From the IMG/VR virus record IMGVR_UViG_3300025392_000003: a stretch of DNA of 63,219 bases. One strand, 5' to 3'. The notes beneath the pieces are model-generated. The model worked only from the letters and a program-made list of their open reading frames with translations, was not told the origin of the DNA and made no database searches. A program made the translations under genes and the position numbers. The first letter of the stretch is position 1, and the number at the start of each line of letters is the position of its first letter. Positions 1 through 63,219 of the stretch are shown here, piece after piece. This DNA comes from an uncultured virus (IMG/VR IMGVR_UViG_3300025392_000003) (Duplodnaviria > Heunggongvirae > Uroviricota > Caudoviricetes).

Positions 1-482
1 ATGATACGAGCGGCCGTTGCTTCACTACCGCCCCCTTCCGATTTTCCTATCTGCCAGTCAGAAAAAAACGCCATAAAAGCGCGCGCATCTTTGGTCGCCT
101 TTTTCTTCGGCTTCTTGACAGCGGGGCGTTTCATAATCTCTTTACAGAGAGCCTCAATATCGGCTCTGTCGCCCTTTTCACCACGACGCCTAATCTGTGC
201 TCGGTAGTAGCGCATCTTGGCGATTTCGCCGTTGCCTACATTGGTATCCCACGCTCTAATGTGGACCGAACCATCAACGATTTCGGTTAGGTTTGGGTCT
301 AAGCCCCAATCCTCAATCACCATATCCCAAAGTGCTTGGTCGGGTTCTGCTTCGGTTGGTGGGCTATCTATGTAGCCTTTCTCGCCATCCCAACGAATCT
401 CTCGCTCATAACCTTTTGCTACAGAAGCACGGCGAGCGGCCTCACGCCTTTCGGCTTCCTTTTCAGCAGACTCAAACGACAT
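1..482 (-). CDS. Calcineurin-like metallophosphoesterase (actinophage MRE11-like family), partial; runs off the window start
   Basis: Not in the ORF track. My translation from the ATG at 482 gives MSFESAEKE...RAFMAFFSDWQIGKSEGGG, with no stop before position 1. The SDWQIGK motif is typical of phage metallophosphoesterases. Confidence 0.65.
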   Translation of the reverse strand, partial: MSFESAEKEAERREAARRASVAKGYEREIRWDGEKGYIDSPPTEAEPDQALWDMVIEDWGLDPNLTEIVDGSVHIRAWDTNVGNGEIAKMRYYRAQIRRRGEKGDRADIEALCKEIMKRPAVKKPKKKATKDARAFMAFFSDWQIGKSEGGGSEATAARI

Positions 483-723
483 AAAGCCCCTTGAACTCTG
501 TTCCTGCTGGGCAGTGGCATTGACCCTTTAGGTGGCTACCTAGAGTCTTGTCGTTGGTGCGCTTGCCATCAGCAGTCGCAACACGAGCAATCCAACCAAC
601 GGGCTTGCGTTCCTCAAACCATTTTGCAATAGTTTCTTTATCGGATTTGTCTAGTGAATCAATAAAATCCACAAAACGACAGGTGCGCTCCGACAGACGC
701 TTCTCTGCTTCTTTGAGTGACAT
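472..723 (-). CDS. Hypothetical protein
   Basis: 83-aa ORF overlapping the start of the phosphoesterase gene; HLKGQCHC at the C-terminus. Confidence 0.6.
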   Translation of the reverse strand: MSLKEAEKRLSERTCRFVDFIDSLDKSDKETIAKWFEERKPVGWIARVATADGKRTNDKTLGSHLKGQCHCPAGTEFKGLYVV

Positions 724-758
724 AGAGAAATGGTATCACCACTTCTCGTAAAAAAGAA

Positions 759-1178
759 CTACTTTTCGCTCGTTTTTTTGGGCGCGATTTTGGTCGGAGA
801 AGTCTTCTTCTTGGCCGTAGTGGACTTCTTGGCTGGGCCAGACTTCTTCACGGGCGTAGTCTTTTCAGCAGCCTCTAGAGTCTTGCCTTGAGCCTTTTTT
901 ACTATCGGCTTAGGAGAAATAGCCTCAACGACATCGTGGACAATCTCTTCCGTCTTCTCAACTACTGCCTTAGCGATTTCAGCGGCCTCTCGCTCGGCTA
1001 GTGCCGCATAGTGGGCTACGACTCTAGGCTCTAGTTTCTCAACCCAGCCACGAGCCTCTACATAAATCTTGCCTTGCCAAGTCCAGTCGTCTGAAGAAAC
1101 GAGTTGACCGCGCTCAAGCGTGACCCCATCCAATGGAAAGCCACGAATAACTCTGTGTGTGTATCGCTTAGATGCCAT
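759..1178 (-). CDS. Hypothetical protein with a Lys-rich, histone-like C-terminus; follows the capsid gene
   Basis: 139-aa ORF ending KKSGPAKKSTTAKKKTSPTKIAPKKTSEK. Confidence 0.6.
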   Translation of the reverse strand: MASKRYTHRVIRGFPLDGVTLERGQLVSSDDWTWQGKIYVEARGWVEKLEPRVVAHYAALAEREAAEIAKAVVEKTEEIVHDVVEAISPKPIVKKAQGKTLEAAEKTTPVKKSGPAKKSTTAKKKTSPTKIAPKKTSEK

Positions 1179-1242
1179 AAAGAGATGATACCACCCTATT
1201 TGTAGCCTTGTATAGCCAGTTTGGAAAAATCACCGTAGAAAG

Positions 1243-1272
1243 CAAAAACCCCCCACCTTTCGGTGAGGGGCT
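1243..1272 (-). terminator. Intrinsic terminator after the major capsid gene
   Basis: GC-rich hairpin around accTTTCggt followed by a U-run on the minus strand, just after the MCP stop. Confidence 0.65.
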
Positions 1273-1294
1273 CTCGCTATGGAACTGCTGGAAC

Positions 1295-2296
1295 TTAGAT
1301 AATGCTGTTCCAGAAGTAGCCGAGGTCGGCAGCAACAACCTTGTTGTCGAAAGCGAGTTCGCCCTCAACACGGTCGGCCTTCAACTCTTCCATACGGAAG
1401 CGTGAAACACCAACGGTCGTTCCGAGGCCACCCGAAACACCAGTCCACATAAAGGTATAGCCAGCCGAAGGGGTCAGCAAACCGGGGTTAGGTGCGGAGT
1501 AGCACAGAAGAGCCGAGTTGCCGGTCACGAACGAGAATGAGTCGTTGGTGGGGCTGTTCGAGCCTTCTGGGCCTGCGTTTACGACTGCCTTAGCGACAAG
1601 AACACGGTCCACGCCAAACAGTTGCGCGAGCAACTCTTCGGTGACAATAGCACCGGCTTGGGTGTACTTGTAGCGGTCAATCAAGAGAGGGTGGTTCTTA
1701 AGAGTCTGGAATACCTTGTAGCCAAGAACGAAAGTGTTTGGCTCGTATCCGGTCGTCTGCAGAACTGACGCCTTAGCGTTCTCAACCTGCGCGATTGGGT
1801 CAGAGGTGTATGAAGTTGGGTTGTTCACGTAGTCGGACCAAACGGTTCCTGCAACAGCAGTAGCGGTGGTTCCGGTCACGGTCACTGACCAAACGCCGGC
1901 GGCGAAGTAGTCCGAAGCCCACTGAACTTCCTTACGGAGCAGCAAACGCTGGGTCACGAACTGAGTCGCCTCCATATCGGGGTTCAAGGGGTTGTCGGCG
2001 TTCGCACGGGTCTGGTCGCCAATGTCCTTGTGGAAAGCGTAGACGTCGGCCGAGTAGGTGTCCGTCTGCAGACCGTAGCCAGAACCAGCCGAGGCGGTTC
2101 CGTCAGCGCGGCGCTGTGCTTCGTCACGGAACCAGTCTTCCTTGGTGTACTTGAAGTACAAGTCAGACTTCTTGTCCACTGGGACAACTGGGAAAACCCG
2201 GTCAGCGATGAAGTTGTTGGTGTTCTGCAAGTAAGCAACCGAGATGTTGGTCAAGATTGCGTCGATGTGAACGTTGTTTACGTTGGGCTGTGCCAT
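1295..2296 (-). CDS. Major capsid protein (HK97 fold)
   Basis: 333 aa starting HIDAILTNISVAYLQN..FIADRVFPVVPV, typical of a widespread phage capsid family. Strongly biased codon usage; follows the scaffold and decoration genes. Confidence 0.9.
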   Translation of the reverse strand: MAQPNVNNVHIDAILTNISVAYLQNTNNFIADRVFPVVPVDKKSDLYFKYTKEDWFRDEAQRRADGTASAGSGYGLQTDTYSADVYAFHKDIGDQTRANADNPLNPDMEATQFVTQRLLLRKEVQWASDYFAAGVWSVTVTGTTATAVAGTVWSDYVNNPTSYTSDPIAQVENAKASVLQTTGYEPNTFVLGYKVFQTLKNHPLLIDRYKYTQAGAIVTEELLAQLFGVDRVLVAKAVVNAGPEGSNSPTNDSFSFVTGNSALLCYSAPNPGLLTPSAGYTFMWTGVSGGLGTTVGVSRFRMEELKADRVEGELAFDNKVVAADLGYFWNSII

Positions 2297-2315
2297 TTTT
2301 GGTCAGTCCTTTCTA

Positions 2316-2813
2316 TTAAGCGGCGCGGCCGATAGCGGCGCAGTCGGTGACAATGGTGATTAAGTCGCCCTGTGCAGCGGCAGGAGTCAAAGCCGTTCCT
2401 ACGATGAAGTAGGGGTCAGCAGTGGTGTCGCTAGATGGGAAGGTGACTGGAACCACTTGGCCCAAAGTGTTGACTGACAAAGCAGCACCGGCAGAGATAG
2501 CAGCACCGGCAATAGCCTTGGTGATTCCTGCGATAGTGACTTCAGCCTCGTCAACGCCTTCAAGAGTACCAGCGGCCGAGTAGCGGGCCTTTGGTGCGTT
2601 CTGAAGAACACCGATTGGACGCTGCGTTGAAGCGGTCACAACATTCACCAAAGGTGATGCTGGGTTGCCCGCTGGGTTCGCGTTAGTTGAAACAATCACG
2701 AACGAGAACTGTGCCAAAGGCGCAGAGAAGTTCGTGTTGGCCAACTGCGTCATTCCGGTGGTGTCGGGTGAGCAAGTGATTTTGATTGCGTATGGATTCT
2801 GTTCCCAAGCCAT
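2316..2813 (-). CDS. Capsid decoration/cement protein
   Basis: PIGVLQNAP...AEVTIAGITKAIAGAAISAG...VGTALTPAAAQGDLI is typical of capsid cement proteins; lies between scaffold and MCP. Confidence 0.75.
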   Translation of the reverse strand: MAWEQNPYAIKITCSPDTTGMTQLANTNFSAPLAQFSFVIVSTNANPAGNPASPLVNVVTASTQRPIGVLQNAPKARYSAAGTLEGVDEAEVTIAGITKAIAGAAISAGAALSVNTLGQVVPVTFPSSDTTADPYFIVGTALTPAAAQGDLITIVTDCAAIGRAA

Positions 2814-3610
2814 TAGCGACCTGCCTTTTCGTTCAAGTACTGGGTGTAGAGGTCAGGGTTGGTCTGTGCAACTGACAAGAGCGCAGCCTCGAATGATGGG
2901 GCAACGCCAGAGGCAACAGCAGCCTTAGCGAGGTTTTCCATCTTTGCGAAAGCGTCGTCAGCAGCAGGAACTTCGCTGGAACCTACTTCGGTGAATACAA
3001 CATTTGACTCAAGCAGCGAGTTAGCGGAGTCCAAAGCCTTAACAACTTCGTCAGCCAATGCGCCGTCAGTCTCGGCAAGACGGCGAAGAGCCGGTCCGAG
3101 GATTGATGGGTCAGAGTTGAGGTGCGACCATTCGGCAGCCTTGATTACAGCGGCCTCATCAGCACGGGCTTCACGCTCGTTGATAAGGGCGCGCTCGTTC
3201 GCAGCAGCCTTTAGAAGAGCCTCTTCAGCAGCAGCCTTTGAGTCATCAAGCATTTTCTTGATAACGGCGGGCATCGCCTTGATAATCTCTTCCTCGCTCG
3301 CAGCCTCTGGGATTACTACAACCTCTGGGGTTGCCTTGAGCAGTTCGCTCATAGTGTCCTCCTGTGGAGTCTGGATAATTTCAGCAGAGGCGGTCGCCTC
3401 TACCGTTGCTTCCGTTGATTTCTCAACTTCGGCTGGGGTCCCCTCAACCGCTTCCATCACGGAAGGGATTTCAGGGCGCAGTTCGTCAAGAACGGCGGTC
3501 ACGTCGGATTGAGAGGCAGACTTCATTACAGCCCAACCATCGTGTAGGTGGGCCGGACGGTCAACGCCCGACGTCTCCTTGATAGCGAGTCGCACTAACT
3601 TTCGTGCCAC
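2813..3610 (-). CDS. Head scaffolding protein with an N-terminal protease-like strand (ETSGVDRPA)
   Basis: Ala/Glu-rich helical body with C-terminal NPDLYTQY; sits just upstream of the decoration and MCP genes. Confidence 0.7.
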   Translation of the reverse strand: MARKLVRLAIKETSGVDRPAHLHDGWAVMKSASQSDVTAVLDELRPEIPSVMEAVEGTPAEVEKSTEATVEATASAEIIQTPQEDTMSELLKATPEVVVIPEAASEEEIIKAMPAVIKKMLDDSKAAAEEALLKAAANERALINEREARADEAAVIKAAEWSHLNSDPSILGPALRRLAETDGALADEVVKALDSANSLLESNVVFTEVGSSEVPAADDAFAKMENLAKAAVASGVAPSFEAALLSVAQTNPDLYTQYLNEKAGR

Positions 3611-3754
3611 ATCTTCTCCTAAGAACTTTCACCTTTAGCGAATACCAAAGGTCTTGACAATGAAAAGCGTAGAGGCATTTTCCAAATCGTCAAGGGTTGA
3701 ACTCTTAGGGGCGTGTTTCTACTCGCAAACAAGTGCTGAAAAGGGGATTATTAC

Positions 3755-4588
3755 TTAGAAAGGAGAATATTCAGGAACGGCGAAGACAGGACAGATTTCC
3801 TTAAAGGAACACCATTTCTCGCACAAGTTGTTTGGAACTGGCGGGAAGAACTGTAGGTCATACCAATTCTCAATCTTGGCCCAAGCCTCACGAACTCGCT
3901 TCTCGGCGTAGGTGACATCTTCATCGGTCACTTCTACTACGAGGGTTTTTCCAAACTGGACATAGAGCAATCGGATTTCCGTAGGCCGCTCACCTAGAAC
4001 TGTCTCACAGAGGTAGGCATAGATTTTGGCTGGCAGAAGTGCTGATGCTTTGTATTTGTCGCCCGGCACTTTGCCCGTCTTGTAGTCCACGATAATTAGG
4101 TTGCCCTTGTCATCTCGGTCTAGGCGGTCGAGGATTCCCTTAAGAATCCATCCGCCCATATCCGCTTTCATCTCTATCTCTATACCCTCGTTTACCACTT
4201 GGGTTGGGTCTTCCATAGTGAAGTAGGTGCGTATGTATTTGGCTAGGTCACGACCGAACACTTGGATACCCTGTTCGTCTATTCCCATCTCTTCAGCAAA
4301 CTCTTGGGTCACGAGCCCACGAAAAATCTCTCGCATCAAGGCAAGGGCGTAGTCAAGGGTTCGCTCTTCTGGCGTTTCAGCAGTTCGATTGAACATCTCT
4401 TCGAGGATTGCGTGGAATACCGTTCCTCGGTATGTCTCCATCTTCTTGCGCTCGGGCAAGCGTTGGATAGTGGAGTATTGGTATTGGCGAGGGCAAGTCT
4501 CAATCTGATTTACTCGGCTTGGTGATACGCCGTAGGGCTTGGGGCCGAGCGAGACTGGTGTGGATTCCATAGGGTCTATCTTACTCAA
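3755..4588 (-). CDS. RecB-family / Cas4-like PD-(D/E)XK exonuclease
   Basis: SPSR..CPRQY, GTVFHAILE, GILDRLD, IVDYKTGK and C-terminal CEKWCSFKEICP cysteines. Confidence 0.85.
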   Translation of the reverse strand: MSKIDPMESTPVSLGPKPYGVSPSRVNQIETCPRQYQYSTIQRLPERKKMETYRGTVFHAILEEMFNRTAETPEERTLDYALALMREIFRGLVTQEFAEEMGIDEQGIQVFGRDLAKYIRTYFTMEDPTQVVNEGIEIEMKADMGGWILKGILDRLDRDDKGNLIIVDYKTGKVPGDKYKASALLPAKIYAYLCETVLGERPTEIRLLYVQFGKTLVVEVTDEDVTYAEKRVREAWAKIENWYDLQFFPPVPNNLCEKWCSFKEICPVFAVPEYSPF

Positions 4589-4629
4589 TAGGGTGTGACA
4601 TAACTTGGATACCCGATTGGGTGAGGGGC

Positions 4630-4896
4630 TTATTGGAGTGGCGTGAACTCGTTGTATTCCGAGACAGTTTGGAATACAGCCATAATCGCTTCAGCAACTT
4701 CCTTGCCGCCCTCTTGGTTGCGAACGAAGAGTGAGAAGTCTTGGATAGGCGTAATCATTCCGCCCGTGTTCTCCCGACGAATAATACGAAGTTCCGATAG
4801 TTTGCCCTCGTCTTCGGGTGTCCAAAGAACGAACTCGTATGGGCCGTTCTTGGCGCGGATTTGATTGAAATCTAGTTCTTCCCAGTTGAGAATCAT
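4630..4896 (-). CDS. Hypothetical protein
   Basis: 88-aa ORF with an AAGGAG RBS. Confidence 0.6.
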   Translation of the reverse strand: MILNWEELDFNQIRAKNGPYEFVLWTPEDEGKLSELRIIRRENTGGMITPIQDFSLFVRNQEGGKEVAEAIMAVFQTVSEYNEFTPLQ

Positions 4897-4920
4897 TATT
4901 ACTCCTTGTGTGCTTCTACC

Positions 4921-5325
4921 CTAGTTGATTTTGCCGGGGTATTTCAGCAAATCCTTTAACGGCGTGTCTTCGTCTGGGGCGTATTCCGCCTCGGTCGTGT
5001 GCTTACAGTCGGCACAGATGAGTTTGGCTATGCCCTTGACTATCTTTTTCACTCGCCAGTCGTGAACGCAGGTTTCTTTCTTTCCGTTATTTACGATACG
5101 GATTTTGTGGTTTACGGGGTCACGAACGATTCGCTTCTGGCGAACTAGTCGGTTGATGACTTCGTGAGTGGTAGCCGGACCGGGGATTCCTACGGCCTTG
5201 CCAATAGAACGGATTGAGGGTGGAAAGCCATACTTCTCCCAATACCAAATGATGTATTGGACTACTTTCTCATCTCTATTGTGGGATTCCTCTGGCGTGA
5301 GGTAGTTTCGTGTCTGGTAAGTCAT
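4921..5325 (-). CDS. LexA-like winged-helix DNA-binding protein with a C-terminal Zn-ribbon-like segment
   Basis: YGFPPSIRSIGKAVGI...TTHEVINRL matches the LexA DNA-binding domain; CVH...CADC follows; no peptidase domain. Confidence 0.75.
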   Translation of the reverse strand: MTYQTRNYLTPEESHNRDEKVVQYIIWYWEKYGFPPSIRSIGKAVGIPGPATTHEVINRLVRQKRIVRDPVNHKIRIVNNGKKETCVHDWRVKKIVKGIAKLICADCKHTTEAEYAPDEDTPLKDLLKYPGKIN

Positions 5326-5629
5326 CTAAAGAGGATAGCACAGTTTCCGAACGCCTGTTCGTGATTTCAGCAAACGCTTCGCCCAAGATTCCCTCTACGA
5401 GAGCCTGTGACGGAATGTTAGGGGCATAGGCCGCCAAACGCCCAACGGCTAGGTTAAACGCCATCCGATAATGGTCGCGCTCGGCTTCCATTTCAGCATA
5501 AGACTCCGCTAGCGCACGGTTGGAGATACTGGCTACTTGGAGACTCTTTGCCATAATCGAAGAGTTCTCTGCTTGCTTCTCGAGCGCATCGGCAAGTTTT
5601 TCCAAACTACGCTTATCGCCCCTAGCCAT
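5276..5629 (-). CDS. Hypothetical coiled-coil protein
   Basis: 117-aa ORF within the minus-strand operon. Confidence 0.55.
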   Translation of the reverse strand: MARGDKRSLEKLADALEKQAENSSIMAKSLQVASISNRALAESYAEMEAERDHYRMAFNLAVGRLAAYAPNIPSQALVEGILGEAFAEITNRRSETVLSSLDDLPDTKLPHARGIPQ

Positions 5630-5935
5630 TTTGGTTGTCCTTAAACTTGTTTGGAACTACTCCGTAATAAGGAATCTGCTGGTTCTCTGGCTTAAATTGG
5701 ACATAGCAAAGAGAGCAGAAAACATTGGGATTCATACTCAAGTTCAGCATCCACTTGTGTCCTGCGCATTTAGCCATTGGTTCTCTTCATCACTAGGTTT
5801 TGGAAATAAGTCTCGGCCTTTTGAGCCTGTTCTAGCGTATCAAAGTCTGGGGTGTGAATTACTAGTCTGAACGCACCATCACCATCGGCAAAGGTTTCGA
5901 TAAAGAAGCCGCTACCAGACCAGAACGCCACTTTC

Positions 5936-6343
5936 CTACTTACGCTCATTGTGAACCTTTACGATTCCCTCAATAATCCAATTCACCACAGGCACGGCTA
6001 CGGCATTTCCCATTTCCTTGTATCGGTTGGTGGTGGAGTTGATTTCTGTCCAGCCACGAGGAAAACCTTGTAGGGCTTCGCACTCTTCTGGTGTCAAACG
6101 GCGAACCGATAGTTCACTAGCGATTACTGGCGTGTGACCGCCACCGCCACCTGAAGCGGCAGTAAGAGTTGGTGAAACGCCCTCTCCTACGGCTGCGTGT
6201 GGGTGTTGGCCGCCGAGAATTGGAATATTTCCGCCACCGGTTCCCATAAACGCCAACAAGGTTGGTGAAACGCCCTTGTGTTCATCTACAGCGCCAGTCC
6301 TACGATTGGTCACATAAAGACTGTCGTTATCGGTTGTGGACAT
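5936..6343 (-). CDS. C5 DNA methyltransferase C-terminal module 4 (TRD + motifs IX/X)
   Basis: VSPTLLA..GTGGGN; RRLTPEECEALQGFP; RYKEMGNAVAVPVV. Confidence 0.85.
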   Translation of the reverse strand: MSTTDNDSLYVTNRRTGAVDEHKGVSPTLLAFMGTGGGNIPILGGQHPHAAVGEGVSPTLTAASGGGGGHTPVIASELSVRRLTPEECEALQGFPRGWTEINSTTNRYKEMGNAVAVPVVNWIIEGIVKVHNERK

Positions 6344-6728
6344 CTACGATTCCTTTGATGACCCAATCAACGACTGGCACGGCGACTGCGTTGCCCATTT
6401 GCTTGAATCGGTATCGGTCAATTTGGCCGTTGTCTGTCCACCCGATAGGGAAGCCTTGTAGTTGCTCGCACTCTTCGGGTAGAAGACGGCGTGGCTTTGG
6501 GTGGATAGCGAACACTTGAGCGTGGTGGCTCTGAACGCTTGGTTGATGTGCTGAAATAGTGCCAGCAACATCTACGGGTGTGGCGCTAAAGGTATTTGCT
6601 TTGGCATCTTCCCTAATCGAATAGGCAAGATACTTGAGTATGTAGGCATCTTGGGTCGTTCCTACGGCAGAATCGCCCATACCAGCCAATAGGGTCGGCA
6701 TCACTATTTCGTCTTTATTCTCACTCAT
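6327..6728 (-). CDS. C5 DNA methyltransferase C-terminal module 3 (TRD + motifs IX/X)
   Basis: RRLLPEECEQLQGFP; RFKQMGNAVAVPVV. Likely start is MSENKDE at 6728, overlapping the previous stop. Confidence 0.85.
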   Translation of the reverse strand: MSENKDEIVMPTLLAGMGDSAVGTTQDAYILKYLAYSIREDAKANTFSATPVDVAGTISAHQPSVQSHHAQVFAIHPKPRRLLPEECEQLQGFPIGWTDNGQIDRYRFKQMGNAVAVPVVDWVIKGIVDVHNR

Positions 6729-7065
6729 CTTTGTTGTGAACTTCAATAATTCCGCCAATCAACCACTCCACTAGTGGAACGGCAATAGCGTTTCCTATTT
6801 GTTTGTATCTTGAAGTGCTAGGGTTTGTCGCTATTTCTGTCCAATTATCAGGAAAGCCCTGTAAGCGTTCGCTCTCTAACGGTGTGAGGCGACGGACAGC
6901 ACCCCCTTTGTGGAGAATAATCACCCCGCCTTGATTACAAGTTGGGTTGAGACAGGCCGTATCTAGCGTTTTTGAGAGATTGATAAGTCGGCATCCCGAT
7001 ACAGGATTCCGACTCTTCATTGAGTTCGATGATTGCGAGTCAATCGAGAACGCTTGGGTGGTCAT
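6721..7065 (-). CDS. C5 DNA methyltransferase C-terminal module 2 (TRD + motifs IX/X)
   Basis: SKTLDT..NPTCNQGG; RRLTPLESERLQGFP; RYKQIGNAIAVPLV. Confidence 0.85.
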   Translation of the reverse strand: MTTQAFSIDSQSSNSMKSRNPVSGCRLINLSKTLDTACLNPTCNQGGVIILHKGGAVRRLTPLESERLQGFPDNWTEIATNPSTSRYKQIGNAIAVPLVEWLIGGIIEVHNKDE

Positions 7066-8105
7066 CCGTGAACCTCAACGATTCCGGCGATTACCCACTC
7101 AACAACAGGAACAGCAACGGCATTACCCATCTGCTTGTAGCGATGGACATTGGCTTGTTCCTTGCTATCAGCACGGAGAAGCGTGTGGTCGTCTGGGAAT
7201 CCCTGTAGGCGCTCGCACTCGATAGGAGTGAGGCGGCGAACTACCGAGCGAGTTCTGATTGTGGGGTATCCCTGACCGGGCTTTCCGCCACCGAGCGTTA
7301 GGGCGTTAAATACCGTTTGCTCACGAACCTCTGAACGCTGGTTCTCATAGACCGAGAATGATTCCTCGCCCTCTGCGAATACACCCGGCACTCGGCCTGT
7401 GGTGATTGTTGTTGAGGGGTCGCCGTTGTCGCCAATACCCATACCTTGTTCTCCGTCTGGTGGTCGTGTTGCGTTTCTGATGTCAATAGGAATAGTCGTA
7501 AGTATGTTGTGTCGGTTGTTGTCCACAGTTCTTGTCACCGTTTCTGTTCCGTAAACTCTGTAGGGCTGGGGCATTTCGGGCCAAGGGGTTAGGCAACCTG
7601 TCTCTGAATTGTTTTCAGCAGTTGGCGTTTCTTGCCCCGCTTGCGTGAGGATTAGGTGGCGATTGTTATCGACTGTCCTAGTCACGGTATCGGTGCGATA
7701 AACCATATTTGGCTGACCCATCTCTGGCCAAGGGGTTAGATTCCCCGTAGGGGTTGTTGGTAGTTCTTCTTCGTAAAAGAGTGCCAACTGATTGTCTCCC
7801 ATATGGGCTCGTAGGGTTGGGGCTATTTCAGCAGGGTCGTGACCCTCAATACGGCTCATAGCACCCGGCTCAAATACGACAGGCTGGATAACGCCAGTGG
7901 ATTGTGGAGTTCCGGCCCGAAGTGTGTGGTGAGTATCGCTAATCGAGAAGTTGTATTCATCAAAGGCAACGGCTACCGAAGCACCGCCAACGGCTGTGAG
8001 TGTGTAAGCAGGGTCGCCCTCTTCACCAACTCCAAATCCGTTTTGCTTCTGATTCATACCCCGACCGTCTTGGATTGGGATAACGATTGGGTCGTTCTCG
8101 CTCAT
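7062..8105 (-). CDS. C5 DNA methyltransferase C-terminal module 1 (several TRD-like repeats + motifs IX/X)
   Basis: Repeated (P/Y)TL(T/R)A units; RRLTPIECERLQGFP; RYKQMGNAVAVPVV. Confidence 0.85.
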   Translation of the reverse strand: MSENDPIVIPIQDGRGMNQKQNGFGVGEEGDPAYTLTAVGGASVAVAFDEYNFSISDTHHTLRAGTPQSTGVIQPVVFEPGAMSRIEGHDPAEIAPTLRAHMGDNQLALFYEEELPTTPTGNLTPWPEMGQPNMVYRTDTVTRTVDNNRHLILTQAGQETPTAENNSETGCLTPWPEMPQPYRVYGTETVTRTVDNNRHNILTTIPIDIRNATRPPDGEQGMGIGDNGDPSTTITTGRVPGVFAEGEESFSVYENQRSEVREQTVFNALTLGGGKPGQGYPTIRTRSVVRRLTPIECERLQGFPDDHTLLRADSKEQANVHRYKQMGNAVAVPVVEWVIAGIVEVHG

Positions 8106-8434
8106 AGTTCCTCAAAAGCACCGAATACTGGCTCTTGCGTATCAACGGAAACCATAGGAACGCCTAGCCCGATGTAGTCGTTGCCACTTGCCGTGAGGGT
8201 AGGGGCAATCTTTTCACCATACATAGAGTTGACTCGGCGCTCTACAACTACCTTGTCGCTTCTCTTGCTATCGGTCGCCACGAGGGTAGCCATCTGGGGC
8301 GTTTCAGCATAACCGTTAAAGTTGCTACCGGAAAAGCCGATTTGCTCAACAAGAATGTGGTCTTCTTGCGAAGATGAGGCGCGTAGTGTGCCTACACCTG
8401 TTGAGTATTCAGCAAATCCTGACTTGTAAAAGGG
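8102..8434 (-). CDS. TRD-like segment of the methyltransferase; open in the -1 frame upstream of the annotated ATG at 8293
   Basis: The frame reads PFYKSGFAEYSTGVGTLRASS...MATLVATDSK...IAPTLTASG with no stop from about 8446 to 8102; TL(R/T)A repeats match the neighbouring modules. Confidence 0.55.
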   Translation of the reverse strand, partial: PFYKSGFAEYSTGVGTLRASSSQEDHILVEQIGFSGSNFNGYAETPQMATLVATDSKRSDKVVVERRVNSMYGEKIAPTLTASGNDYIGLGVPMVSVDTQEPVFGAFEEL

Positions 8435-9150
8435 TTGGTCGTGTTCTCATCTGTGACGGACACTCCCCCCTTTGCTACTCCGGCTTGTAATCCGCCGCTT
8501 GTGCTTTCAATGCTTGTAAAAGCGGTTCGGGTAGTTTCTTCCCCCGTCGCTCGGCTCTGGTCAGAATCCCCGCACACGCTTTCGCGCTCAAATAATACTT
8601 CTGCGGTACTTCGCCAGTCTCTAGAACGTCGGCCAACGATGAAGACACGACGCCGCCGCTGGGGAACTCCGAAGTATTGAGCATCCAACACCCGCCAACT
8701 GACGCCGTACCCGAGGTCAACCAGCGTTCCGACAACTGCTCCCATATCTGCTCCCCGTTGACTTGATAAAAGGCCGGGGACATTTTCGAGGACGAACCAC
8801 TCCGGTTGGAGTTCTTCGATGATGCGCGCGACTTCGTAGAAGAGGCCGCTTCTCTTTCCAGCCAGCCCTGCACGTCTTCCGGCAACGGAAAGGTCTTGGC
8901 AGGGGAATCCACCGACAAGGATTCCGTTTCTTGGGTCAAATCCTGCTGAAATAAGTTGCTCACCCGATACCTCCGTGACATCGTTAAATAGTTTTGTATT
9001 TGGGAACTGCTTTGCCAACACTGCTTGTGCGTGTTTGTCAATTTCTACTGCCGCTACGACATTCACTCCGTTGCGCTCTAGTGCTAAGTCGAAACCGCCC
9101 ACGCCCGCAAATAGTGAAACCGCAGTCATCTGTTTGGTTTCGTTAGCCAT
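8392..9150 (-). CDS. C5 DNA cytosine methyltransferase, catalytic N-terminal subunit (motifs I-VIII only)
   Basis: SLFAGVGG (I), GGFPCQD (IV), LENVPG (VI) and QRRRRVF (VIII); motifs IX/X are absent. Likely start MANETKQ at 9150. Confidence 0.9.
   Translation of the reverse strand: MANETKQMTAVSLFAGVGGFDLALERNGVNVVAAVEIDKHAQAVLAKQFPNTKLFNDVTEVSGEQLISAGFDPRNGILVGGFPCQDLSVAGRRAGLAGKRSGLFYEVARIIEELQPEWFVLENVPGLLSSQRGADMGAVVGTLVDLGYGVSWRVLDAQYFGVPQRRRRVFIVGRRSRDWRSTAEVLFERESVCGDSDQSRATGEETTRTAFTSIESTSGGLQAGVAKGGVSVTDENTTNPFTSQDLLNTQQV
8475..9041 (-). CDS. Nested alternate-frame ORF, putative methyltransferase partner polypeptide (EcoHK31I-beta-like arrangement)
   Basis: 188-aa ORF lying wholly inside the MTase gene in another frame, ending SSLADVLETGEVPQKYYLSAKACAGILTRAERRGKKLP. 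The start position is uncertain. Confidence 0.6.
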   Translation of the reverse strand: MTNTHKQCWQSSSQIQNYLTMSRRYRVSNLFQQDLTQETESLSVDSPAKTFPLPEDVQGWLEREAASSTKSRASSKNSNRSGSSSKMSPAFYQVNGEQIWEQLSERWLTSGTASVGGCWMLNTSEFPSGGVVSSSLADVLETGEVPQKYYLSAKACAGILTRAERRGKKLPEPLLQALKAQAADYKPE

Positions 9151-9196
9151 AGGACTAATGATAACTGATGTGGTGGGGCAAATCAAGCCAATAAAC

Positions 9197-9231
9197 AAAA
9201 AATCCCCACGAACCTTTCGTGAGGACTTTTT
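9197..9231. terminator. Hairpin / bidirectional terminator between the transglycosylase and MTase genes
   Basis: aaaaaatccccacgaacctttcgtgaggacttttt: imperfect stem flanked by A and T runs. Confidence 0.5.
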
Positions 9232-9304
9232 GCTGATACTGATGATTTGGAAAGGAACGCCTTTCGGCATCCACTATAGCGACTTTGGAATACGCCGTGC
9301 CAAC

Positions 9305-9808
9305 CTACCAAGCCGAGCAGTAGCCGTATTGGTCGGGAACATAGTCCTTATAGCCACCGTAAGTTTGGATATGGGTGGCAATCAATACCTGTTGTTCGGG
9401 GGTGGCTTGAGAGGCGTTTTGGGCGAAATCCCGACCGCCGAAATACGCCCAGTTGTAGTTGGTGATTCCTAGACCGCCCGAAAAGATATGGCCTCTGGCT
9501 TTCCAGTTGCCGTTTGTCTCGCAGTGGGCTACCTTGAGCCACTTCTTCATAACCGATGGGGTCACGATAGTAGTTGGGTAGAGGGCATAGGGGCTAGATA
9601 TCGCTTGAGCGTTTATCACTATGGGGGTGATTTCCCTAGTTGGGGTGCTTGCTTGGGCTATCGGTTGTAGCCCGCTCACGGCGAAGATAATCGCTAGGCC
9701 TATAGCCACCGCCGAGGCCGCTTTCGCGCCCATCTCTTCGACACCATCACATAAGTCTTGCCAGATACTACGAATAACACTGCGCATTACTACAGGGTTG
9801 CTTGTCAC
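9305..9808 (-). CDS. Rpf-like transglycosylase with an N-terminal hydrophobic signal or anchor
   Basis: WLKVAHCETNGNW...GGLGI...W...FAQNASQATPEQQVLIA is the Rpf/transglycosylase signature. Confidence 0.85.
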   Translation of the reverse strand: MTSNPVVMRSVIRSIWQDLCDGVEEMGAKAASAVAIGLAIIFAVSGLQPIAQASTPTREITPIVINAQAISSPYALYPTTIVTPSVMKKWLKVAHCETNGNWKARGHIFSGGLGITNYNWAYFGGRDFAQNASQATPEQQVLIATHIQTYGGYKDYVPDQYGYCSAW

Positions 9809-9945
9809 AACGCCTCCTTTGGTCGCCCATTGGGGGTTTTAACCATCCTAGTCGGTTGGGGTATCCGAAGCAAGCAACTGCTGAAATCCCTTTATTTACA
9901 AGGATTTATGCCGTTGGAGAGCCCGAAAATAGTGGGGATAAAGAC

Positions 9946-9974
9946 TTGACAAACACTAGATAGGGGTATAGTAT
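9946..9974 (+). promoter_or_regulatory. Sigma70/SigA-type promoter driving the candidate small RNA
   Basis: TTGACA (9946-9951), 17-nt spacer, TAGTAT (9969-9974). Confidence 0.7.
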
Positions 9975-9981
9975 TACTTAT

Positions 9982-10091
9982 GTAGTATCCGCCGCTGAAA
10001 GGACGGACACGGGGCGAACCTTGAACGCTGCGTGGCGAGAGCCACCGGTCCGCAAGCCTAGCCGGATGTCGCTTTCGGAACCGGATACTGC
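9982..10091 (+). ncRNA. Candidate structured small RNA, family unknown
   Basis: A 10-bp closing stem (GTAGTATCCG / CGGATACTGC) starts at the expected +1; internal GNRA hairpins; no ORF in the track; a terminator follows. Confidence 0.55.
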
Positions 10092-10100
10092 CTAGTCGCT

Positions 10101-10130
10101 GAAACCCCCTAACTTCGGTTGGGGGGTTTC
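10101..10130. terminator. Terminator hairpin shared by the converging sRNA and the 1158-aa gene
   Basis: GAAACCCCCTAAC-TTCG-GTTGGGGGGTTTC. Confidence 0.75.
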
Positions 10131-13100
10131 TTATTCCTCGTCTTCAGTCGAGTCGTCAGTCTGGTCTGGGTGGCCGTAGTTTTCCACCGAATCACCAACC
10201 ACAAGGCGTGGGCCATCAAGGGAATCCTCTAGGAATACCCGTGCGACTTCCCCACCGAACTCTGGCGAGTAGTAAACATTGGGGGATTGGGATTGACTCA
10301 TATCAGCAACGCTACCAGACTTGGCTACCGTAGTTCCAGCCTGTTGCCAGCCGAGAGAGGTAGCAAAGGCTTGGGTTATGGGCGATTGGGTTATCCCTAG
10401 TTGGAATTGGGCGAACGATTCAGCACCTAACTCTTGGAGACTGCTCGTTCCGTATTTGGTTCCACCAATCGCTTTGAGGGCTTTCGTTGTATCCAACGAG
10501 AGAGGGTAGATGCCGGGCTCGTGTTTATCTAGAAAGTCTTTAACTTCACCTCTAGGAACTATTGTCTTTCCACCGAAATTGAGTGCGGGGGTCTTGATGT
10601 TTCTTACGAAATCCCTTTTGCCGCTCTCGTTTTCTTTAGAAAGGTCTACTTTGCTACCCAAAGACTTTTGGAGTTCTGGGATTACATCGGTTATTTTTTT
10701 GCCATCACTAAAGAAGTTGGAGTGGCCTAGTTCGTGGATAATCGTTGACTCAATACGGCGTTGGGAGGACATAAATAGGTCGCCCGTGTTCCAAGTTCGG
10801 CCCAACTTGTCAATCGTAAAGCCCTTAGCCAAATTGGAATTATCAGCAGCCTGAAGCGTTGCCTCGACCTTATCCAAAGCATCACGACCCTCTTGGGTGT
10901 TGATTTCACCCTTTGCCTGTGCGACTGCCGTATCCTTTAGGGAATCCCAATCGGCTTGAGCCTTGATTGCCTCTGGTGTCATATCATCTGTTTGGTAGTT
11001 GGGGCGATACTTTTCTATGCCCGCCTTTAAGTCTCTACCAATAATTCCATAGCGGCCAATCATTAGGGAGTTTGGATTTCCCAAAGAGACAGAAGCAAGG
11101 GTGTTCGCGCCTTGTCTTAGAGTGTGAACAAACTCAACTTGCTTTCCCGTAGCAAATCTGTCAATCGTCATCAAGACGGTATTGGTGTATCGGTCGCCTA
11201 TCTTCCACCCACGCGCTCTTGTGCCGATAATAGCGGTGTTGCCCTTTGCTGAAGAAAAGGTTGTGCAATTAACTATCTTCGGCGGCTTACTCCAATCTCT
11301 AGACGGGATAACTACCGAAGTCGTGCCAGTTTTCTTCCAGCCCGGCGGAATAACTCCCTTGCCGTATGGAACTTTGAGGTCTTCTTGGTAGATAGGCTTA
11401 GGCGTTTCAGCAGTTGGCGTGGCTTTTGGAGCGCGTGGGGTTGATACCCTTGGGGCTTTAGGGGCCGCTGGTGTCTTGTCTCCCGTATCGGTTTTAGGCG
11501 CTCGAGGGCGTGGAACTGGAACTCCGTCTGGCCCCATCATCCACCATTGGTTGCCTCTAAAGGCGTGGCCCTCTTTGTCACCAGACTGTCCGGCTACTCC
11601 TGATTTGGAAACTTGGGTATCGCCCAGCGATAGGCGTGGGTTGCCAACCTTGTCGTGCCATTGGTTAGCAACCTTTAGTGCCGTGTCTAGGTCGCAGGAT
11701 AAACGGCGAATAGGGAGTTTGTAGTCGGGGTTTGCGGCTTTTAGGGCGATTGCCGCCGACCAATAGTGGTGTCCGTCAATAATGTAGTTGTCGCTAGAAA
11801 CGAGTGGAGCGCGCTCGGCGGGTATGCCCTTTTCAGCAAACTCCTTATAAACGCCACCCGTCTTCCAACCATCAATCTCTGTTTGTGAGGGCTTTAGGGT
11901 TTTGGGGTTGACCTCTTCTGCCTTGCTTACAATTCCGTATTCGCTCTGAATATCCTTGAGGAACTCTGCTCGTTGGCTTGGGAGTATTTGGGGCATATGC
12001 TCACGAAGCAAATCAGCATCGTGGTCAGTTTGGAAAGGCTTTTCTCCATCAACTTTTAGGTTCGTAATGTCGTATCCGTGACCACGAGAACCTAAGTCGT
12101 GGATGCCAGAAACCAGACCGGGCAAATCAGCAGAAGCGATTTCGGGGCTCTCGCCAGCATCTAGTTTGGAAACGATACCTGCCGCATACTGATTGCCGTG
12201 GAACTCGTGACCTACGACATCTCCCTTTTCCACCGGGTCGGTTCCGCCAGCCCAAGCACCCCCATCCACCCAAGTTCCATCGTGGATTTCAGCAGGACTG
12301 TGTTGTTCGCCCATCTGGTCTGTAAATCGGGCGGATTCGGCTAGGTCTTTCTCCGAGTTTCCCCTAGCGAGTGCGCTTACGGCATCACCATTCTCGTCAT
12401 TTCCGTAGAGTTTGGAAGCCTCAAAGAATAAGCGTGAGGCATTGGCGTGAGCGTTGGCGGCCGACTCAAAGTGTTCCCTACGGCGAAAATCAAAGGCTTC
12501 TGCCGCTAGTGCTTCTGCTTCCTTTAGTTTCGCGTCCGCTTTTTTCCTATCGGTGTCGGCATCTTTACGGACCGCTTCTGCGGCCTTTTCAGCACGAGCG
12601 ACCATCTTCTTAGCCCACGAGTAGCCAGCATCTCCACCCCACGCATACCACGCCACCTTGCCGGGGCTTGGCTCGTTCCAATGTGGGGTCTGCTTATCAA
12701 CGCCGTGCCTATCAAAGTAGGCTTTCATACGCTTTAGGGTTTCTAGGGATATTGGGTGTCCGTGAGCGAGGTCTGAAGCCCTTTTACGACCTACCGAGGT
12801 AAAGTTCCTACCAGCCTTGCCGTCTGCTATCCACTCCAAAGCCTGTTTCGCTGCTTGTTGAACGGCTTGTGGTGGGGTCTGTGAGTCAAAGGCGGCCTTA
12901 GCCACCGCGATATTTTGGATTTTGGTGAAAGCCGCAATCAATCGGTCGAGGTTGCCGATTAGGTTTCCAAACTGTTCTGTCATACCCATTTGGGAAAACA
13001 AACCACCGAGAGCAAGTAGTTTTGGCTTTAGGATTTCCAAACTACTTAGGGTGACTCCGCCGTTCCAAAGGATAGTAATCAACTCTGGCTTAGGCTCACG

Positions 13101-13607
13101 AGGCCGGAAATTACAAAGGGCGTGGTCAATACCCACTATGTTTCCGTTATCAGCAAACATAATATTCTTGGGGCGTCGGTCGGCGTTGGCTACTAGGTAG
13201 TCAAATAGTCGTAGGGCTACTCCTTGTGGAGTGTCGGGGATATCCTTATCGTTCATTTCAGCACCAGAGCGCCCATCAATAAACGGCATAACGATACTCT
13301 GTGCGTCTTTGCTAGTGAAGTGGCAGTCACGGACAGGGGCGTTCATTACTTCGCCCACACGAGCCGCTAGGTATTCCTGCGCACCGAGAAGTTCGCCACG
13401 ATAGAGGCGACCAGTCTTGTTCCCGACCCAATGCTTGAGTCGCTTCTCAACTCCGTTAGAGCCATCAGCAAACTTAACGAGTTGGAAGCCGTTGTTCTGG
13501 TTTCCAAAGAAAGTCGTGCCAGAAATAGGGTTGCGGTCAACGATTTCCGTGTTGGTGAACTTTACGAAGTTCGGCTGGAAGACTTGCTTTTCCAAACTAC
13601 TTGACAT
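10131..13607 (-). CDS. Polyvalent tagged protein: PI3K/HipA-like kinase + conserved phage domain + ParB/Srx-like domain + HExxH metallopeptidase
   Basis: FDYLVANADRRPKN..GIDH (kinase); RMKAYFDRH..KVAWYAWGGDAG; LKPSQ..DNYIIDGHHYW (ParB-like); IIHELGH..ELGAESF (zincin); two GHxFxGNQ tags. Confidence 0.75.
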   Translation of the reverse strand: MSSSLEKQVFQPNFVKFTNTEIVDRNPISGTTFFGNQNNGFQLVKFADGSNGVEKRLKHWVGNKTGRLYRGELLGAQEYLAARVGEVMNAPVRDCHFTSKDAQSIVMPFIDGRSGAEMNDKDIPDTPQGVALRLFDYLVANADRRPKNIMFADNGNIVGIDHALCNFRPREPKPELITILWNGGVTLSSLEILKPKLLALGGLFSQMGMTEQFGNLIGNLDRLIAAFTKIQNIAVAKAAFDSQTPPQAVQQAAKQALEWIADGKAGRNFTSVGRKRASDLAHGHPISLETLKRMKAYFDRHGVDKQTPHWNEPSPGKVAWYAWGGDAGYSWAKKMVARAEKAAEAVRKDADTDRKKADAKLKEAEALAAEAFDFRRREHFESAANAHANASRLFFEASKLYGNDENGDAVSALARGNSEKDLAESARFTDQMGEQHSPAEIHDGTWVDGGAWAGGTDPVEKGDVVGHEFHGNQYAAGIVSKLDAGESPEIASADLPGLVSGIHDLGSRGHGYDITNLKVDGEKPFQTDHDADLLREHMPQILPSQRAEFLKDIQSEYGIVSKAEEVNPKTLKPSQTEIDGWKTGGVYKEFAEKGIPAERAPLVSSDNYIIDGHHYWSAAIALKAANPDYKLPIRRLSCDLDTALKVANQWHDKVGNPRLSLGDTQVSKSGVAGQSGDKEGHAFRGNQWWMMGPDGVPVPRPRAPKTDTGDKTPAAPKAPRVSTPRAPKATPTAETPKPIYQEDLKVPYGKGVIPPGWKKTGTTSVVIPSRDWSKPPKIVNCTTFSSAKGNTAIIGTRARGWKIGDRYTNTVLMTIDRFATGKQVEFVHTLRQGANTLASVSLGNPNSLMIGRYGIIGRDLKAGIEKYRPNYQTDDMTPEAIKAQADWDSLKDTAVAQAKGEINTQEGRDALDKVEATLQAADNSNLAKGFTIDKLGRTWNTGDLFMSSQRRIESTIIHELGHSNFFSDGKKITDVIPELQKSLGSKVDLSKENESGKRDFVRNIKTPALNFGGKTIVPRGEVKDFLDKHEPGIYPLSLDTTKALKAIGGTKYGTSSLQELGAESFAQFQLGITQSPITQAFATSLGWQQAGTTVAKSGSVADMSQSQSPNVYYSPEFGGEVARVFLEDSLDGPRLVVGDSVENYGHPDQTDDSTEDEE

Positions 13608-14004
13608 AGTTCTTTACTCCACCGTAAAGCCATTGGTTTGCGCTCGTCACGGGTTGCTTGTCGGGCTGAATAAACTTCTGTCCGTTTATCAACTTCCAAC
13701 GGTTAGGTAGAGGTTTGGAACAAGTAGCGCACATACGGCTCTGGGTTCCCGCCGTGAACTGACCAGTTGGCTTACCTTGAGCATCACGCTCAATCCAAGT
13801 TGGGGGAACGCCGATGGTGTTCTGGTGGCCCGAAGCACAGATAGTCATTAGGGTTGCGCGCCAAGGGTCGAAGTGACCTACGCCACCGACCGAGTGCTGG
13901 TTGCCACGAAAGACGTGGCCAGAGAAATCACCCTTGATGAACTCACGATAAACCCCATCTGGGCCAAGCAAATTGCCTCTGCTGAAATCTGATGCGTTCG
14001 TCAT
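13597..14004 (-). CDS. Tagged small protein with a Zn-ribbon-like domain
   Basis: FIKGDFSGHVFRGNQH; CASGH...CATC. Confidence 0.65.
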   Translation of the reverse strand: MTNASDFSRGNLLGPDGVYREFIKGDFSGHVFRGNQHSVGGVGHFDPWRATLMTICASGHQNTIGVPPTWIERDAQGKPTGQFTAGTQSRMCATCSKPLPNRWKLINGQKFIQPDKQPVTSANQWLYGGVKNYVK

Positions 14005-14011
14005 AATCCTA

Positions 14012-14899
14012 TTATTTCACGGATTTTGATAAAACCGGTGGCTTGGTATCAAATCCTTGTAGGGGAACATTGTGTTCCTTATCCCAAGCGAGGCCGACAT
14101 CCATCGCTTTCTTCCAGTCACAGGAGAGTTGATAGACCGGGAATTGAGCCGACTTTCCTGCCAATTTCAGCGCAACGGCAGCGGCCCAAGTGTGGTGTCC
14201 ATCCACTACATAACCATCTTTGGAAACCAAGATTCGCATATTGTCGGGAATACCATCTGGGTTCTTCTTCATAATCGCCCCAGACTTGTCGCCGTTGATT
14301 TCCTTTTGGATTGGCTTTAGGGTCGTGGGGTCAACGGACATTGGCTTTACGGTGATTCCGTCTGACTTCTCAATATCCTTTAGGAATTGGGGGCGTTCGC
14401 TCTCGTCAATTTGGGGCATTTTGCTGCGGGAGTAGCCCTTTCCGTCTAATCCCATAAGGCGAGTTCCGTCAATACGGATGTTGGTTATGTCGTTGCCCTT
14501 TGAGTTAGTTCGGGCCATTTCAGCAATCAAGGCGGGGAAGTGCTGGGCGGAGATAATGGGTTGCTCGCCACGAGTGAGCGCGAAGTGGATTTCTCGAGCC
14601 CAATTCTTTATGCCCTTTGGAGAAGTATCGGCTGGGTCGCTCTTTATGCGGGTGTCGTGGTTTGGAAGTTCGGCGGGCTTTGGCTTTTCGGCAACTGTCG
14701 GCTTGATTGATTCGGTGGTTTCAGCAGTTCCGTAGCGACCGTTTGCCTGATAGCGACTCGAATCTACCTGTCGGGCTGGGGCTTCGCCACCACTCTCGCC
14801 CTCTTGATACTGATTGCCGTGAAAAGCGTGACCTTTGGTATCGCCAGCCTTTGCTAGTCGGACCCACGCCAAGATTTCAGCATTGATGTCCGAAGTCAT
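14012..14899 (-). CDS. Tagged ParB/Srx-like domain protein
   Basis: AEILAWVRLAKAGDTKGHAFHGNQY; LKPIQKEI..ILVSKDGYVVDGHHTWAAA; paralogous to the ParB-like part of 10131..13607. Confidence 0.75.
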   Translation of the reverse strand: MTSDINAEILAWVRLAKAGDTKGHAFHGNQYQEGESGGEAPARQVDSSRYQANGRYGTAETTESIKPTVAEKPKPAELPNHDTRIKSDPADTSPKGIKNWAREIHFALTRGEQPIISAQHFPALIAEMARTNSKGNDITNIRIDGTRLMGLDGKGYSRSKMPQIDESERPQFLKDIEKSDGITVKPMSVDPTTLKPIQKEINGDKSGAIMKKNPDGIPDNMRILVSKDGYVVDGHHTWAAAVALKLAGKSAQFPVYQLSCDWKKAMDVGLAWDKEHNVPLQGFDTKPPVLSKSVK

Positions 14900-14937
14900 A
14901 ACGGGCCTTTCCAAACTAGGATTCCCGATACTTTACC

Positions 14938-15153
14938 CTACTGAATCAAGTTTCCCTGTTCGTTATAGGCCCAACCGGGGATTGCCCCTAATTGGCGTAG
15001 GGCGTTGTCGCCCGTGATTAGTTTGTGGAAGAAGTTGTCGGAGTGTTGCCAGCCGTTAGCCGTAAGGATTTCACCACGATGCTCGTTGTCATAGCGATAC
15101 CCAGCGGCCAAAGAGCCGTCTTTGTATCGGCGTTCGTAGTAAATCCAATCCAT
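14938..15153 (-). CDS. Small protein, putative immunity protein for the upstream RelA/SpoT-like domain
   Basis: 71 aa, aromatic-rich, no tag; starts 2 nt after the toxin-like gene ends. Confidence 0.5.
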   Translation of the reverse strand: MDWIYYERRYKDGSLAAGYRYDNEHRGEILTANGWQHSDNFFHKLITGDNALRQLGAIPGWAYNEQGNLIQ

Positions 15154-15155
15154 AC

Positions 15156-17441
15156 CTAAATTATAGCCTTCTTGAACCAGACATTTCCAACCGAGTCAAT
15201 TCCCGGTGGGATTTTGACCTGTGCGAAGCCCGCTCGCATCTTTTCCTGCCCCTTTTCGTAGGCTGGGTCGGTCTTATCTAGTTTGCGAATACTGTCATAT
15301 ATTTTGTGCATCTTTTCAGCAGTATCAAGGCTTTGGAGTGTGTGGAACTGAACCTCAAATACCATTCCACTCTTGGGGTCAACGAAGTTTGCGTTGATGC
15401 CTCGGTAGGAGTTTCCCGGCCTGTCGTGGAAGTAGTTTTTCACCATTTCCGTGCCGTTCTCGTCTTTGTATGGAACGAAGCCCCTATTGGAAAGGCTTTG
15501 TATCATCTTGTTTACGCCGCTTGCCATTTCCTTTTGTGGCCAGATAACCGTGTAGCGAACGAGGTCGTGGATTTCTCCGGCTTCTTTGGAAAGGGAGTTA
15601 GATGTGATTTCAGCAGTCAAGCCCTTTTGGACAGAATCGGCGGTATCCCTAACCGCCTTTTCGGTAGCACTAGAGAGTGACTTTACGGCAGATTGAGCGC
15701 GCTTTCGAGTTCCGCCACTCTCTTTTACGGATTGAGAAATCGCTTTGGTGATAGCCGGTTCGTATTTAGCGGCTTCTGCGAGAAGTGGTCGGGCTACTTG
15801 GATACCCATACGGATAACAGCAGGAGGCAACTTCATATCCTCGGTGAGTTTCTTTACTACCTCTTCCGTTTCTTCTTCAGACCCGGGTAGTGGCTTTGGC
15901 TTTTCAGGAGTGCCATCACTCTTGCCCGGCCCATATTGGTTGCCACGATAAGGGTGTCCATCAGATTCACCTTTAGCGACATCTTGCTCATCATCTTCGG
16001 GTGCTTTTGGCGTAGGCACGGAGATTGCGTAAGCCGAATCCACAGGAACATTGTCAGCCACATTTGCTGCTCCCTCTGGCCCAAACGAACCTTGATGTTG
16101 GATATTGGTTGCGTAGGTGTCAGGAAGAACCATAGCCCCACGATTCAGAACCATTGTGTAGTTGTGGTTGACATCTTTCAGCGCGTCGTATCCCGCTAGG
16201 GCTGGGCCGATACTCTTACAGTTGTTGTCGCCACTAAAGATACCTTGCTGGCTTCCCTTGCCATCAATTCGGTTGATTTCGTCATCGGTGTATCCAGCAT
16301 CCGACATAATTTCTCGGAGATTGTAGTCAGGGTGGTCCATAGCCGAATACTTGCCGTGGTCTTCCCTAGCCGTTGCTGATAAGACATCCAATTTAATCAT
16401 TGGGCCGTTGCCAGATGCGTTATAGACATTGTTGGGGTCAACTAACTTGTTGCGAAAGATACAGGTATTTGTTCCACTAGCCCCATTCTTTTGGGCGTAT
16501 GAAACCGGCACATCTTTGCTCTCGGATGTGTAGAACGCCGCACCGAACATAGGACCGCCGTAGCGTGGGAACTCCCCGTTGTAAAGCGTCGCTAACTTCT
16601 GCTGAAGTGTTTGGGTAGAACTCCGAGTGTACGAAAGACCAGAGTAGGCAACCTTGCCGGGTGTGGCCTTAAACTCTGCTTCCGATACGACCTTTGGAAG
16701 ACCCGTAAAGCCAATCATTTTCAGCATCGCTGCGTTGTCTCTAACACGGTCGTTGACTTCTACGGTTTTGGCTTGTGCAACGGCATCTCTAAAAGCCTTT
16801 GGCTGGGTGAGAACCGTAGTGAGATTCTTTACGAATAGGGGTCGGCGTTCTTTTGGAACGAGGATTGCGGCGGCGATTTTCGAGGCGGCTTCGGAAGCCC
16901 GCTTTTCCAAATCAGTTTTGGGTTCCCACTTTTCAGCATCGGCAATTCGTTCCTGAATAGACTTCTGACCCTCTTCCGTGATAACTCGGTTATCCTCGAC
17001 CTTTTTAGGCTCTTCTGGCTTGACTTCCTCTACCTTTGGGGCTTCGGCCTTTGGTGCTTCATCAACGGGCTTAGGGGGCGTTGTAGGGGTTGTAGCGACC
17101 GGTGTAGGGGTTGGTGCGGGTGCTGGCGTAGCCTTTGGTGCTTTGGGGGCTTTTGGTGATTTAGGGGTCGAGCCAGATACCTTTGGTGGGGCTGGTTTGG
17201 CAGTCGTTTTAGGGGCGTTTGGAATAGGCGTGTTCGGGCTCGGATAGAGTCGTGCCAATTCAGCAGCCAACGCTGCGCCCTTTAGGGGCTTGTTAGTCGC
17301 TGGGTCACGGGGTCGTGGAACTGGTTGACCCCAAGGGCCCATAACAGTCCATTGATTGCCACGAAAGTCGTGACCGTCTTTATCACCAGATTGACCAGCA
17401 ACGCCAGCCTTAAGGATAGAGAGAATATCTTTGTAGTTCAC
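15156..17441 (-). CDS. Tagged two-cargo protein: ART-like domain + C-terminal RelA/SpoT-like nucleotide synthetase (Apk2-like)
   Basis: C-terminus has VKSLSS..K, DLVRYT, KNYF, YRGIN, FEVQFHT..S. Middle has YSG..GPMFGAAFYTS..YA..AGYDAL..VLNR. Two GH..GNQ tags. Confidence 0.75.
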   Translation of the reverse strand: MNYKDILSILKAGVAGQSGDKDGHDFRGNQWTVMGPWGQPVPRPRDPATNKPLKGAALAAELARLYPSPNTPIPNAPKTTAKPAPPKVSGSTPKSPKAPKAPKATPAPAPTPTPVATTPTTPPKPVDEAPKAEAPKVEEVKPEEPKKVEDNRVITEEGQKSIQERIADAEKWEPKTDLEKRASEAASKIAAAILVPKERRPLFVKNLTTVLTQPKAFRDAVAQAKTVEVNDRVRDNAAMLKMIGFTGLPKVVSEAEFKATPGKVAYSGLSYTRSSTQTLQQKLATLYNGEFPRYGGPMFGAAFYTSESKDVPVSYAQKNGASGTNTCIFRNKLVDPNNVYNASGNGPMIKLDVLSATAREDHGKYSAMDHPDYNLREIMSDAGYTDDEINRIDGKGSQQGIFSGDNNCKSIGPALAGYDALKDVNHNYTMVLNRGAMVLPDTYATNIQHQGSFGPEGAANVADNVPVDSAYAISVPTPKAPEDDEQDVAKGESDGHPYRGNQYGPGKSDGTPEKPKPLPGSEEETEEVVKKLTEDMKLPPAVIRMGIQVARPLLAEAAKYEPAITKAISQSVKESGGTRKRAQSAVKSLSSATEKAVRDTADSVQKGLTAEITSNSLSKEAGEIHDLVRYTVIWPQKEMASGVNKMIQSLSNRGFVPYKDENGTEMVKNYFHDRPGNSYRGINANFVDPKSGMVFEVQFHTLQSLDTAEKMHKIYDSIRKLDKTDPAYEKGQEKMRAGFAQVKIPPGIDSVGNVWFKKAII

Positions 17442-17467
17442 GAGTAAACCTTAGAACACTAAGGCTC

Positions 17468-19864
17468 TTACTCGCCTACGATTTTCTGGGCATCCTTAGC
17501 AGCGGCGATTTTGGCGGCCTCTTGTTCCTTAAACTTCTTTCCAAGTTCAGCAGCCTTTTCCTGTGCCGAAGCCTTTTCGTTAGCACGAATAGAACGAGCC
17601 TGTTCACGGAAAGCGGCTACCTTTGGGTCTTCAGGGTTTGCCTGCTTGACCTGACCTTGGAACTTCTCGTGCATCATAAAGATTCCACGAGCGTTTCCGG
17701 CGGCGGCCTCATAAGCCTTCACAGCCTCTTCCATCTTCGCAGTGGCAGTCTCAAGGTCGCCATCAGCAACGGCTTTCTTTGATTCTTCCTCTGCTTGCTT
17801 AGCGAGTCCAAGTTGAACTGGAATGTTCTTTTCGTAGCCACCAACGATGGTGTTAAAACCCTTTTGGGTTCCCGCCTTTGGCATATTTATCAACGCGCCA
17901 CTAGTGCGTGGGTTCCAGTTGGGGTCACGGGTCTGTGCGGCTTGGCCGGGCTTGACTGGAACGGCGCGGGCTTCGCTAGTGATTTGAGCAGTTTTTGTCT
18001 GTGCATTAGTGGGCGCGGCCTTTTCAGCAATTGCAGACTTGCTAGCGGCTTGTGAACTAGCATCAAGCCACTTTTCTTGTGCCTTTTCTGCCTTATCATC
18101 GCTGAGTTTGCCATCTGCGTTAGCGATTTGAGCATCTATGGACTTGTCGGCAAGGTCAGCAGACTTGTCGTGGGCGTTCGCAGCAATAGTGTGGAGAGCC
18201 GCACCACCCGTGTCACCAGAGGCGGTAAGTTCCGCAGCCTTAGCACGGTGGCTATCGGCCAAGTCTCGGTGGAGTTCTCCCGGCTCGTGTTCAGAATCCG
18301 GGTTGGTAGCCATAGCATCAAGATTGGCCGCCTTTTCAGCAAGAGTCTTGCCCTCAATACCCGAACTTGGCTTTGTCTGCGAGTTGCTAGTGATTTGAGC
18401 GGTTTCCTGCTCTACATCGTGCTTGTCTGCGGCCTTAGAAGCATCAGCGGCGTTTGCTGAAAGTCGGTCTGAAGCGGTTGGCAAGTTGGCTAGTTCGCCG
18501 TATGACATACCCTCGGTCTTGACCTCATTACCGTTTTTGTCAACATAGGGCTCGTAGCCCTCTCCGTCTGCAGTTAGGTGGGCAGTAGCGGCAGAAAGGT
18601 GAGCGTTGGCGGCGGCGATGTGGAGGGCGATACCTTTCTTGTCACCAACTAGCCGTGCCTCTTTAGCGGCAGAAAGGTGGGCAGCAGCAAGAGCATCGTG
18701 AGCCTTTGCCAAAGCCTTGTGGTCAATCTTGCCACTTTGGAACTTGTCTATCGCATCTTGAGTGAGTAGTGCCTTGCTAGCGCCCGGGACATTACCCAAA
18801 CGCTCGGCATCGGTCTTTGGTGCGGTCTGCGAGTTGCTAGCGACTTGAGCAGTCTTTCCGCCACCACCTGCGGTGTACTGGTTTCCGTGGAACTCGTGAC
18901 CATCAACATCACCCTTAGCCAAGACATACTCTTGGTAAGCGGCCGACTTTTGGAAGTCACGGGTCAGAAGCGAAGAGGTGCTGAAAGCACTCATAGCAAC
19001 TGGCATCTCGTCTGCCAACTGAACGTGGTCTGAAAGGTCATCGGGGCTAATCATTCCGTTTTCACAGCACGAGCCACCGTCACCCATACAAGATGGGCAA
19101 ACAATCAACATTGCAGCCTTAGAAACTTTCCAGTCTTCAAGCAAATCAGCGAGTTGAGCGCGCTTGGTGTCAGAGAACTCACGCTTAGTGATGAAATCTG
19201 AAGCAGACTTTACAACTTCCTTGTTGTTGGCCTTGCCACGAAGAGAAACAATCTTTGAGCGAATGCGACCGGCTTCAGCAGCGTGAGCCGAGTGAGCATC
19301 CATATTGCCAGTCTTACGAGCCATACCTGCGAGGCGCTCGTGGGTGTCGGCAAGTGAGTCAAGAACCTTTACTGCGCCCTCTGGGTCATCGCCAGCCATA
19401 GCATCAGCAGCATCTTCTTGGTCGCTAGAGCCACCAAAAGACTTCTTCTTCTCATCCTCATCGTACTCTGATGAGTCATCGTCTGATGAGTCATCCTCAT
19501 AGTCATCTTCCATAGAAGCCTTCTTGCGAAGACCTGCGAGAGCGGCCTTAGCCTTGCGAACCTCATCAGCAGCGATAGCGGCGATTTTCTCGCTGTCACG
19601 GAATCCGGCAAGTGCGTTGTTGTAGACAGCACGGAGTTCAGTAGCGTTGCTTGCTGACTTCTCAACGGCGGCAAAGTAAGCCACCTGTGCTTCGCTCAAA
19701 GACTCTGTAGCCTTACGAAGACGGAAGTTAGCGTTGTCTAGTAATGACATAGCCTCAACCTCACTACGAGCAGCCTTAGCAATCTGCTTGCTGGCAATCT
19801 CGGCATCAATAGATGCTTGGTTGCGTGGGGTGTAAACCGGCTTGAATCGGTCGCCAATATTCAT
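17468..19864 (-). CDS. Tagged Ala/His-rich helical protein
   Basis: VLAKGDVDGHEFHGNQY; AHxxAAxAH repeats; TAQ(I/V)xS linkers; CPSC...CC motif. Confidence 0.7.
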   Translation of the reverse strand: MNIGDRFKPVYTPRNQASIDAEIASKQIAKAARSEVEAMSLLDNANFRLRKATESLSEAQVAYFAAVEKSASNATELRAVYNNALAGFRDSEKIAAIAADEVRKAKAALAGLRKKASMEDDYEDDSSDDDSSEYDEDEKKKSFGGSSDQEDAADAMAGDDPEGAVKVLDSLADTHERLAGMARKTGNMDAHSAHAAEAGRIRSKIVSLRGKANNKEVVKSASDFITKREFSDTKRAQLADLLEDWKVSKAAMLIVCPSCMGDGGSCCENGMISPDDLSDHVQLADEMPVAMSAFSTSSLLTRDFQKSAAYQEYVLAKGDVDGHEFHGNQYTAGGGGKTAQVASNSQTAPKTDAERLGNVPGASKALLTQDAIDKFQSGKIDHKALAKAHDALAAAHLSAAKEARLVGDKKGIALHIAAANAHLSAATAHLTADGEGYEPYVDKNGNEVKTEGMSYGELANLPTASDRLSANAADASKAADKHDVEQETAQITSNSQTKPSSGIEGKTLAEKAANLDAMATNPDSEHEPGELHRDLADSHRAKAAELTASGDTGGAALHTIAANAHDKSADLADKSIDAQIANADGKLSDDKAEKAQEKWLDASSQAASKSAIAEKAAPTNAQTKTAQITSEARAVPVKPGQAAQTRDPNWNPRTSGALINMPKAGTQKGFNTIVGGYEKNIPVQLGLAKQAEEESKKAVADGDLETATAKMEEAVKAYEAAAGNARGIFMMHEKFQGQVKQANPEDPKVAAFREQARSIRANEKASAQEKAAELGKKFKEQEAAKIAAAKDAQKIVGE

Positions 19865-19928
19865 AAAAGGAGTTCCTTTCGCTCTACGAGAAAGGCTACA
19901 CTACGATTTCCAAATCGCTATTGCTTAC

Positions 19929-20141
19929 CTACCCTAGAGGTGATTCGCCCATAGGGTCTTCGGAGTCTTCCTCTGGGAATACATAGTCATCTGGCACGGC
20001 ATCATCTAGCCAGCCGAAATCCTGTGGGTGTTTGCGTTGCTCGGCCAAAGGCATATAGCGAGGCTGTTTCACCACTCCGTCAACTACCTGCTTGTAAAGC
20101 GGGGATTTTAGGAGTTCCTCTATCTCAAAGGGGTTTCGCAC
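19929..20141 (-). CDS. Small acidic hypothetical protein
   Basis: A GTG start at 20141 gives MRNPFEIEELLKSPLY... and fills the gap between two large genes. The longer track ORF overlaps a real gene. Confidence 0.5.
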   Translation of the reverse strand: MRNPFEIEELLKSPLYKQVVDGVVKQPRYMPLAEQRKHPQDFGWLDDAVPDDYVFPEEDSEDPMGESPLG

Positions 20142-20154
20142 GGATTTTCTAGTA

Positions 20155-21954
20155 TCAGTAAGAACTAGTGTCGGGGAAAATATTGGCTCTCTCAAGACGA
20201 GCGGCCTCACCACTAGCGGTAAAGGCCTCTTGGCTCTTCTGCTCGGCATCAATAGCCTTTTGGTCGGTTCCGTCTGGTGAAACCCCAATAGCATCCTTAG
20301 TAAAAGCAGCGGCAACCTCGTGTGCGTGAGCGGCATCTCGGTGGGCCTCGGCAATATCGCTATTTCCAGCCTTGTCATTTGCCTTTGCAAGTTTCGTGTG
20401 TTCCTTAGCGATTTGAGTGTGTTCTTGCACGAAGGCTTGGTTTGGCACGGTGCGCCCTGTTTCCAAAGCGAGACTTGCGGCCCTTTCACGCAAGGTGTTA
20501 GCGGCCGTAAGGTTGACTGGCTTGATGTACTTAACGCTTGAGGGGTTGCTACGAGCCTCGCTAGTGACTTGGGTAGTCGTGCCACTAGTGCTTGTTGGGG
20601 CAACCTTTTCAGCATCGGCAGATGCTTTAGCGGCCTCTTCACTTCTGTCAAACCAAAGTTCTTGAGTCGCCTCTCCCTCTGGTCGGTTTGCGGTTTTAAT
20701 AGCGAGTTTTGCGGCAAGAGCGGCCTGTTGGTGGGCCGCAGAAGCCTTGTCGTGTGCTGCAGCACCCTCTAGGTAGGCGGCCTTAGCCTTTGGTGAACCA
20801 GTTATTTGCGCCGCTCGGTCACGTAAGTTAGCGGCAATAGCAGCGTGGTCGCTCGCTAATTTGTTGTGCTCTGCGTCTGGGATAAAGTCTCCGTGTTCCC
20901 CGCCACTAATAGAGTCAGCGTGTAATGTCGCAGCCTTTTCAGCAAGAGTTTCGCCGGGAACACTAGAACTATTTGCACTTTGTGGTAATTGTCGAGTCTC
21001 TGGATTTAGTGCATCTAGAGTTGCCTCATTGGTATCCTCGGAGTCTTCTGTGGCGATATGTGGGGTGTAATCCTCCATTGGCTTAGGTCCGCTTCCCATA
21101 CCGTTAAACTCTCTTGCGGCTTCTGCAGCGTAATCGTGCTTACTAGCAGCCTCTTCGTGGTCACGGGCAAGGCCTCGCAAAACTTGGCCTCCAGCAACTT
21201 TGCCCTCGGATACAAGACCGGCGGCTCGTTGCCTTAGCATTTCAGCAATCGCACGGTGTCCTTGTGCCATTTCTGAATGGTGCTGTGCGTCATCGGCAAA
21301 ACCGTTGCCGTCATACTTATCGCTTTTTGCCTGTAGTTGGCGAACAGCATTTGCGATTTCGCCAGCACTAGCGTATTGATTACCGTGGAACTCGTGGCCG
21401 GGTGTGTCACCCTTTGAGATGTCGAAGTTCCAAACCTCTACGCCGTCTTCTGCGATTTCAGCAAACCCGCCAACTGACTTATACATATCTGGCAGGTCGG
21501 GTGCGTGGTCACGGGCATCTAGGTTGTTCGCAGTATCAATAGGGTAAGTGTCGGCCTCATCAACGGTCACGCCATCAAGACCAGCATCGGTAGTTGATTC
21601 AGCAGGAGTGTTCTCAAGAAGATGAACTGCCTCAATCGCCTTTTGTGCGAGTGCCTTTTGTTCTTGTGAGAGGGCGAGTAGTTGGGTGCGCTCAATCGTT
21701 CCGTAAGAAGAGGCGCGTAAGTAGTAGTCGGCAGAAGTGAGGTGGAGTTGCGAAGCAGTCATAAGGGCGTTAGTCGCCTTAGCCTTGTCGCCAGCCATTT
21801 CAGCAGTGAGGGCAACTGCGTAGAGTGACTCGGCCTTAGCGGCATTGTCCTGACCAAAGGTGAGCGACTCGTTAAAGAGTGCGCCGTAAAGACCCTTGTT
21901 CACAGAGCCAATCCATTCGGATGCGGCGTTGAGGATTTCATCAGACATAGGCAA
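20155..21954 (-). CDS. Tagged Ala/His-rich helical protein
   Basis: DISKGDTPGHEFHGNQY; AHxxAAxAH repeats; TTQVTSEARS. Confidence 0.7.
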   Translation of the reverse strand: MPMSDEILNAASEWIGSVNKGLYGALFNESLTFGQDNAAKAESLYAVALTAEMAGDKAKATNALMTASQLHLTSADYYLRASSYGTIERTQLLALSQEQKALAQKAIEAVHLLENTPAESTTDAGLDGVTVDEADTYPIDTANNLDARDHAPDLPDMYKSVGGFAEIAEDGVEVWNFDISKGDTPGHEFHGNQYASAGEIANAVRQLQAKSDKYDGNGFADDAQHHSEMAQGHRAIAEMLRQRAAGLVSEGKVAGGQVLRGLARDHEEAASKHDYAAEAAREFNGMGSGPKPMEDYTPHIATEDSEDTNEATLDALNPETRQLPQSANSSSVPGETLAEKAATLHADSISGGEHGDFIPDAEHNKLASDHAAIAANLRDRAAQITGSPKAKAAYLEGAAAHDKASAAHQQAALAAKLAIKTANRPEGEATQELWFDRSEEAAKASADAEKVAPTSTSGTTTQVTSEARSNPSSVKYIKPVNLTAANTLRERAASLALETGRTVPNQAFVQEHTQIAKEHTKLAKANDKAGNSDIAEAHRDAAHAHEVAAAFTKDAIGVSPDGTDQKAIDAEQKSQEAFTASGEAARLERANIFPDTSSY

Positions 21955-21996
21955 CTCCCTTGCGTTCGTTATAGATAATAGACCATAGTTGATAAA

Positions 21997-24294
21997 TTAC
22001 AGGGCGTATTGGCGTAGGCGATAGAAAGCGCGCTGGCCTTGCTTCGCTTCATCGGCTTTTTGCTGGATTTCAGCAACACTATGCTTGGCGAGGGTTTCCT
22101 TGAGTTGCTTTACTTGCTCGGAATTGAGTTGTAGCGGGGTCTTGTCTTGGAAGTGACCAACTAGTAGCGAACCACTAAGTTCCTTGTGAGCGATACTGTT
22201 TTCTATAGAATCAGCAAGATAGGTAGCCTGCACCAATAGTTTTTCTGCCTTAGTAGAGGCATACATAGGGTTATCGTCATTGGTGTCTTTGGATTTTTCC
22301 AATTCCTTACTACCGTTGACAACCATAGAGTCAAGACCATCTCTATAGAACTTAAAGTTGATATCGGCAAGTTCCTTACCCGCTTGGGTGGCTTGGTCCT
22401 TAAGTTTGCCAATAAGTTCTTGTTTTTCGTCTTTGCTGAAAAGGTCGGAGAATTCGATTGTTTCAACTCCGCGCATTAGGTAGCCGAACGAGTCATCCAA
22501 AGTTCCCGCGGCTTTAGCCTTTAGGGATACATAACTATTGGGGTCATCTTGGCCGATGTCACTCATATCCACCTTTTCGGGCATACTCCTTGTTTCCGCT
22601 AGACCTTTTTCCAAAAGAGAAGTTCCACGAACAGCATTGGCGTAGGCGGTGCATTCTTTCTCAAACCTAGATGCCTGATTCCACTCGTTTTCCAAACCAC
22701 TTATCGCTGTTGCGGTTCCTGAATAGTAGCGAGATTCTTTTGAGAATAGCCCTCTTGCTGTATTTGCCGCACTTGAGGCTTCGGTAATAAGTTTGTCGGC
22801 CTTTTCCGCCACGGCTGGGTCTGTGTTTCCGAGGTTTTCACGAACGAACTTCAGGGAGTCACCAGCCGTTTTTAGGTATTCCTTACCGATAGCCAAACCA
22901 ACGGTCTTTTGCACGAGTTCTAGTTGGCTCTCTAATCCGTCATTGTTGCTCTGTGCTTTTGCTTTTAACTCTGGTGATGAAGCACCACCGTAGTTAGATT
23001 TTAGGTCGTTCCAATTCGCCCTAGCCTCGCCAACCGCCGATTGGTAAGTGCGATAATCGCGCTCTGCCTTTTGGGTATTCTCATAGGCATCCTTATCAGC
23101 AGTTGCCTTACCTATGTTCTTCATTGACTCGTCTAGGGTCGCCTTTAGTTCGTTAGCCCTAGCAGTATTTAGGAGTGCGTTTGCTTGGCGAGAATTGTCT
23201 CTTGCCAACCTAGCCTCATCAGTATTGCCTAGTCTGGCATCACTAAGTATTCTGTAGGCGTTCGAGTAAAGACTTTTTGCATCGGAAATCGTTTGTTTCT
23301 GTTCCGGGCTGATGCTGAATAGGTTGACTCCACTTAGGTCAATCGTCTTACTAGCCTTATCGATGCTCTCTTTGGCGTATGAAAGTGTTATTTGAGCGAA
23401 ATTATTTGTGTAGTGTTCTTCCGCTTTCCCAATAGACGCTTTTGCTTTCTCAACGATTTTTGATTCAGCATCTTGGTTAGTAGTGTCTCCACTAATCCGA
23501 TAGACCTGCTCAAGAAAGGTGTGGGCAGAGAGGGCGTTCTTCGATAAGTTTCGCCAGCCGACAGTTGCGTTATACCTATCTTCTGGGCTCGCACTTTCGT
23601 CTTGCGCTGTTTTGGCATCTTTCTTGGCGATTGAGTCTATCTGCTTGACATCGTTCTGAAGAACCTTTAGAGCCTCTGGGCGAGGGTTGTTCTTGTTGTC
23701 AAGAAGCGACTTGGCTTTCGGCATAGTCACGCCGGGCATCGCAGATAATTTGTTGAGAACTTCCTTGTATCCACGATTCAGCGCGGAGGCGGCCTGCTTG
23801 CTTATTTGCTCGCCAGTTAGTGACTTGTTCCAAGAAATACGGAACTTCATATTCCCGCTAGTTATATGGCTTAACTGTTCTTGGGAACGCTGTAAGTTGT
23901 CTTTGAGTTGTCGCACCTCAACGGAGTCGTGGAATCGGTCTATCGGAGTTTTGGGGTCGCCACCGTTTCTCTTAATCTTTTCTTCTAGTTCAGATATTGT
24001 TGTTTTAAGAACGCCTACTTTTGCTTTTGCTGATGCCACGTGGTCAAGGGCATCGAGCGATGCTTTTGCTAGGTCGCCATCAAGGGAATATCCGTGAGAA
24101 CGACCATACCTACGACGGCCCTCGCTTTTGAGCGAATCCGTTTCTCTAGCGGCTCTATTCGCTTCTTGTAGGTGTTCAGCAGAGCCTAAGTCGGAGTATT
24201 GGTTTCCACGAAAGGGGTGGCCAACATAGTCGCCCTTGAGGACCACAAACCGTTCTCTAACAAGGAACTTTCGGACATCTTGGATAGATGACAT
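21997..24294 (-). CDS. Tagged long alpha-helical protein
   Basis: N-terminal VVLKGDYVGHPFRGNQY; 765 aa of coiled-coil-like sequence. Confidence 0.7.
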   Translation of the reverse strand: MSSIQDVRKFLVRERFVVLKGDYVGHPFRGNQYSDLGSAEHLQEANRAARETDSLKSEGRRRYGRSHGYSLDGDLAKASLDALDHVASAKAKVGVLKTTISELEEKIKRNGGDPKTPIDRFHDSVEVRQLKDNLQRSQEQLSHITSGNMKFRISWNKSLTGEQISKQAASALNRGYKEVLNKLSAMPGVTMPKAKSLLDNKNNPRPEALKVLQNDVKQIDSIAKKDAKTAQDESASPEDRYNATVGWRNLSKNALSAHTFLEQVYRISGDTTNQDAESKIVEKAKASIGKAEEHYTNNFAQITLSYAKESIDKASKTIDLSGVNLFSISPEQKQTISDAKSLYSNAYRILSDARLGNTDEARLARDNSRQANALLNTARANELKATLDESMKNIGKATADKDAYENTQKAERDYRTYQSAVGEARANWNDLKSNYGGASSPELKAKAQSNNDGLESQLELVQKTVGLAIGKEYLKTAGDSLKFVRENLGNTDPAVAEKADKLITEASSAANTARGLFSKESRYYSGTATAISGLENEWNQASRFEKECTAYANAVRGTSLLEKGLAETRSMPEKVDMSDIGQDDPNSYVSLKAKAAGTLDDSFGYLMRGVETIEFSDLFSKDEKQELIGKLKDQATQAGKELADINFKFYRDGLDSMVVNGSKELEKSKDTNDDNPMYASTKAEKLLVQATYLADSIENSIAHKELSGSLLVGHFQDKTPLQLNSEQVKQLKETLAKHSVAEIQQKADEAKQGQRAFYRLRQYAL

Positions 24295-24300
24295 TTGTTG

Positions 24301-25521
24301 TTATTCGCCATCGTAGTCATCGTAATGATTGACCGCATCTGGCCAGCGAGATTCGCTATAGCGCGCCACTTTCAGCATTTCACTGGCTTTTTCTTGCGCT
24401 TGCTTGGCGGCTTCGGTGTCGCCACGCTGCGAAGCAAAGTGAGCCATTACAGAGTAGGCATTACTAGCCGATACCGCCGCTACTTTGGCGCGTGAGAGAA
24501 CGACATCTTGCTTGTCTTTTGCCTCTTCGTATTCATCTAGTTCTTCCGAGCGTTGGAGGCCATAACGAATAGGCCTACCGTCTTCATCGAGGTCATAGTC
24601 TTTTTTGACCACATCGTACTTAGCCTCAATGTCTTTTTCCATAGCATCAGCAGAAGCAGTGTACTCCTTTGACTTCGACTCGAACTTGGCTGAATCAGAA
24701 GCGGCCTTTGCCTCGTTAGGTTCTTTTGAGGGGTCTTTCGCTATAGCGATAGCCGCACGAGAAAGCGATAGTTCCGACTTGTCAAAGAGTTTGGAAATCG
24801 CATCAACTTGTTCTCCCAAACTGCTTTCGTGACCCGAATAGCGTGAAATCGCCAACTTCGTTGATAGAACATCCTCGCCTTTAACGGCGTCAAAGGCTTT
24901 TGGTTCGGAAGAGCCGAAAGCAGGATAGCCATCATCCGCCATTGGGCGAGGTGATTTGACTGAAACCGCCTTGTTTGCCGAGTGGCTCATTATGGATGCC
25001 GCACCACGCAAGTTGTCTGATAAAGCCTCAAGCGACTTAGAGGCTTCTAAAAAGTGCTTACCAACTTCGTCTTGTCCGAGTTTCCACTCGCCTCCACCAA
25101 ACTTGTCTTGCGTGGGTGATGTGTCCGAGTGAACGGCTGCTGAACGGCGAACTCCAGCAACTAGAGAATCCACTTGGTCGGCCAACCCCTCAAGTTTGCT
25201 CTGTGTTTCTTTTAGTTTCTCTGGGGTGACATAGCGCGCAAAAGAACTATATGAGTTTTCCCCATACATTCTGTCTTTGTCGTACTTATCTGCTGGTTTG
25301 GCTCGCAGCGTAAATCCCTGTGGGTAAAACTTGCCATTTAGTTCATCAACTATTGACTTGAGTTCTCCTGAAAGCCCACGAAGTTTGGAAATGCCCGCGA
25401 TAGCACCACTCGCGTCGGTGTATTGGTTTCCATTGAACTCGTGACCGGGGGTATCTCCCGAGCCCGGCCCGCCCTTAGCGATTCGGACCCAAGATTCGAT
25501 TTCAGCAGCAAGGTTTTCCAT
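24301..25521 (-). CDS. Tagged helical protein
   Basis: AEIESWVRIAKGGPGSGDTPGHEFNGNQY. Confidence 0.7.
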   Translation of the reverse strand: MENLAAEIESWVRIAKGGPGSGDTPGHEFNGNQYTDASGAIAGISKLRGLSGELKSIVDELNGKFYPQGFTLRAKPADKYDKDRMYGENSYSSFARYVTPEKLKETQSKLEGLADQVDSLVAGVRRSAAVHSDTSPTQDKFGGGEWKLGQDEVGKHFLEASKSLEALSDNLRGAASIMSHSANKAVSVKSPRPMADDGYPAFGSSEPKAFDAVKGEDVLSTKLAISRYSGHESSLGEQVDAISKLFDKSELSLSRAAIAIAKDPSKEPNEAKAASDSAKFESKSKEYTASADAMEKDIEAKYDVVKKDYDLDEDGRPIRYGLQRSEELDEYEEAKDKQDVVLSRAKVAAVSASNAYSVMAHFASQRGDTEAAKQAQEKASEMLKVARYSESRWPDAVNHYDDYDGE

Positions 25522-25551
25522 AGTTCTATTCTTTCACAGGGTTGTGACTTT

Positions 25552-26901
25552 TCAGCCAACCGACTTCTTAAATCGGTCATTTGCGAAGTAGCCCGTATCC
25601 TTGCCATCAGTTCCACGATAGAAATCGTTGTAGGCCTGTGTAGCGTCCGCCACCTTATCGGCTACGGCTGGGGCATCCTTGGCAAATTGACCAGAGTGGT
25701 AGTAGTGGTTCGTGCTTTGAGCCGTTCTACGAATAGCAGTGCGTAGTTCAGAAACGGACTTAGAAGCACTAGTTAGTTTGGAAATCAGGTTCTTGTAATC
25801 AACAGAAGTGCGAGTTGGCTGGTTTCCTTGACCCTGAACGAACTTAGAGCCACCGGCTTTTGCCTCGTTCTTGAGGTCTGTGATTCGGCTTTGGATAGCC
25901 TCTCGGATACTTCCCAATTCGCCACGAACTCGGCTAGATGCGTAGCCGTGACTCATATCAGCAAGTTTGGACATTGAGTTTGAGGCCAACTTTAGGTCTT
26001 CCAAACGGCTAGAAGTCATACCGGCAATCCGATTACGGTTCGCATCCGAGTTTGATGCGCCCGCTGGGGAATACTTGTCGGCTAACGATTCAGCAGTCAC
26101 ATTGGCTGGTCGTTCCGTTGCTTCACGCCCGGTTCCGAGTTTCTCACCCTCATCAGGGTCTTGGCGGCCCAATGATGCCGCCTGTGTCTGGGCAGTTCTA
26201 GCAGCAATCGCTTTCTGGTCAGCGACATCACGAAGACCCTCGGCAATTTTTTGGTGCTCGTCAGCAAGGGCGTTTAGGTCTTCTGGCTTATCGCCAGCGA
26301 CCGCAACATCTAGATGCCTATCAGCAACATTCTTGGCCGCTTGCGCTAGGTAGTTTGGCGCGCTGTATTGAGTCTGATAAGGGTGCGAGAACTTATTGGG
26401 GTTTGGGGTAGGTGTTGGAGTAGCACTTGGGGCGGGGGCAGTTCCGTTGGCTAGTGCTTCGACATTCCTACTAGCCCGAATAGCCCTACTAGTTGCGGCT
26501 TCAGCACGGTCATCGTTCTCATCACTAATGTAAGTGTGTGCCATTGAGTGAGCGTTGTGGGCATCCTCGTGAGCGTTGCCGGCCTCTACGTGGGCGTCAG
26601 CCAACGCTGGGTTGGTAGAACGAACCCTATTGGCTTCCTCAAAGTGTTCATCTGCTATTTCAGAGTGTTCATCTCGTAATACTGGTGAACCCGGGTCGTG
26701 CCAGATACCATCAACTAGTGCGTTAGCCCTAGCAGCGATTTCTGAAGCGCTTCGCCAAGCAGCGATAGCCTGCGAGTCACTAGTGATTTGTGTCGTCCCG
26801 CTAGCCGACTGATACTGGTTTCCGTGGAACTCGTGGCCAACCACATCGCCCTTGGCAACACGAATCCACGATTCTACTTCAGCAAAGAAATCCCTAGCCA
26901 T
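25552..26901 (-). CDS. Tagged Ala/His-rich protein
   Basis: FAEVESWIRVAKGDVVGHEFHGNQY; AHVEAGNAHEDAHNAH. Confidence 0.7.
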   Translation of the reverse strand: MARDFFAEVESWIRVAKGDVVGHEFHGNQYQSASGTTQITSDSQAIAAWRSASEIAARANALVDGIWHDPGSPVLRDEHSEIADEHFEEANRVRSTNPALADAHVEAGNAHEDAHNAHSMAHTYISDENDDRAEAATSRAIRASRNVEALANGTAPAPSATPTPTPNPNKFSHPYQTQYSAPNYLAQAAKNVADRHLDVAVAGDKPEDLNALADEHQKIAEGLRDVADQKAIAARTAQTQAASLGRQDPDEGEKLGTGREATERPANVTAESLADKYSPAGASNSDANRNRIAGMTSSRLEDLKLASNSMSKLADMSHGYASSRVRGELGSIREAIQSRITDLKNEAKAGGSKFVQGQGNQPTRTSVDYKNLISKLTSASKSVSELRTAIRRTAQSTNHYYHSGQFAKDAPAVADKVADATQAYNDFYRGTDGKDTGYFANDRFKKSVG

Positions 26902-26905
26902 TGTT

Positions 26906-28498
26906 TTACTTTCTATTGTTCATATAGGTTTCGCCCAGATTAAACGATGCCCTATCGGCAACCCTCGCTGCGTCAGCAACGGCAGCCACGCTTGCCTTTG
27001 ATGGCTCTTTCGTTCCAGCACTAGCCGCTTTTTCACAGGCTTTATACGCAGCAATATGAGCATCAGCAGCCTTTCGGTATTCGGCTTTCTGTGGGCCGCT
27101 TTGTGCTTTCCCTGCGTAATACTGGGCCAACTGATAGTGCTGACTCGCACCCACTTTGTAATCCGCTGGTGTGCGAACTTCTGTGTCGTCTGGGTGTCCA
27201 GCACCCATTACTAGGTGTTCGTGGAGGGCAGAAGCGATATAACTCGCCTCGACATCGCTCTTGATGTTTCCTGCGTTTTTGACACTAAAACCGTATAGTG
27301 GCTTAGCGACATTTGGACCGCCGTTTTGAGCAATAGTGTCTTCGTGAGCCGCTTCTGGGATAATGTTAGAAGAGGCATCAGTAGCAGAGCCAGATGCTTC
27401 TTTGGCCGCAGCGATAGCGCTATCAACATTGAGTTGACTTGGGCCGTATGAGCCATTCAGCATACCGGCAACTACGCCCCACCGTTTAGCGGCGTTGTAG
27501 TGCTCATCAGAAGCGTCGGCGTGACCGATTTCAGAGTTGAGGTGAGTCTCGTCTTCGTTTGACAAACGCTCTGCTTCTTTTTGGTGTTCGATAGCCATAT
27601 CCCAATGGTCTTTTCCAATCTTGGAAGCGACACTAGCGGGCATAGTCTTGTCGAACTTGTCAATCTGGTTCTTCTCGTAAAGGTCGTTTGCCTTAGTAGC
27701 GAGGTCTTTCGCAGCACCAGCAGCGTTTAGTGGTGCTGTCTGGGCCTCGCTAGTGATTTGAGCCGCTCTAGAGCCTGCTGTCTGTGGCAGTTTGTTTGTC
27801 TCTTCCTCGGCTGCTGCTGCGTCTGCTGACATCAAATTGGCGGCAATCGAGGTTCCCCCGTGAGCCTCGGCGCTCGCAGTTGCGGCATCATCGCTAGTGC
27901 GCTGTGCTGCTTCCACAGCATCTAGCGCACTCTCCGAGTGTGGGTCGTTCGCAAGTGCTTTTGCCGCTTCTTCGTGTGCGTCTGCGGCGTTAGCGTGAGC
28001 AATAAAAGCCTTGAAGTTGTCAATAGCGGCTTTTGCCACAAGTGGTTTTTCCGCTTGTGTTAGTGGCATTTCGGCTGCTTGGTCAGCGAGTTCCATAGCG
28101 ATACTCTTGTGTCCTTCAGCGATGCTCTTGTGTTCCGCAGCGATTGACTTGCTAGCACCCTCGTCATTTGCTCTATCGGCAACATCATCAGCACGGCCAG
28201 ATAGTTTTCCAGTTCCCTCGGTGTATTGATTTCCACGGAACTCGTGACCCGGTAAGTCGCCTTTGGCTACTGGCTTGGAGTATGTTCCGCCACGACGCTT
28301 GTATTCCTGAACGACCCAGCCGTTTGCCACTGCTGATGGATAGACATCAAACTTCTTCTGGGCATCGGCCTTTACTTGGTCGTATAACTTCTGGTTGTCA
28401 GGCTCGCCTTTGCGGTCTGAAATCAACTCGGTGTAGTCGGGCTTTGCCTTAGCAATACGAACCCACGCCTCTATTTCAGCAAAGAAGTCATTAGCCAT
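26906..28498 (-). CDS. Tagged Ala/His-rich protein with a small N-terminal YPSA domain
   Basis: FAEIEAWVRIAK; LYDQVKADAQKKFDVYPSAVANGWVVQEYKRRGGTY; VAKGDLPGHEFRGNQY. Confidence 0.7.
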   Translation of the reverse strand: MANDFFAEIEAWVRIAKAKPDYTELISDRKGEPDNQKLYDQVKADAQKKFDVYPSAVANGWVVQEYKRRGGTYSKPVAKGDLPGHEFRGNQYTEGTGKLSGRADDVADRANDEGASKSIAAEHKSIAEGHKSIAMELADQAAEMPLTQAEKPLVAKAAIDNFKAFIAHANAADAHEEAAKALANDPHSESALDAVEAAQRTSDDAATASAEAHGGTSIAANLMSADAAAAEEETNKLPQTAGSRAAQITSEAQTAPLNAAGAAKDLATKANDLYEKNQIDKFDKTMPASVASKIGKDHWDMAIEHQKEAERLSNEDETHLNSEIGHADASDEHYNAAKRWGVVAGMLNGSYGPSQLNVDSAIAAAKEASGSATDASSNIIPEAAHEDTIAQNGGPNVAKPLYGFSVKNAGNIKSDVEASYIASALHEHLVMGAGHPDDTEVRTPADYKVGASQHYQLAQYYAGKAQSGPQKAEYRKAADAHIAAYKACEKAASAGTKEPSKASVAAVADAARVADRASFNLGETYMNNRK

Positions 28499-30428
28499 TG
28501 TCACGGGCTCCATACTTGGAGCGCAAGTAATCTAGAACTTTGCTTGGGCTAGTGGGGTTGAATCGGTTTCCCACGCCACCCTCTTGATGAGTAGATGGCC
28601 CTTGTTCTGGTTGTGTGATTTCTGGCATTCCGTGTAGGCGAGTTCCATCTGGGTGCCATTGGTTAGAGCGGAAAGGATTGCCTGCTTCGGGTTCTTGATG
28701 GCCGTCTGGTGAAATAGTTGGCCTAGTGGTGTAGGGCGCATCCGGCGTTCTGTGTATTGGCGGCTCCCACTGATTAGTTTGGAACGGACTTCCTACTCGG
28801 TGTTCGGGGAAGTCGGGGTGTAGTGGCAAAACCGGGTGGTCGCCGGGATTCCAGTCGCCGGGATTCCAACGACCCTCATCTACACGGCGCGCTGGTGATG
28901 AACCGCCACCCTGTCCTTGTGAATATTGGTTGCCTCGGAACTCGTGGCCCATTTGGTCGGCCTTAGCAAAGTCACTAGCGATAATGCCACCAGCAATTCC
29001 GTCATTGATAGGGCGCTCGTAGTTGATGTTGTCGGCCTTAGCAGTCGCAACACCAGCGGCTTGAGCGAGTTTGGTGTAGTTGTCGCCACCCAAAGTAGCG
29101 GCAACAGCAGCATTAGCGTGAGCGTTCGCAGCGTTCTGGTGAGCGTTGGCTAATTTGTTTAGCCCATCTTCCCTAGCACTCCTAGCGGCGTTAGCGTGGC
29201 TATTAGCGAGTTCGATGTGAGCAACGTGCGCATCTGTCTCTGCGTCTTCTTTGTGAAGAACTTGGTTGGAAAGGCGAGCAGCCTCGCTACGCATCTTGCT
29301 TGTTTCAGATGGTCCAAACTTTACATTGGATGTTCCGCTTCTAGTTTGCGAATCGCTGGTGATTTGAGCGGTCTTCGAGCCATCTAGGATTTTCTGCGAG
29401 GCCGAAATAGCACGAGCGCTCTTTCTAGCGGTGTCTTGTGCTTCCTTGACTTCTGCTTGGCTAGGGGTGGTGTCGCCACCACGATTACGGCGGTCGTTTG
29501 CCGTTTCAGCAGCCAAACGGTGAGCATTGGCCGCCTGAATATGAGCGTTTGCTAGTTCCGTGTCGCCAACTTTGGTTGCCTGTGTTGCGGCGCGTGTGTG
29601 CAAGGCGGCCAACTTTTCGTGGGCATCCTTGAGGTCTAGGTGTGTTCCCCACATAAGGTCGTCATCACCAACGGTTCCGTAGTAGCCCCGTGTCTTTGAT
29701 GACTTAGAAGTACGAATCAAGTCTTTGAGGTCGCCGTTTGCTGATACCGCAGCCTTTAGTGCATTGTTGATGCTGGTGTGAGTCCTAGCGAGGTTTGCTG
29801 CTGGGTTGCTTACGGTCGGCTTGGTTTTTGAGTCACTAGTGATTTGGGCGGTCTGTGATTCAACGTTGCTGCCAACAGCATCAATAGCGGGCTGAATCTT
29901 TGCCATTTCGTTAGCAGGAACCGACCACGCAGGTTCGCCGCCGTGCAAGATGAGGCCGCCCTGTCTTCCGGCGAGGGTGTCTGCGTTGTAGCGTGTGATG
30001 AACTGACCCTCTGGGTCGAAGCCAGACTTTCCAGCGTAGGTCTTGTCGTAGAACTCAACCATTGGCTTACCAGTGTTGGTAAGTTTTTTGTCTAGACCAT
30101 ACTTTCCACCTGTGGGGAGAACCTGAACGTGGATAGTGTGACCCGTAGCGCCCTGAACCTCACCGATTTTGACAGCACCGGTGTACTGATTTCCGTGAAA
30201 CTCGTGACCCTCAACGTCACCCTTAGTGACTTCCTGCTCGTCTTTCACCTCGGCGTATTTGGCTCGCTTTTGGGCGCAATCTGCCTCTGAGGTGCAAGGC
30301 TCGTCACCGTGCATCCTGTGCCAGTCGTCGTGGTCTTGGTCGTGGCGCATAACGGTAGCCAACGACTCGTTGGCATCTTTAACGATGCGAATCCAAGACT
30401 CAATCTGCGAGAAGATGTTTTCTGACAC
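28491..30428 (-). CDS. Tagged multi-module protein
   Basis: SQIESWIRIVK; two GHEFxGNQY tags; globular PMVEFYD..GQFITRY..GLILHGGEPAW domain; His-rich repeats; GTG start with a GGAGG RBS. Confidence 0.7.
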   Translation of the reverse strand: MSENIFSQIESWIRIVKDANESLATVMRHDQDHDDWHRMHGDEPCTSEADCAQKRAKYAEVKDEQEVTKGDVEGHEFHGNQYTGAVKIGEVQGATGHTIHVQVLPTGGKYGLDKKLTNTGKPMVEFYDKTYAGKSGFDPEGQFITRYNADTLAGRQGGLILHGGEPAWSVPANEMAKIQPAIDAVGSNVESQTAQITSDSKTKPTVSNPAANLARTHTSINNALKAAVSANGDLKDLIRTSKSSKTRGYYGTVGDDDLMWGTHLDLKDAHEKLAALHTRAATQATKVGDTELANAHIQAANAHRLAAETANDRRNRGGDTTPSQAEVKEAQDTARKSARAISASQKILDGSKTAQITSDSQTRSGTSNVKFGPSETSKMRSEAARLSNQVLHKEDAETDAHVAHIELANSHANAARSAREDGLNKLANAHQNAANAHANAAVAATLGGDNYTKLAQAAGVATAKADNINYERPINDGIAGGIIASDFAKADQMGHEFRGNQYSQGQGGGSSPARRVDEGRWNPGDWNPGDHPVLPLHPDFPEHRVGSPFQTNQWEPPIHRTPDAPYTTRPTISPDGHQEPEAGNPFRSNQWHPDGTRLHGMPEITQPEQGPSTHQEGGVGNRFNPTSPSKVLDYLRSKYGARDNG

Positions 30429-30504
30429 GGCGGCCTCCAAGTGGGGAAGTTTCTGGGTAGATACTATCCCCTACTTTGGAAAACCCTAGTCGTAGATAGG
30501 GGGA

Positions 30505-32409
30505 TTAGTTGTTAACAGCAGGGAAAGTCGGAATATCGGTTGGGGCTGGCATATCAACTTCTACGCCCGCGCCTGTGCCACCCATTGAGTAGCCACCAAT
30601 CTTTCCTTGCTTCACCAATTCCCAAGCCCAAGGCTTCCAAAGAACGCCGAGGAAAACGGTTCCAGCGGGGAACTTAGTATTGGAAACAGCACCAGTCCCG
30701 GCCTGAACCATTGGCAAGGTCACTTCGTAAGGCCAAGTCATAGCCTCTACCCACTCACCAGCAACGATATCTACATTGTGTTGGAGTCGGATATCACGGT
30801 CGCCTGAACGGACATAACCCCAAAGGGCTTGCTGAAGTTCTGATGGGTCGGTCCATTCGCCGTGTGCATCTGATGAGTATGGAACATACCAAGGGCCGAG
30901 CGTGTAGCGCAGGTCGGCATCCTTACGGATAGTGCCGGGAATACTGTCGTCTTCGTCTTCTGCGACTTCACCAAACTCGTTGAGTGGCTCTGGCATCTGC
31001 TCGTCAAGAATAGTCATATTCTCTGGCATCTCTGGCTCGTATTTGCCGTTCCAAGAAGTTGAGTCAACGTGAACCGAGCCCGAACTTGGCTGCGATTTCA
31101 GCATCGGGCCACTAGCGAGTGAGTCACGGCTAGGGGCAGAGTTGGGGTCGGTAATGGGCGCGCCGTAAGTGCCATCGGCGTTAATGCTCATTCCAAAAGG
31201 GTTTGAGGATTCGTCTTCTGAATCGCTTGAGTCCTCTGGCAAGTCGCCGTAAGCCATACTCTCTACTTTGGAAACCGATGGGTTCTTCATAAAGGCTTCG
31301 GTTTCAGCAGAAGACTTGATAAGGACTGGAACAATATTGAACTTGCACCATCCGCCCTCGGCTGGCTGAACGGCTACCCAGTCACAACCGCCATCGTAAG
31401 CAATACAGTTCTTACAGTTCTGGCCGGATGCTTGGTATGGAGAGACATCGGTGTAGTTAGCCTCGGTAGTAGGGATACGACCGATATCCTCAACGATTTC
31501 GTCAAGGCTTTCAGCAAGTTCTACCTGCCAAGGGTCAAGGCCGTCTTTCCAACTGTCGCCAAGAATCGCATCATCGCTAGACGAAGAAGACGAACTGCTC
31601 GAACTTGAGGAAGATGAGGAACTACTCGAACTAGAGGAACTACTTGATGAGTCATCAGCACTTGAGTATTCGCTGTCGCTACTGCTACTGCTTGATGATG
31701 AGGAAGAGGAACTGCTTGAGGAAGATGATTCCTCGGTGGAGTCGCTGCTACTAGAAGATGATGAGGAACTACTACTGCTACTTGATGAAGATGAACTCTC
31801 GCTCTCGCTTGATGAGTTATCGGTGTTGTCGGGAGTCTGAACCGCACCGATAATTGAGGCAACTGTCTGTGGGTCGAGTTGGACTTGGACCGCGCCATCA
31901 TCGTTCATATCAGCAGTTGGCTCTACGGGGCTAGGGGCAAAGGAGAATGGGAAGCCTACGGCCTTGTCTAGCGGCTCACATACATCAGTCTCGGCGGTTG
32001 AGCCACAGACTACGCAAGCGTGAACGCCGCCAAAGGCATTGGCGCTCTTAACAAAGGGGTGTGACACGGAAGCCAAGCCCTTAGCGATATTGCGAGAAAT
32101 CAAACGCTGTTCAGCACCAGCCGAAAGTTCGGTTTCGCCAAATACCTTGCCAGCCAACTTTTTCCAAACTGGCGACTCGTCTTTGACTTCCTCGTTGGGA
32201 ATAAGAACAACGGACATTTCGCCCTCGCCCTTAGAAACAGCCATAACATCTGCGGTGAGGTAGCCCTCTCGTAAGAGGTCGGCAGCACCCTCACGCACAT
32301 CTGCGTTTAGGTTCTGGTTCTTAATAATGTCGCCCAAAGCGATATCAGCAACTACATCAAAGATGCTCACTTGTGACACGGCCGACTCCCTTGTGGTTAG
32401 TTCGTTCAT
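30505..32409 (-). CDS. XkdF-like prohead serine protease with a long N-terminal extension (Cys motifs, poly-Ser)
   Basis: C-terminal YTLGPWYVP..DAHGE..IRLQHN..GTVFLGV..WELVKQGKIGGYSMGG; directly downstream of the portal. Confidence 0.8.
   Translation of the reverse strand: MNELTTRESAVSQVSIFDVVADIALGDIIKNQNLNADVREGAADLLREGYLTADVMAVSKGEGEMSVVLIPNEEVKDESPVWKKLAGKVFGETELSAGAEQRLISRNIAKGLASVSHPFVKSANAFGGVHACVVCGSTAETDVCEPLDKAVGFPFSFAPSPVEPTADMNDDGAVQVQLDPQTVASIIGAVQTPDNTDNSSSESESSSSSSSSSSSSSSSSSSDSTEESSSSSSSSSSSSSSSSSDSEYSSADDSSSSSSSSSSSSSSSSSSSSSSSSSDDAILGDSWKDGLDPWQVELAESLDEIVEDIGRIPTTEANYTDVSPYQASGQNCKNCIAYDGGCDWVAVQPAEGGWCKFNIVPVLIKSSAETEAFMKNPSVSKVESMAYGDLPEDSSDSEDESSNPFGMSINADGTYGAPITDPNSAPSRDSLASGPMLKSQPSSGSVHVDSTSWNGKYEPEMPENMTILDEQMPEPLNEFGEVAEDEDDSIPGTIRKDADLRYTLGPWYVPYSSDAHGEWTDPSELQQALWGYVRSGDRDIRLQHNVDIVAGEWVEAMTWPYEVTLPMVQAGTGAVSNTKFPAGTVFLGVLWKPWAWELVKQGKIGGYSMGGTGAGVEVDMPAPTDIPTFPAVNN
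31570..31815 (-). repeat. Low-complexity poly-serine coding tract
   Basis: Three long Ser runs in the protease, encoded by mixed TCN/AGY codons. Confidence 0.9.
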
Positions 32410-32543
32410 TACTTTACCCCACTCTTTCCAAATCTCTGTTTAGTTAGAGCGTTGTCGCCTAGCGGCCTTGAGTGGTGATTGAACTCGCAATACGCTTTTG
32501 CGCTTCTTAGCAAACTTAGGACTGATAAACATAATTCGCTTCA

Positions 32544-34157
32544 TTACGAAGTCGGGCCTTGATTGTTGGTTAGAGGGCCGTTCATACCCTTGTCGTCTTT
32601 GGTCTTGCCCTTAGCCGATGGTGGAACTTGTCCAGTCTCACCGGGATAGCCGTGGCTGCTGATTTCCGATTGGATTCCGCTACCGCCCGATTGGTCGTTG
32701 ACCCCGCCCTGTGGGTTCTGAACTGGTCCGTCAGTTGAGTCGTCGCCACCTGAAGAGTCGCCCTTTACGCCAATAAAGGGGTGTTTCCCTTGCATAATTT
32801 GGTCTTGAGCGAACTGACCACCATCGCCGTAGCGTAGGTTTTGGGCCATACCATCTGGCTGTGACATAAAATCGGGCAGACCAGCGAGTTCTCGCAGGAA
32901 GTCTTCCAAGTTGTTGTCTGGTGTAATCAACTTGTTTTGGGTAAGGGTTCCCAAGAATCCGCCGAGTTCCTGTAGGTCAACGGCTGTGACCTGACCATAA
33001 GAAAGGGTGGGGCAACGCTCGGTGTCGAATCCGTTTAGGTTCATTAGGCGAGGAATAGCGTGGCTATTGATAACTTCAGCAATTAGGCGAACCCACGACT
33101 CAACGGCGGCCATAAAGAGTTCTACTTTGGAAGTTCCTAGTGAGAACGAGCCCACGCTCTCGTGACCCAACATAATAAAGTCGGCCAAGACGGTCATTGA
33201 GATTTGCTGGTTGTAGCGAGAAATAATCTGGTCGGTATTGAACTGACGGTTTCCACCGCTATTCAGCAACTTAAAGTCGATTAGTTGCTTGCCGTTCTCA
33301 TCAAACAAGGTAGGGAGAACGATTCCCTCTGTTTCGTTGCGCTTGACATTACGAACGATTTGCTGCATCGCTTGTAGTGCCATCTTTTCAGCAGGGGTGG
33401 CGTTGGAACTTAGCCACTCGGCGGGAACATAGGCGACTGGCAAACCAGCGAGGTCACGCTCTACTCCGACCGCCTCGAACTCTTCGATACGACGCTTGTA
33501 ATACCAAGACTTAAAGGCGTTGCGAAGAATAGAACGACCCTCTGGGTTTCCACGAGCCGAAGTCGTGCGGAACAGCAAACCCTTTTCAATCGGGATTACA
33601 TTGAGGCGACCAGTAGTGGGGTCGCGCTGAATGAACGCTTTGATTCCGCCGCTCTCATCGAATTGCCACTGCCACAAGGAGTCTTGCGCGCGCATAACAA
33701 TCTTTCGCCAACCGATTTTGTTGTCGGAGAACTTAGAGCGCTGTGATGGGTCTTTCTGATTCGGCCCCTTGCGCTGTTTGTAAACAATCTCGAAGAAAGA
33801 AAAGCCGTAAGGCAAGAACGAAAGAATGGCAATCATAAACTCGTGCCACGAGTGACTCATATCATCCATACACTCTTGGACAAACAACGCTATCGCACGG
33901 TCTTCATCAGTTGGTGTTGTGCCAGTCGCATCATCGTAAGGGTCAACACGCCAGTCAACTTGGAGAATGATGCGCTCAATAGCGAACAGCATCGCACCCA
34001 CGATTGGGTCGTTCTCCGACATATCACGGTAAGCAGTAAGGGCTTGTTTTCCTCGGAGTTGAGGAAGGATATCGTCAATGACGAATCCACCGGTGCGCCA
34101 AAGACCGGAAGCACCGAGTTCGGCGTAATTATTTACCTTACTCTGGTCGTCGGGCAT
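32544..34157 (-). CDS. Portal protein (DUF935 / Mu gp29-like)
   Basis: YRDM..DPIVGA..LPYGFSFFEIVY..NPEGRSILR..GVERDLAGLP..IISRYNQQI..ADF..GSFSL. Confidence 0.88.
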   Translation of the reverse strand: MPDDQSKVNNYAELGASGLWRTGGFVIDDILPQLRGKQALTAYRDMSENDPIVGAMLFAIERIILQVDWRVDPYDDATGTTPTDEDRAIALFVQECMDDMSHSWHEFMIAILSFLPYGFSFFEIVYKQRKGPNQKDPSQRSKFSDNKIGWRKIVMRAQDSLWQWQFDESGGIKAFIQRDPTTGRLNVIPIEKGLLFRTTSARGNPEGRSILRNAFKSWYYKRRIEEFEAVGVERDLAGLPVAYVPAEWLSSNATPAEKMALQAMQQIVRNVKRNETEGIVLPTLFDENGKQLIDFKLLNSGGNRQFNTDQIISRYNQQISMTVLADFIMLGHESVGSFSLGTSKVELFMAAVESWVRLIAEVINSHAIPRLMNLNGFDTERCPTLSYGQVTAVDLQELGGFLGTLTQNKLITPDNNLEDFLRELAGLPDFMSQPDGMAQNLRYGDGGQFAQDQIMQGKHPFIGVKGDSSGGDDSTDGPVQNPQGGVNDQSGGSGIQSEISSHGYPGETGQVPPSAKGKTKDDKGMNGPLTNNQGPTS

Positions 34158-34566
34158 CTCTACTCCGTTGGTCTATAAATTGGCTTGCTTCTATAAGGCT
34201 ACTACCCTTTTTCAGCATTAAACTAATCCGGCGTCGTTGACTTGGCGAATGTCCGCCCCAAACTCCGAAAGGCTCATCGATTCCCTCTTCCAAACACTCG
34301 TATCGGACCGGGCATTCCAAACAAAGTTTTCTCGGCGCGGCGAGGTGATTCCCACCGTGAACCCCGGCTTCGGGATAGAACTTATCCAAGTGCTCGGCGT
34401 TAGGGGTCTTACATAAAGCATCTTGTTTCCAAACTGACCCAAAGAAAGCCTTGAATAAATCAAACTCAAGGTAAATCGGCGTTTCAGGGAAGTCGAAGTC
34501 GGGCGTAAAGCCGAACTCGTCTTCTTTATTGTCGCCGTGGTTTGGAAAGGTCACGTTTGGAAACAC
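34138..34566 (-). CDS. whiB: WhiB-family transcriptional regulator
   Basis: WKQDALC..FYP..CLECPVRYECL..FGVWGG. Confidence 0.9.
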   Translation of the reverse strand: MFPNVTFPNHGDNKEDEFGFTPDFDFPETPIYLEFDLFKAFFGSVWKQDALCKTPNAEHLDKFYPEAGVHGGNHLAAPRKLCLECPVRYECLEEGIDEPFGVWGGHSPSQRRRISLMLKKGSSLIEASQFIDQRSRDARRPE

Positions 34567-34791
34567 TACAGCATCTTTTTGCTGAAATGTTGTGAAATTG
34601 ACTTTTTATGTGAGAAATCCCCTAGACCGATTCACTCGCCAAAAGAAGACAAAAGGCTTCGTGTGTTCGCTTGTTCTCTGGTAAAAAGGGGTAAAACCAG
34701 AAACTCGCTAGGTCTAGGGGAAACTCTTTGATTAGCGATTCTTAGGGTCAGCCGAGGCTTCCCAAACGGAATCCGCCATCAACCTTGTGCC

Positions 34792-35232
34792 TTAAAAGGG
34801 CTCCTCGTCAAAGGAACTCTGGGCAGTGGCGGCCGGTGCTGAAGCGGGCTTGGAAGCACCACCCTCGCCACGAACGACCTTTGTGACAGAAGCAGTTGAC
34901 CAACGAAGGTCTGGGCCTGCCGAGTCAACCTTGATGCCGTAGGAACTGCGCTTGTTGCCGTCCTTGTCTTCCCAGTGGCGTTGAGTCTGGGTTCCGGTCA
35001 CGAAGACACGAGTTCCCTTTGACAACGAGTTGACAAAGTTTTCAGCAAGCGAGCCAACGAGAGTTGCGTCAAAATATGACACTTCTCCGTCAACCCAGTT
35101 TCCTGCGTCGTCCTTCTTGCGGCTGGATACGGCAACTGTGATGTTGCAGTAAGCATCTCCGCTCGTGAAGAACTTGATTTCTGGGTCAGCAACTAGGTTG
35201 CCTACTACTGTGGTGTTTGCACCGTTGGACAT
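34792..35232 (-). CDS. ssb: Single-stranded DNA-binding protein
   Basis: TVVGNLVADPE..LSKGTRVFVTG..WEDKDGNKRS..GPDLRW; acidic tail ending DEEPF. Confidence 0.95.
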   Translation of the reverse strand: MSNGANTTVVGNLVADPEIKFFTSGDAYCNITVAVSSRKKDDAGNWVDGEVSYFDATLVGSLAENFVNSLSKGTRVFVTGTQTQRHWEDKDGNKRSSYGIKVDSAGPDLRWSTASVTKVVRGEGGASKPASAPAATAQSSFDEEPF

Positions 35233-35264
35233 TGAAAGTCCTCTCTCTCTAATAGGTAATGCGT

Positions 35265-35546
35265 TTAGTTTCGCCCGTCATCTTGAAGTAAATGACGAAC
35301 GGCTTTAATTGTATCAAGAGAGCGCTTCACTTGTCCAGCCTTTTGGGAAATTATTTCTTGCCGGATTTCGTAGGTTTCCAAACCAGTTTCTTCCTCAAGC
35401 CATTGAACGGCTCGATTCAGCATATCCAAGCGTAGGTTATCCAAAGTGATAGCCGAGCGAAGACCCTCTTCTAAGGCAATTAACTTGATATCTTGCTCGG
35501 TTATTGGTGGCTTTTCCATAGTGGTCTTCACCACTGACGATAACAC
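35265..35546 (-). CDS. Hypothetical protein, apparent paralog of 43368..43691
   Basis: Shares an IA..GL....L....ML.RA.Q pattern with 43368..43691. Confidence 0.55.
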   Translation of the reverse strand: MLSSVVKTTMEKPPITEQDIKLIALEEGLRSAITLDNLRLDMLNRAVQWLEEETGLETYEIRQEIISQKAGQVKRSLDTIKAVRHLLQDDGRN

Positions 35547-35582
35547 GCTAGTTTGGAAAAACTACCGCCGAAAGCAAGTTAT

Positions 35583-35936
35583 TTATGGGGCAACGCTTCG
35601 GTGAGAAGCCGCAAGAGTTCTTAGCCCGTCCATATTAGTTTTGGCAGCCGCTAGAGCCTCACGCAAGGTGGATAGGTTGTTGCGAGCAAGCAACGCCGCG
35701 CGTCGAAGTTCGCTAGTTGCTACAACAGCAGTGTCATCAACGGCGGGGGCGGTTATTTTCTTACCCTCTTCGTTCGCATTAAATCGTGCGAGCAATCGTT
35801 GTTGGGCGTAAGCCGTTTCGTAATCAGTTTCAGCAATCGCAGCGTCGTGACCAGCGGCCCGAATCTCGTCTGTCAATGCCTCAATGTGTTCCTCTAACTT
35901 CTCAATCCGTTCCTGAACTTCACCTTGAGTAAGCAC
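35583..35936 (-). CDS. Hypothetical coiled-coil protein
   Basis: 117-aa helical ORF with an AAGGAG RBS. Confidence 0.6.
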   Translation of the reverse strand: MLTQGEVQERIEKLEEHIEALTDEIRAAGHDAAIAETDYETAYAQQRLLARFNANEEGKKITAPAVDDTAVVATSELRRAALLARNNLSTLREALAAAKTNMDGLRTLAASHRSVAP

Positions 35937-36002
35937 TTCTCTCCTTTATAACTATTACAAATCTATGGCGTAAGCCTAGCCTCTAGCGAGGCCCAAATCC
36001 AA

Positions 36003-36590
36003 TTAGGCGTTGGCTTCTTCGGGCTTTGGACAGTCGGGAAAGGCATCTTCAGGTGCGGCCCACTCACAGAAGCACTCCTGATTCCTCGCCACATACTCGG
36101 CGTGGCTACTTGGAATATCCCAAGTCTCTTCGGTGAGTTCACCATCTCGGAGTTCTCTTTCTCCGCCCCAGCCTTGTTCTTCCTCGTAGTGCCAACAGAC
36201 GGTAAAGCCGTTTTCCTTGCCGTGCTGAAATAGCCATTCCATAATCTTCTCTGGTGGACTCCAAGGAGTTTGGAAGTGATACGAGAGGTGGATACGCCCA
36301 TCGATTTGTGGGAGTTCCTCAAGGGTGGCATCTATCGCGTCCCATTTACAACCCCAATTCTTGATGTTCCACCCATACCAACCGAGTTCGTCATCCATCT
36401 CACGACCGGGGAATCCTACGACCTCGTTGTAAGCCACGAGGTCGGTCGGTGCGACTATGTTCCAAAAAGAGAGTGGTGATTCTACGGTTTCTCCCTTAAT
36501 CTCGTAGGGCTTGCCGAGTTTGTCACGCAAGGCTTCTATCTTTTCCTTGTCGCCAGTAATTCCAACGGTGTTGTAGCACCAATTAGGCAT
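36003..36590 (-). CDS. DUF1281 / YubB-like ferredoxin-fold protein
   Basis: MPNWCYN...WYGWNIKNWGCKWD...FQTPWSPP. Confidence 0.75.
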   Translation of the reverse strand: MPNWCYNTVGITGDKEKIEALRDKLGKPYEIKGETVESPLSFWNIVAPTDLVAYNEVVGFPGREMDDELGWYGWNIKNWGCKWDAIDATLEELPQIDGRIHLSYHFQTPWSPPEKIMEWLFQHGKENGFTVCWHYEEEQGWGGERELRDGELTEETWDIPSSHAEYVARNQECFCEWAAPEDAFPDCPKPEEANA

Positions 36591-36861
36591 CGCTCTCTTC
36601 TTTCTTCTTGATTTGGCAAATGTATGACTTGTCGTATGGGCCGAACGCTTGGAAATCACCTACGCGCTCGAAGCCTATCTGTTCTAGTCTTTCGTCTAGA
36701 TACTTGTATTGCTCAAGTCCGTCTATTGGTCCAACCGGGGTGAACGATTCATCTACGGTTGCGGCAATAGAGCCATCAACGATACGAACAACTTGGTAGT
36801 CATAGGCAGGCACTAATTGAGCATACCTACCCATAACTATTACGGAGTATTCGCTACTCAT
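36583..36861 (-). CDS. Hypothetical protein
   Basis: Start MSSEYS is coupled to the previous stop codon. Confidence 0.5.
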   Translation of the reverse strand: MSSEYSVIVMGRYAQLVPAYDYQVVRIVDGSIAATVDESFTPVGPIDGLEQYKYLDERLEQIGFERVGDFQAFGPYDKSYICQIKKKEESDA

Positions 36862-37478
36862 TACAGCACCCCCAATCGCTTCGCGCATACTGGACCCAAA
36901 CCCCTGTGCCGTGAGGCGGGGACAGTCAAGGTCTTGAGGCAAGCCAAGCAGTTGCCCGACTCGAAAGCGTGAGCCTCGGCTTGTGCGAGGAAAGTCTCAC
37001 GAGCCTTGTCAACGCCACCGGTCAAGAGATACTGAACAGCAGCGAGGGTCTTCTCGCTCACTTGCTTGCTCGCCCACTTCTTTACGCCTTGCTCGGTCAA
37101 GAAACCGAACTTGGTGTAGTTTAGTTCGTTGTTAGGGCCGGTGAGAACGGCAACGATAATCTTGTTGTCGGCCCAAGCCTCTTCGCTGAACTTGAGGGTG
37201 GTGTGGGTTCCGTCACCGTGTTCTACCGTGTAGATGCCAACTGGAATCTTGTTGATTGGTGCGGTGTTGGGGAGAACATTCGTGTTCTCGGTGCGGCCAG
37301 AGACAGACTTGCGTGGTGAAGCCAAGAGAGTCTCGATGACTTGGCTCGCATCCGCGCGAGAAAGCAAGTCGATAGTCAACGCCTGTAGTTCGGCTGGCGC
37401 AACTCGTGAGTTGAGCAAGTCGTTGATGTAGGCAATCTGCTTGTCAGTCGCCTTTACTTCATTCATCGTTGTAGTCAT
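36861..37478 (-). CDS. DUF6011-like protein
   Basis: C-terminal CLACLKTLTVPAS..GLGPVC; N-terminal ATDKQ motif; AAGGAG RBS. Confidence 0.7.
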   Translation of the reverse strand: MTTTMNEVKATDKQIAYINDLLNSRVAPAELQALTIDLLSRADASQVIETLLASPRKSVSGRTENTNVLPNTAPINKIPVGIYTVEHGDGTHTTLKFSEEAWADNKIIVAVLTGPNNELNYTKFGFLTEQGVKKWASKQVSEKTLAAVQYLLTGGVDKARETFLAQAEAHAFESGNCLACLKTLTVPASRHRGLGPVCAKRLGVL

Positions 37479-37602
37479 AGTGTCTCCTTTACTTGTTTCT
37501 ACATAATCCACTATACAGGGGTGTAGTGACATAAGCAAGGATTTCCCTAGATTTCTTGAGAATCCGCCCGATTTTGGCTGATTTACAAGGATAATCTAGA
37601 TA

Positions 37603-37629
37603 CTTGACTAGGGTTTAGTATGGGTATAA
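37603..37629 (+). promoter_or_regulatory. Putative early promoter containing AGGGTTTAGT
   Basis: TTGACT followed by AGGGTTTAGT, upstream of the AAGGAG RBS of 37664. Confidence 0.5.
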
Positions 37630-37663
37630 GATATTTATGTAGGTATTTACAAAGGAGACATAG

Positions 37664-37897
37664 ATGGCTACACCACAGGAATACATCAAGGCAGAGTTCG
37701 GCTCACTCGTGGGGGCGAAGATTACAAATGTTCGCCCGCTCACTGATGCTGAAACCGAAGCCTACGGTTGGGATTCACGCTTCGGCGCAGTTCCTTTCGT
37801 CATCTTCTTGGACAACGGCAAGGCCTTGATTCCAAGTTCAGACGAAGAGGGCAACGACGCTGGCTTCATTTTTGTTGAGGACACCGAAACGAAGTAG
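37664..37897 (+). CDS. Hypothetical protein (stand-alone gene)
   Basis: Has its own promoter, RBS and terminator; PSSDEEGNDAG motif. Confidence 0.65.
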   Translation: MATPQEYIKAEFGSLVGAKITNVRPLTDAETEAYGWDSRFGAVPFVIFLDNGKALIPSSDEEGNDAGFIFVEDTETK

Positions 37898-37916
37898 ATT
37901 TTCCAAATCAGCACTT

Positions 37917-37942
37917 AGCCCGCCCGATTGGGTGGGCTTTTT
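37917..37942 (+). terminator. Intrinsic terminator
   Basis: AGCCCGCCC-GATT-GGGTGGGCT followed by a T-run. Confidence 0.7.
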
Positions 37943-37945
37943 GCT

Positions 37946-38329
37946 TTAGTGGGTGTGGTTCTCTTCGTCTAGTTCGTGGTGCATCTCAACTTCATCGTTG
38001 AGTTCTTCTAGGGACTGATGTGCGAGCAAGAGTGCCGCTTCCGTTTCAGCAAGTCGCTGCTTGGTTTCCAAATCATCGTGGTCGGCTACCCACTTCTCGC
38101 CAAACTTGACTCCCACGACCGCACCAAGAAAGTTGCCACCAATCAAAGCACCGATTTCGATTGGTGATGTTGAGAGCGCATACTTGGCGGCGTAAATCCA
38201 AAATAGGGCGTAGATAGCCTCGAACATACCGCTCAAGATTGCTCGGTTGCGGCTCTCGGCCTGAACCATCAGCGTAGAGGCGATATTGGAAAAGATAAAA
38301 CAGAAGAATGTGATTAGGGCAATTTTCAT
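37946..38329 (-). CDS. Membrane protein
   Basis: Three hydrophobic segments followed by a coiled coil. Confidence 0.6.
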   Translation of the reverse strand: MKIALITFFCFIFSNIASTLMVQAESRNRAILSGMFEAIYALFWIYAAKYALSTSPIEIGALIGGNFLGAVVGVKFGEKWVADHDDLETKQRLAETEAALLLAHQSLEELNDEVEMHHELDEENHTH

Positions 38330-38886
38330 ATGATACCTCTCTCGACCTCTTCGCTATATGTGTTGAGAATCTCTTTCGCATACGCAACTAAATCCGCTGG
38401 GCGTTTACCCGCTGGTTGAGATACTACCCAAAGTTCTAGGTTTTCTATTCTGTTGTCTGCCCTATCACCGTTTATGTGGTGAACATTCTCCGTTTTGGTT
38501 AGTGGTCGGCCCAAATATTCAGACATAACAAGTCTGTGTTCCAAAATCAAACCGTTTTTGTTCATAGCGTTTGGGTGTCCTTTTGCGACAACGACCCTAT
38601 AACCCTCACTATTGATAGAGCCCTCTCCCTTATTTGCAATTTTTCTAGCAAGTGGGTCGCCATAAAGACTAAATGGGCGATAGTGAAGTTTGCAATAACC
38701 ACGACTCATCATTTGGCGTTGGCAATCACTCACCAAACAGATTTTCTTCCTAAACTTGGGGTGAATATAAGTTGGGTCGCCATACTTCCGATTTGTCAAG
38801 TAGTGCTTATTACATAAACCAAAAGCGTAGTGTTTGCTATCGCAGTTATCTACCGAACACCCTACGACTCGTATTCCTCTGGTCAT
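38326..38886 (-). CDS. HNH homing endonuclease
   Basis: EHRLVM..LGRPL..ENVHHINGDRADNRIENLELW; N-terminal C/H zinc repeats. Confidence 0.9.
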   Translation of the reverse strand: MTRGIRVVGCSVDNCDSKHYAFGLCNKHYLTNRKYGDPTYIHPKFRKKICLVSDCQRQMMSRGYCKLHYRPFSLYGDPLARKIANKGEGSINSEGYRVVVAKGHPNAMNKNGLILEHRLVMSEYLGRPLTKTENVHHINGDRADNRIENLELWVVSQPAGKRPADLVAYAKEILNTYSEEVERGII

Positions 38887-38890
38887 TTCG

Positions 38891-39340
38891 TTAGACTATC
38901 AGATTACGCACGAATTTTAATCCCTCATAGTCACTCGAAGAGGCAACGTGGATACCGGCGTGACCTCGGTGGTGGAACTCGCATAGGACCAATAGGTTTT
39001 CAGCACTCTCAACCCAAGCACCCAACTTGTCGGGGTCGGATACGCCCGGGTATTGGCGTTCTAGCCAACCAAGGTCAACGGAGTTCATAATGGCGAACTC
39101 GATGTGGGCGTGGTGGAGTTCTAGGGGCTTGTCTAGCGAGCACTCGGAGAAATCACCACGAACGATTCCAATGTGGCACTGCCACTTCACGGGGTCTTTC
39201 TGCCACTCTCGGCGGATGTGGTTGAAATCTACATAGTTTGGGTCATCTTCGCGCGCTTCGTGTTCAGGGAAGCGGATTGCGTAGTTGTGCGTGACCTTTT
39301 GGATATGGGCGGGCGTGGGCTCGTGATTACTCATCAGCAC
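38891..39340 (-). CDS. HNH-like hypothetical protein
   Basis: C..C..LELHH..NLLVLCEFHH..GIH. Confidence 0.55.
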   Translation of the reverse strand: MLMSNHEPTPAHIQKVTHNYAIRFPEHEAREDDPNYVDFNHIRREWQKDPVKWQCHIGIVRGDFSECSLDKPLELHHAHIEFAIMNSVDLGWLERQYPGVSDPDKLGAWVESAENLLVLCEFHHRGHAGIHVASSSDYEGLKFVRNLIV

Positions 39341-39644
39341 CGTCTAAGGGGTTTCGCTTGACTTTTCCGTGACCGCCTAAGTCAATGTGTCGGTCTAGGC
39401 GGCGTTCGCTATTTTGGATATCTTCCTTGATATCCTCAACGATTGCGATAATCCGAGTGTTTTCTTTGGTGTTGCCCTCTTTGACTTCGGCCAACTGCTC
39501 ACGGAGTTTGTCAATGTCTTCTTTCTTGGCAAGGTTCTTGTTTAGTTTGGAAAACCCGCCAATGAGCGCGCCAAACATCAGCACAAAGGCAAGAACCGTT
39601 TGCCAAATGTTGTATGTGTTCTGATTGACTACTAGACCGAACAT
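39327..39644 (-). CDS. Membrane protein next to the endolysin (holin-like)
   Basis: One N-terminal TM segment plus a coiled coil; coupled to the endolysin gene. Confidence 0.5.
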   Translation of the reverse strand: MFGLVVNQNTYNIWQTVLAFVLMFGALIGGFSKLNKNLAKKEDIDKLREQLAEVKEGNTKENTRIIAIVEDIKEDIQNSERRLDRHIDLGGHGKVKRNPLDGADE

Positions 39645-40726
39645 TAGAAGACCACCTTGTATTGATTCGCCTTAAGGACAGCACCCATAGCCGCCATATT
39701 TGTTGCTTGGGTAAGTGTAAAGCCGTGGCTTAGATAGAACGAACTTGCGGTTTGGGTTGCGGCGGACCATTCACCGTCAGCCTTTACGCCAATAGTCTTT
39801 TGCCACTTCTCAAGGGCAATTTTCGTGGTTCTTCCAAAGTAGCCATCAGCAGAGCCAGCGGGAAGCAGGCCAGCAGTAATCAAGACTTTCTGAATCGCTA
39901 CAACTTTCACACCATACGAACCACTCGTGTAAAGCGGGGTTGGTATTTTGTTTATGCCGGGTTGTGGGGGCTGAACACCAGCACCAGTCCAACGAGCGAA
40001 CCAAGCGGCCACAGCCACGCTCACATCATTTGGGTTCTTCGTGCCGGGGAGTCGGGCAACGCTCGTGTATTGCCACATAGACCAGCCAACGCCACGCCAA
40101 GCGGCAGGGAGAACGGGCAGGGGCAGGGTGCAGACACTCGTGACCTTTTTGTAGCCGAGCGGATAGGCCGGAAGCCAGAGGGTCCAACCCTTGAATAGCA
40201 GAGATGATGACCAAGGCTGGAAAGCCCCCGTGTAGATGATTGGGGTGCGATTGGTTAGGTAGCGAACTCGGTTGAGCCAAGTGACGGCCCATTGTGCGGT
40301 CGCTGCTGGTGATTTACCCTCAACCTCAAGGTCTAGGGCCGGTGGCAACTGACCGCTCGCCCCACCACTCTTGACGAAAAAGTTGGCTGCAAGGGTGGGG
40401 TCGGTGGTCTTAGGTTGGGCGAAGTAGTAGTTGCCGTAAGGGATACCGGCTTTGGTAGCGGCTTTGGTATCAGCAGCCCAATAAGGGTTGATGTAGTGGT
40501 AGCCCTCGGAGTTTTTGATGTAAGCACCAGCCACGCCAGCGACTAGGAGTTTGCCCCAGCCAATCGGGTGAACATTGTTTGATGAGACATCGATAATGCT
40601 CACCCAATTCGCTTTGGCACAGACACTTGGAGTGCCATAGGCAGTATCTCCAAACCCCATAACTAGCGATGCTGATAACAGTAGCCATACGACAAATACA
40701 GATAAGTGTTTTAAGGGGTGCGCCAT
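39644..40726 (-). CDS. Endolysin: GH25 muramidase + peptidoglycan-binding domain, with a signal-like N-terminus
   Basis: IDVSS, YIKNSEG, LPPALDLE, PIIYTG, WQYTS; C-terminal DGYFG.T..AL..WQ...ADG. Confidence 0.9.
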   Translation of the reverse strand: MAHPLKHLSVFVVWLLLSASLVMGFGDTAYGTPSVCAKANWVSIIDVSSNNVHPIGWGKLLVAGVAGAYIKNSEGYHYINPYWAADTKAATKAGIPYGNYYFAQPKTTDPTLAANFFVKSGGASGQLPPALDLEVEGKSPAATAQWAVTWLNRVRYLTNRTPIIYTGAFQPWSSSLLFKGWTLWLPAYPLGYKKVTSVCTLPLPVLPAAWRGVGWSMWQYTSVARLPGTKNPNDVSVAVAAWFARWTGAGVQPPQPGINKIPTPLYTSGSYGVKVVAIQKVLITAGLLPAGSADGYFGRTTKIALEKWQKTIGVKADGEWSAATQTASSFYLSHGFTLTQATNMAAMGAVLKANQYKVVF

Positions 40727-40758
40727 ACCTCACAATTTACAATGAGGTTTGGAAAATC

Positions 40759-41199
40759 CTAGTTCGCCATCTTCGCCAAAAGTGATTTCTGAATAGATGC
40801 TCGTTTAGCGATTTGCTTTTCTCTATAAACAATGCGACACGCTCTACACGGAACTTCACCTAAGTCGATGTGCAACTTAAATCCATTTCCACGCACCTTG
40901 ATTTTGTTTCGGCACGGTGGTTCTTCGGGCTCGAAGTTTGGGTTCGCTGCTAAGTGTCTACGCGCCGCCATAATGCGATTGCGCTCGCTCATATTTAATC
41001 CACCCCAATAGCCAGATGGCTCTTCGGTCGCTATTGCTTGTTCAGCACACTTCTCGTTTACAGGGCAAGTATCACAGAGTTGGAGAATATCTATAGAGAT
41101 TTCTTGTTCCCTAATTGGATAGAAAGCACTTGGGCCGATTCCTACGCAACTCCTTTTTTCTGACCAATTACGAATATCATCATTGGTGTATTTAGCCAC
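40759..41199 (-). CDS. whiB: WhiB-family regulator (second copy)
   Basis: W...SC..FYP..CDTCPV...C...GYWGG..ER; extra C-terminal PC..H..PCRAC. Confidence 0.8.
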   Translation of the reverse strand: MAKYTNDDIRNWSEKRSCVGIGPSAFYPIREQEISIDILQLCDTCPVNEKCAEQAIATEEPSGYWGGLNMSERNRIMAARRHLAANPNFEPEEPPCRNKIKVRGNGFKLHIDLGEVPCRACRIVYREKQIAKRASIQKSLLAKMAN

Positions 41200-41207
41200 C
41201 AGTTCTC

Positions 41208-41477
41208 CTAGTCTTGGGAAAAGTCGCTGCTAATAACGCAACGAATCTTTTGTAATCCCTCAACCTTTGTTTCCGACCAAGAGCCAGAGGGGGTCAAGTT
41301 GTTGTTCTCATAAAGCATTTCAGCAAAGTCTTCTTTGTCGGTGGGTATGTAGCCGAGCGGCGTGATGCGCCCCGCTAATACTCCCTTGTATCGTTCTACG
41401 AGGTAGCCATCTGCCACTCCACCAATACTTCTATTGGGGTTGATACGGCGATAGATAGTTCGCCTTACGACAGTCAC
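41208..41477 (-). CDS. Hypothetical protein
   Basis: 89-aa ORF in the operon. Confidence 0.45.
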   Translation of the reverse strand: MTVVRRTIYRRINPNRSIGGVADGYLVERYKGVLAGRITPLGYIPTDKEDFAEMLYENNNLTPSGSWSETKVEGLQKIRCVISSDFSQD

Positions 41478-41734
41478 TAGGCGTGGTCGTAATAGGCGAC
41501 GCGATACTCAATCTCTTCAGACTCCCAAGGGGATACAACAACAATGTTGTGCTTCGTGAAAAGGTGGTCTTCGATTTCAGCAACCAATTCTGGCGTGAAC
41601 TCTGGCGCACCCGGCGCGGTCCAAAGGTGGACCATATCGGCAACTCGTTGGTCGCCCTTTCCTACATAAAGTTTGTAGGGGTCGTTATTCGGCGGAAGCG
41701 AAAATACGACGACATTATCTGTGGGGCTACCCAT
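41477..41734 (-). CDS. Hypothetical protein
   Basis: 85-aa ORF with an AAGGAG RBS. Confidence 0.5.
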   Translation of the reverse strand: MGSPTDNVVVFSLPPNNDPYKLYVGKGDQRVADMVHLWTAPGAPEFTPELVAEIEDHLFTKHNIVVVSPWESEEIEYRVAYYDHA

Positions 41735-42074
41735 AGTTGTTCTCCTTTTGTTGATGTTGTCGGAGACACTAGTGCGAGCGCACCACTCTTGTCAAGAACC
41801 TACTCGTCGTATCCCGCTAGAACGGCAACGACCGTGACGAACAGCGCAATAGAAGCGAAGAACATTATTCCTCGTCTTTGTATTGCCCGGCAAGCAAAGC
41901 ATTGAACTTGTCAAAGCCAAGTCGCACGGCCATCTCTTCTTCGGTTTCGTGGTTGGTGAAATTAGTCATCTTGTCTCCTTTGTCTGATGAATAGATTATA
42001 GTTCCAAACTAAACCCTAGTCAAGTATTCAGAGCATTCTTGACTTTGGTTGTGGCCGCCGACTAAACTAGGGTT

Positions 42075-42512
42075 ATGTCATTAGACCAACAAGAAAAAGA
42101 ATCAGCACCAACGCAGGAAACAATCCTGTTCGTTGCCTACGGAACGCTACGCAAAGGCGAGCCCTTACACAACTGGATTGAGCAGTCAATTATTAACGAC
42201 CTCGGCCCGATTGTAATCAAGGGGGCGAAACTTTACTACCAGCGTGGTCATCGCTCTTACCCGGTTCTTCGGTGGAGTGGGTCTATCGCTGACAAGGCCG
42301 TAGGTGAATTGTATGAACTCGCCCTCAACGATGACACAATCGCTATGTTGCGAATGGAGTCGGGTGCGGGCTACACAATTAACGAGGCAAGTGTGGAGAC
42401 TCCTAGCGGCGAGTTGCTAGAGGCTACCGTTTGCACTTGGCAATATGAAGTCGGAGATGAAGTTCCGAACAACGACTGGTGTTCGGTCGAGAGGAAAGAG
42501 TGGTGGCGATAA
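42075..42512 (+). CDS. Gamma-glutamylcyclotransferase (AIG2-like)
   Basis: FVAYGTLRKG..H..YP..VGELY..E..Y. Confidence 0.85.
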   Translation: MSLDQQEKESAPTQETILFVAYGTLRKGEPLHNWIEQSIINDLGPIVIKGAKLYYQRGHRSYPVLRWSGSIADKAVGELYELALNDDTIAMLRMESGAGYTINEASVETPSGELLEATVCTWQYEVGDEVPNNDWCSVERKEWWR

Positions 42513-42979
42513 TGCCAAAGAATCAGTTTTCACAATTTATGAACGAAGAAGATTGCGACTATTGCTCTAGTCAATTCGGTATGGATGTGAACCAAGTTCG
42601 GGGTATGAAAGATGTCGAGTGGTTCGACTTCTTTGATTGCACCCCCGAAGACTTGCCTTACTACCTCTTCGGTGATGCTCGTATGAACGAGTTGAGCGAA
42701 GATGCCGAGTTTATGGCTCTCCTAGACGGCTTTGCTGAAAACTTTGAGTATGAAGATGACTTCTCCATCAACGAACGGTTTGATGACCTGATTGAGACTT
42801 TCGGCTCAACGGTCGAGGAAGAGCAAGACCTTTGGACAAGCACTTTCAGCAAATACTCTCCACCTACGCCACTCCGTAAGGCACTTGCCACGAAGCCAAG
42901 AGGTCGGAACAAGTTGGGAACAGGCCTCACGGCTAAGGCTAAGAAGCCAGTTCCTCACTACTTTGTGATTATCAAGTAA
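42512..42979 (+). CDS. Acidic hypothetical protein
   Basis: MPKNQF start is coupled to the GGCT stop. Confidence 0.55.
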   Translation: MPKNQFSQFMNEEDCDYCSSQFGMDVNQVRGMKDVEWFDFFDCTPEDLPYYLFGDARMNELSEDAEFMALLDGFAENFEYEDDFSINERFDDLIETFGSTVEEEQDLWTSTFSKYSPPTPLRKALATKPRGRNKLGTGLTAKAKKPVPHYFVIIK

Positions 42980-43371
42980 TGTCAGACGAACTTCAGTTTT
43001 CACCAGAAGAATCCGCACTCGTTGATTCGTTTGCTGCGGGTATCGCACTCGGAAGCCTCGCCGCTTTCTTCGCCAAAGAAACTAGGGAAACCCCGAATCT
43101 TTCGGTTCTAGATATCTATATGCGTAAGGCTATGAAAAATAGTTTGGAAGAGGCGGGCGAAACCCTTGACCCAAACGAGAGCGAGACTATCGCTTACTTC
43201 CAATTCCTTTGCACTGCCTTTAGTAATGAAACGGGTATTGATTACTACGCCGTTATCTCGGCGTTCTATGGCGCAGCGGCCACCTATTTCAGCAAGAGTT
43301 CGGTTCCAGTCGTATGTGGCGTTGTTCCAAAGGATTTGACTATCCCCGAAGAGTGGCTAAAGGAAAACTAA
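42979..43371 (+). CDS. Hypothetical protein
   Basis: 130-aa coupled ORF. Confidence 0.55.
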   Translation: MSDELQFSPEESALVDSFAAGIALGSLAAFFAKETRETPNLSVLDIYMRKAMKNSLEEAGETLDPNESETIAYFQFLCTAFSNETGIDYYAVISAFYGAAATYFSKSSVPVVCGVVPKDLTIPEEWLKEN

Positions 43372-43691
43372 AGACCCGGGTTGATAATCTTCTTCTGTGG
43401 GATATACAACTTGGCAACTTGGGTTGCGGTCTTAGCCGTTTCTACGGCCTCGTCATATTCTCCGTTTAGACCCTTTGACAACTTGGCGATAATCTCTTCA
43501 GCACTCTGCTTGGTCAATTCGTGGATTACTTGGATAGCGCGCGAAAGCATTGTGCGCTCAATCTCGTGGATGCGAAGAACTTGCTCAAGACCTAACTTGA
43601 CCGCAATCTTGCCGGGGTCGAGTCCCTCGAAATCCAAATTGGTTTCAGCAGCCTCGTTGGGCTCTGGTGTGGTTGCGTTTTCGTCTGTCAT
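43368..43691 (-). CDS. Hypothetical protein, apparent paralog of 35265..35546
   Basis: IAVKLGLEQVLRIHEIERTMLSRAIQ. Confidence 0.55.
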   Translation of the reverse strand: MTDENATTPEPNEAAETNLDFEGLDPGKIAVKLGLEQVLRIHEIERTMLSRAIQVIHELTKQSAEEIIAKLSKGLNGEYDEAVETAKTATQVAKLYIPQKKIINPGL

Positions 43692-44005
43692 ACTGTCTCC
43701 GTCTTGAGGTCTTTTATTCCGGCTACTTCTGCCATCACATTTTGCGAAGCGTGTAGCGATTCCACCAACCGAGTTATCTCTTCGTGAATATCGCTGTCGG
43801 TCGCTATCACAATCCCCATCTCGTTGAGAGACATAACTAGATTGTGTAGAAGACCTTGCTGAATCACGGCAAGGCTAACGGCAGAAACCAGAGCCTCGTC
43901 TTTGGCGATGCGCATCTGTAAGCCATCGGGTAAGAATCCGTCATCAATCGGGCGTTTCCTTACCAACCAAAGGGCGAGTCGCTCTCTGATAGTGAGTCGG
44001 TTCAT
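43688..44005 (-). CDS. Hypothetical protein
   Basis: 105-aa ORF with an ATGA overlap to the next gene. Confidence 0.55.
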   Translation of the reverse strand: MNRLTIRERLALWLVRKRPIDDGFLPDGLQMRIAKDEALVSAVSLAVIQQGLLHNLVMSLNEMGIVIATDSDIHEEITRLVESLHASQNVMAEVAGIKDLKTETV

Positions 44006-44322
44006 AGGTAGAACACTACACGCTAGTTATCCAACAGGGATACCAGATTTGCTACCTCTTGGGCTCTTTTATGGAGTTGGTGAACGGGCTCGCCAGCACG
44101 AACTTTGGAAATAAATACTTCCCCGGTCATACCGAGTTTGACTTCTGCGAACTGGTCAATTCCGAAGCGGATTTCCTCTTTGCTGAATTGGGTCAGAAAT
44201 GATTGCTCGTCAAATAGGTCGGGTTCCATAGCCCAACAATAACAATGGGTTTGGGCGGTCCTTGCTAATGTCACACCCCTTTGGTAAAGTAATAGAGTAG
44301 GGTTTAGTGATAAGGAGACACT

Positions 44323-44634
44323 ATGAGTTATACAAAGGCAGACAAAAGCGCGGAACTTCGCTACGAGTGGGAAGTCGAGCAGCGACTAACTCGCCGTGCT
44401 GAAGCACAGCGCAAGATTGCCGACAAGCCCGCCAGCGACAAGCAGATGGCTTTCTTCCTCTCGCTCGCAAAGGGTCGCACCACTACCAAAGTGGGAAAGG
44501 ATGGCGACTCTTGGCAGGAAGCAATCGACCGCGTCCTCGGCAAGATTCAGGCCGATGCCACCTATCGCCCACGCAACGCTTGGATAAGCACAGCGATTGA
44601 TGCCCTCAAGGGCGAGGAATCAGCCCGCCGATAG
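44323..44634 (+). CDS. Hypothetical protein
   Basis: AGGGTTTAGT motif and AAGGAG RBS upstream; ASDKQ motif. Confidence 0.6.
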   Translation: MSYTKADKSAELRYEWEVEQRLTRRAEAQRKIADKPASDKQMAFFLSLAKGRTTTKVGKDGDSWQEAIDRVLGKIQADATYRPRNAWISTAIDALKGEESARR

Positions 44635-45030
44635 AAGTTTGTGGGCGTATGACAGAACTTCATCTAGGCTCTCGCCAATGATGTTGGTTGTGTCATCGCC
44701 CCACTCTTCGTCATCTTTGTAGAAGACCTCGAACCAGCAGTTATCAAGTTGCTGGATTTGACCGCTTTGGATTAGTTCGGCCAACTTCGCATCATTCTTG
44801 GGTCTGATGTTTATGTCATCGGAGTATCGCCAAATATCGCCCTTGTGGGTCATACGCATTTCACCACAGCAATAGATATCTAGGGTCTTGCCTCGGTATG
44901 TGTATGTGCCTACGAAAGTGTTGCTGCCATAACAGAACCAGTAATCGGTAGTCTTATCCGCTCGGATATCGAAATCCGTTTGGAATACGCCGGGAACTTT
45001 GGCTCTGTATTTAGGCACTCGCTTTGACAC
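44620..45030 (-). CDS. Hypothetical protein
   Basis: 136 aa; NCWFEV motif. Confidence 0.55.
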   Translation of the reverse strand: MSKRVPKYRAKVPGVFQTDFDIRADKTTDYWFCYGSNTFVGTYTYRGKTLDIYCCGEMRMTHKGDIWRYSDDINIRPKNDAKLAELIQSGQIQQLDNCWFEVFYKDDEEWGDDTTNIIGESLDEVLSYAHKLLSAG

Positions 45031-45292
45031 GCCTACTTCTTTTTGCTGAAACGGCGAGGCTTCGTGTCCGTGTGGCGAACGATAAGCATTCCCTCTGGGA
45101 ACAAGTTTCGTGTCTTGGTCGGAACCTTTTGATTCCTAATATTCCCAACGATACGGAGAGCCTCTACGAATCCCTGTGCGAAACCGTTTTCGTAGTCTTC
45201 CTGCTTTGTTTGTGATAGGCGTATGTGGTGATTGGCCTCTACGCTTAGGCGATAGAACGCCTCGTCAATTTTCTTTCCCATTGTGTTCCTTT

Positions 45293-45574
45293 CTATTGGT
45301 TCTCTAGAGCCCAGACCGAGACACCGAGTATCACGATAATCAAGCCGACTAGAAGTTTTGAGACTAGGGGGATTTTGGAATCAGCCGCAAAGATTACGAG
45401 GATTCCGAGAAGCACCGTTGCGCAAGCGGTAAACATAGCCCAGCCGATAATCCGTAGCCAAATATCGGCAAACTTTTGAGCGGTGGTCTTACGACGCCAG
45501 CGAGTCTGTCGAATAGCGCGTAGGGTGTCCTTTTCACGCTTCTTGTAAAGTTTGTCCAATTCATTCGGGTCCAT
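45293..45574 (-). CDS. Two-TM membrane protein
   Basis: Basic N-terminus followed by two hydrophobic helices. Confidence 0.6.
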   Translation of the reverse strand: MDPNELDKLYKKREKDTLRAIRQTRWRRKTTAQKFADIWLRIIGWAMFTACATVLLGILVIFAADSKIPLVSKLLVGLIIVILGVSVWALENQ

Positions 45575-46185
45575 TAGTTCACCTCTCCTGTTGTGTCTTC
45601 GGCATAGCCTCTAGTGGCAATCAGATACTCTTCTGAAGCCGTTGTAAAGGTCAAGTGGCGGTATCGCCTAAGCGAATGAACGCAGTCAATCAAGTCGGAT
45701 AACGCCCGGTGGGGGTTGGCGTGTTCGCGCCCCTTGCTCTCTAGTTTCACCAAATCGTAGACGTGCGGAGCCCAACGCTTGATTGTGAGCCCGATAGATG
45801 ACACGTCAAGGTTCTGATGAGTGAATCGAGCCATAAGGCGTGGCATACGAGTCTCAAGCATACGGCGGTCAAAGTGAACGCTATTGCCGCCGAGTAGCAA
45901 GCCCTTGCCTAGACCGTGCTGGTCAAGGAGTGCCAAGATTTCCATTTCAGCAACCTTGATATTACGACCGCCGAAGTGCTCGAGGTCGTCAAGCAAGCCC
46001 GAACGAGTGTGCATCTCTGTCACATAGTTGTCCATACGGCGCAACTTACGCTTAGGGGTCTTGATAATCGTGGAGTATGAGCCGACCTCATTGAGTTCGT
46101 CATCGGTAATCAGCACGGCGATTTCCAACAATGCTTCTTTCTTGTAGTCAAGCCCTGTGGTTTCGGTGTCTATCCAAACAATCAT
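45574..46185 (-). CDS. orn: Oligoribonuclease (DEDDh)
   Basis: VWIDTETTGLD..LLEIAVLITD..MHTRSGL..GNSVHFDR..LDVSSI..HRALSD. Confidence 0.9.
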   Translation of the reverse strand: MIVWIDTETTGLDYKKEALLEIAVLITDDELNEVGSYSTIIKTPKRKLRRMDNYVTEMHTRSGLLDDLEHFGGRNIKVAEMEILALLDQHGLGKGLLLGGNSVHFDRRMLETRMPRLMARFTHQNLDVSSIGLTIKRWAPHVYDLVKLESKGREHANPHRALSDLIDCVHSLRRYRHLTFTTASEEYLIATRGYAEDTTGEVN

Positions 46186-46538
46186 TGTTGCCCTTTCGTT
46201 GGAATGTATCGTACATACAGGGTGTAGCACGAGTCGTTCTCGTTCTTTATTGAACGGAACTCGTATGGGATTTGCTTCATCTTGATTTTGTCGCCCTGCT
46301 TTAATCCCAGCAGTTGCAACGCTGTCTTGCGAGAGTATGAGTGGTTCTTGGCATTGTCTTGCCATAAGAACCAAGTGTCGGGGTTTTGGTGAAGTTGCTC
46401 ACGGCGAACCCCGACTTTGGCACTTTGCTTACGCCCCCGGTTCTCTGGCGGCGTGGCCTGAATCATAAGGTCTGACATTAGTTCAGCACCTCGTTCAGAT
46501 AGGCGATTACTCGGTCTAGAGTATCGCTCTGTCGCCAA
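46182..46538 (-). CDS. Hypothetical protein
   Basis: ORF coupled to orn; the start is uncertain. Confidence 0.45.
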   Translation of the reverse strand: MATERYSRPSNRLSERGAELMSDLMIQATPPENRGRKQSAKVGVRREQLHQNPDTWFLWQDNAKNHSYSRKTALQLLGLKQGDKIKMKQIPYEFRSIKNENDSCYTLYVRYIPTKGQQ

Positions 46539-46804
46539 GCCATAGGGTCGTCGCCCAACTCAAGCGGGCGGAACTTCTCAAGACCCTTGATGATTTCCTC
46601 TTTGTTGCTCATTACATTGTCTCCTTTAGTTGAATCAGCAGTTCGGGCTCAACTCGGTCGCCGCAAGAAACACAGCGTAAGTTCTCCCAGTACTTGCAAC
46701 CGCAGTAGCAAGCCACTACGCCCTCAAGGTCTGCGTCATCAATCTCTCTTATGGTTTTATATGCCATATACCCACTATAGCAGGGTTGAGTGACAAAGCA
46801 AGGA

Positions 46805-47299
46805 TTATTTATTTGGTATCCAGTATTCCCCACTACGAAGAAGGGGTTTTACATCAGGAAATAGTTTGGAAATCCCTACTATTTCCACGCCCGCTTCCCG
46901 AAGCATTATTTCACCAGCCTCGATAGATTCCCCCCAGCGTTCGGGGGTATCAATCTTGTAGCGAACCAGAGTCGTGACTCCACTTTGGATAATCCCTCGA
47001 GCACAATCCGCACAGGAAGCCCAGATAGCCACCATCGTCAAGCCCGCCGTGCTGATACCAGCCCTCGCTGCGGCGTAGAGAGAGTTCCTCTCGGCGTGTT
47101 CGGTATAGAGATACTTAGTCGGGGGTTCTAGGCGCTCTGGGGGCGTTCTAAGGCCCTTTGGGAAGTCGTTGTAGGCGTAGGTCGGGCGAAGAATCCAGTC
47201 GTTGCGTATCAGCACCGAAGCGTTCTGGGTCGAACGGTCTGGCGATTGGAGTGCGGTGACAAAACAATCCCGCATAGCCCTTTCGTAGATGTTATACAT
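46805..47299 (-). CDS. dCMP deaminase-like protein
   Basis: SPDRSTQ..YN..HAERN..SCADCARGIIQSG..LREAGV. Confidence 0.85.
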   Translation of the reverse strand: MYNIYERAMRDCFVTALQSPDRSTQNASVLIRNDWILRPTYAYNDFPKGLRTPPERLEPPTKYLYTEHAERNSLYAAARAGISTAGLTMVAIWASCADCARGIIQSGVTTLVRYKIDTPERWGESIEAGEIMLREAGVEIVGISKLFPDVKPLLRSGEYWIPNK

Positions 47300-47726
47300 C
47301 GAAAGGTTCGTTGGTTGTGAACGACTCGTATGACCAGCCGTGCGGTTCGTTAATCGTAAAGGTAAAGGCAATCTTGCCCTCGTCAGGCAACGGCTCTCGG
47401 TCAATAACTGATGTGACCTTGTAATCGGCGGCCTTAGCGTAGGCGAGTGCGAGTTCGTTTGGGATATCAGCACCGACAAACGAAATCTTGATTGGGGCCG
47501 GTTCTACATAGCACCAGTTGATAGTTCCGTCTTCGTTAGTTCCCCACTCATCGGCTTGAGTCCAGCCATAGACTTTCGCTACCTTGAGTGCCGCTACTCG
47601 GTTCGCATCTGTATCGGAGTTCTCGATAGTGGCGATATCGCGCTGACTAACTAAAAAGCCCTCTTCGTTGGCACGAGCCAGTCGAATCTTGCCGACATTC
47701 TTATCTACCTCTAGTAAAAGTCTCAT
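47292..47726 (-). CDS. Hypothetical protein
   Basis: 144-aa coupled ORF. Confidence 0.55.
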   Translation of the reverse strand: MRLLLEVDKNVGKIRLARANEEGFLVSQRDIATIENSDTDANRVAALKVAKVYGWTQADEWGTNEDGTINWCYVEPAPIKISFVGADIPNELALAYAKAADYKVTSVIDREPLPDEGKIAFTFTINEPHGWSYESFTTNEPFDV

Positions 47727-48829
47727 TTCTTTTTGTTCTTTCTCTCTAAGGTGATATCTCTAACGAGTTTCATATATTTATCTTTGATTTCCCCCGCCGA
47801 GGTTCGGGCCGCTTCCTTAAAGTGGTAGAGCGCTTGCTTGTTATCACCTAAGCCGAGATAGCAGAAGCCCAACTTGCCGTGTGGGTAGTAGCCGTAGAAG
47901 TGTTCGTTGGCTTGCGAGCCATCGCTAATCGGCTTCATACCGATAGTGGCTTTGTAGAACGGCATAGCCTTGAGCCAATCGTTGTTGTTAAAGAACACAT
48001 CACCTAAGTTGATAAAGGCATCAGGTTTGGAAGAATCGAAGAACGCCGCCTGTAGGAGATACTCCACATACTTGCCGAAGTCCTGCTTGGCGAAGTAAAT
48101 CATCGCTAGGTTCATTAGTGAGACATAGCGTTGGTAGGTGTAGTCCTGCTTTTCCAAAACCGATAGGAACTCTGGGATAGCCTCGTCAAGTCGCTGATGG
48201 GCTACGAGTTCTTGACCCAAGTAGTAGTGGGTTCTGGTGGATACCTCTTCTTGAGCGCGTAGGCGTAGCAAGATATTGAGGTTTCGGTCTGATACGCCCT
48301 GATGGATAGCGAGCGGGTCATTTACATAGGCCGTGTCGATGCCGTAGAAGCGATTGTTGTCGGTCGCTAGGGTTTCGTGGATTGGTTCTACCCACTTAGC
48401 CCCTGCTGATTTGCGAGCGATTCGGCAAATCATATACCAACTAATTACTTCGCCCTCGTCAGTGATTAGGCGATTCATACGGAACATCGCGCCCTCAGCA
48501 TCCGTATTTGGATTATTGAAGAAAGGGTTGTTCTTAAACTCCGAGATAATTATCTTGGCGGAGTTGGGCGGAACGATATCACCACTATCTAGCCACATAA
48601 CCCAATCATTCGTGGCTTTCTCGAACGAGAAGTTTCTCGCTGCGGCGAAGTCGTCTATCCACTCGAAGTCATAGACCTTTGCCCCATACGATTCAGCAAC
48701 GGCTTTCGTATTGTCTAGTGAGCCCGTGTCAACGATAATGATTTCATCAACAAAGGGCTGGACTGATTCCAAAGTCTGGCCCAAGACACTTTCGTTATCC
48801 CGGACAATCATCGCTAGGGAGAGTTTCAT
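47723..48829 (-). CDS. Glycosyltransferase family 2 with TPR repeats
   Basis: SLAMIVRDN..DEIIIVDTGSLD..DFAAARN..WLDSGD..IHE; C-terminal TPR-like helices. Confidence 0.9.
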   Translation of the reverse strand: MKLSLAMIVRDNESVLGQTLESVQPFVDEIIIVDTGSLDNTKAVAESYGAKVYDFEWIDDFAAARNFSFEKATNDWVMWLDSGDIVPPNSAKIIISEFKNNPFFNNPNTDAEGAMFRMNRLITDEGEVISWYMICRIARKSAGAKWVEPIHETLATDNNRFYGIDTAYVNDPLAIHQGVSDRNLNILLRLRAQEEVSTRTHYYLGQELVAHQRLDEAIPEFLSVLEKQDYTYQRYVSLMNLAMIYFAKQDFGKYVEYLLQAAFFDSSKPDAFINLGDVFFNNNDWLKAMPFYKATIGMKPISDGSQANEHFYGYYPHGKLGFCYLGLGDNKQALYHFKEAARTSAGEIKDKYMKLVRDITLERKNKKK

Positions 48830-49413
48830 ACTTTCACCTCGTTAGAAAGAAGTAGTGAGATAGGGGTTAATTCGTTAACGGAGACTTTTACTCGCTTTGG
48901 GTCGCCGTTGTATGCCGTTCCGAGTGGGTAGAGTTCTCGAGCCCAGCCCCCACCTAGTAGGCGAACTTTCGTTGCCGGGCGCGGTGGGTAATCAGCACAT
49001 ACCTCGCAGACACAGCCCGCTATGCGACTCTCGGCCCATAGAACTAGTCGGTTGCGCTCGGAGTCCTTTAGGTCAACCGGCATTGAATGGGCGTTCCTAC
49101 GCCACTTGATTTCCACCTCGGTAGCACCTAGCAAGCCGTCAGGTAGTTCCCGATACTTGGCGTGGTCTTCCTTGAGCCAGATTCCATTGAAGCAATATCC
49201 GCCTATCAAACGGAACGAACCGATTTCAGCAGCGGCCGAGTGGATATTCGCCAACTCGTTATCCGCCATCAACTTTGATTCATCGTAGGAGTGGCGATTG
49301 CTCTTGGTTAGATTTTGCTGGGTTCTGCCCTTGCCTACGGCGATAGCCGCTTCGTTCTCCCAAGGATAGAGAGTGGTGATTAGAGCGAGTTCCTGTAGTT
49401 CGGAGAGTTTCAT
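48826..49413 (-). CDS. Hypothetical protein, possibly PD-(D/E)XK fold
   Basis: AAAEIG..PDG..EVEIK. Confidence 0.45.
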   Translation of the reverse strand: MKLSELQELALITTLYPWENEAAIAVGKGRTQQNLTKSNRHSYDESKLMADNELANIHSAAAEIGSFRLIGGYCFNGIWLKEDHAKYRELPDGLLGATEVEIKWRRNAHSMPVDLKDSERNRLVLWAESRIAGCVCEVCADYPPRPATKVRLLGGGWARELYPLGTAYNGDPKRVKVSVNELTPISLLLSNEVKV

Positions 49414-50030
49414 TATTCCTCGACTACTTTCGCACTAGAGCCGAATACGGACACAATCGTTTCTTCTGGTGATGGCACGGTTGCGAACGCACTTAGGTCA
49501 CGATACCGAAGTTCCGTTCCAAAGGCCTGTTGGAGTTCTACGATAGGAACTAGGTAGCCACGAGCCGTGTAGAACTTATTGTAAGCAATCCGTGTATGAG
49601 TCCTAAATTGTGGAAAGCGATTGGGTCGGCTACTCATCTCACGAATAAACCACTGGCGAACTACATCAAGCGGGAAAATCCAAAGTTCATTAGTTTCGAG
49701 AGCGAAGTAGTAGAAGTAGTCGGCCTTGCTTCGCATAAAGCAACCTTGCGTGAACTTTATCTCGTTGCTGATTGTCTCGAAAGCAAAGTTCCCACTCCCG
49801 GCTATTTTCGTATCCGCTTTGACCTCAATAGTGATTGTTTCGTGTTTGCCCTTGTTAGAGCGAATCCAATAGAAATCTATGTCGTCAGATTTTTGCGTTT
49901 CGACATCTACATCTTCTAGGTCGAGGGTGAAGTCAAGCGAGTTGATGTATCGCCTGATAATAGGCAACGCGCGGGCTTCGGTAGCCTGCCGTTCCTCAAA
50001 TGATGCTATGCCTATTGTGGTTTCACCCAT
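49413..50030 (-). CDS. PD-(D/E)XK nuclease-like protein
   Basis: DIDF..IEVKAD..SGNFAFET..SKADYFYY. Confidence 0.65.
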   Translation of the reverse strand: MGETTIGIASFEERQATEARALPIIRRYINSLDFTLDLEDVDVETQKSDDIDFYWIRSNKGKHETITIEVKADTKIAGSGNFAFETISNEIKFTQGCFMRSKADYFYYFALETNELWIFPLDVVRQWFIREMSSRPNRFPQFRTHTRIAYNKFYTARGYLVPIVELQQAFGTELRYRDLSAFATVPSPEETIVSVFGSSAKVVEE

Positions 50031-50070
50031 AGCCCCCCACTTTAGTATGTAGGGGGCTACTAGGTGATAC

Positions 50071-50358
50071 CTACTTGATTAAAGTTTTGTTGGCTTTCGC
50101 CAAAATCTTTTGCTCGGCACGGCGGCGAACGATACGAGCCTCCGAGCAAATCCCGGCGATAACGATTGCCGTCAGAGCCGTGAGCCCGCCATACACAACT
50201 GCGAGCCGGGCTTCAGCACCAAAGGTGTTGAGGTTGATTGACTTGTAGAAGTGCATCGCAATTCGCAATTCCAAGAAGCCCAAGAACGCCGACCAGCCCC
50301 AAATCGTGCTAGTCCACTCGTTGCCGCGCTTCCTTTTGTTTGGTGATACCTGTCGCAT
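50071..50358 (-). CDS. Two-TM membrane protein
   Basis: AAGGAG RBS and hydrophobic helices. Confidence 0.5.
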   Translation of the reverse strand: MRQVSPNKRKRGNEWTSTIWGWSAFLGFLELRIAMHFYKSINLNTFGAEARLAVVYGGLTALTAIVIAGICSEARIVRRRAEQKILAKANKTLIK

Positions 50359-50560
50359 AGTGTCTCCTTTGTTGTATCCGACAGAATCCATAATACTAGA
50401 GTGGGGTTCGGGGGTCAAGGATTGTTTGGAAAAGTTGGTAAAGCCCCAAAGCCCTTTATTTATAAGGCTTTAGAAGTTTTTTCCAAATTGACTTGACATT
50501 GGTTTCCAAACTATAGTAAGGTTTAGTTGTCGGATAAACAAAAGGAAAAAGGAGACACCG

Positions 50561-51658
50561 ATGCCACAGAACCGGCCTAACAATTACAACTGGTCGAACA
50601 TTGACCGCTCACGCGCAGCAACTCGCTTGCGCCAAGAAGCGGCCTACACGCTTCGCCAAAACGGAGTGTCATACATTGAGATTGCCCGCCAACTCGGTTA
50701 TGTTGACGCGCTCGGCAATCCAAAGGCACAATCAGCAGCCGAGGCCGTTCGTGCGGTAGCCCGCCGTATGGCACTTGGCAACAGCACCACTACCGACTAC
50801 TCGGTGGCTAACGGTGAGTTCCCTATGCTTCCCTCGAACCGCACTTTCGGTTTCGAGGCGGAGTTCTTCGGTATCACACCTACCGAAGCAACGGCCGCTC
50901 TCGCCGCTATCGGAATCACCGCCCCTTATGTTGGCTACAACCACGATGTCTCGACTAACACCGTTAGCGGTTGGAAGTTGGTTTACGACCAGAGCGTTAA
51001 CGGTCGTGGCACGGGTCTTGGTCGTGGTATGGAATTGGTTTCGCCAGTCCTACGAGGTGAAGAGGGATTGGTTCTCGCTGCCAAAGCGGTCAACGCCCTA
51101 CAGAACGCCGGTGGTAAGACCGACAAAACTTGTGGCTTACACATTCATATCGGTATGGACGGTTTGACCGGGAAGCAGATTGTCAAGACCCTTGACCTCT
51201 ACTCGGCCAACCAAGAGCACATCAACAAGTTGATTGCTCGTAGTCGTTGGACCAATATCTACTGCCAGCCGATGGACCGCTACACTCGCAACAGCACTAC
51301 CGTAGTGAACTTCGAGAACGCCGACAGCGTGGGTGACACCCGCCGTTTGCGCCCAACGCTTAGCCACTACGACCGCTACCACGCTGTCAACCTTGCTTCC
51401 TACGCCAAGTATGGAACCGTTGAGTTCCGTCAGCACCAAGGAACGCTTAACGGCGAAAAGGTGACTTCGTGGGTCAAGTTCCTTATGGCTATGGTTGAGA
51501 AGTCAGTCACTATGGACACAGCAACCGACCTCACTTCCCTTGACGGATTGCTGAACGGCTTGCCACTCCACTCGGAGACTCGCACTTTCCTCACCCGTCG
51601 CGCCGAGCGCTTAGAGCGTAGCCGTGACGAAGCCCGCGCACGAGCAACATCTAACTAA
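50561..51658 (+). CDS. Putative amidoligase (COOH-NH2 ligase, Amidoligase_2) with an N-terminal HTH
   Basis: TFGFEAE, WKLVYDQSV, ELVSPVL, TCGLHIHIG, RYHAVN, TVEFRQHQGT. Confidence 0.88.
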   Translation: MPQNRPNNYNWSNIDRSRAATRLRQEAAYTLRQNGVSYIEIARQLGYVDALGNPKAQSAAEAVRAVARRMALGNSTTTDYSVANGEFPMLPSNRTFGFEAEFFGITPTEATAALAAIGITAPYVGYNHDVSTNTVSGWKLVYDQSVNGRGTGLGRGMELVSPVLRGEEGLVLAAKAVNALQNAGGKTDKTCGLHIHIGMDGLTGKQIVKTLDLYSANQEHINKLIARSRWTNIYCQPMDRYTRNSTTVVNFENADSVGDTRRLRPTLSHYDRYHAVNLASYAKYGTVEFRQHQGTLNGEKVTSWVKFLMAMVEKSVTMDTATDLTSLDGLLNGLPLHSETRTFLTRRAERLERSRDEARARATSN

Positions 51659-51669
51659 AGGAGATAACA

Positions 51670-52398
51670 ATGTGTGGAATTGCTGGATTTTGCTTCACGC
51701 AAAACGAAAAGATAGATGCCCAACTTCTATCCGAGTGCCTACTAAATCAAATCGTTGAGCGTGGTGAACACGCCACCGGTGCGGCGTGGGTATTCAAGGA
51801 TGGCAACAAAAAGGCTTCTATCGCTGTTAGTAAGGCCCCTGTCCCCGCTTGGGAGTTTGAGCCATACTTGGCGGAGATGCCTACGGATACTCGTAGGGCT
51901 ATCCTTCACACTCGCTACGCTACGCAGGGTTCACCACAGGACAACCTCAACAACCACCCGATTGTTTCGGGCCGGGTCGTGGGGGTTCACAACGGACACT
52001 TGGCGAATGACAACGCAATCTTCGACACCCTACGCTGCGAGCGTTATGGTGAAGTGGATAGCGAAGCGGCGTTTGCCTTGCTTGCCAACACGATTCACGC
52101 CCCTAACAAGGTTCTGAAGTCTCTCAAGGGTCGGGCCGCCTTAGCGTGGTTCGATGCCAAGGATAAGCGTGACCTACACCTTGCCCGTGTGACCGATTCA
52201 CCACTTGCTATCGGCGTGACCCCAAAGGGTTCGTTGGTATTCGCTTCCACTATCCCCTTGCTAGTGAACGCTTGCGAGGATGCTGGCGTGAAGTTGGAGT
52301 GGATAGAAAATATCAAGCCTTATACCTATATGCGAATCCGCAACGGCAATATTCTTGATGTTCGCAAGATTGGCGAGAGTCTGAAAGCGATTGCCTAA
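51670..52398 (+). CDS. Class II (Ntn) glutamine amidotransferase
   Basis: MCGIAG, RGEHATG, HTRYATQG, NNHP, HNG, VDSE. Confidence 0.9.
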   Translation: MCGIAGFCFTQNEKIDAQLLSECLLNQIVERGEHATGAAWVFKDGNKKASIAVSKAPVPAWEFEPYLAEMPTDTRRAILHTRYATQGSPQDNLNNHPIVSGRVVGVHNGHLANDNAIFDTLRCERYGEVDSEAAFALLANTIHAPNKVLKSLKGRAALAWFDAKDKRDLHLARVTDSPLAIGVTPKGSLVFASTIPLLVNACEDAGVKLEWIENIKPYTYMRIRNGNILDVRKIGESLKAIA

Positions 52399-52724
52399 TG
52401 CGTAAGGAAGCCACTTGGAAAGTCGTATGGGGTGGTGAAACTATCACTGCCCCATCGGCTTTCGATGTTCTAGCGATTATCGGTGAGCGTTCGTATTCGC
52501 CCGCCGACGCCAAGTATCCCAAGCGGGGAATCGCCTATCGGGTGTGGGTTCAGTATGGAGTAATCATTGACCCCGACCTAACCGAAGAAGAGTTCCTTAT
52601 CGGTCTAGCCGAGTATGGCGTTATTAGGTTGAGCGTGACTGGCAAGCCCTTGCCTGATGTGCTCACAGAAGCCAGAGATTTTTACGAGTCATTTCACCAA
52701 AAGGAGATTGAGAACAATGACTAA
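52398..52724 (+). CDS. Hypothetical protein
   Basis: Coupled to the GATase gene. Confidence 0.55.
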   Translation: MRKEATWKVVWGGETITAPSAFDVLAIIGERSYSPADAKYPKRGIAYRVWVQYGVIIDPDLTEEEFLIGLAEYGVIRLSVTGKPLPDVLTEARDFYESFHQKEIENND

Positions 52725-53652
52725 TTTTCCAAATGGAATCCAAATCACAAAAGACCTAAACCCAATAATCAGACAGATTACGGCGTATGGTCGGCAAAAG
52801 GCCGAGCGAGATGAAGCCTCTGGGGTTTTGCCCCCAATCAAGGTTTGTATGCCCGCTGGTAGCGGATACACCGTTGCTGATGTTCTTGACTACGACTGCG
52901 AGCAGTCCTATCGGGGCGGTAAGACTTTCTTGCTCGTTGATGATGTCGTGGCAGCCAAAGAAGATGCCCTTAGAGAAAAGCAGAACGCTTCACCAGTTGT
53001 AAGGCGAGCCCTGACTCGGTTCTTAAAAGATATGGAAGAAGCAATCGCATCTTTTCGCGCCAATCGGGTCAATAGCACGATTCTCCCCGCTACTCGGCTT
53101 ATGACTGGTAGTAGTGGCGGATACGGAGTGTTCCCTACGGAAAGCGTTGATACCCTCGTGGCTGACTACAACAAAATTGTTTGGCACATTGAGAAAATAA
53201 ATCAGCAAGGGGTAGTGGTCGAGCCATCTACTAGCGGCGAGTTAGTCCTCGTTGGCGTTCCTCGAATGGACATTACTTTGTTGACGATTACTCCGTTTAT
53301 CCAATTTGGAAATAACGGCGAAATGGATACCCGCTACAAGGTCAAGTTGGGCTCACATCGCTACACAATTTTTAGTAAGGCCGCCCAGCATTTCAGCACC
53401 CCTAACAACGACTACATCAGTCGGTTGCTTCCCAACGGTTGCCTAATCGAAACAGACTTCGAGCAAGCGATTCAGTCTTCCCGGCGAATTATCTTGACTA
53501 TCTACAAGAAGTTCTTGGGCGAACTAGAAAGAGAAATCACCAATCGCCTTACGAAGTTGGCCGAGGAAATCGGACCCGTGACACTTTCCTTTGATAACGG
53601 GGATTCTGTCGTTCTAGGCGAGGAAATCCGCTCGACTGTCACAGCGGCCTGA
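52717..53652 (+). CDS. Hypothetical protein
   Basis: 311-aa ORF; likely start MTNFPNG. Confidence 0.6.
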   Translation: MTNFPNGIQITKDLNPIIRQITAYGRQKAERDEASGVLPPIKVCMPAGSGYTVADVLDYDCEQSYRGGKTFLLVDDVVAAKEDALREKQNASPVVRRALTRFLKDMEEAIASFRANRVNSTILPATRLMTGSSGGYGVFPTESVDTLVADYNKIVWHIEKINQQGVVVEPSTSGELVLVGVPRMDITLLTITPFIQFGNNGEMDTRYKVKLGSHRYTIFSKAAQHFSTPNNDYISRLLPNGCLIETDFEQAIQSSRRIILTIYKKFLGELEREITNRLTKLAEEIGPVTLSFDNGDSVVLGEEIRSTVTAA

Positions 53653-53689
53653 TACACTAGTAGAGTAGGGTTTAGTAAAGGAGATACCT

Positions 53690-54076
53690 ATGGATACCAA
53701 TAAGAAGAAGTATGTGGTTGTTCTCGAAGTTGAGAGCGACACCGACCCATCCACTTGGAACTACAACTACTTGCTTAGTTCTAGCGACAAGACCGTTTCA
53801 GCAGAGGTCTTGGTTGCCTACGAGAATTGCTGCGAGAGTTATGCGGACTGGGCGAAGACCCCCGAAGATGACCGTTGGCTCGGCAACACTCCCAACACGG
53901 AGTTCTACGCTTGGCAACACGATGACACTTGCGCTCACTACGAGTCAGATGACGAGGATTTACCAGCCGAGGTTGAGGCTATGGACATCCACGAACTATT
54001 TAACCGGGCTTTCGGAGTCCACAAGGAACCGGCGAACTTGACCGTTCTACCCAAAGCCGATAGCCTCAAAGAATGA
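53690..54076 (+). CDS. Acidic hypothetical protein
   Basis: AGGGTTTAGT motif and AAGGAG RBS upstream. Confidence 0.6.
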   Translation: MDTNKKKYVVVLEVESDTDPSTWNYNYLLSSSDKTVSAEVLVAYENCCESYADWAKTPEDDRWLGNTPNTEFYAWQHDDTCAHYESDDEDLPAEVEAMDIHELFNRAFGVHKEPANLTVLPKADSLKE

Positions 54077-54399
54077 GCGACGCACCCACTAACGAGAATA
54101 TCACCTACCCCAACTCCGAAACCGCTAAGGCTATGCCTAGCAAGGAAGCGGCGGTTGGGGCAGAGTTGATGTTCATTCACAATGTCTTGGTAGCCAATAT
54201 CAATAACCTGACTGACGAGCACAATGCCGTTGTCACTTCAGGTGGCACGACAGACACCGCCGAGGGGCAACAGAGGTTCGGTGCTATCAACTCGTTTAAC
54301 TTCGTGCTGAAGTTCCTAGAGCAACGAATCAAGGAGTATGTAGAAGACCTTGAGAGTGTCGTTGGTATGGCAGAAGAGGGCGAAAGTGCCGGTGAGTAG
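54073..54399 (+). CDS. Hypothetical protein
   Basis: ATGA-coupled ORF. Confidence 0.55.
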   Translation: MSDAPTNENITYPNSETAKAMPSKEAAVGAELMFIHNVLVANINNLTDEHNAVVTSGGTTDTAEGQQRFGAINSFNFVLKFLEQRIKEYVEDLESVVGMAEEGESAGE

Positions 54400-54757
54400 C
54401 GACTCGTTCGACTCTTCCACCTTTGGCTCTATCGAGCATCAGGCCGAGAAACTCGGCTATCTCGTAGCGACCGTTGAGTATTCATTTCAGCAACGAGCAA
54501 AGGATAAAAAGCACGAGAACCTAGCGACTCACTCATCACTTGGGGCGGTCTTGCTCAAGAAGTATCTAGATGGGGAAATTAGTCTCGCTGACTACTCCGA
54601 GCAAGCGGCCTTGCTGCTGGATAAGACCACTCGCCTAAATGATGAGGTCAATGCCAATCTACAAAACGCTACAAACCAACTAAACAAGATGGTTGTTGAT
54701 TCTCTAGAGGCGGGCAAACTCCGTTTCTTTGTAGAGAAGATAGAGGGCGGCGAATAG
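54350..54757 (+). CDS. Hypothetical protein
   Basis: Helical ORF; the true start is probably the GTG near 54392. Confidence 0.5.
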   Translation: MRVSLVWQKRAKVPVSSDSFDSSTFGSIEHQAEKLGYLVATVEYSFQQRAKDKKHENLATHSSLGAVLLKKYLDGEISLADYSEQAALLLDKTTRLNDEVNANLQNATNQLNKMVVDSLEAGKLRFFVEKIEGGE

Positions 54758-54817
54758 CCCTTGCTTTGAGGTGTTCCTAGACACTAAACTAGGGTTAGGC
54801 AAATAAAGGAGATACAA

Positions 54818-55075
54818 ATGCCAAACACAACAATTACCGAACCAGTATGGGTTCCCGGTATCAAGTGCTTAGAGTCATCGGTCGTTCGTAGCGATGGCTC
54901 AACGCTTCGTGGGGAACTTTATCTTGATGAGACTGGCGTGACCCTCGCTATGGATTTTGATTTCAGCAACGGCGACCCGGCTCTCAAAGAGGTCTTTCAC
55001 GGAATCGAAAACACGGCACTAGCCCGCAAGCGATTTGCCACCTACGCGCTCACTTTCGTAAAGCAGGGCAACTAA
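54818..55075 (+). CDS. Hypothetical protein
   Basis: AAGGAG RBS, with a promoter-like TAAACTAGGGTT upstream. Confidence 0.6.
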   Translation: MPNTTITEPVWVPGIKCLESSVVRSDGSTLRGELYLDETGVTLAMDFDFSNGDPALKEVFHGIENTALARKRFATYALTFVKQGN

Positions 55076-55482
55076 TGAAAGCCCTAAAGGTATCTACCGA
55101 TAACAAGCGTGAAGTTGTTGATTTCAGCAAAGCGATATCTCTAGATGTTTTGAGCGAAGCCGTAGGCGGATTTATTGAGCGTGTCCACCTGCCATCGCTC
55201 GGTATAGATATGTGGGTCAACGAAGAGGGTAAATACGCTGGCGAGATTGTTCAGAACCCTATGGCTACCGCCCTTTGGGTAGAGAACTACGGCCCAACTG
55301 ATGTTATGGTCGGAAATGTTATCTTCACAGGTGGCGCGAACCTCGGTGGTGAAACGCTTGGTCTTACAGACGAGCAACTCGCTACGCTTCTCGCCTACGA
55401 AAAGAGCGTGACCGTTCCCAATCTCAATATCGAGGATTACTTGAGAATTACCGTCACGGACTTTGATGGGAATCCACTATGA
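55075..55482 (+). CDS. DUF3846-like protein
   Basis: L..AVGGFIERV..MWVNEEGK..N..AT..D...GNVIFTG. Confidence 0.75.
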   Translation: MKALKVSTDNKREVVDFSKAISLDVLSEAVGGFIERVHLPSLGIDMWVNEEGKYAGEIVQNPMATALWVENYGPTDVMVGNVIFTGGANLGGETLGLTDEQLATLLAYEKSVTVPNLNIEDYLRITVTDFDGNPL

Positions 55483-55721
55483 ATACTCTCCAATCAGAGT
55501 GGTTCATAGCGAATCAAGAGAAGATTCTGAACGACCTAGAGCGTAATCCCAACGGATTGTCGGTTGAGGAAATCAGCAGCGATACAAACATCTTTGAGCC
55601 GAGCCTAACTTGGCTTCTAGACCGCCTTGAGAGCGACGGAAAGATTCGGATAGTCGGATACTCCCAAGTCTGGTCTAGATGGTCAGGAAACGGCACACAG
55701 GCTCACTACGCGCTCGTTTAG
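55479..55721 (+). CDS. Small winged-helix-like protein
   Basis: ILNDL..NPNGLSVEEIS..L..LESDGKI. Confidence 0.55.
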   Translation: MNTLQSEWFIANQEKILNDLERNPNGLSVEEISSDTNIFEPSLTWLLDRLESDGKIRIVGYSQVWSRWSGNGTQAHYALV

Positions 55722-56347
55722 AGGCTCATACCTCGCCACACATTAGGCTGGGGCATATCTAGGGGCATAACATCAGGCAAAGCCCTGCGTGGCTTACGCC
55801 CAGACAGGTTGAGTTCGGTCAATGCCCATACAAGGGCATCAAGCCGGTCTGGTGAATTGTGCTTGCCCGCTTCAGGAACCCAAGTTGTCATCTGCTCTTC
55901 CAAAGTAGCGAACTGTGTTGGGTCGCCTATGTGATGAACTCGCCCCTGCTCGTAAAGAGCCACGATAGGTTCAGCACGAGCCCGCTTTCCCTCGCCCGCA
56001 TTGGGTCGCAATACTGGCAAGGTCGGGCGAATCGTGCGTAGGGTCATTTCCAAGAGTTCGTGACCAGCGTTGCTTTCTACAACAACAACGCCAGCGTTCC
56101 ACTCGTCAAAGGCTTCTACGACTCTCGTGGCCCACTTTTCAGGTGTTGCCTTTTGCCCTCTAGGGATAGTGGCATCTTCCAAGATGTAGCCGTGAACTTT
56201 ACAATGTTCCAAACTACAAGTATCTGGCTGATGCGGCCCTGATGCGGCAACGATAATCCCGGTCTCGTCAGAGTTCTCGCCACTCGTCATAGCGGGGTCA
56301 ACGCCTACAACGATTCGTAGGAAGTCATCAGCACTTACGGAAATCAT
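55718..56347 (-). CDS. Terminase large subunit, C-terminal nuclease domain (separate ORF)
   Basis: RIVVGVDPA..DETGIIV..VVESN..K..RAEP..LYEQGRVHH..SPDRLDALVWA. Confidence 0.9.
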   Translation of the reverse strand: MISVSADDFLRIVVGVDPAMTSGENSDETGIIVAASGPHQPDTCSLEHCKVHGYILEDATIPRGQKATPEKWATRVVEAFDEWNAGVVVVESNAGHELLEMTLRTIRPTLPVLRPNAGEGKRARAEPIVALYEQGRVHHIGDPTQFATLEEQMTTWVPEAGKHNSPDRLDALVWALTELNLSGRKPRRALPDVMPLDMPQPNVWRGMSL

Positions 56348-57294
56348 ACGATAGCCAACTGTCCACGACAGGAATCAATCATTTCCAAAGTCCATAGCGA
56401 ACCGTCAACATCAGTCATCATCACGCCCATCAACTCCTGCTGACCAATACGAGTTCCCTCATACGCCTGAATAACGCTCTCTCGGAACGATGGGGCGAGG
56501 TTCTTTAGGTTTTCGTAGGTCGTACCGTTTGTGATAGTCGTGTTTTTTCTACCCAAAATCTCCTTTACGAGTTTGACTCGCTTAGGGGTTGTGGTGAAAA
56601 GAGCCTGTGGCTTCTCGCCTAGACGAAGACCGAGCATCAAGTTGTTATACGAAGTGTCCAAAGCATCGCCTCGGAACGCATCACTCCACGCCGCAATCTC
56701 ATCACCCCAAGCGGCATCGTGCTGTGGACCACGCAACTGGTCGGGGGCCGCTGCCGAGTATGTAAAGCATTCAGCACCGTTGGCGAATAGGAGTCGGCGT
56801 TTCGTGGGCTCGTGGAGAGGCTTCGGGTGGGGCGAAGAGCAATTCATAATCCCAGAGTCTCCGCCAATCATTACATCTCGCACATCGGCTGGCGTTCTAC
56901 CGATAAGGGCAATACGGCGATAGCCCTGATTCCAAACTAGGTCAAGCACCCATTCAGCACCACTTCTCGTTTTCCCAGTGCCTCTACCGCCCATATACAT
57001 CCAAACTGTCCAAGGGTTCATCGGGTCTTGCTTCGGTGGGCGTTGGCTGGTTCGGGCGTGTTTGCAAAAAGATTTGTGGTTTTCGGAGTCAATCGGATGG
57101 TCGCACCAGTGGAATCCGGCGTGTGGTTCACCATCGCAAGTTTCACGGGGGCAATACCAATGCCGTTGGATTTTGGTCGCCTCGGCCTCAATCGCCTGCG
57201 TGACTGCGTAGAGTTCTTCGGGCGATAAGGAGTTGAGAATCGCCTCGCGCTGTGCCTTTGGCAAAGCAAGGAGTTTTTGGATTGTGGAGTTCAT
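56344..57294 (-). CDS. Terminase large subunit, N-terminal ATPase domain
   Basis: GGRGTGKTRSGAEW (Walker A), LRGPQHDAAWGDE (Walker B), TTTPK, YEGTRIGQQEL. Confidence 0.92.
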   Translation of the reverse strand: MNSTIQKLLALPKAQREAILNSLSPEELYAVTQAIEAEATKIQRHWYCPRETCDGEPHAGFHWCDHPIDSENHKSFCKHARTSQRPPKQDPMNPWTVWMYMGGRGTGKTRSGAEWVLDLVWNQGYRRIALIGRTPADVRDVMIGGDSGIMNCSSPHPKPLHEPTKRRLLFANGAECFTYSAAAPDQLRGPQHDAAWGDEIAAWSDAFRGDALDTSYNNLMLGLRLGEKPQALFTTTPKRVKLVKEILGRKNTTITNGTTYENLKNLAPSFRESVIQAYEGTRIGQQELMGVMMTDVDGSLWTLEMIDSCRGQLAIV

Positions 57295-57414
57295 TTACCT
57301 GTGGCGAAAGAAAGATAGAATGAGCATCAGCGCAACGCCAACCCCAAAGCCTTCTGCGAAAAGGATAAAGTTCTTCATAGGGTCAATGCTATCGCCTAGT
57401 TTGGAAACTAGGGG

Positions 57415-58251
57415 TTAGTTTGCGTGAACTTCTAAATACTTCCTACAAGCGTCGGCGTTCTCCGCCAAAGTGAGACACCCATAAACCTCTCGGTTGTCTA
57501 TGAACTGTGGGATTCCCGATGTCCGTAAGTTGTAGGCAAGGATTATGTAGTCGTAGCCATCAACTCCATTTTGGAACGAGGCTCTGGTGAAAGCATCTCG
57601 GCGCATTAGGTAGGTGCAGTGGACAATCGGAACTTGGAAGATTCCGGTCGTTTCTCGCCTAAAGATTTGGTAGTAGTGTGACTCAAACAAGTGTTGGAAC
57701 TCGCCGTTGCGAGTATCACCAGTATCCACAACATTGATATCGAAGTTTGAGTAGTTCTCTGGGTTGGCGGCCAAGGCTATATGGTCGCTGTCGTAAACCT
57801 CTGTGCCGTCTATCGCCAAGTGAAGCATTGGGGCGATAACGGGCATATCAGCATCAACTAGTTTGGAAAGAGTTTGGGGAAGCAAATAGTTATCTACATC
57901 ACTCACGAAGTAGAAATCGCACCCATACTCGGTGGCTACTCGCAAGCCCTTGTCTCGTAGCCCTCGCAACACATTGAGTCGCTCGGTTGTCCAATCGTGA
58001 TTTGCCGTGCCGTTGATTGGGCGAGGTATGTCGTTGTCCTCGAAAATTACACGGTTGTAGTTTGCTTGGCGAGGCTCTAGCCAGTCTTTCAGCAGTTCTC
58101 CCGTGCCGTCTTCGTTGTTGTTCGTCTTGACATAGAGAACGATTCGGTCTTTGGGATAATCCCACGCATCCATAGTTTCCAAATAGAGCGGGAGTGTCTT
58201 TGCTTTGTTCTTGGCGAGTAGGTGGACAAGAACGAGTGGCTTCTCGCTCAC
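57415..58251 (-). CDS. Glycosyltransferase (GT-A fold, similar to the N-domain of procollagen galactosyltransferase)
   Basis: LAKN..LPLYL..DYPK..TNNNEDGT..LR..FVSDVDNYL..VIAPML..VHCTYL. Confidence 0.75.
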   Translation of the reverse strand: MSEKPLVLVHLLAKNKAKTLPLYLETMDAWDYPKDRIVLYVKTNNNEDGTGELLKDWLEPRQANYNRVIFEDNDIPRPINGTANHDWTTERLNVLRGLRDKGLRVATEYGCDFYFVSDVDNYLLPQTLSKLVDADMPVIAPMLHLAIDGTEVYDSDHIALAANPENYSNFDINVVDTGDTRNGEFQHLFESHYYQIFRRETTGIFQVPIVHCTYLMRRDAFTRASFQNGVDGYDYIILAYNLRTSGIPQFIDNREVYGCLTLAENADACRKYLEVHAN

Positions 58252-60669
58252 TTCACCACACCTAGCCAAGTGATACGAATTGTGAATCGGCCGCTTTCCC
58301 AATCAAGGTTGGGGGCTTTGGAACGAACGATAGAAAGAGCGTGGTCTTCCTTGTGAGCCACGACATAATGCTTCTCAAACGCACCCTCAACATACGCATC
58401 GTGTTCTACGAGCCAATTAGAGAACTGTAGAGCCACTTCAGCAGTCTTCCTTTAGGTTCTTGCGGAACTCTTCGATAGAGTCGGATATCCCTTGTAGAGC
58501 GCGTTCCATCTTCGCCAAACCATCGTCAATCGCCCATAGCGAAACAACGATGTCGGCGTATTCCAACTCATTTGGATTGATGTCTTCGCTCATAAATCTA
58601 TTTCACCACAAGTTGGGCAGTAGTCCGAGCCTAGTGACCGGGCTTCCCCACAAATCGGGCAAGTTAGGTCGTTTGGTATCTAGCCACGAGAGCCTTTGTA
58701 TTTTAGGCTTCGGGCAATTGCTTCCTCAAGGGAGTAGAGATACTCTTGGCGGTCTTGATACGCACGGATAGAAGCCTTGCGCGCTCGGTGGCGAATCGCA
58801 AATCGTCTAAGTCGGTTGGTGATGGACATTAGCGACGACTCGTAATCGCCATACCAGCCAAAGCCCAGATACAAACCAACGAGATAATCATCTGTGTCGT
58901 GCTCATTACTTCCTCTTCCCAATAAAGGCCGAGGCCGCGCCGGTCAACCAACCGAGTGCAAAAATGACGGCGTATTTTCCAATAGTCATTTCACCACTCT
59001 ACCCTTGTAGGGTATTGTCGTCAAGGCTATCGGTTAGATTTTCTTTTTCGCCCGCCACCGATTACATCGAGGGCCGCTTGCCAGAGGTTGTCCGCATACT
59101 TGAGTTCTTCTGGCGACATTGACTTTTCGGTTTCCCTGCGGATTGCCTCAAGGTCAACCTTAAAGTTTGTTTTGTGCATCATCAGCAAATAATACCCGAA
59201 TAGGCGTGGGCGTACCATAAAAGATACGCTTCGGCCTTGAGGTCTAAAAATTGCGCTCTGGCGCAATAACTACTGGCAAGCCTCGCAGTATTCAGGGTTC
59301 TCTAGTGAGCAAGCGAGAGCCTCTTCAGGAGTGAACTCCTTGGTCTTCGCTACTGCGCCGTTGGTGAAGTCAATGTTGAGGATGTCTGTCATAGGAATAT
59401 TTACAATACCCCGTAATTTTTATTTTGTTGCTGGCGTAGCCGAGGCCCTAAAAAACCCAGATGACTAGATTTATCCTCGACTACGCCGCGCTCTAGTGGT
59501 CGCCGTTCTCAACCTCTGGCTCTGGGCCAAGGGGAGTGTGGTGAACCGTAGTGGTTGTTGTCGTGGTTGTCGTTGTATTGAGTGGCGTGGTTTGGGTCGC
59601 ATAGGAGAACAACAAAATTAGAAAGGCGATAACTATGGCGGTCAATACCGTCACAACCCGGCTCTCTAACAAAAAAAACATTGGGCTTCCAACCACGCCT
59701 AGCCATTACTTCCCACCCAACCAGTTGATAGGTATTTCAGCACTAGGGGCTGGCTCAATCGTGTCAAGGTAGTCAAGGACTTTGACAACCCTTTTTGCCC
59801 ATTGGTAAGTATCCGACTCTGGTGAGTGCTTGGCGAAGGCCGCCTCACACTTCTGTCTCAACTCTTGTCTTTGTGCGTAGGTCATTAGTTTCCCTCTACT
59901 ACTTGTAATAACTTGATTGCGTCGCAGGGAAAATCATCATAACAAAATCGGCAGTAGCCAGTTTTTGTTTGATTGACTTTCTTTGCGTGTCGTTCTCTAA
60001 TCTCCGTGAGTTCCGCCGGTGTCATTCACCACTCTTTCATTGTGTGATACCCAAGATACACAATGAAAGAGTGTAAAAAGTGATTCCGGCCCAAATCATC
60101 GGGTTTCGCCACATCTCATACAGCAAGTCAGTCGAACAAGGTTCCAATACTGGTGGTGGCAAGTCTCCACATCAACTTGTTCCGTCTTCTCAATCAAATC
60201 AATCGTCATTCTTCACCTCCTCATACTTTCCATCCCAGCCAGACGTTTTATTTAGGAACGCCGCAAAAGCCGCAGCCATCTCGTCTGACTTGATTTCGTT
60301 CTCATCAACGAAGTCGTCGAAATCCTTAAAGAAATCACCACTCATCGTGGCTTCCAAAACTCGATGTGTATGTCTAGGAAGATAAAAGAAATATTGAGGT
60401 TAGTTCCTTGACTAATCCTGCCTCGATACGAATGGGTGCTGAAGCCGAGTCCAAAGTTGCCAATCGCTGCTTCTATCCAGCCCTCGTAGCGATACCCTCG
60501 CTTCTTGCCAGAAAACTCTTTGACTAATTTCATTTTTCCCTCGGTTCTGCTTTGGTTGTCCCGACTAGGCACTCGGTTGAGTTGGTGTTCTGATGAACCC
60601 AATAGTAGCCATCTAGGGGTGCGTATGCTTGGGATATTGGTTTTCCGCAGTTGAGACAGTCAAGATTGG

Positions 60670-61806
60670 TCATCTAATCTCCACTTCGTTTAGTAATGGG
60701 GCCGCTTCCGTAATTCGCTTTCGGGCAATTTCACCATAGTCAGGATTTAGTTCCGTTCCCACGAAGTTTCTTCCAAACCTATTGGCTACTACGGCTACTG
60801 TTCCCGAACCAATAAAGGGGTCAAGGATTGTGTCGCCCTCTTCGCTTCCGGCTAGGACACAAGGCTCTACAAGGGCTTCTGGGAAAGTCGCAAAGTGCGC
60901 GCCCCTAAACGGTTTGGTGGTGATGTTCCACACATCTCGCTTGTTCCTCTTGCCATCGGCAATTTTGTATTCGGGTGGGCGAGCATTGACTCCCGATTGG
61001 GCGGCTCGTTCCTCACTACCTTTGGCATACTTCGTTCCCGCAGGGATAACACCATCTTCCTTGATGGCTTCGTGGTCGTAGAAGTATTTGGGGGATTTGG
61101 TTAGTAGGAAAATGTATTCGTGGCTTTTAGTCGGGCGGTCACGAACGCTCTCTGGCATAGGGTTGGGCTTGGCCCAAATAATGTCCGACCGCAAATACCA
61201 ACCATCGGCTTGTAGGGCAAACGCCAAACGCCACGGGATACCGATTAGGTCTTTAGGCTTTAGACCAGCCTCACGCATCTTGGCTCGGTCATCAGTTGGG
61301 CGAGTCTTACCTTGCCCCGCTATCTGGTGATAGGCCTGATTGATACTCTTGCCACTCTCGACTCTCTCGGCTTGCTTCTCTGGGTCTTCTTGGTTTGATT
61401 TCCCTTTGCCACCCATATAGGAGTCTCCGATATTGAGCCATAGAGTTCCATCATCAGCAAGGACTCTCCAAACTTCACGAAACAACTCAACCATCGCTGC
61501 AACATAGGCATCTGGCGTATCTTCCAAACCAATTTGTTCGTCTTCACGCTTCGCCCCACAATGAGGGCATTCCCCTACGGCCTCATCACCAAAGGAACCA
61601 GAGTTGCTCGCTTGCTTTCCCGATAGACCGCCCCTAGTGGCTCTGCCTACCTTGTGGTCGCACTCTTCATCGCCACCAATCCACGAACCCGTGCCGTAAT
61701 CCCTAAGTCCAAAGTAGGGTGGTGAAGTCACGCAAGTTCTTACCGACCCACTAGGGATTTCGGTAAGGCGTTTGCGAGCATCGCCTATGAGGATTAGAGA
61801 TTTCAC
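60670..61806 (-). CDS. DNA N4-cytosine/N6-adenine methyltransferase (beta class)
   Basis: VTSPPYFGLRDY, WLNIGDSY, IIWAKPNPMPES, HFATFP, LDPFIGSGT. Confidence 0.92.
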   Translation of the reverse strand: MKSLILIGDARKRLTEIPSGSVRTCVTSPPYFGLRDYGTGSWIGGDEECDHKVGRATRGGLSGKQASNSGSFGDEAVGECPHCGAKREDEQIGLEDTPDAYVAAMVELFREVWRVLADDGTLWLNIGDSYMGGKGKSNQEDPEKQAERVESGKSINQAYHQIAGQGKTRPTDDRAKMREAGLKPKDLIGIPWRLAFALQADGWYLRSDIIWAKPNPMPESVRDRPTKSHEYIFLLTKSPKYFYDHEAIKEDGVIPAGTKYAKGSEERAAQSGVNARPPEYKIADGKRNKRDVWNITTKPFRGAHFATFPEALVEPCVLAGSEEGDTILDPFIGSGTVAVVANRFGRNFVGTELNPDYGEIARKRITEAAPLLNEVEIR

Positions 61807-62259
61807 TCTAGGGATACTACGCTAAACGCCGCTACCTATGTCGGGCTATGCGCTCACTTTTTCGCGCTCTACGACAAACGCTTTTGGAACGGCTCGGTGT
61901 GAGATGTCCGCTATGGGATTAACGTGAGTCCAACTCTTCACCACGAAGCGACTACGCACTACTGGTCCATTACAAATCTTGCATTCCATCTGGCACTACC
62001 TTTCCAAACTAGACACGGGTGTAGTATCTCCACACACGCTTTGTAAAAAAATGCCGCCCCCACTACTTTGAGAAACAAGGGGGGCCTGTTCCTATTGAGC
62101 CCGGGGGCCTCTCACTATACAGCAAAGTTTGGAAACCCCAGTCACCTAAGCGGGGTTCTAAGGGGGGTGCGCCGGAATTGGGGGGATTCTCAAAACGATT
62201 TTTTTATTTTTGGCTTTTCTTTATTCGGCTACCCCAGAGCAGTAGAGTTGACTACCCCT

Positions 62260-62724
62260 ATGACACGCCGTAATGACACAATCGCCGCAGCCCAAGACCT
62301 AGAGGGCGAGATAGCCCTAGCCCGTGTTCTCAACGGACACCTCGGTTGGTCACGGCAAGGGTGGAAGTCGGTGGGGCTAAAGAAACTCCCAATCTTCTAC
62401 GAGTTAGATTTCGCCGTAGTAAAGAACGACCGAACTATCGAAGCGTGGCTAGAGGTGAAAGAACGCACAGGGTTCTACTCTGATTGGATATTCCCATTCT
62501 CTAAGTGGCTCACAGGTAAGAAGTTCTCCGAGGAATCGGGTAAGCCGTTCTACATAGTTCAGTCATATCCCAAAGGTGGCAAGACGGTAGTTATCTACCT
62601 AGAGGTCACGCCAGACCTAAAGCCAGAAGTTATTTGGGCTGGGCGTAAAGACCGTGGTGATTGGCAAGATATGGCCCCGCACATCTCGTTGCCGAATGAT
62701 TGGTTTACGGTTATACCCGACTAG
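62260..62724 (+). CDS. PD-(D/E)XK nuclease-like protein
   Basis: LDFAV..WLEVKER..K..GRKDRGDWQD; likely start MTRRND. Confidence 0.6.
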   Translation: MTRRNDTIAAAQDLEGEIALARVLNGHLGWSRQGWKSVGLKKLPIFYELDFAVVKNDRTIEAWLEVKERTGFYSDWIFPFSKWLTGKKFSEESGKPFYIVQSYPKGGKTVVIYLEVTPDLKPEVIWAGRKDRGDWQDMAPHISLPNDWFTVIPD

Positions 62725-63219
62725 GGGCGTATGCGCCGTTGGGAGTATTGCGACACGCTAGGGGTATGACCTACCTACTCGCTCTCTGCGCCGTTGTAAA
62801 TACCCTTATCCAACTCCACAACCACTACAAGAAGTAGCCGTTGTACCTAACCGTGCACAGATAGCGTTATCTGTATGCGCTTGTGCACGGATTCCAAAGT
62901 AGCGAGTGTGTGCACTCTATACACACTCGCTACACACACTCTCTCAAAGTGCAGTCTTAACACTCCACAATTTGTAGCGTATGGGGGTTTAGTAGTTAGG
63001 GATTCTTTGTCAACCATTGTGGGGTGGGATGCCCCCTGTGGAAAATAGGCCCCCCACCCGCAATATCGGCGGGGGTGGGTCTTCTGCCACCTAAGCACTC
63101 CGACCACGAAAGACGAGCGCGCGTTGCCGTGTCACAGGCATCGTGTATGTCACACGCCTAGCAGATAACTAAACCCCTGTCAAGTATTCTAGGAATTGTT
63201 GTCGAGGACTGACGGCGAA

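Follow-up and report, generated by a model that had tools for sequence, protein, structure and literature searches.

A phage C5 methyltransferase locus with a putative nested third chain and four probable alternative TRD-IX-X cassettes

Positions 5936 to 9150 of the 63,219-nucleotide viral DNA analyzed here (IMG/VR record IMGVR_UViG_3300025392_000003; the window) contain the parts of a C5 methyltransferase spread over several reading frames, all on the minus strand. The catalytic chain (alpha; 8392..9150, 252 aa) carries motifs I to VIII, including the catalytic PC and the ENV, without IX or X. FAGVGG, GFPCQ, ENVPG, and QRRRRVF begin at residues 14, 81, 122, and 164, and the ORF matches PF00145 (DNA_methylase) over positions 1 to 168 of 324 only (E value, 2.3e-57) and TIGR00675 over positions 2 to 163 of 329. 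No TRD unit of its own is evident in this chain, the length of which falls inside the 201- to 301-aa range of split relatives with a single cassette. The rest of a PF00145 enzyme, IX-X after a variable region, is present four times in separate ORFs, referred to as cassettes.

Cassette 1 (7062..8105; 347 aa) has approximately seven TRD-like units followed by IX-X, with GAGG upstream of its ATG and a PF00145 match at 269 to 322. Cassette 2 (6721..7065; 114 aa) has a single unit ahead of IX-X, and cassettes 3 (6327..6728; 133 aa from its ATG) and 4 (5936..6343; 135 aa) have two each. All four match PF00145 at approximately 252 to 323 (E values, 4.6e-13 to 7.6e-10), and an alignment with cassette 2 as its lead sequence matches residues 268 to 320 of M.HhaI. 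The IX-X regions are 62 to 75% identical to one another and the N termini are unrelated. These matches and the motif positions bear out the original prediction of one catalytic ORF lacking IX/X and four intact IX-X ORFs with start/stop overlaps; its parts list stands for these five genes and overlooked a nested +1-frame ORF (8475..8963) and a startless frame (8102..8446). The coupling that it proposed holds among the cassettes, which overlap by 4, 8, and 17 nt with each ATG over the previous stop, and fails between the catalytic gene and cassette 1, which starts 287 nt beyond the catalytic stop and overlaps the stop of the startless frame. At all 14 cassette junctions examined, a start codon lies over the stop of the preceding frame, and that of cassette 4 is 14 nt ahead of the previous stop in the window, L341, L001, L002, and L236 alike.

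The TRD-like units, delimited by eye, number 15, approximately 12 in the cassettes and 3 in a cut-off tail of the catalytic chain. Their assignment as TRDs is based on position and on a T-L-like core, for which we take the TL core of M.HhaI to be the model. A different TRD-like N terminus had been claimed for each cassette; this describes cassette 2, with its one unit, and understates cassettes 1, 3, and 4, which by eye contain more than one (7, 2, and 2). The units are short (approximately 30 to 50 aa) and are found across distant phages: 11 of the 15 are matched outside the clade, in the variable regions of other methylases, one-chain enzymes and separate chains alike, and searches outside the clade returned no match for four, including two near-identical units of cassette 1. 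The unit of cassette 2 has 20 such matches, the best at 60 to 68% identity. The fold model of cassette 2 is poor over this unit (pLDDT, <50), and a Foldseek search with it returned nothing at an E value of ≤0.001, which is no argument against the IX-X homology found by sequence search.

Alignment to L001 and L002 reveals that a CCCTTTT run (8428..8434), one base short relative to those two loci, cuts the catalytic chain off from its tail of TRD-like units. The tail persists as the startless -1 frame (8102..8446; 114 aa), which contains three TRD-like units and an internal ATG at 8293 that lacks a clear ribosome-binding site. Its counterpart in L001 and L002 (63 to 65% identity; dN/dS, 0.12 to 0.13) continues the catalytic chain in frame, to a total of 383 aa. 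A sequencing error is ruled out, since the identical one-base-short sequence occurs, ungapped, in three other contigs (L238, L341, and L342), two of which have substitutions of their own. The fixed one-base loss that cut off the tail thus indicates that the locus can shed some of its parts.

The nested ORF (8475..8963; 162 aa) lies in the +1 frame wholly inside the catalytic gene and would encode a beta-like chain, beginning at a putative GTG start codon with GGAGGT 5 nt upstream. Every one of 160 loci chosen by similarity of the catalytic chain, 80 of them viral and 80 from genomes, has a match to it in the same frame. Conservation as a by-product of the catalytic frame is ruled out by a frame control, in which 132 of 157 loci have no stop in the +1 frame over 147 codons, versus none of the 157 for the +2 frame. 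The ORF matches phrog_16143, annotated "DNA methyltransferase" (E value, 7e-8), and at least 5,625 of the 8,000 sequences scored are homologous to it; it has no PF00145 match and lacks motif IX. Folded alone, the chain is modeled confidently only in three C-terminal helices (best Z score, 3.5), and a profile search of the sequences of solved structures returned a single match, with an E value of 2. Some loci carry natural fusions of the nested chain with TRD-IX-X: 3 of the 188 distinct catalytic sequences from viruses and 3 of the 80 genome loci.

A precedent for such a chain is M.EcoHK31I (alpha/beta, YGGCCR), which is described as requiring a chain nested in another frame of the catalytic gene (PMC2836561). 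The likeness lies in a second chain wholly inside the catalytic gene, and residues 35 to 75 of the M.EcoHK31I beta chain, as read by eye from truncation primers only, are identical to the nested-family consensus at 23 of 41 positions without gaps. According to the description of M.EcoHK31I, alpha contains I to VIII, TRD, and X, and beta contains IX; in the window, the nested chain is without IX, and TRD, IX, and X are on further chains. A further counterpart is the cultured mycobacteriophage Dove (gp107 and gp108), which according to its GenBank annotation has a 248-aa catalytic ORF and a separate 116-aa IX-X ORF, one cassette only versus the four of the window. Dove also has an unannotated 159-aa nested ORF 53% identical to that of the window; a search for a functional description of its split methylase found none. 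In the cultured-phage records examined (Dove and HokkenD), the nested chain has no annotation, and in P1 it is located beneath the annotated methylase gene; a recoded version of such a gene, or an annotated "methylase" gene cloned alone, could therefore yield false negatives.

Among close viral relatives, the three-piece layout with a single cassette is the rule (69 of 80). A start codon for the IX-X ORF lies between -60 and +30 relative to the catalytic stop in 89 of 105 split loci, and all three relative frames are represented. Multicassette arrays are rare, with examples in three lineages. Three-cassette arrays are found in G001/L341, L001, L002, and L236, and the four-cassette state only in the window and L238, which repeats the four cassettes over 7,490 bp without gaps and with three N differences and may share reads with the window. 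Extra IX-X ORFs are present in L160, where they form a clade of their own (100/98), and in L181 and L183, one of them on the opposite strand approximately 6 kb away, and G005 contains an isolated IX-X ORF apart from its methylase genes.

The comparison of module number and order in related phages that had been suggested shows the order 1-3-4 to be constant in the window, G001, L001, L002, and L236, with orthologues matching position for position; the IX-X regions of cassettes 1 and 3 each cluster with their counterparts at the same position (95/95 and 98/97). Orthologues in L001, L002, and L236 are 80 to 81% identical for cassette 1 (dN/dS, 0.05 to 0.11), and identities are 83 to 85% for cassette 3 (dN/dS, 0.055 to 0.072) and 69 to 73% for cassette 4 (dN/dS, 0.15 to 0.16 versus L001 and L002). 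For IX-X alone, dN/dS is 0.03 to 0.12 in the five pairs with finite dS. Cassettes 1, 3, and 4 are thus under purifying selection (dN/dS, 0.05 to 0.16); these pairwise values are rough, since synonymous divergence is near saturation, and they cover these three cassettes only, because dS is saturated for cassette 2.

Cassette 2 is missing from L001, L002, and L236 as well as from G001, a strain approximately 99% identical to the window, and is dispensable in G001. Its presence or absence is exact, a 332-bp difference between two copies of GTTCAC (7068-7073 and 6736-6741), which places the presumed crossover that deleted or added cassette 2 inside motif X. The window and G001 are otherwise separated by 373 isolated differences, 264 of them of the C/T type, among which no excess of CG, GGCC, or CCGG was found; the enriched contexts are A_A, GA_, and _AT. 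None of these is methylation-like, and the strain differences yielded no target motif.

Division of a C5 enzyme has precedents. In M.AquI (two chains, CYCGRG), a large chain with I to VIII is complemented by a small chain with the variable region and IX-X, and complementation between N- and C-terminal fragments is also reported for monomeric C5 enzymes (PMC3404938). The window is similarly split inside the variable region, with I to VIII and TRD-IX-X in separate genes. It is set apart from M.AquI, as described, by four small chains instead of one, several with tandem units, and by the nested ORF. Several tandem recognition units on one core are reported for the C5 MTases of Bacillus phages (SPR, phi3T, rho11, and H2) and for M.phiBssHII (PMC8936443). 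In these enzymes, the units lie in one coding sequence, between motifs VIII and IX, whereas here approximately 12 are distributed over four IX-X chains and 3 more are in the cut-off tail. For type I systems, it is described that specificity shifts when the DNA-reading subunit HsdS is swapped on a common methyltransferase (PMC12707154). The fold and the chemistry differ from those of the window, where the exchanged chain would also complete the catalytic fold through IX-X and where a restriction subunit is not evident. Our search of the open literature, with the primary EcoHK31I, AquI, and Trautner laboratory papers and REBASE outside its scope, turned up neither an account of several alternative IX-X subunits nor one of a C5 enzyme made of three chains.

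We consider it probable that the locus encodes an orphan three-chain C5 methyltransferase, the core of which would take alternative TRD-IX-X chains, with approximately 12 recognition-like units among them, for anti-restriction. The catalytic chain with motifs I to VIII would be the first chain, the small +1-frame product of the same gene the second, and one of the four alternatives the third, supplying TRD-like units and closing the fold with IX-X. Because each closing chain brings a motif X, one core would hold one cassette at a time, and an infected cell would contain a pool of isoenzymes. Tandem units inside a cassette would work like those of the multispecific Bacillus phage MTases, and the repertoire would shift in two ways, with whole cassettes gained or lost at the motif-X tail and individual units gained or lost within a chain. 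We infer from the sequence that the nested chain is translated, that the chains assemble, and that the units are TRDs that differ in target; the purpose would likely be to shield phage DNA from several host restriction systems. The mix-and-match heterodimer of the original prediction is thereby favored indirectly, through purifying selection, the cassettes' own starts, and cassette presence/absence, but "heterodimeric" is probably incomplete, as a conserved third chain appears to be nested in the catalytic gene. Weighing against the three-chain reading are the cut-off tail of the catalytic chain, the dispensability of cassette 2 in G001, the poor fold model of its unit, the four units unmatched outside the clade, and the lack of a methylation-like context among the C/T differences. 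More tentatively, and with slightly less than even confidence, the enzyme may be truly combinatorial, with a core that accepts any of the four readers, about a dozen portable units with different targets, and whole readers that pass between phages by crossing over at the motif-X tail and could act in trans.

It is also conceivable, if unlikely, that only cassette 1 partners the catalytic chain and that cassettes 2 to 4 are translated for tuning or competing with the enzyme or for supplying, in trans, the missing part of catalytic chains from co-infecting phages or prophages. Such a division of labor would agree with the sufficiency of one cassette in 69 of 80 close viral relatives, with the isolated IX-X ORF of G005, and with the dispensability of cassette 2. 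However, all four cassettes retain a full IX-X and conserved recognition-like units, which a simple competitor would not need, and they form one coupled run behind the catalytic gene. A silent reservoir, from which cassettes 2 to 4 are swapped into an expressed position by recombination, is a less likely arrangement. A crossover at the motif-X tail did occur between strains, and units are common to distant phages, but every cassette keeps a start codon, and the constant order 1-3-4 and the grouping by position of the IX-X regions of cassettes 1 and 3 indicate no shuffling. The recombinational switching offered as an alternative in the original prediction is therefore not borne out, order and position-specific IX-X having been kept at near-saturated synonymous divergence; moreover, homology is shared only 3' of each TRD, so a crossover would delete downstream units and could not promote them.

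Ribosomal frameshifting that fuses the catalytic chain, the tail, and the cassettes into a conventional multi-TRD enzyme is improbable to a somewhat greater degree. The CCCTTTT run reads as X XXY YYZ in the catalytic frame, a -1 shift there would restore the tail in frame as in L001 and L002, and two of the overlaps, which vary in length from one cassette to the next, are short (4 nt between cassettes 1 and 2 and 4 nt between the tail and cassette 1). Against this stand the start codons at all 14 junctions, the three frames and varied offsets used by split relatives, the lack of an obvious fold for a chain with several motif-X helices, and an RNA fold downstream of the run that includes no convincing stimulatory structure (z score, -1.8). 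Slight slippage at 8428-8434 alone may occur and would fit the three-chain explanation. Decaying duplicates or an assembly artifact might be suspected from the one real frame break in the locus and from the restriction of the four-cassette state to the window and L238, but this is highly improbable: IX-X regions 62 to 75% identical with unrelated N termini are not collapsed repeats, and orthologous arrays under purifying selection in four other genotypes uphold the earlier argument that intact ORFs speak against decay.

If the three-chain, multicassette reading is correct, C5 specificity would be altered by swapping a small chain rather than by editing one gene, giving a phage many specificities from one core. 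This would amount to type I-like subunit exchange for a C5 enzyme, with a large natural library for the TRD-to-sequence code. Portable units would make TRD target coding testable cassette by cassette and could provide a modular platform for targeted methylation.

The small ORFs adjoining the methylase locus gave no nuclease match of the PDDEXK_1/Cas4 kind. The closest nuclease is a PDDEXK_1/Cas4-like ORF 1.3 kb off (3755-4588), probably a phage recombination exonuclease. AGCT, GATC, CATG, CCWGG, and GTAAC sites are all absent from the window, which fits strong restriction pressure.

The catalytic ORF (8392..9150, minus strand) matches only positions 1 to 168 of the 324-position C5 methylase model, whereas each of the four ORFs downstream on the same strand (cassettes 1 to 4, at 7062..8105, 6721..7065, 6327..6728, and 5936..6343) matches approximately positions 252 to 323, that is, motifs IX and X. 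This bears out the original prediction of one catalytic chain without motifs IX and X accompanied by four ORFs carrying them. The alignment led by cassette 2 covers M.HhaI residues 268 to 320. The proposed coupling of the cassettes also held, with overlaps of 4, 8, and 17 nt and an ATG over the preceding stop every time; a start codon lies over the preceding stop at 14/14 junctions examined. A duplicate contig (L238) repeats the whole locus gap-free over 7,490 bp, perhaps not from independent reads. The inventory was right for the catalytic ORF and cassettes and incomplete in overlooking a nested ORF and a cut-off tail.

Within the catalytic gene, the +1 frame contains no stop between 9044 and 8475, and GGAGGT stands ahead of a GTG at 8963. 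This nested ORF (8475..8963) was matched in the +1 frame in 160/160 loci chosen solely by their catalytic protein (the best 80 of at least 563 viral candidates and the best 80 of 231 genome candidates, duplicates kept). A fixed stretch of 147 codons is free of stops in the +1 frame at 132 of 157 loci and in the +2 frame at 0 of 157; upstream of that stretch, the +1 frame lacks a stop in 11 of 158. Of 8,000 proteins scored, at least 5,625 belong to this large family, which shows no Pfam domain in the 120 matches listed and lies beneath annotated methylase genes of many cultured phages, including P1 dmt. In phages RCS47, P1, and P7, it underlies annotated dmt/dam genes, as it does in several hundred P1-like plasmid records. 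Among 188 distinct viral catalytic sequences, 3 have the nested ORF continuing into the TRD-IX-X region, as do 3 of 80 genome loci, a fusion that links this ORF to the enzyme. M.EcoHK31I requires a β chain nested in another reading frame (PMC2836561); β residues 35 to 75, compared by eye from truncation primers without an E-value, agree with the nested-family consensus at 23 of 41 ungapped positions. The M.EcoHK31I β chain carries motif IX, whereas the nested ORF of the window does not.

The cut-off tail is a startless −1 frame (8102..8446) located between the catalytic stop and cassette 1; it corresponds to the in-frame end of the 383-aa catalytic chain in the clade relatives L001 and L002, relative to which the window lacks a single base at a CCCTTTT run. 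Because the one-base-short sequence recurs in L238, in a further contig, L342 (3 substitutions in 1,654 bp), and in the approximately 99%-identical strain L341/G001 (9 in 2,219 bp), the frame break is real. The shortened catalytic chain, at 252 aa, is of the length usual in split relatives (201 to 301 aa), and a separate GAGG lies upstream of cassette 1, so the break need not impair the enzyme.

Visual inspection delimited 15 candidate recognition units of about 30 to 50 aa with a T-L-like core: the tail holds 3, and cassettes 1 to 4 hold 7, 1, 2, and 2, respectively. Their position before motif IX, the TL core of M.HhaI, and the precedent of tandem TRDs in Bacillus phage enzymes make them putative TRDs. 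Eleven of the 15 have matches in methylase variable regions outside the clade, in both one-chain enzymes and separate chains, and the other 4 had none outside it. Some units may lack activity. Fold models gave no help in assigning them, and strain differences between the window and G001 revealed no target motif.

As predicted, cassettes 1, 3, and 4 show no sign of decay in pairwise Nei-Gojobori dN/dS values, which are rough, with dS near saturation: 0.05 to 0.11 for cassette 1 and 0.055 to 0.072 for cassette 3 against the three-cassette relatives L001, L002, and L236, and 0.15 to 0.16 for cassette 4 against L001 and L002. For motifs IX-X alone, the five pairs with finite dS gave 0.03 to 0.12. 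The IX-X tree contains position-specific clades for cassettes 1 (95/95) and 3 (98/97) and shows no resolved grouping for cassette 4. No cassette 2 orthologue was found in L001, L002, or L236. G001 lacks precisely this cassette, following the cassette 1 sequence to GTTCAC in the motif-X tail and then the cassette 2 tail, with reading frames and coupling preserved. Since cassette 2 is missing from the three relatives too, and its unit is matched 20 times beyond the clade, recent gain appears the simpler reading, loss in G001 the less simple one. Within cassette 1 (7500-7745, minus strand), a unit (PWPEM...RTVDNNRH) present as two near-identical copies in the window, L001, and L002 is single in L236, showing gain or loss at the unit level.

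Among the 80 viral loci, 69 comprise catalytic, nested, and one separate IX-X ORF, 2 carry three IX-X ORFs, 5 encode a single chain, and 4 are truncated; the 80 genome loci comprise 69 one-chain genes, 3 nested-IX-X fusions, 2 split genes, and 6 without IX-X in view. The three-piece form is present in mycobacteriophage Dove. Multi-cassette arrays are rare (cultured phages: 467 places in 464 records); across all retrieved loci, 256 distinct entries include 11 with more than one IX-X ORF, some of which represent the same contigs, and which the choice of queries has enriched. Comparing module number and order in relatives, as originally proposed, revealed stable order in the window's clade (3 to 4 cassettes) and arrays in two further lineages: L160, whose two IX-X ORFs cluster together (100/98), and L181/L183, with two complete methylases and two extra IX-X ORFs. 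In the 115-kb viral record G005, these methylases lie in tandem (L181, 3080-7275), and a lone IX-X ORF (L356, G005:C1:65332-65574) is encoded about 6 kb from them on the other strand.

An active enzyme is probably assembled from the catalytic and nested chains with a single cassette, which would supply recognition units and motifs IX-X. Isoenzymes would differ by the cassette taken, and several motifs on the phage DNA would be marked, shielding it from host restriction. M.AquI, split between motifs I-VIII and TRD-IX-X, works as two chains, and monomeric C5 enzymes cut into fragments regain function in cells by complementation (PMC3404938). Orphan methylases of phages can confer protection from restriction enzymes (PMC4190342). 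That cassette 1 is the sole partner of the catalytic chain is unlikely. Less probable is that the downstream cassettes form a silent reservoir, the recombinational switching also raised in the original prediction, which fails because cassette order is stable and homology is confined to sequence 3' of the units. Fusion of the pieces by frameshifting is more doubtful still: the CCCTTTT run has the phase of a slippery site, yet no strong RNA structure was found 3' of it. Of 105 split loci, counting the window along with its duplicate, 89 place an IX-X start codon within −60 to +30 of the catalytic stop, and all three relative frames are represented, which favors separate translation over a fixed frameshift. 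Decay or artefact is highly improbable, given the cassette dN/dS values of 0.05 to 0.16. The remaining probability falls to readings not listed here.

Every ingredient of the proposed three-chain enzyme has a known parallel: the same kind of split in M.AquI, a chain nested in another frame in M.EcoHK31I, tandem TRDs in Bacillus phage C5 enzymes (PMC8936443), and a swapped specificity subunit in HsdS exchange (PMC12707154). An enzyme of three chains with more than one alternative for the closing chain did not turn up in the open literature that was searched, and passages from mycobacteriophage papers do not describe the three-chain, multi-cassette combination. The window's layout is real; it brings a fourth cassette differing between near-identical strains, a putative third chain in the same system, and arrays in two other lineages.

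Pfam matches for portal, head protease, capsid, terminase, and endolysin mark the window as a stretch of a tailed phage genome. The terminase large subunit is split into two overlapping ORFs (55718-57294, minus strand; ATPase, 56344-57294; nuclease, 55718-56347), and a second, N4/N6-type DNA methylase gene (PF01555) lies at 60670-61806 (minus strand). Two WhiB genes (Pfam) and a transglycosylase gene adjoining the methylase locus point to a probable actinobacterial host. AGCT, GATC, CATG, CCAGG/CCTGG, and GTAAC/GTTAC are absent from both strands, against expected counts of about 548, 540, 278, 60, and 60, which fits several restriction systems met over a long time. The further relative G002 also lacks GATC, CATG, and CCAGG but not AGCT or GTAAC, and ACGT is strongly depleted in the window but not in G002, which suggests different host restriction sets.

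G001 is the nearest record, with about 61 kb aligned at 97.9 to 99.7% identity. The Rpf-like transglycosylase gene (9305-9808, minus strand), immediately 5' of the methylase, has its 3' part swapped for other sequence in G001. Block differences between the two strains also fall within 10131-32409 (minus strand), where about 12 large ORFs, most without a Pfam match, separate the methylase locus from the head protease/portal region. In several of these ORFs, a KGD-x-x-GH-x-F-x-GNQ-like motif recurs after "AK", at the start or further in; they may encode head-packaged cargo sharing a cleavage or targeting signal. Amidoligase, glutamine amidotransferase, and gamma-glutamyl cyclotransferase genes on the plus strand (50561-52398 and 42075-42512) resemble a peptide- or cell-wall-modification set.
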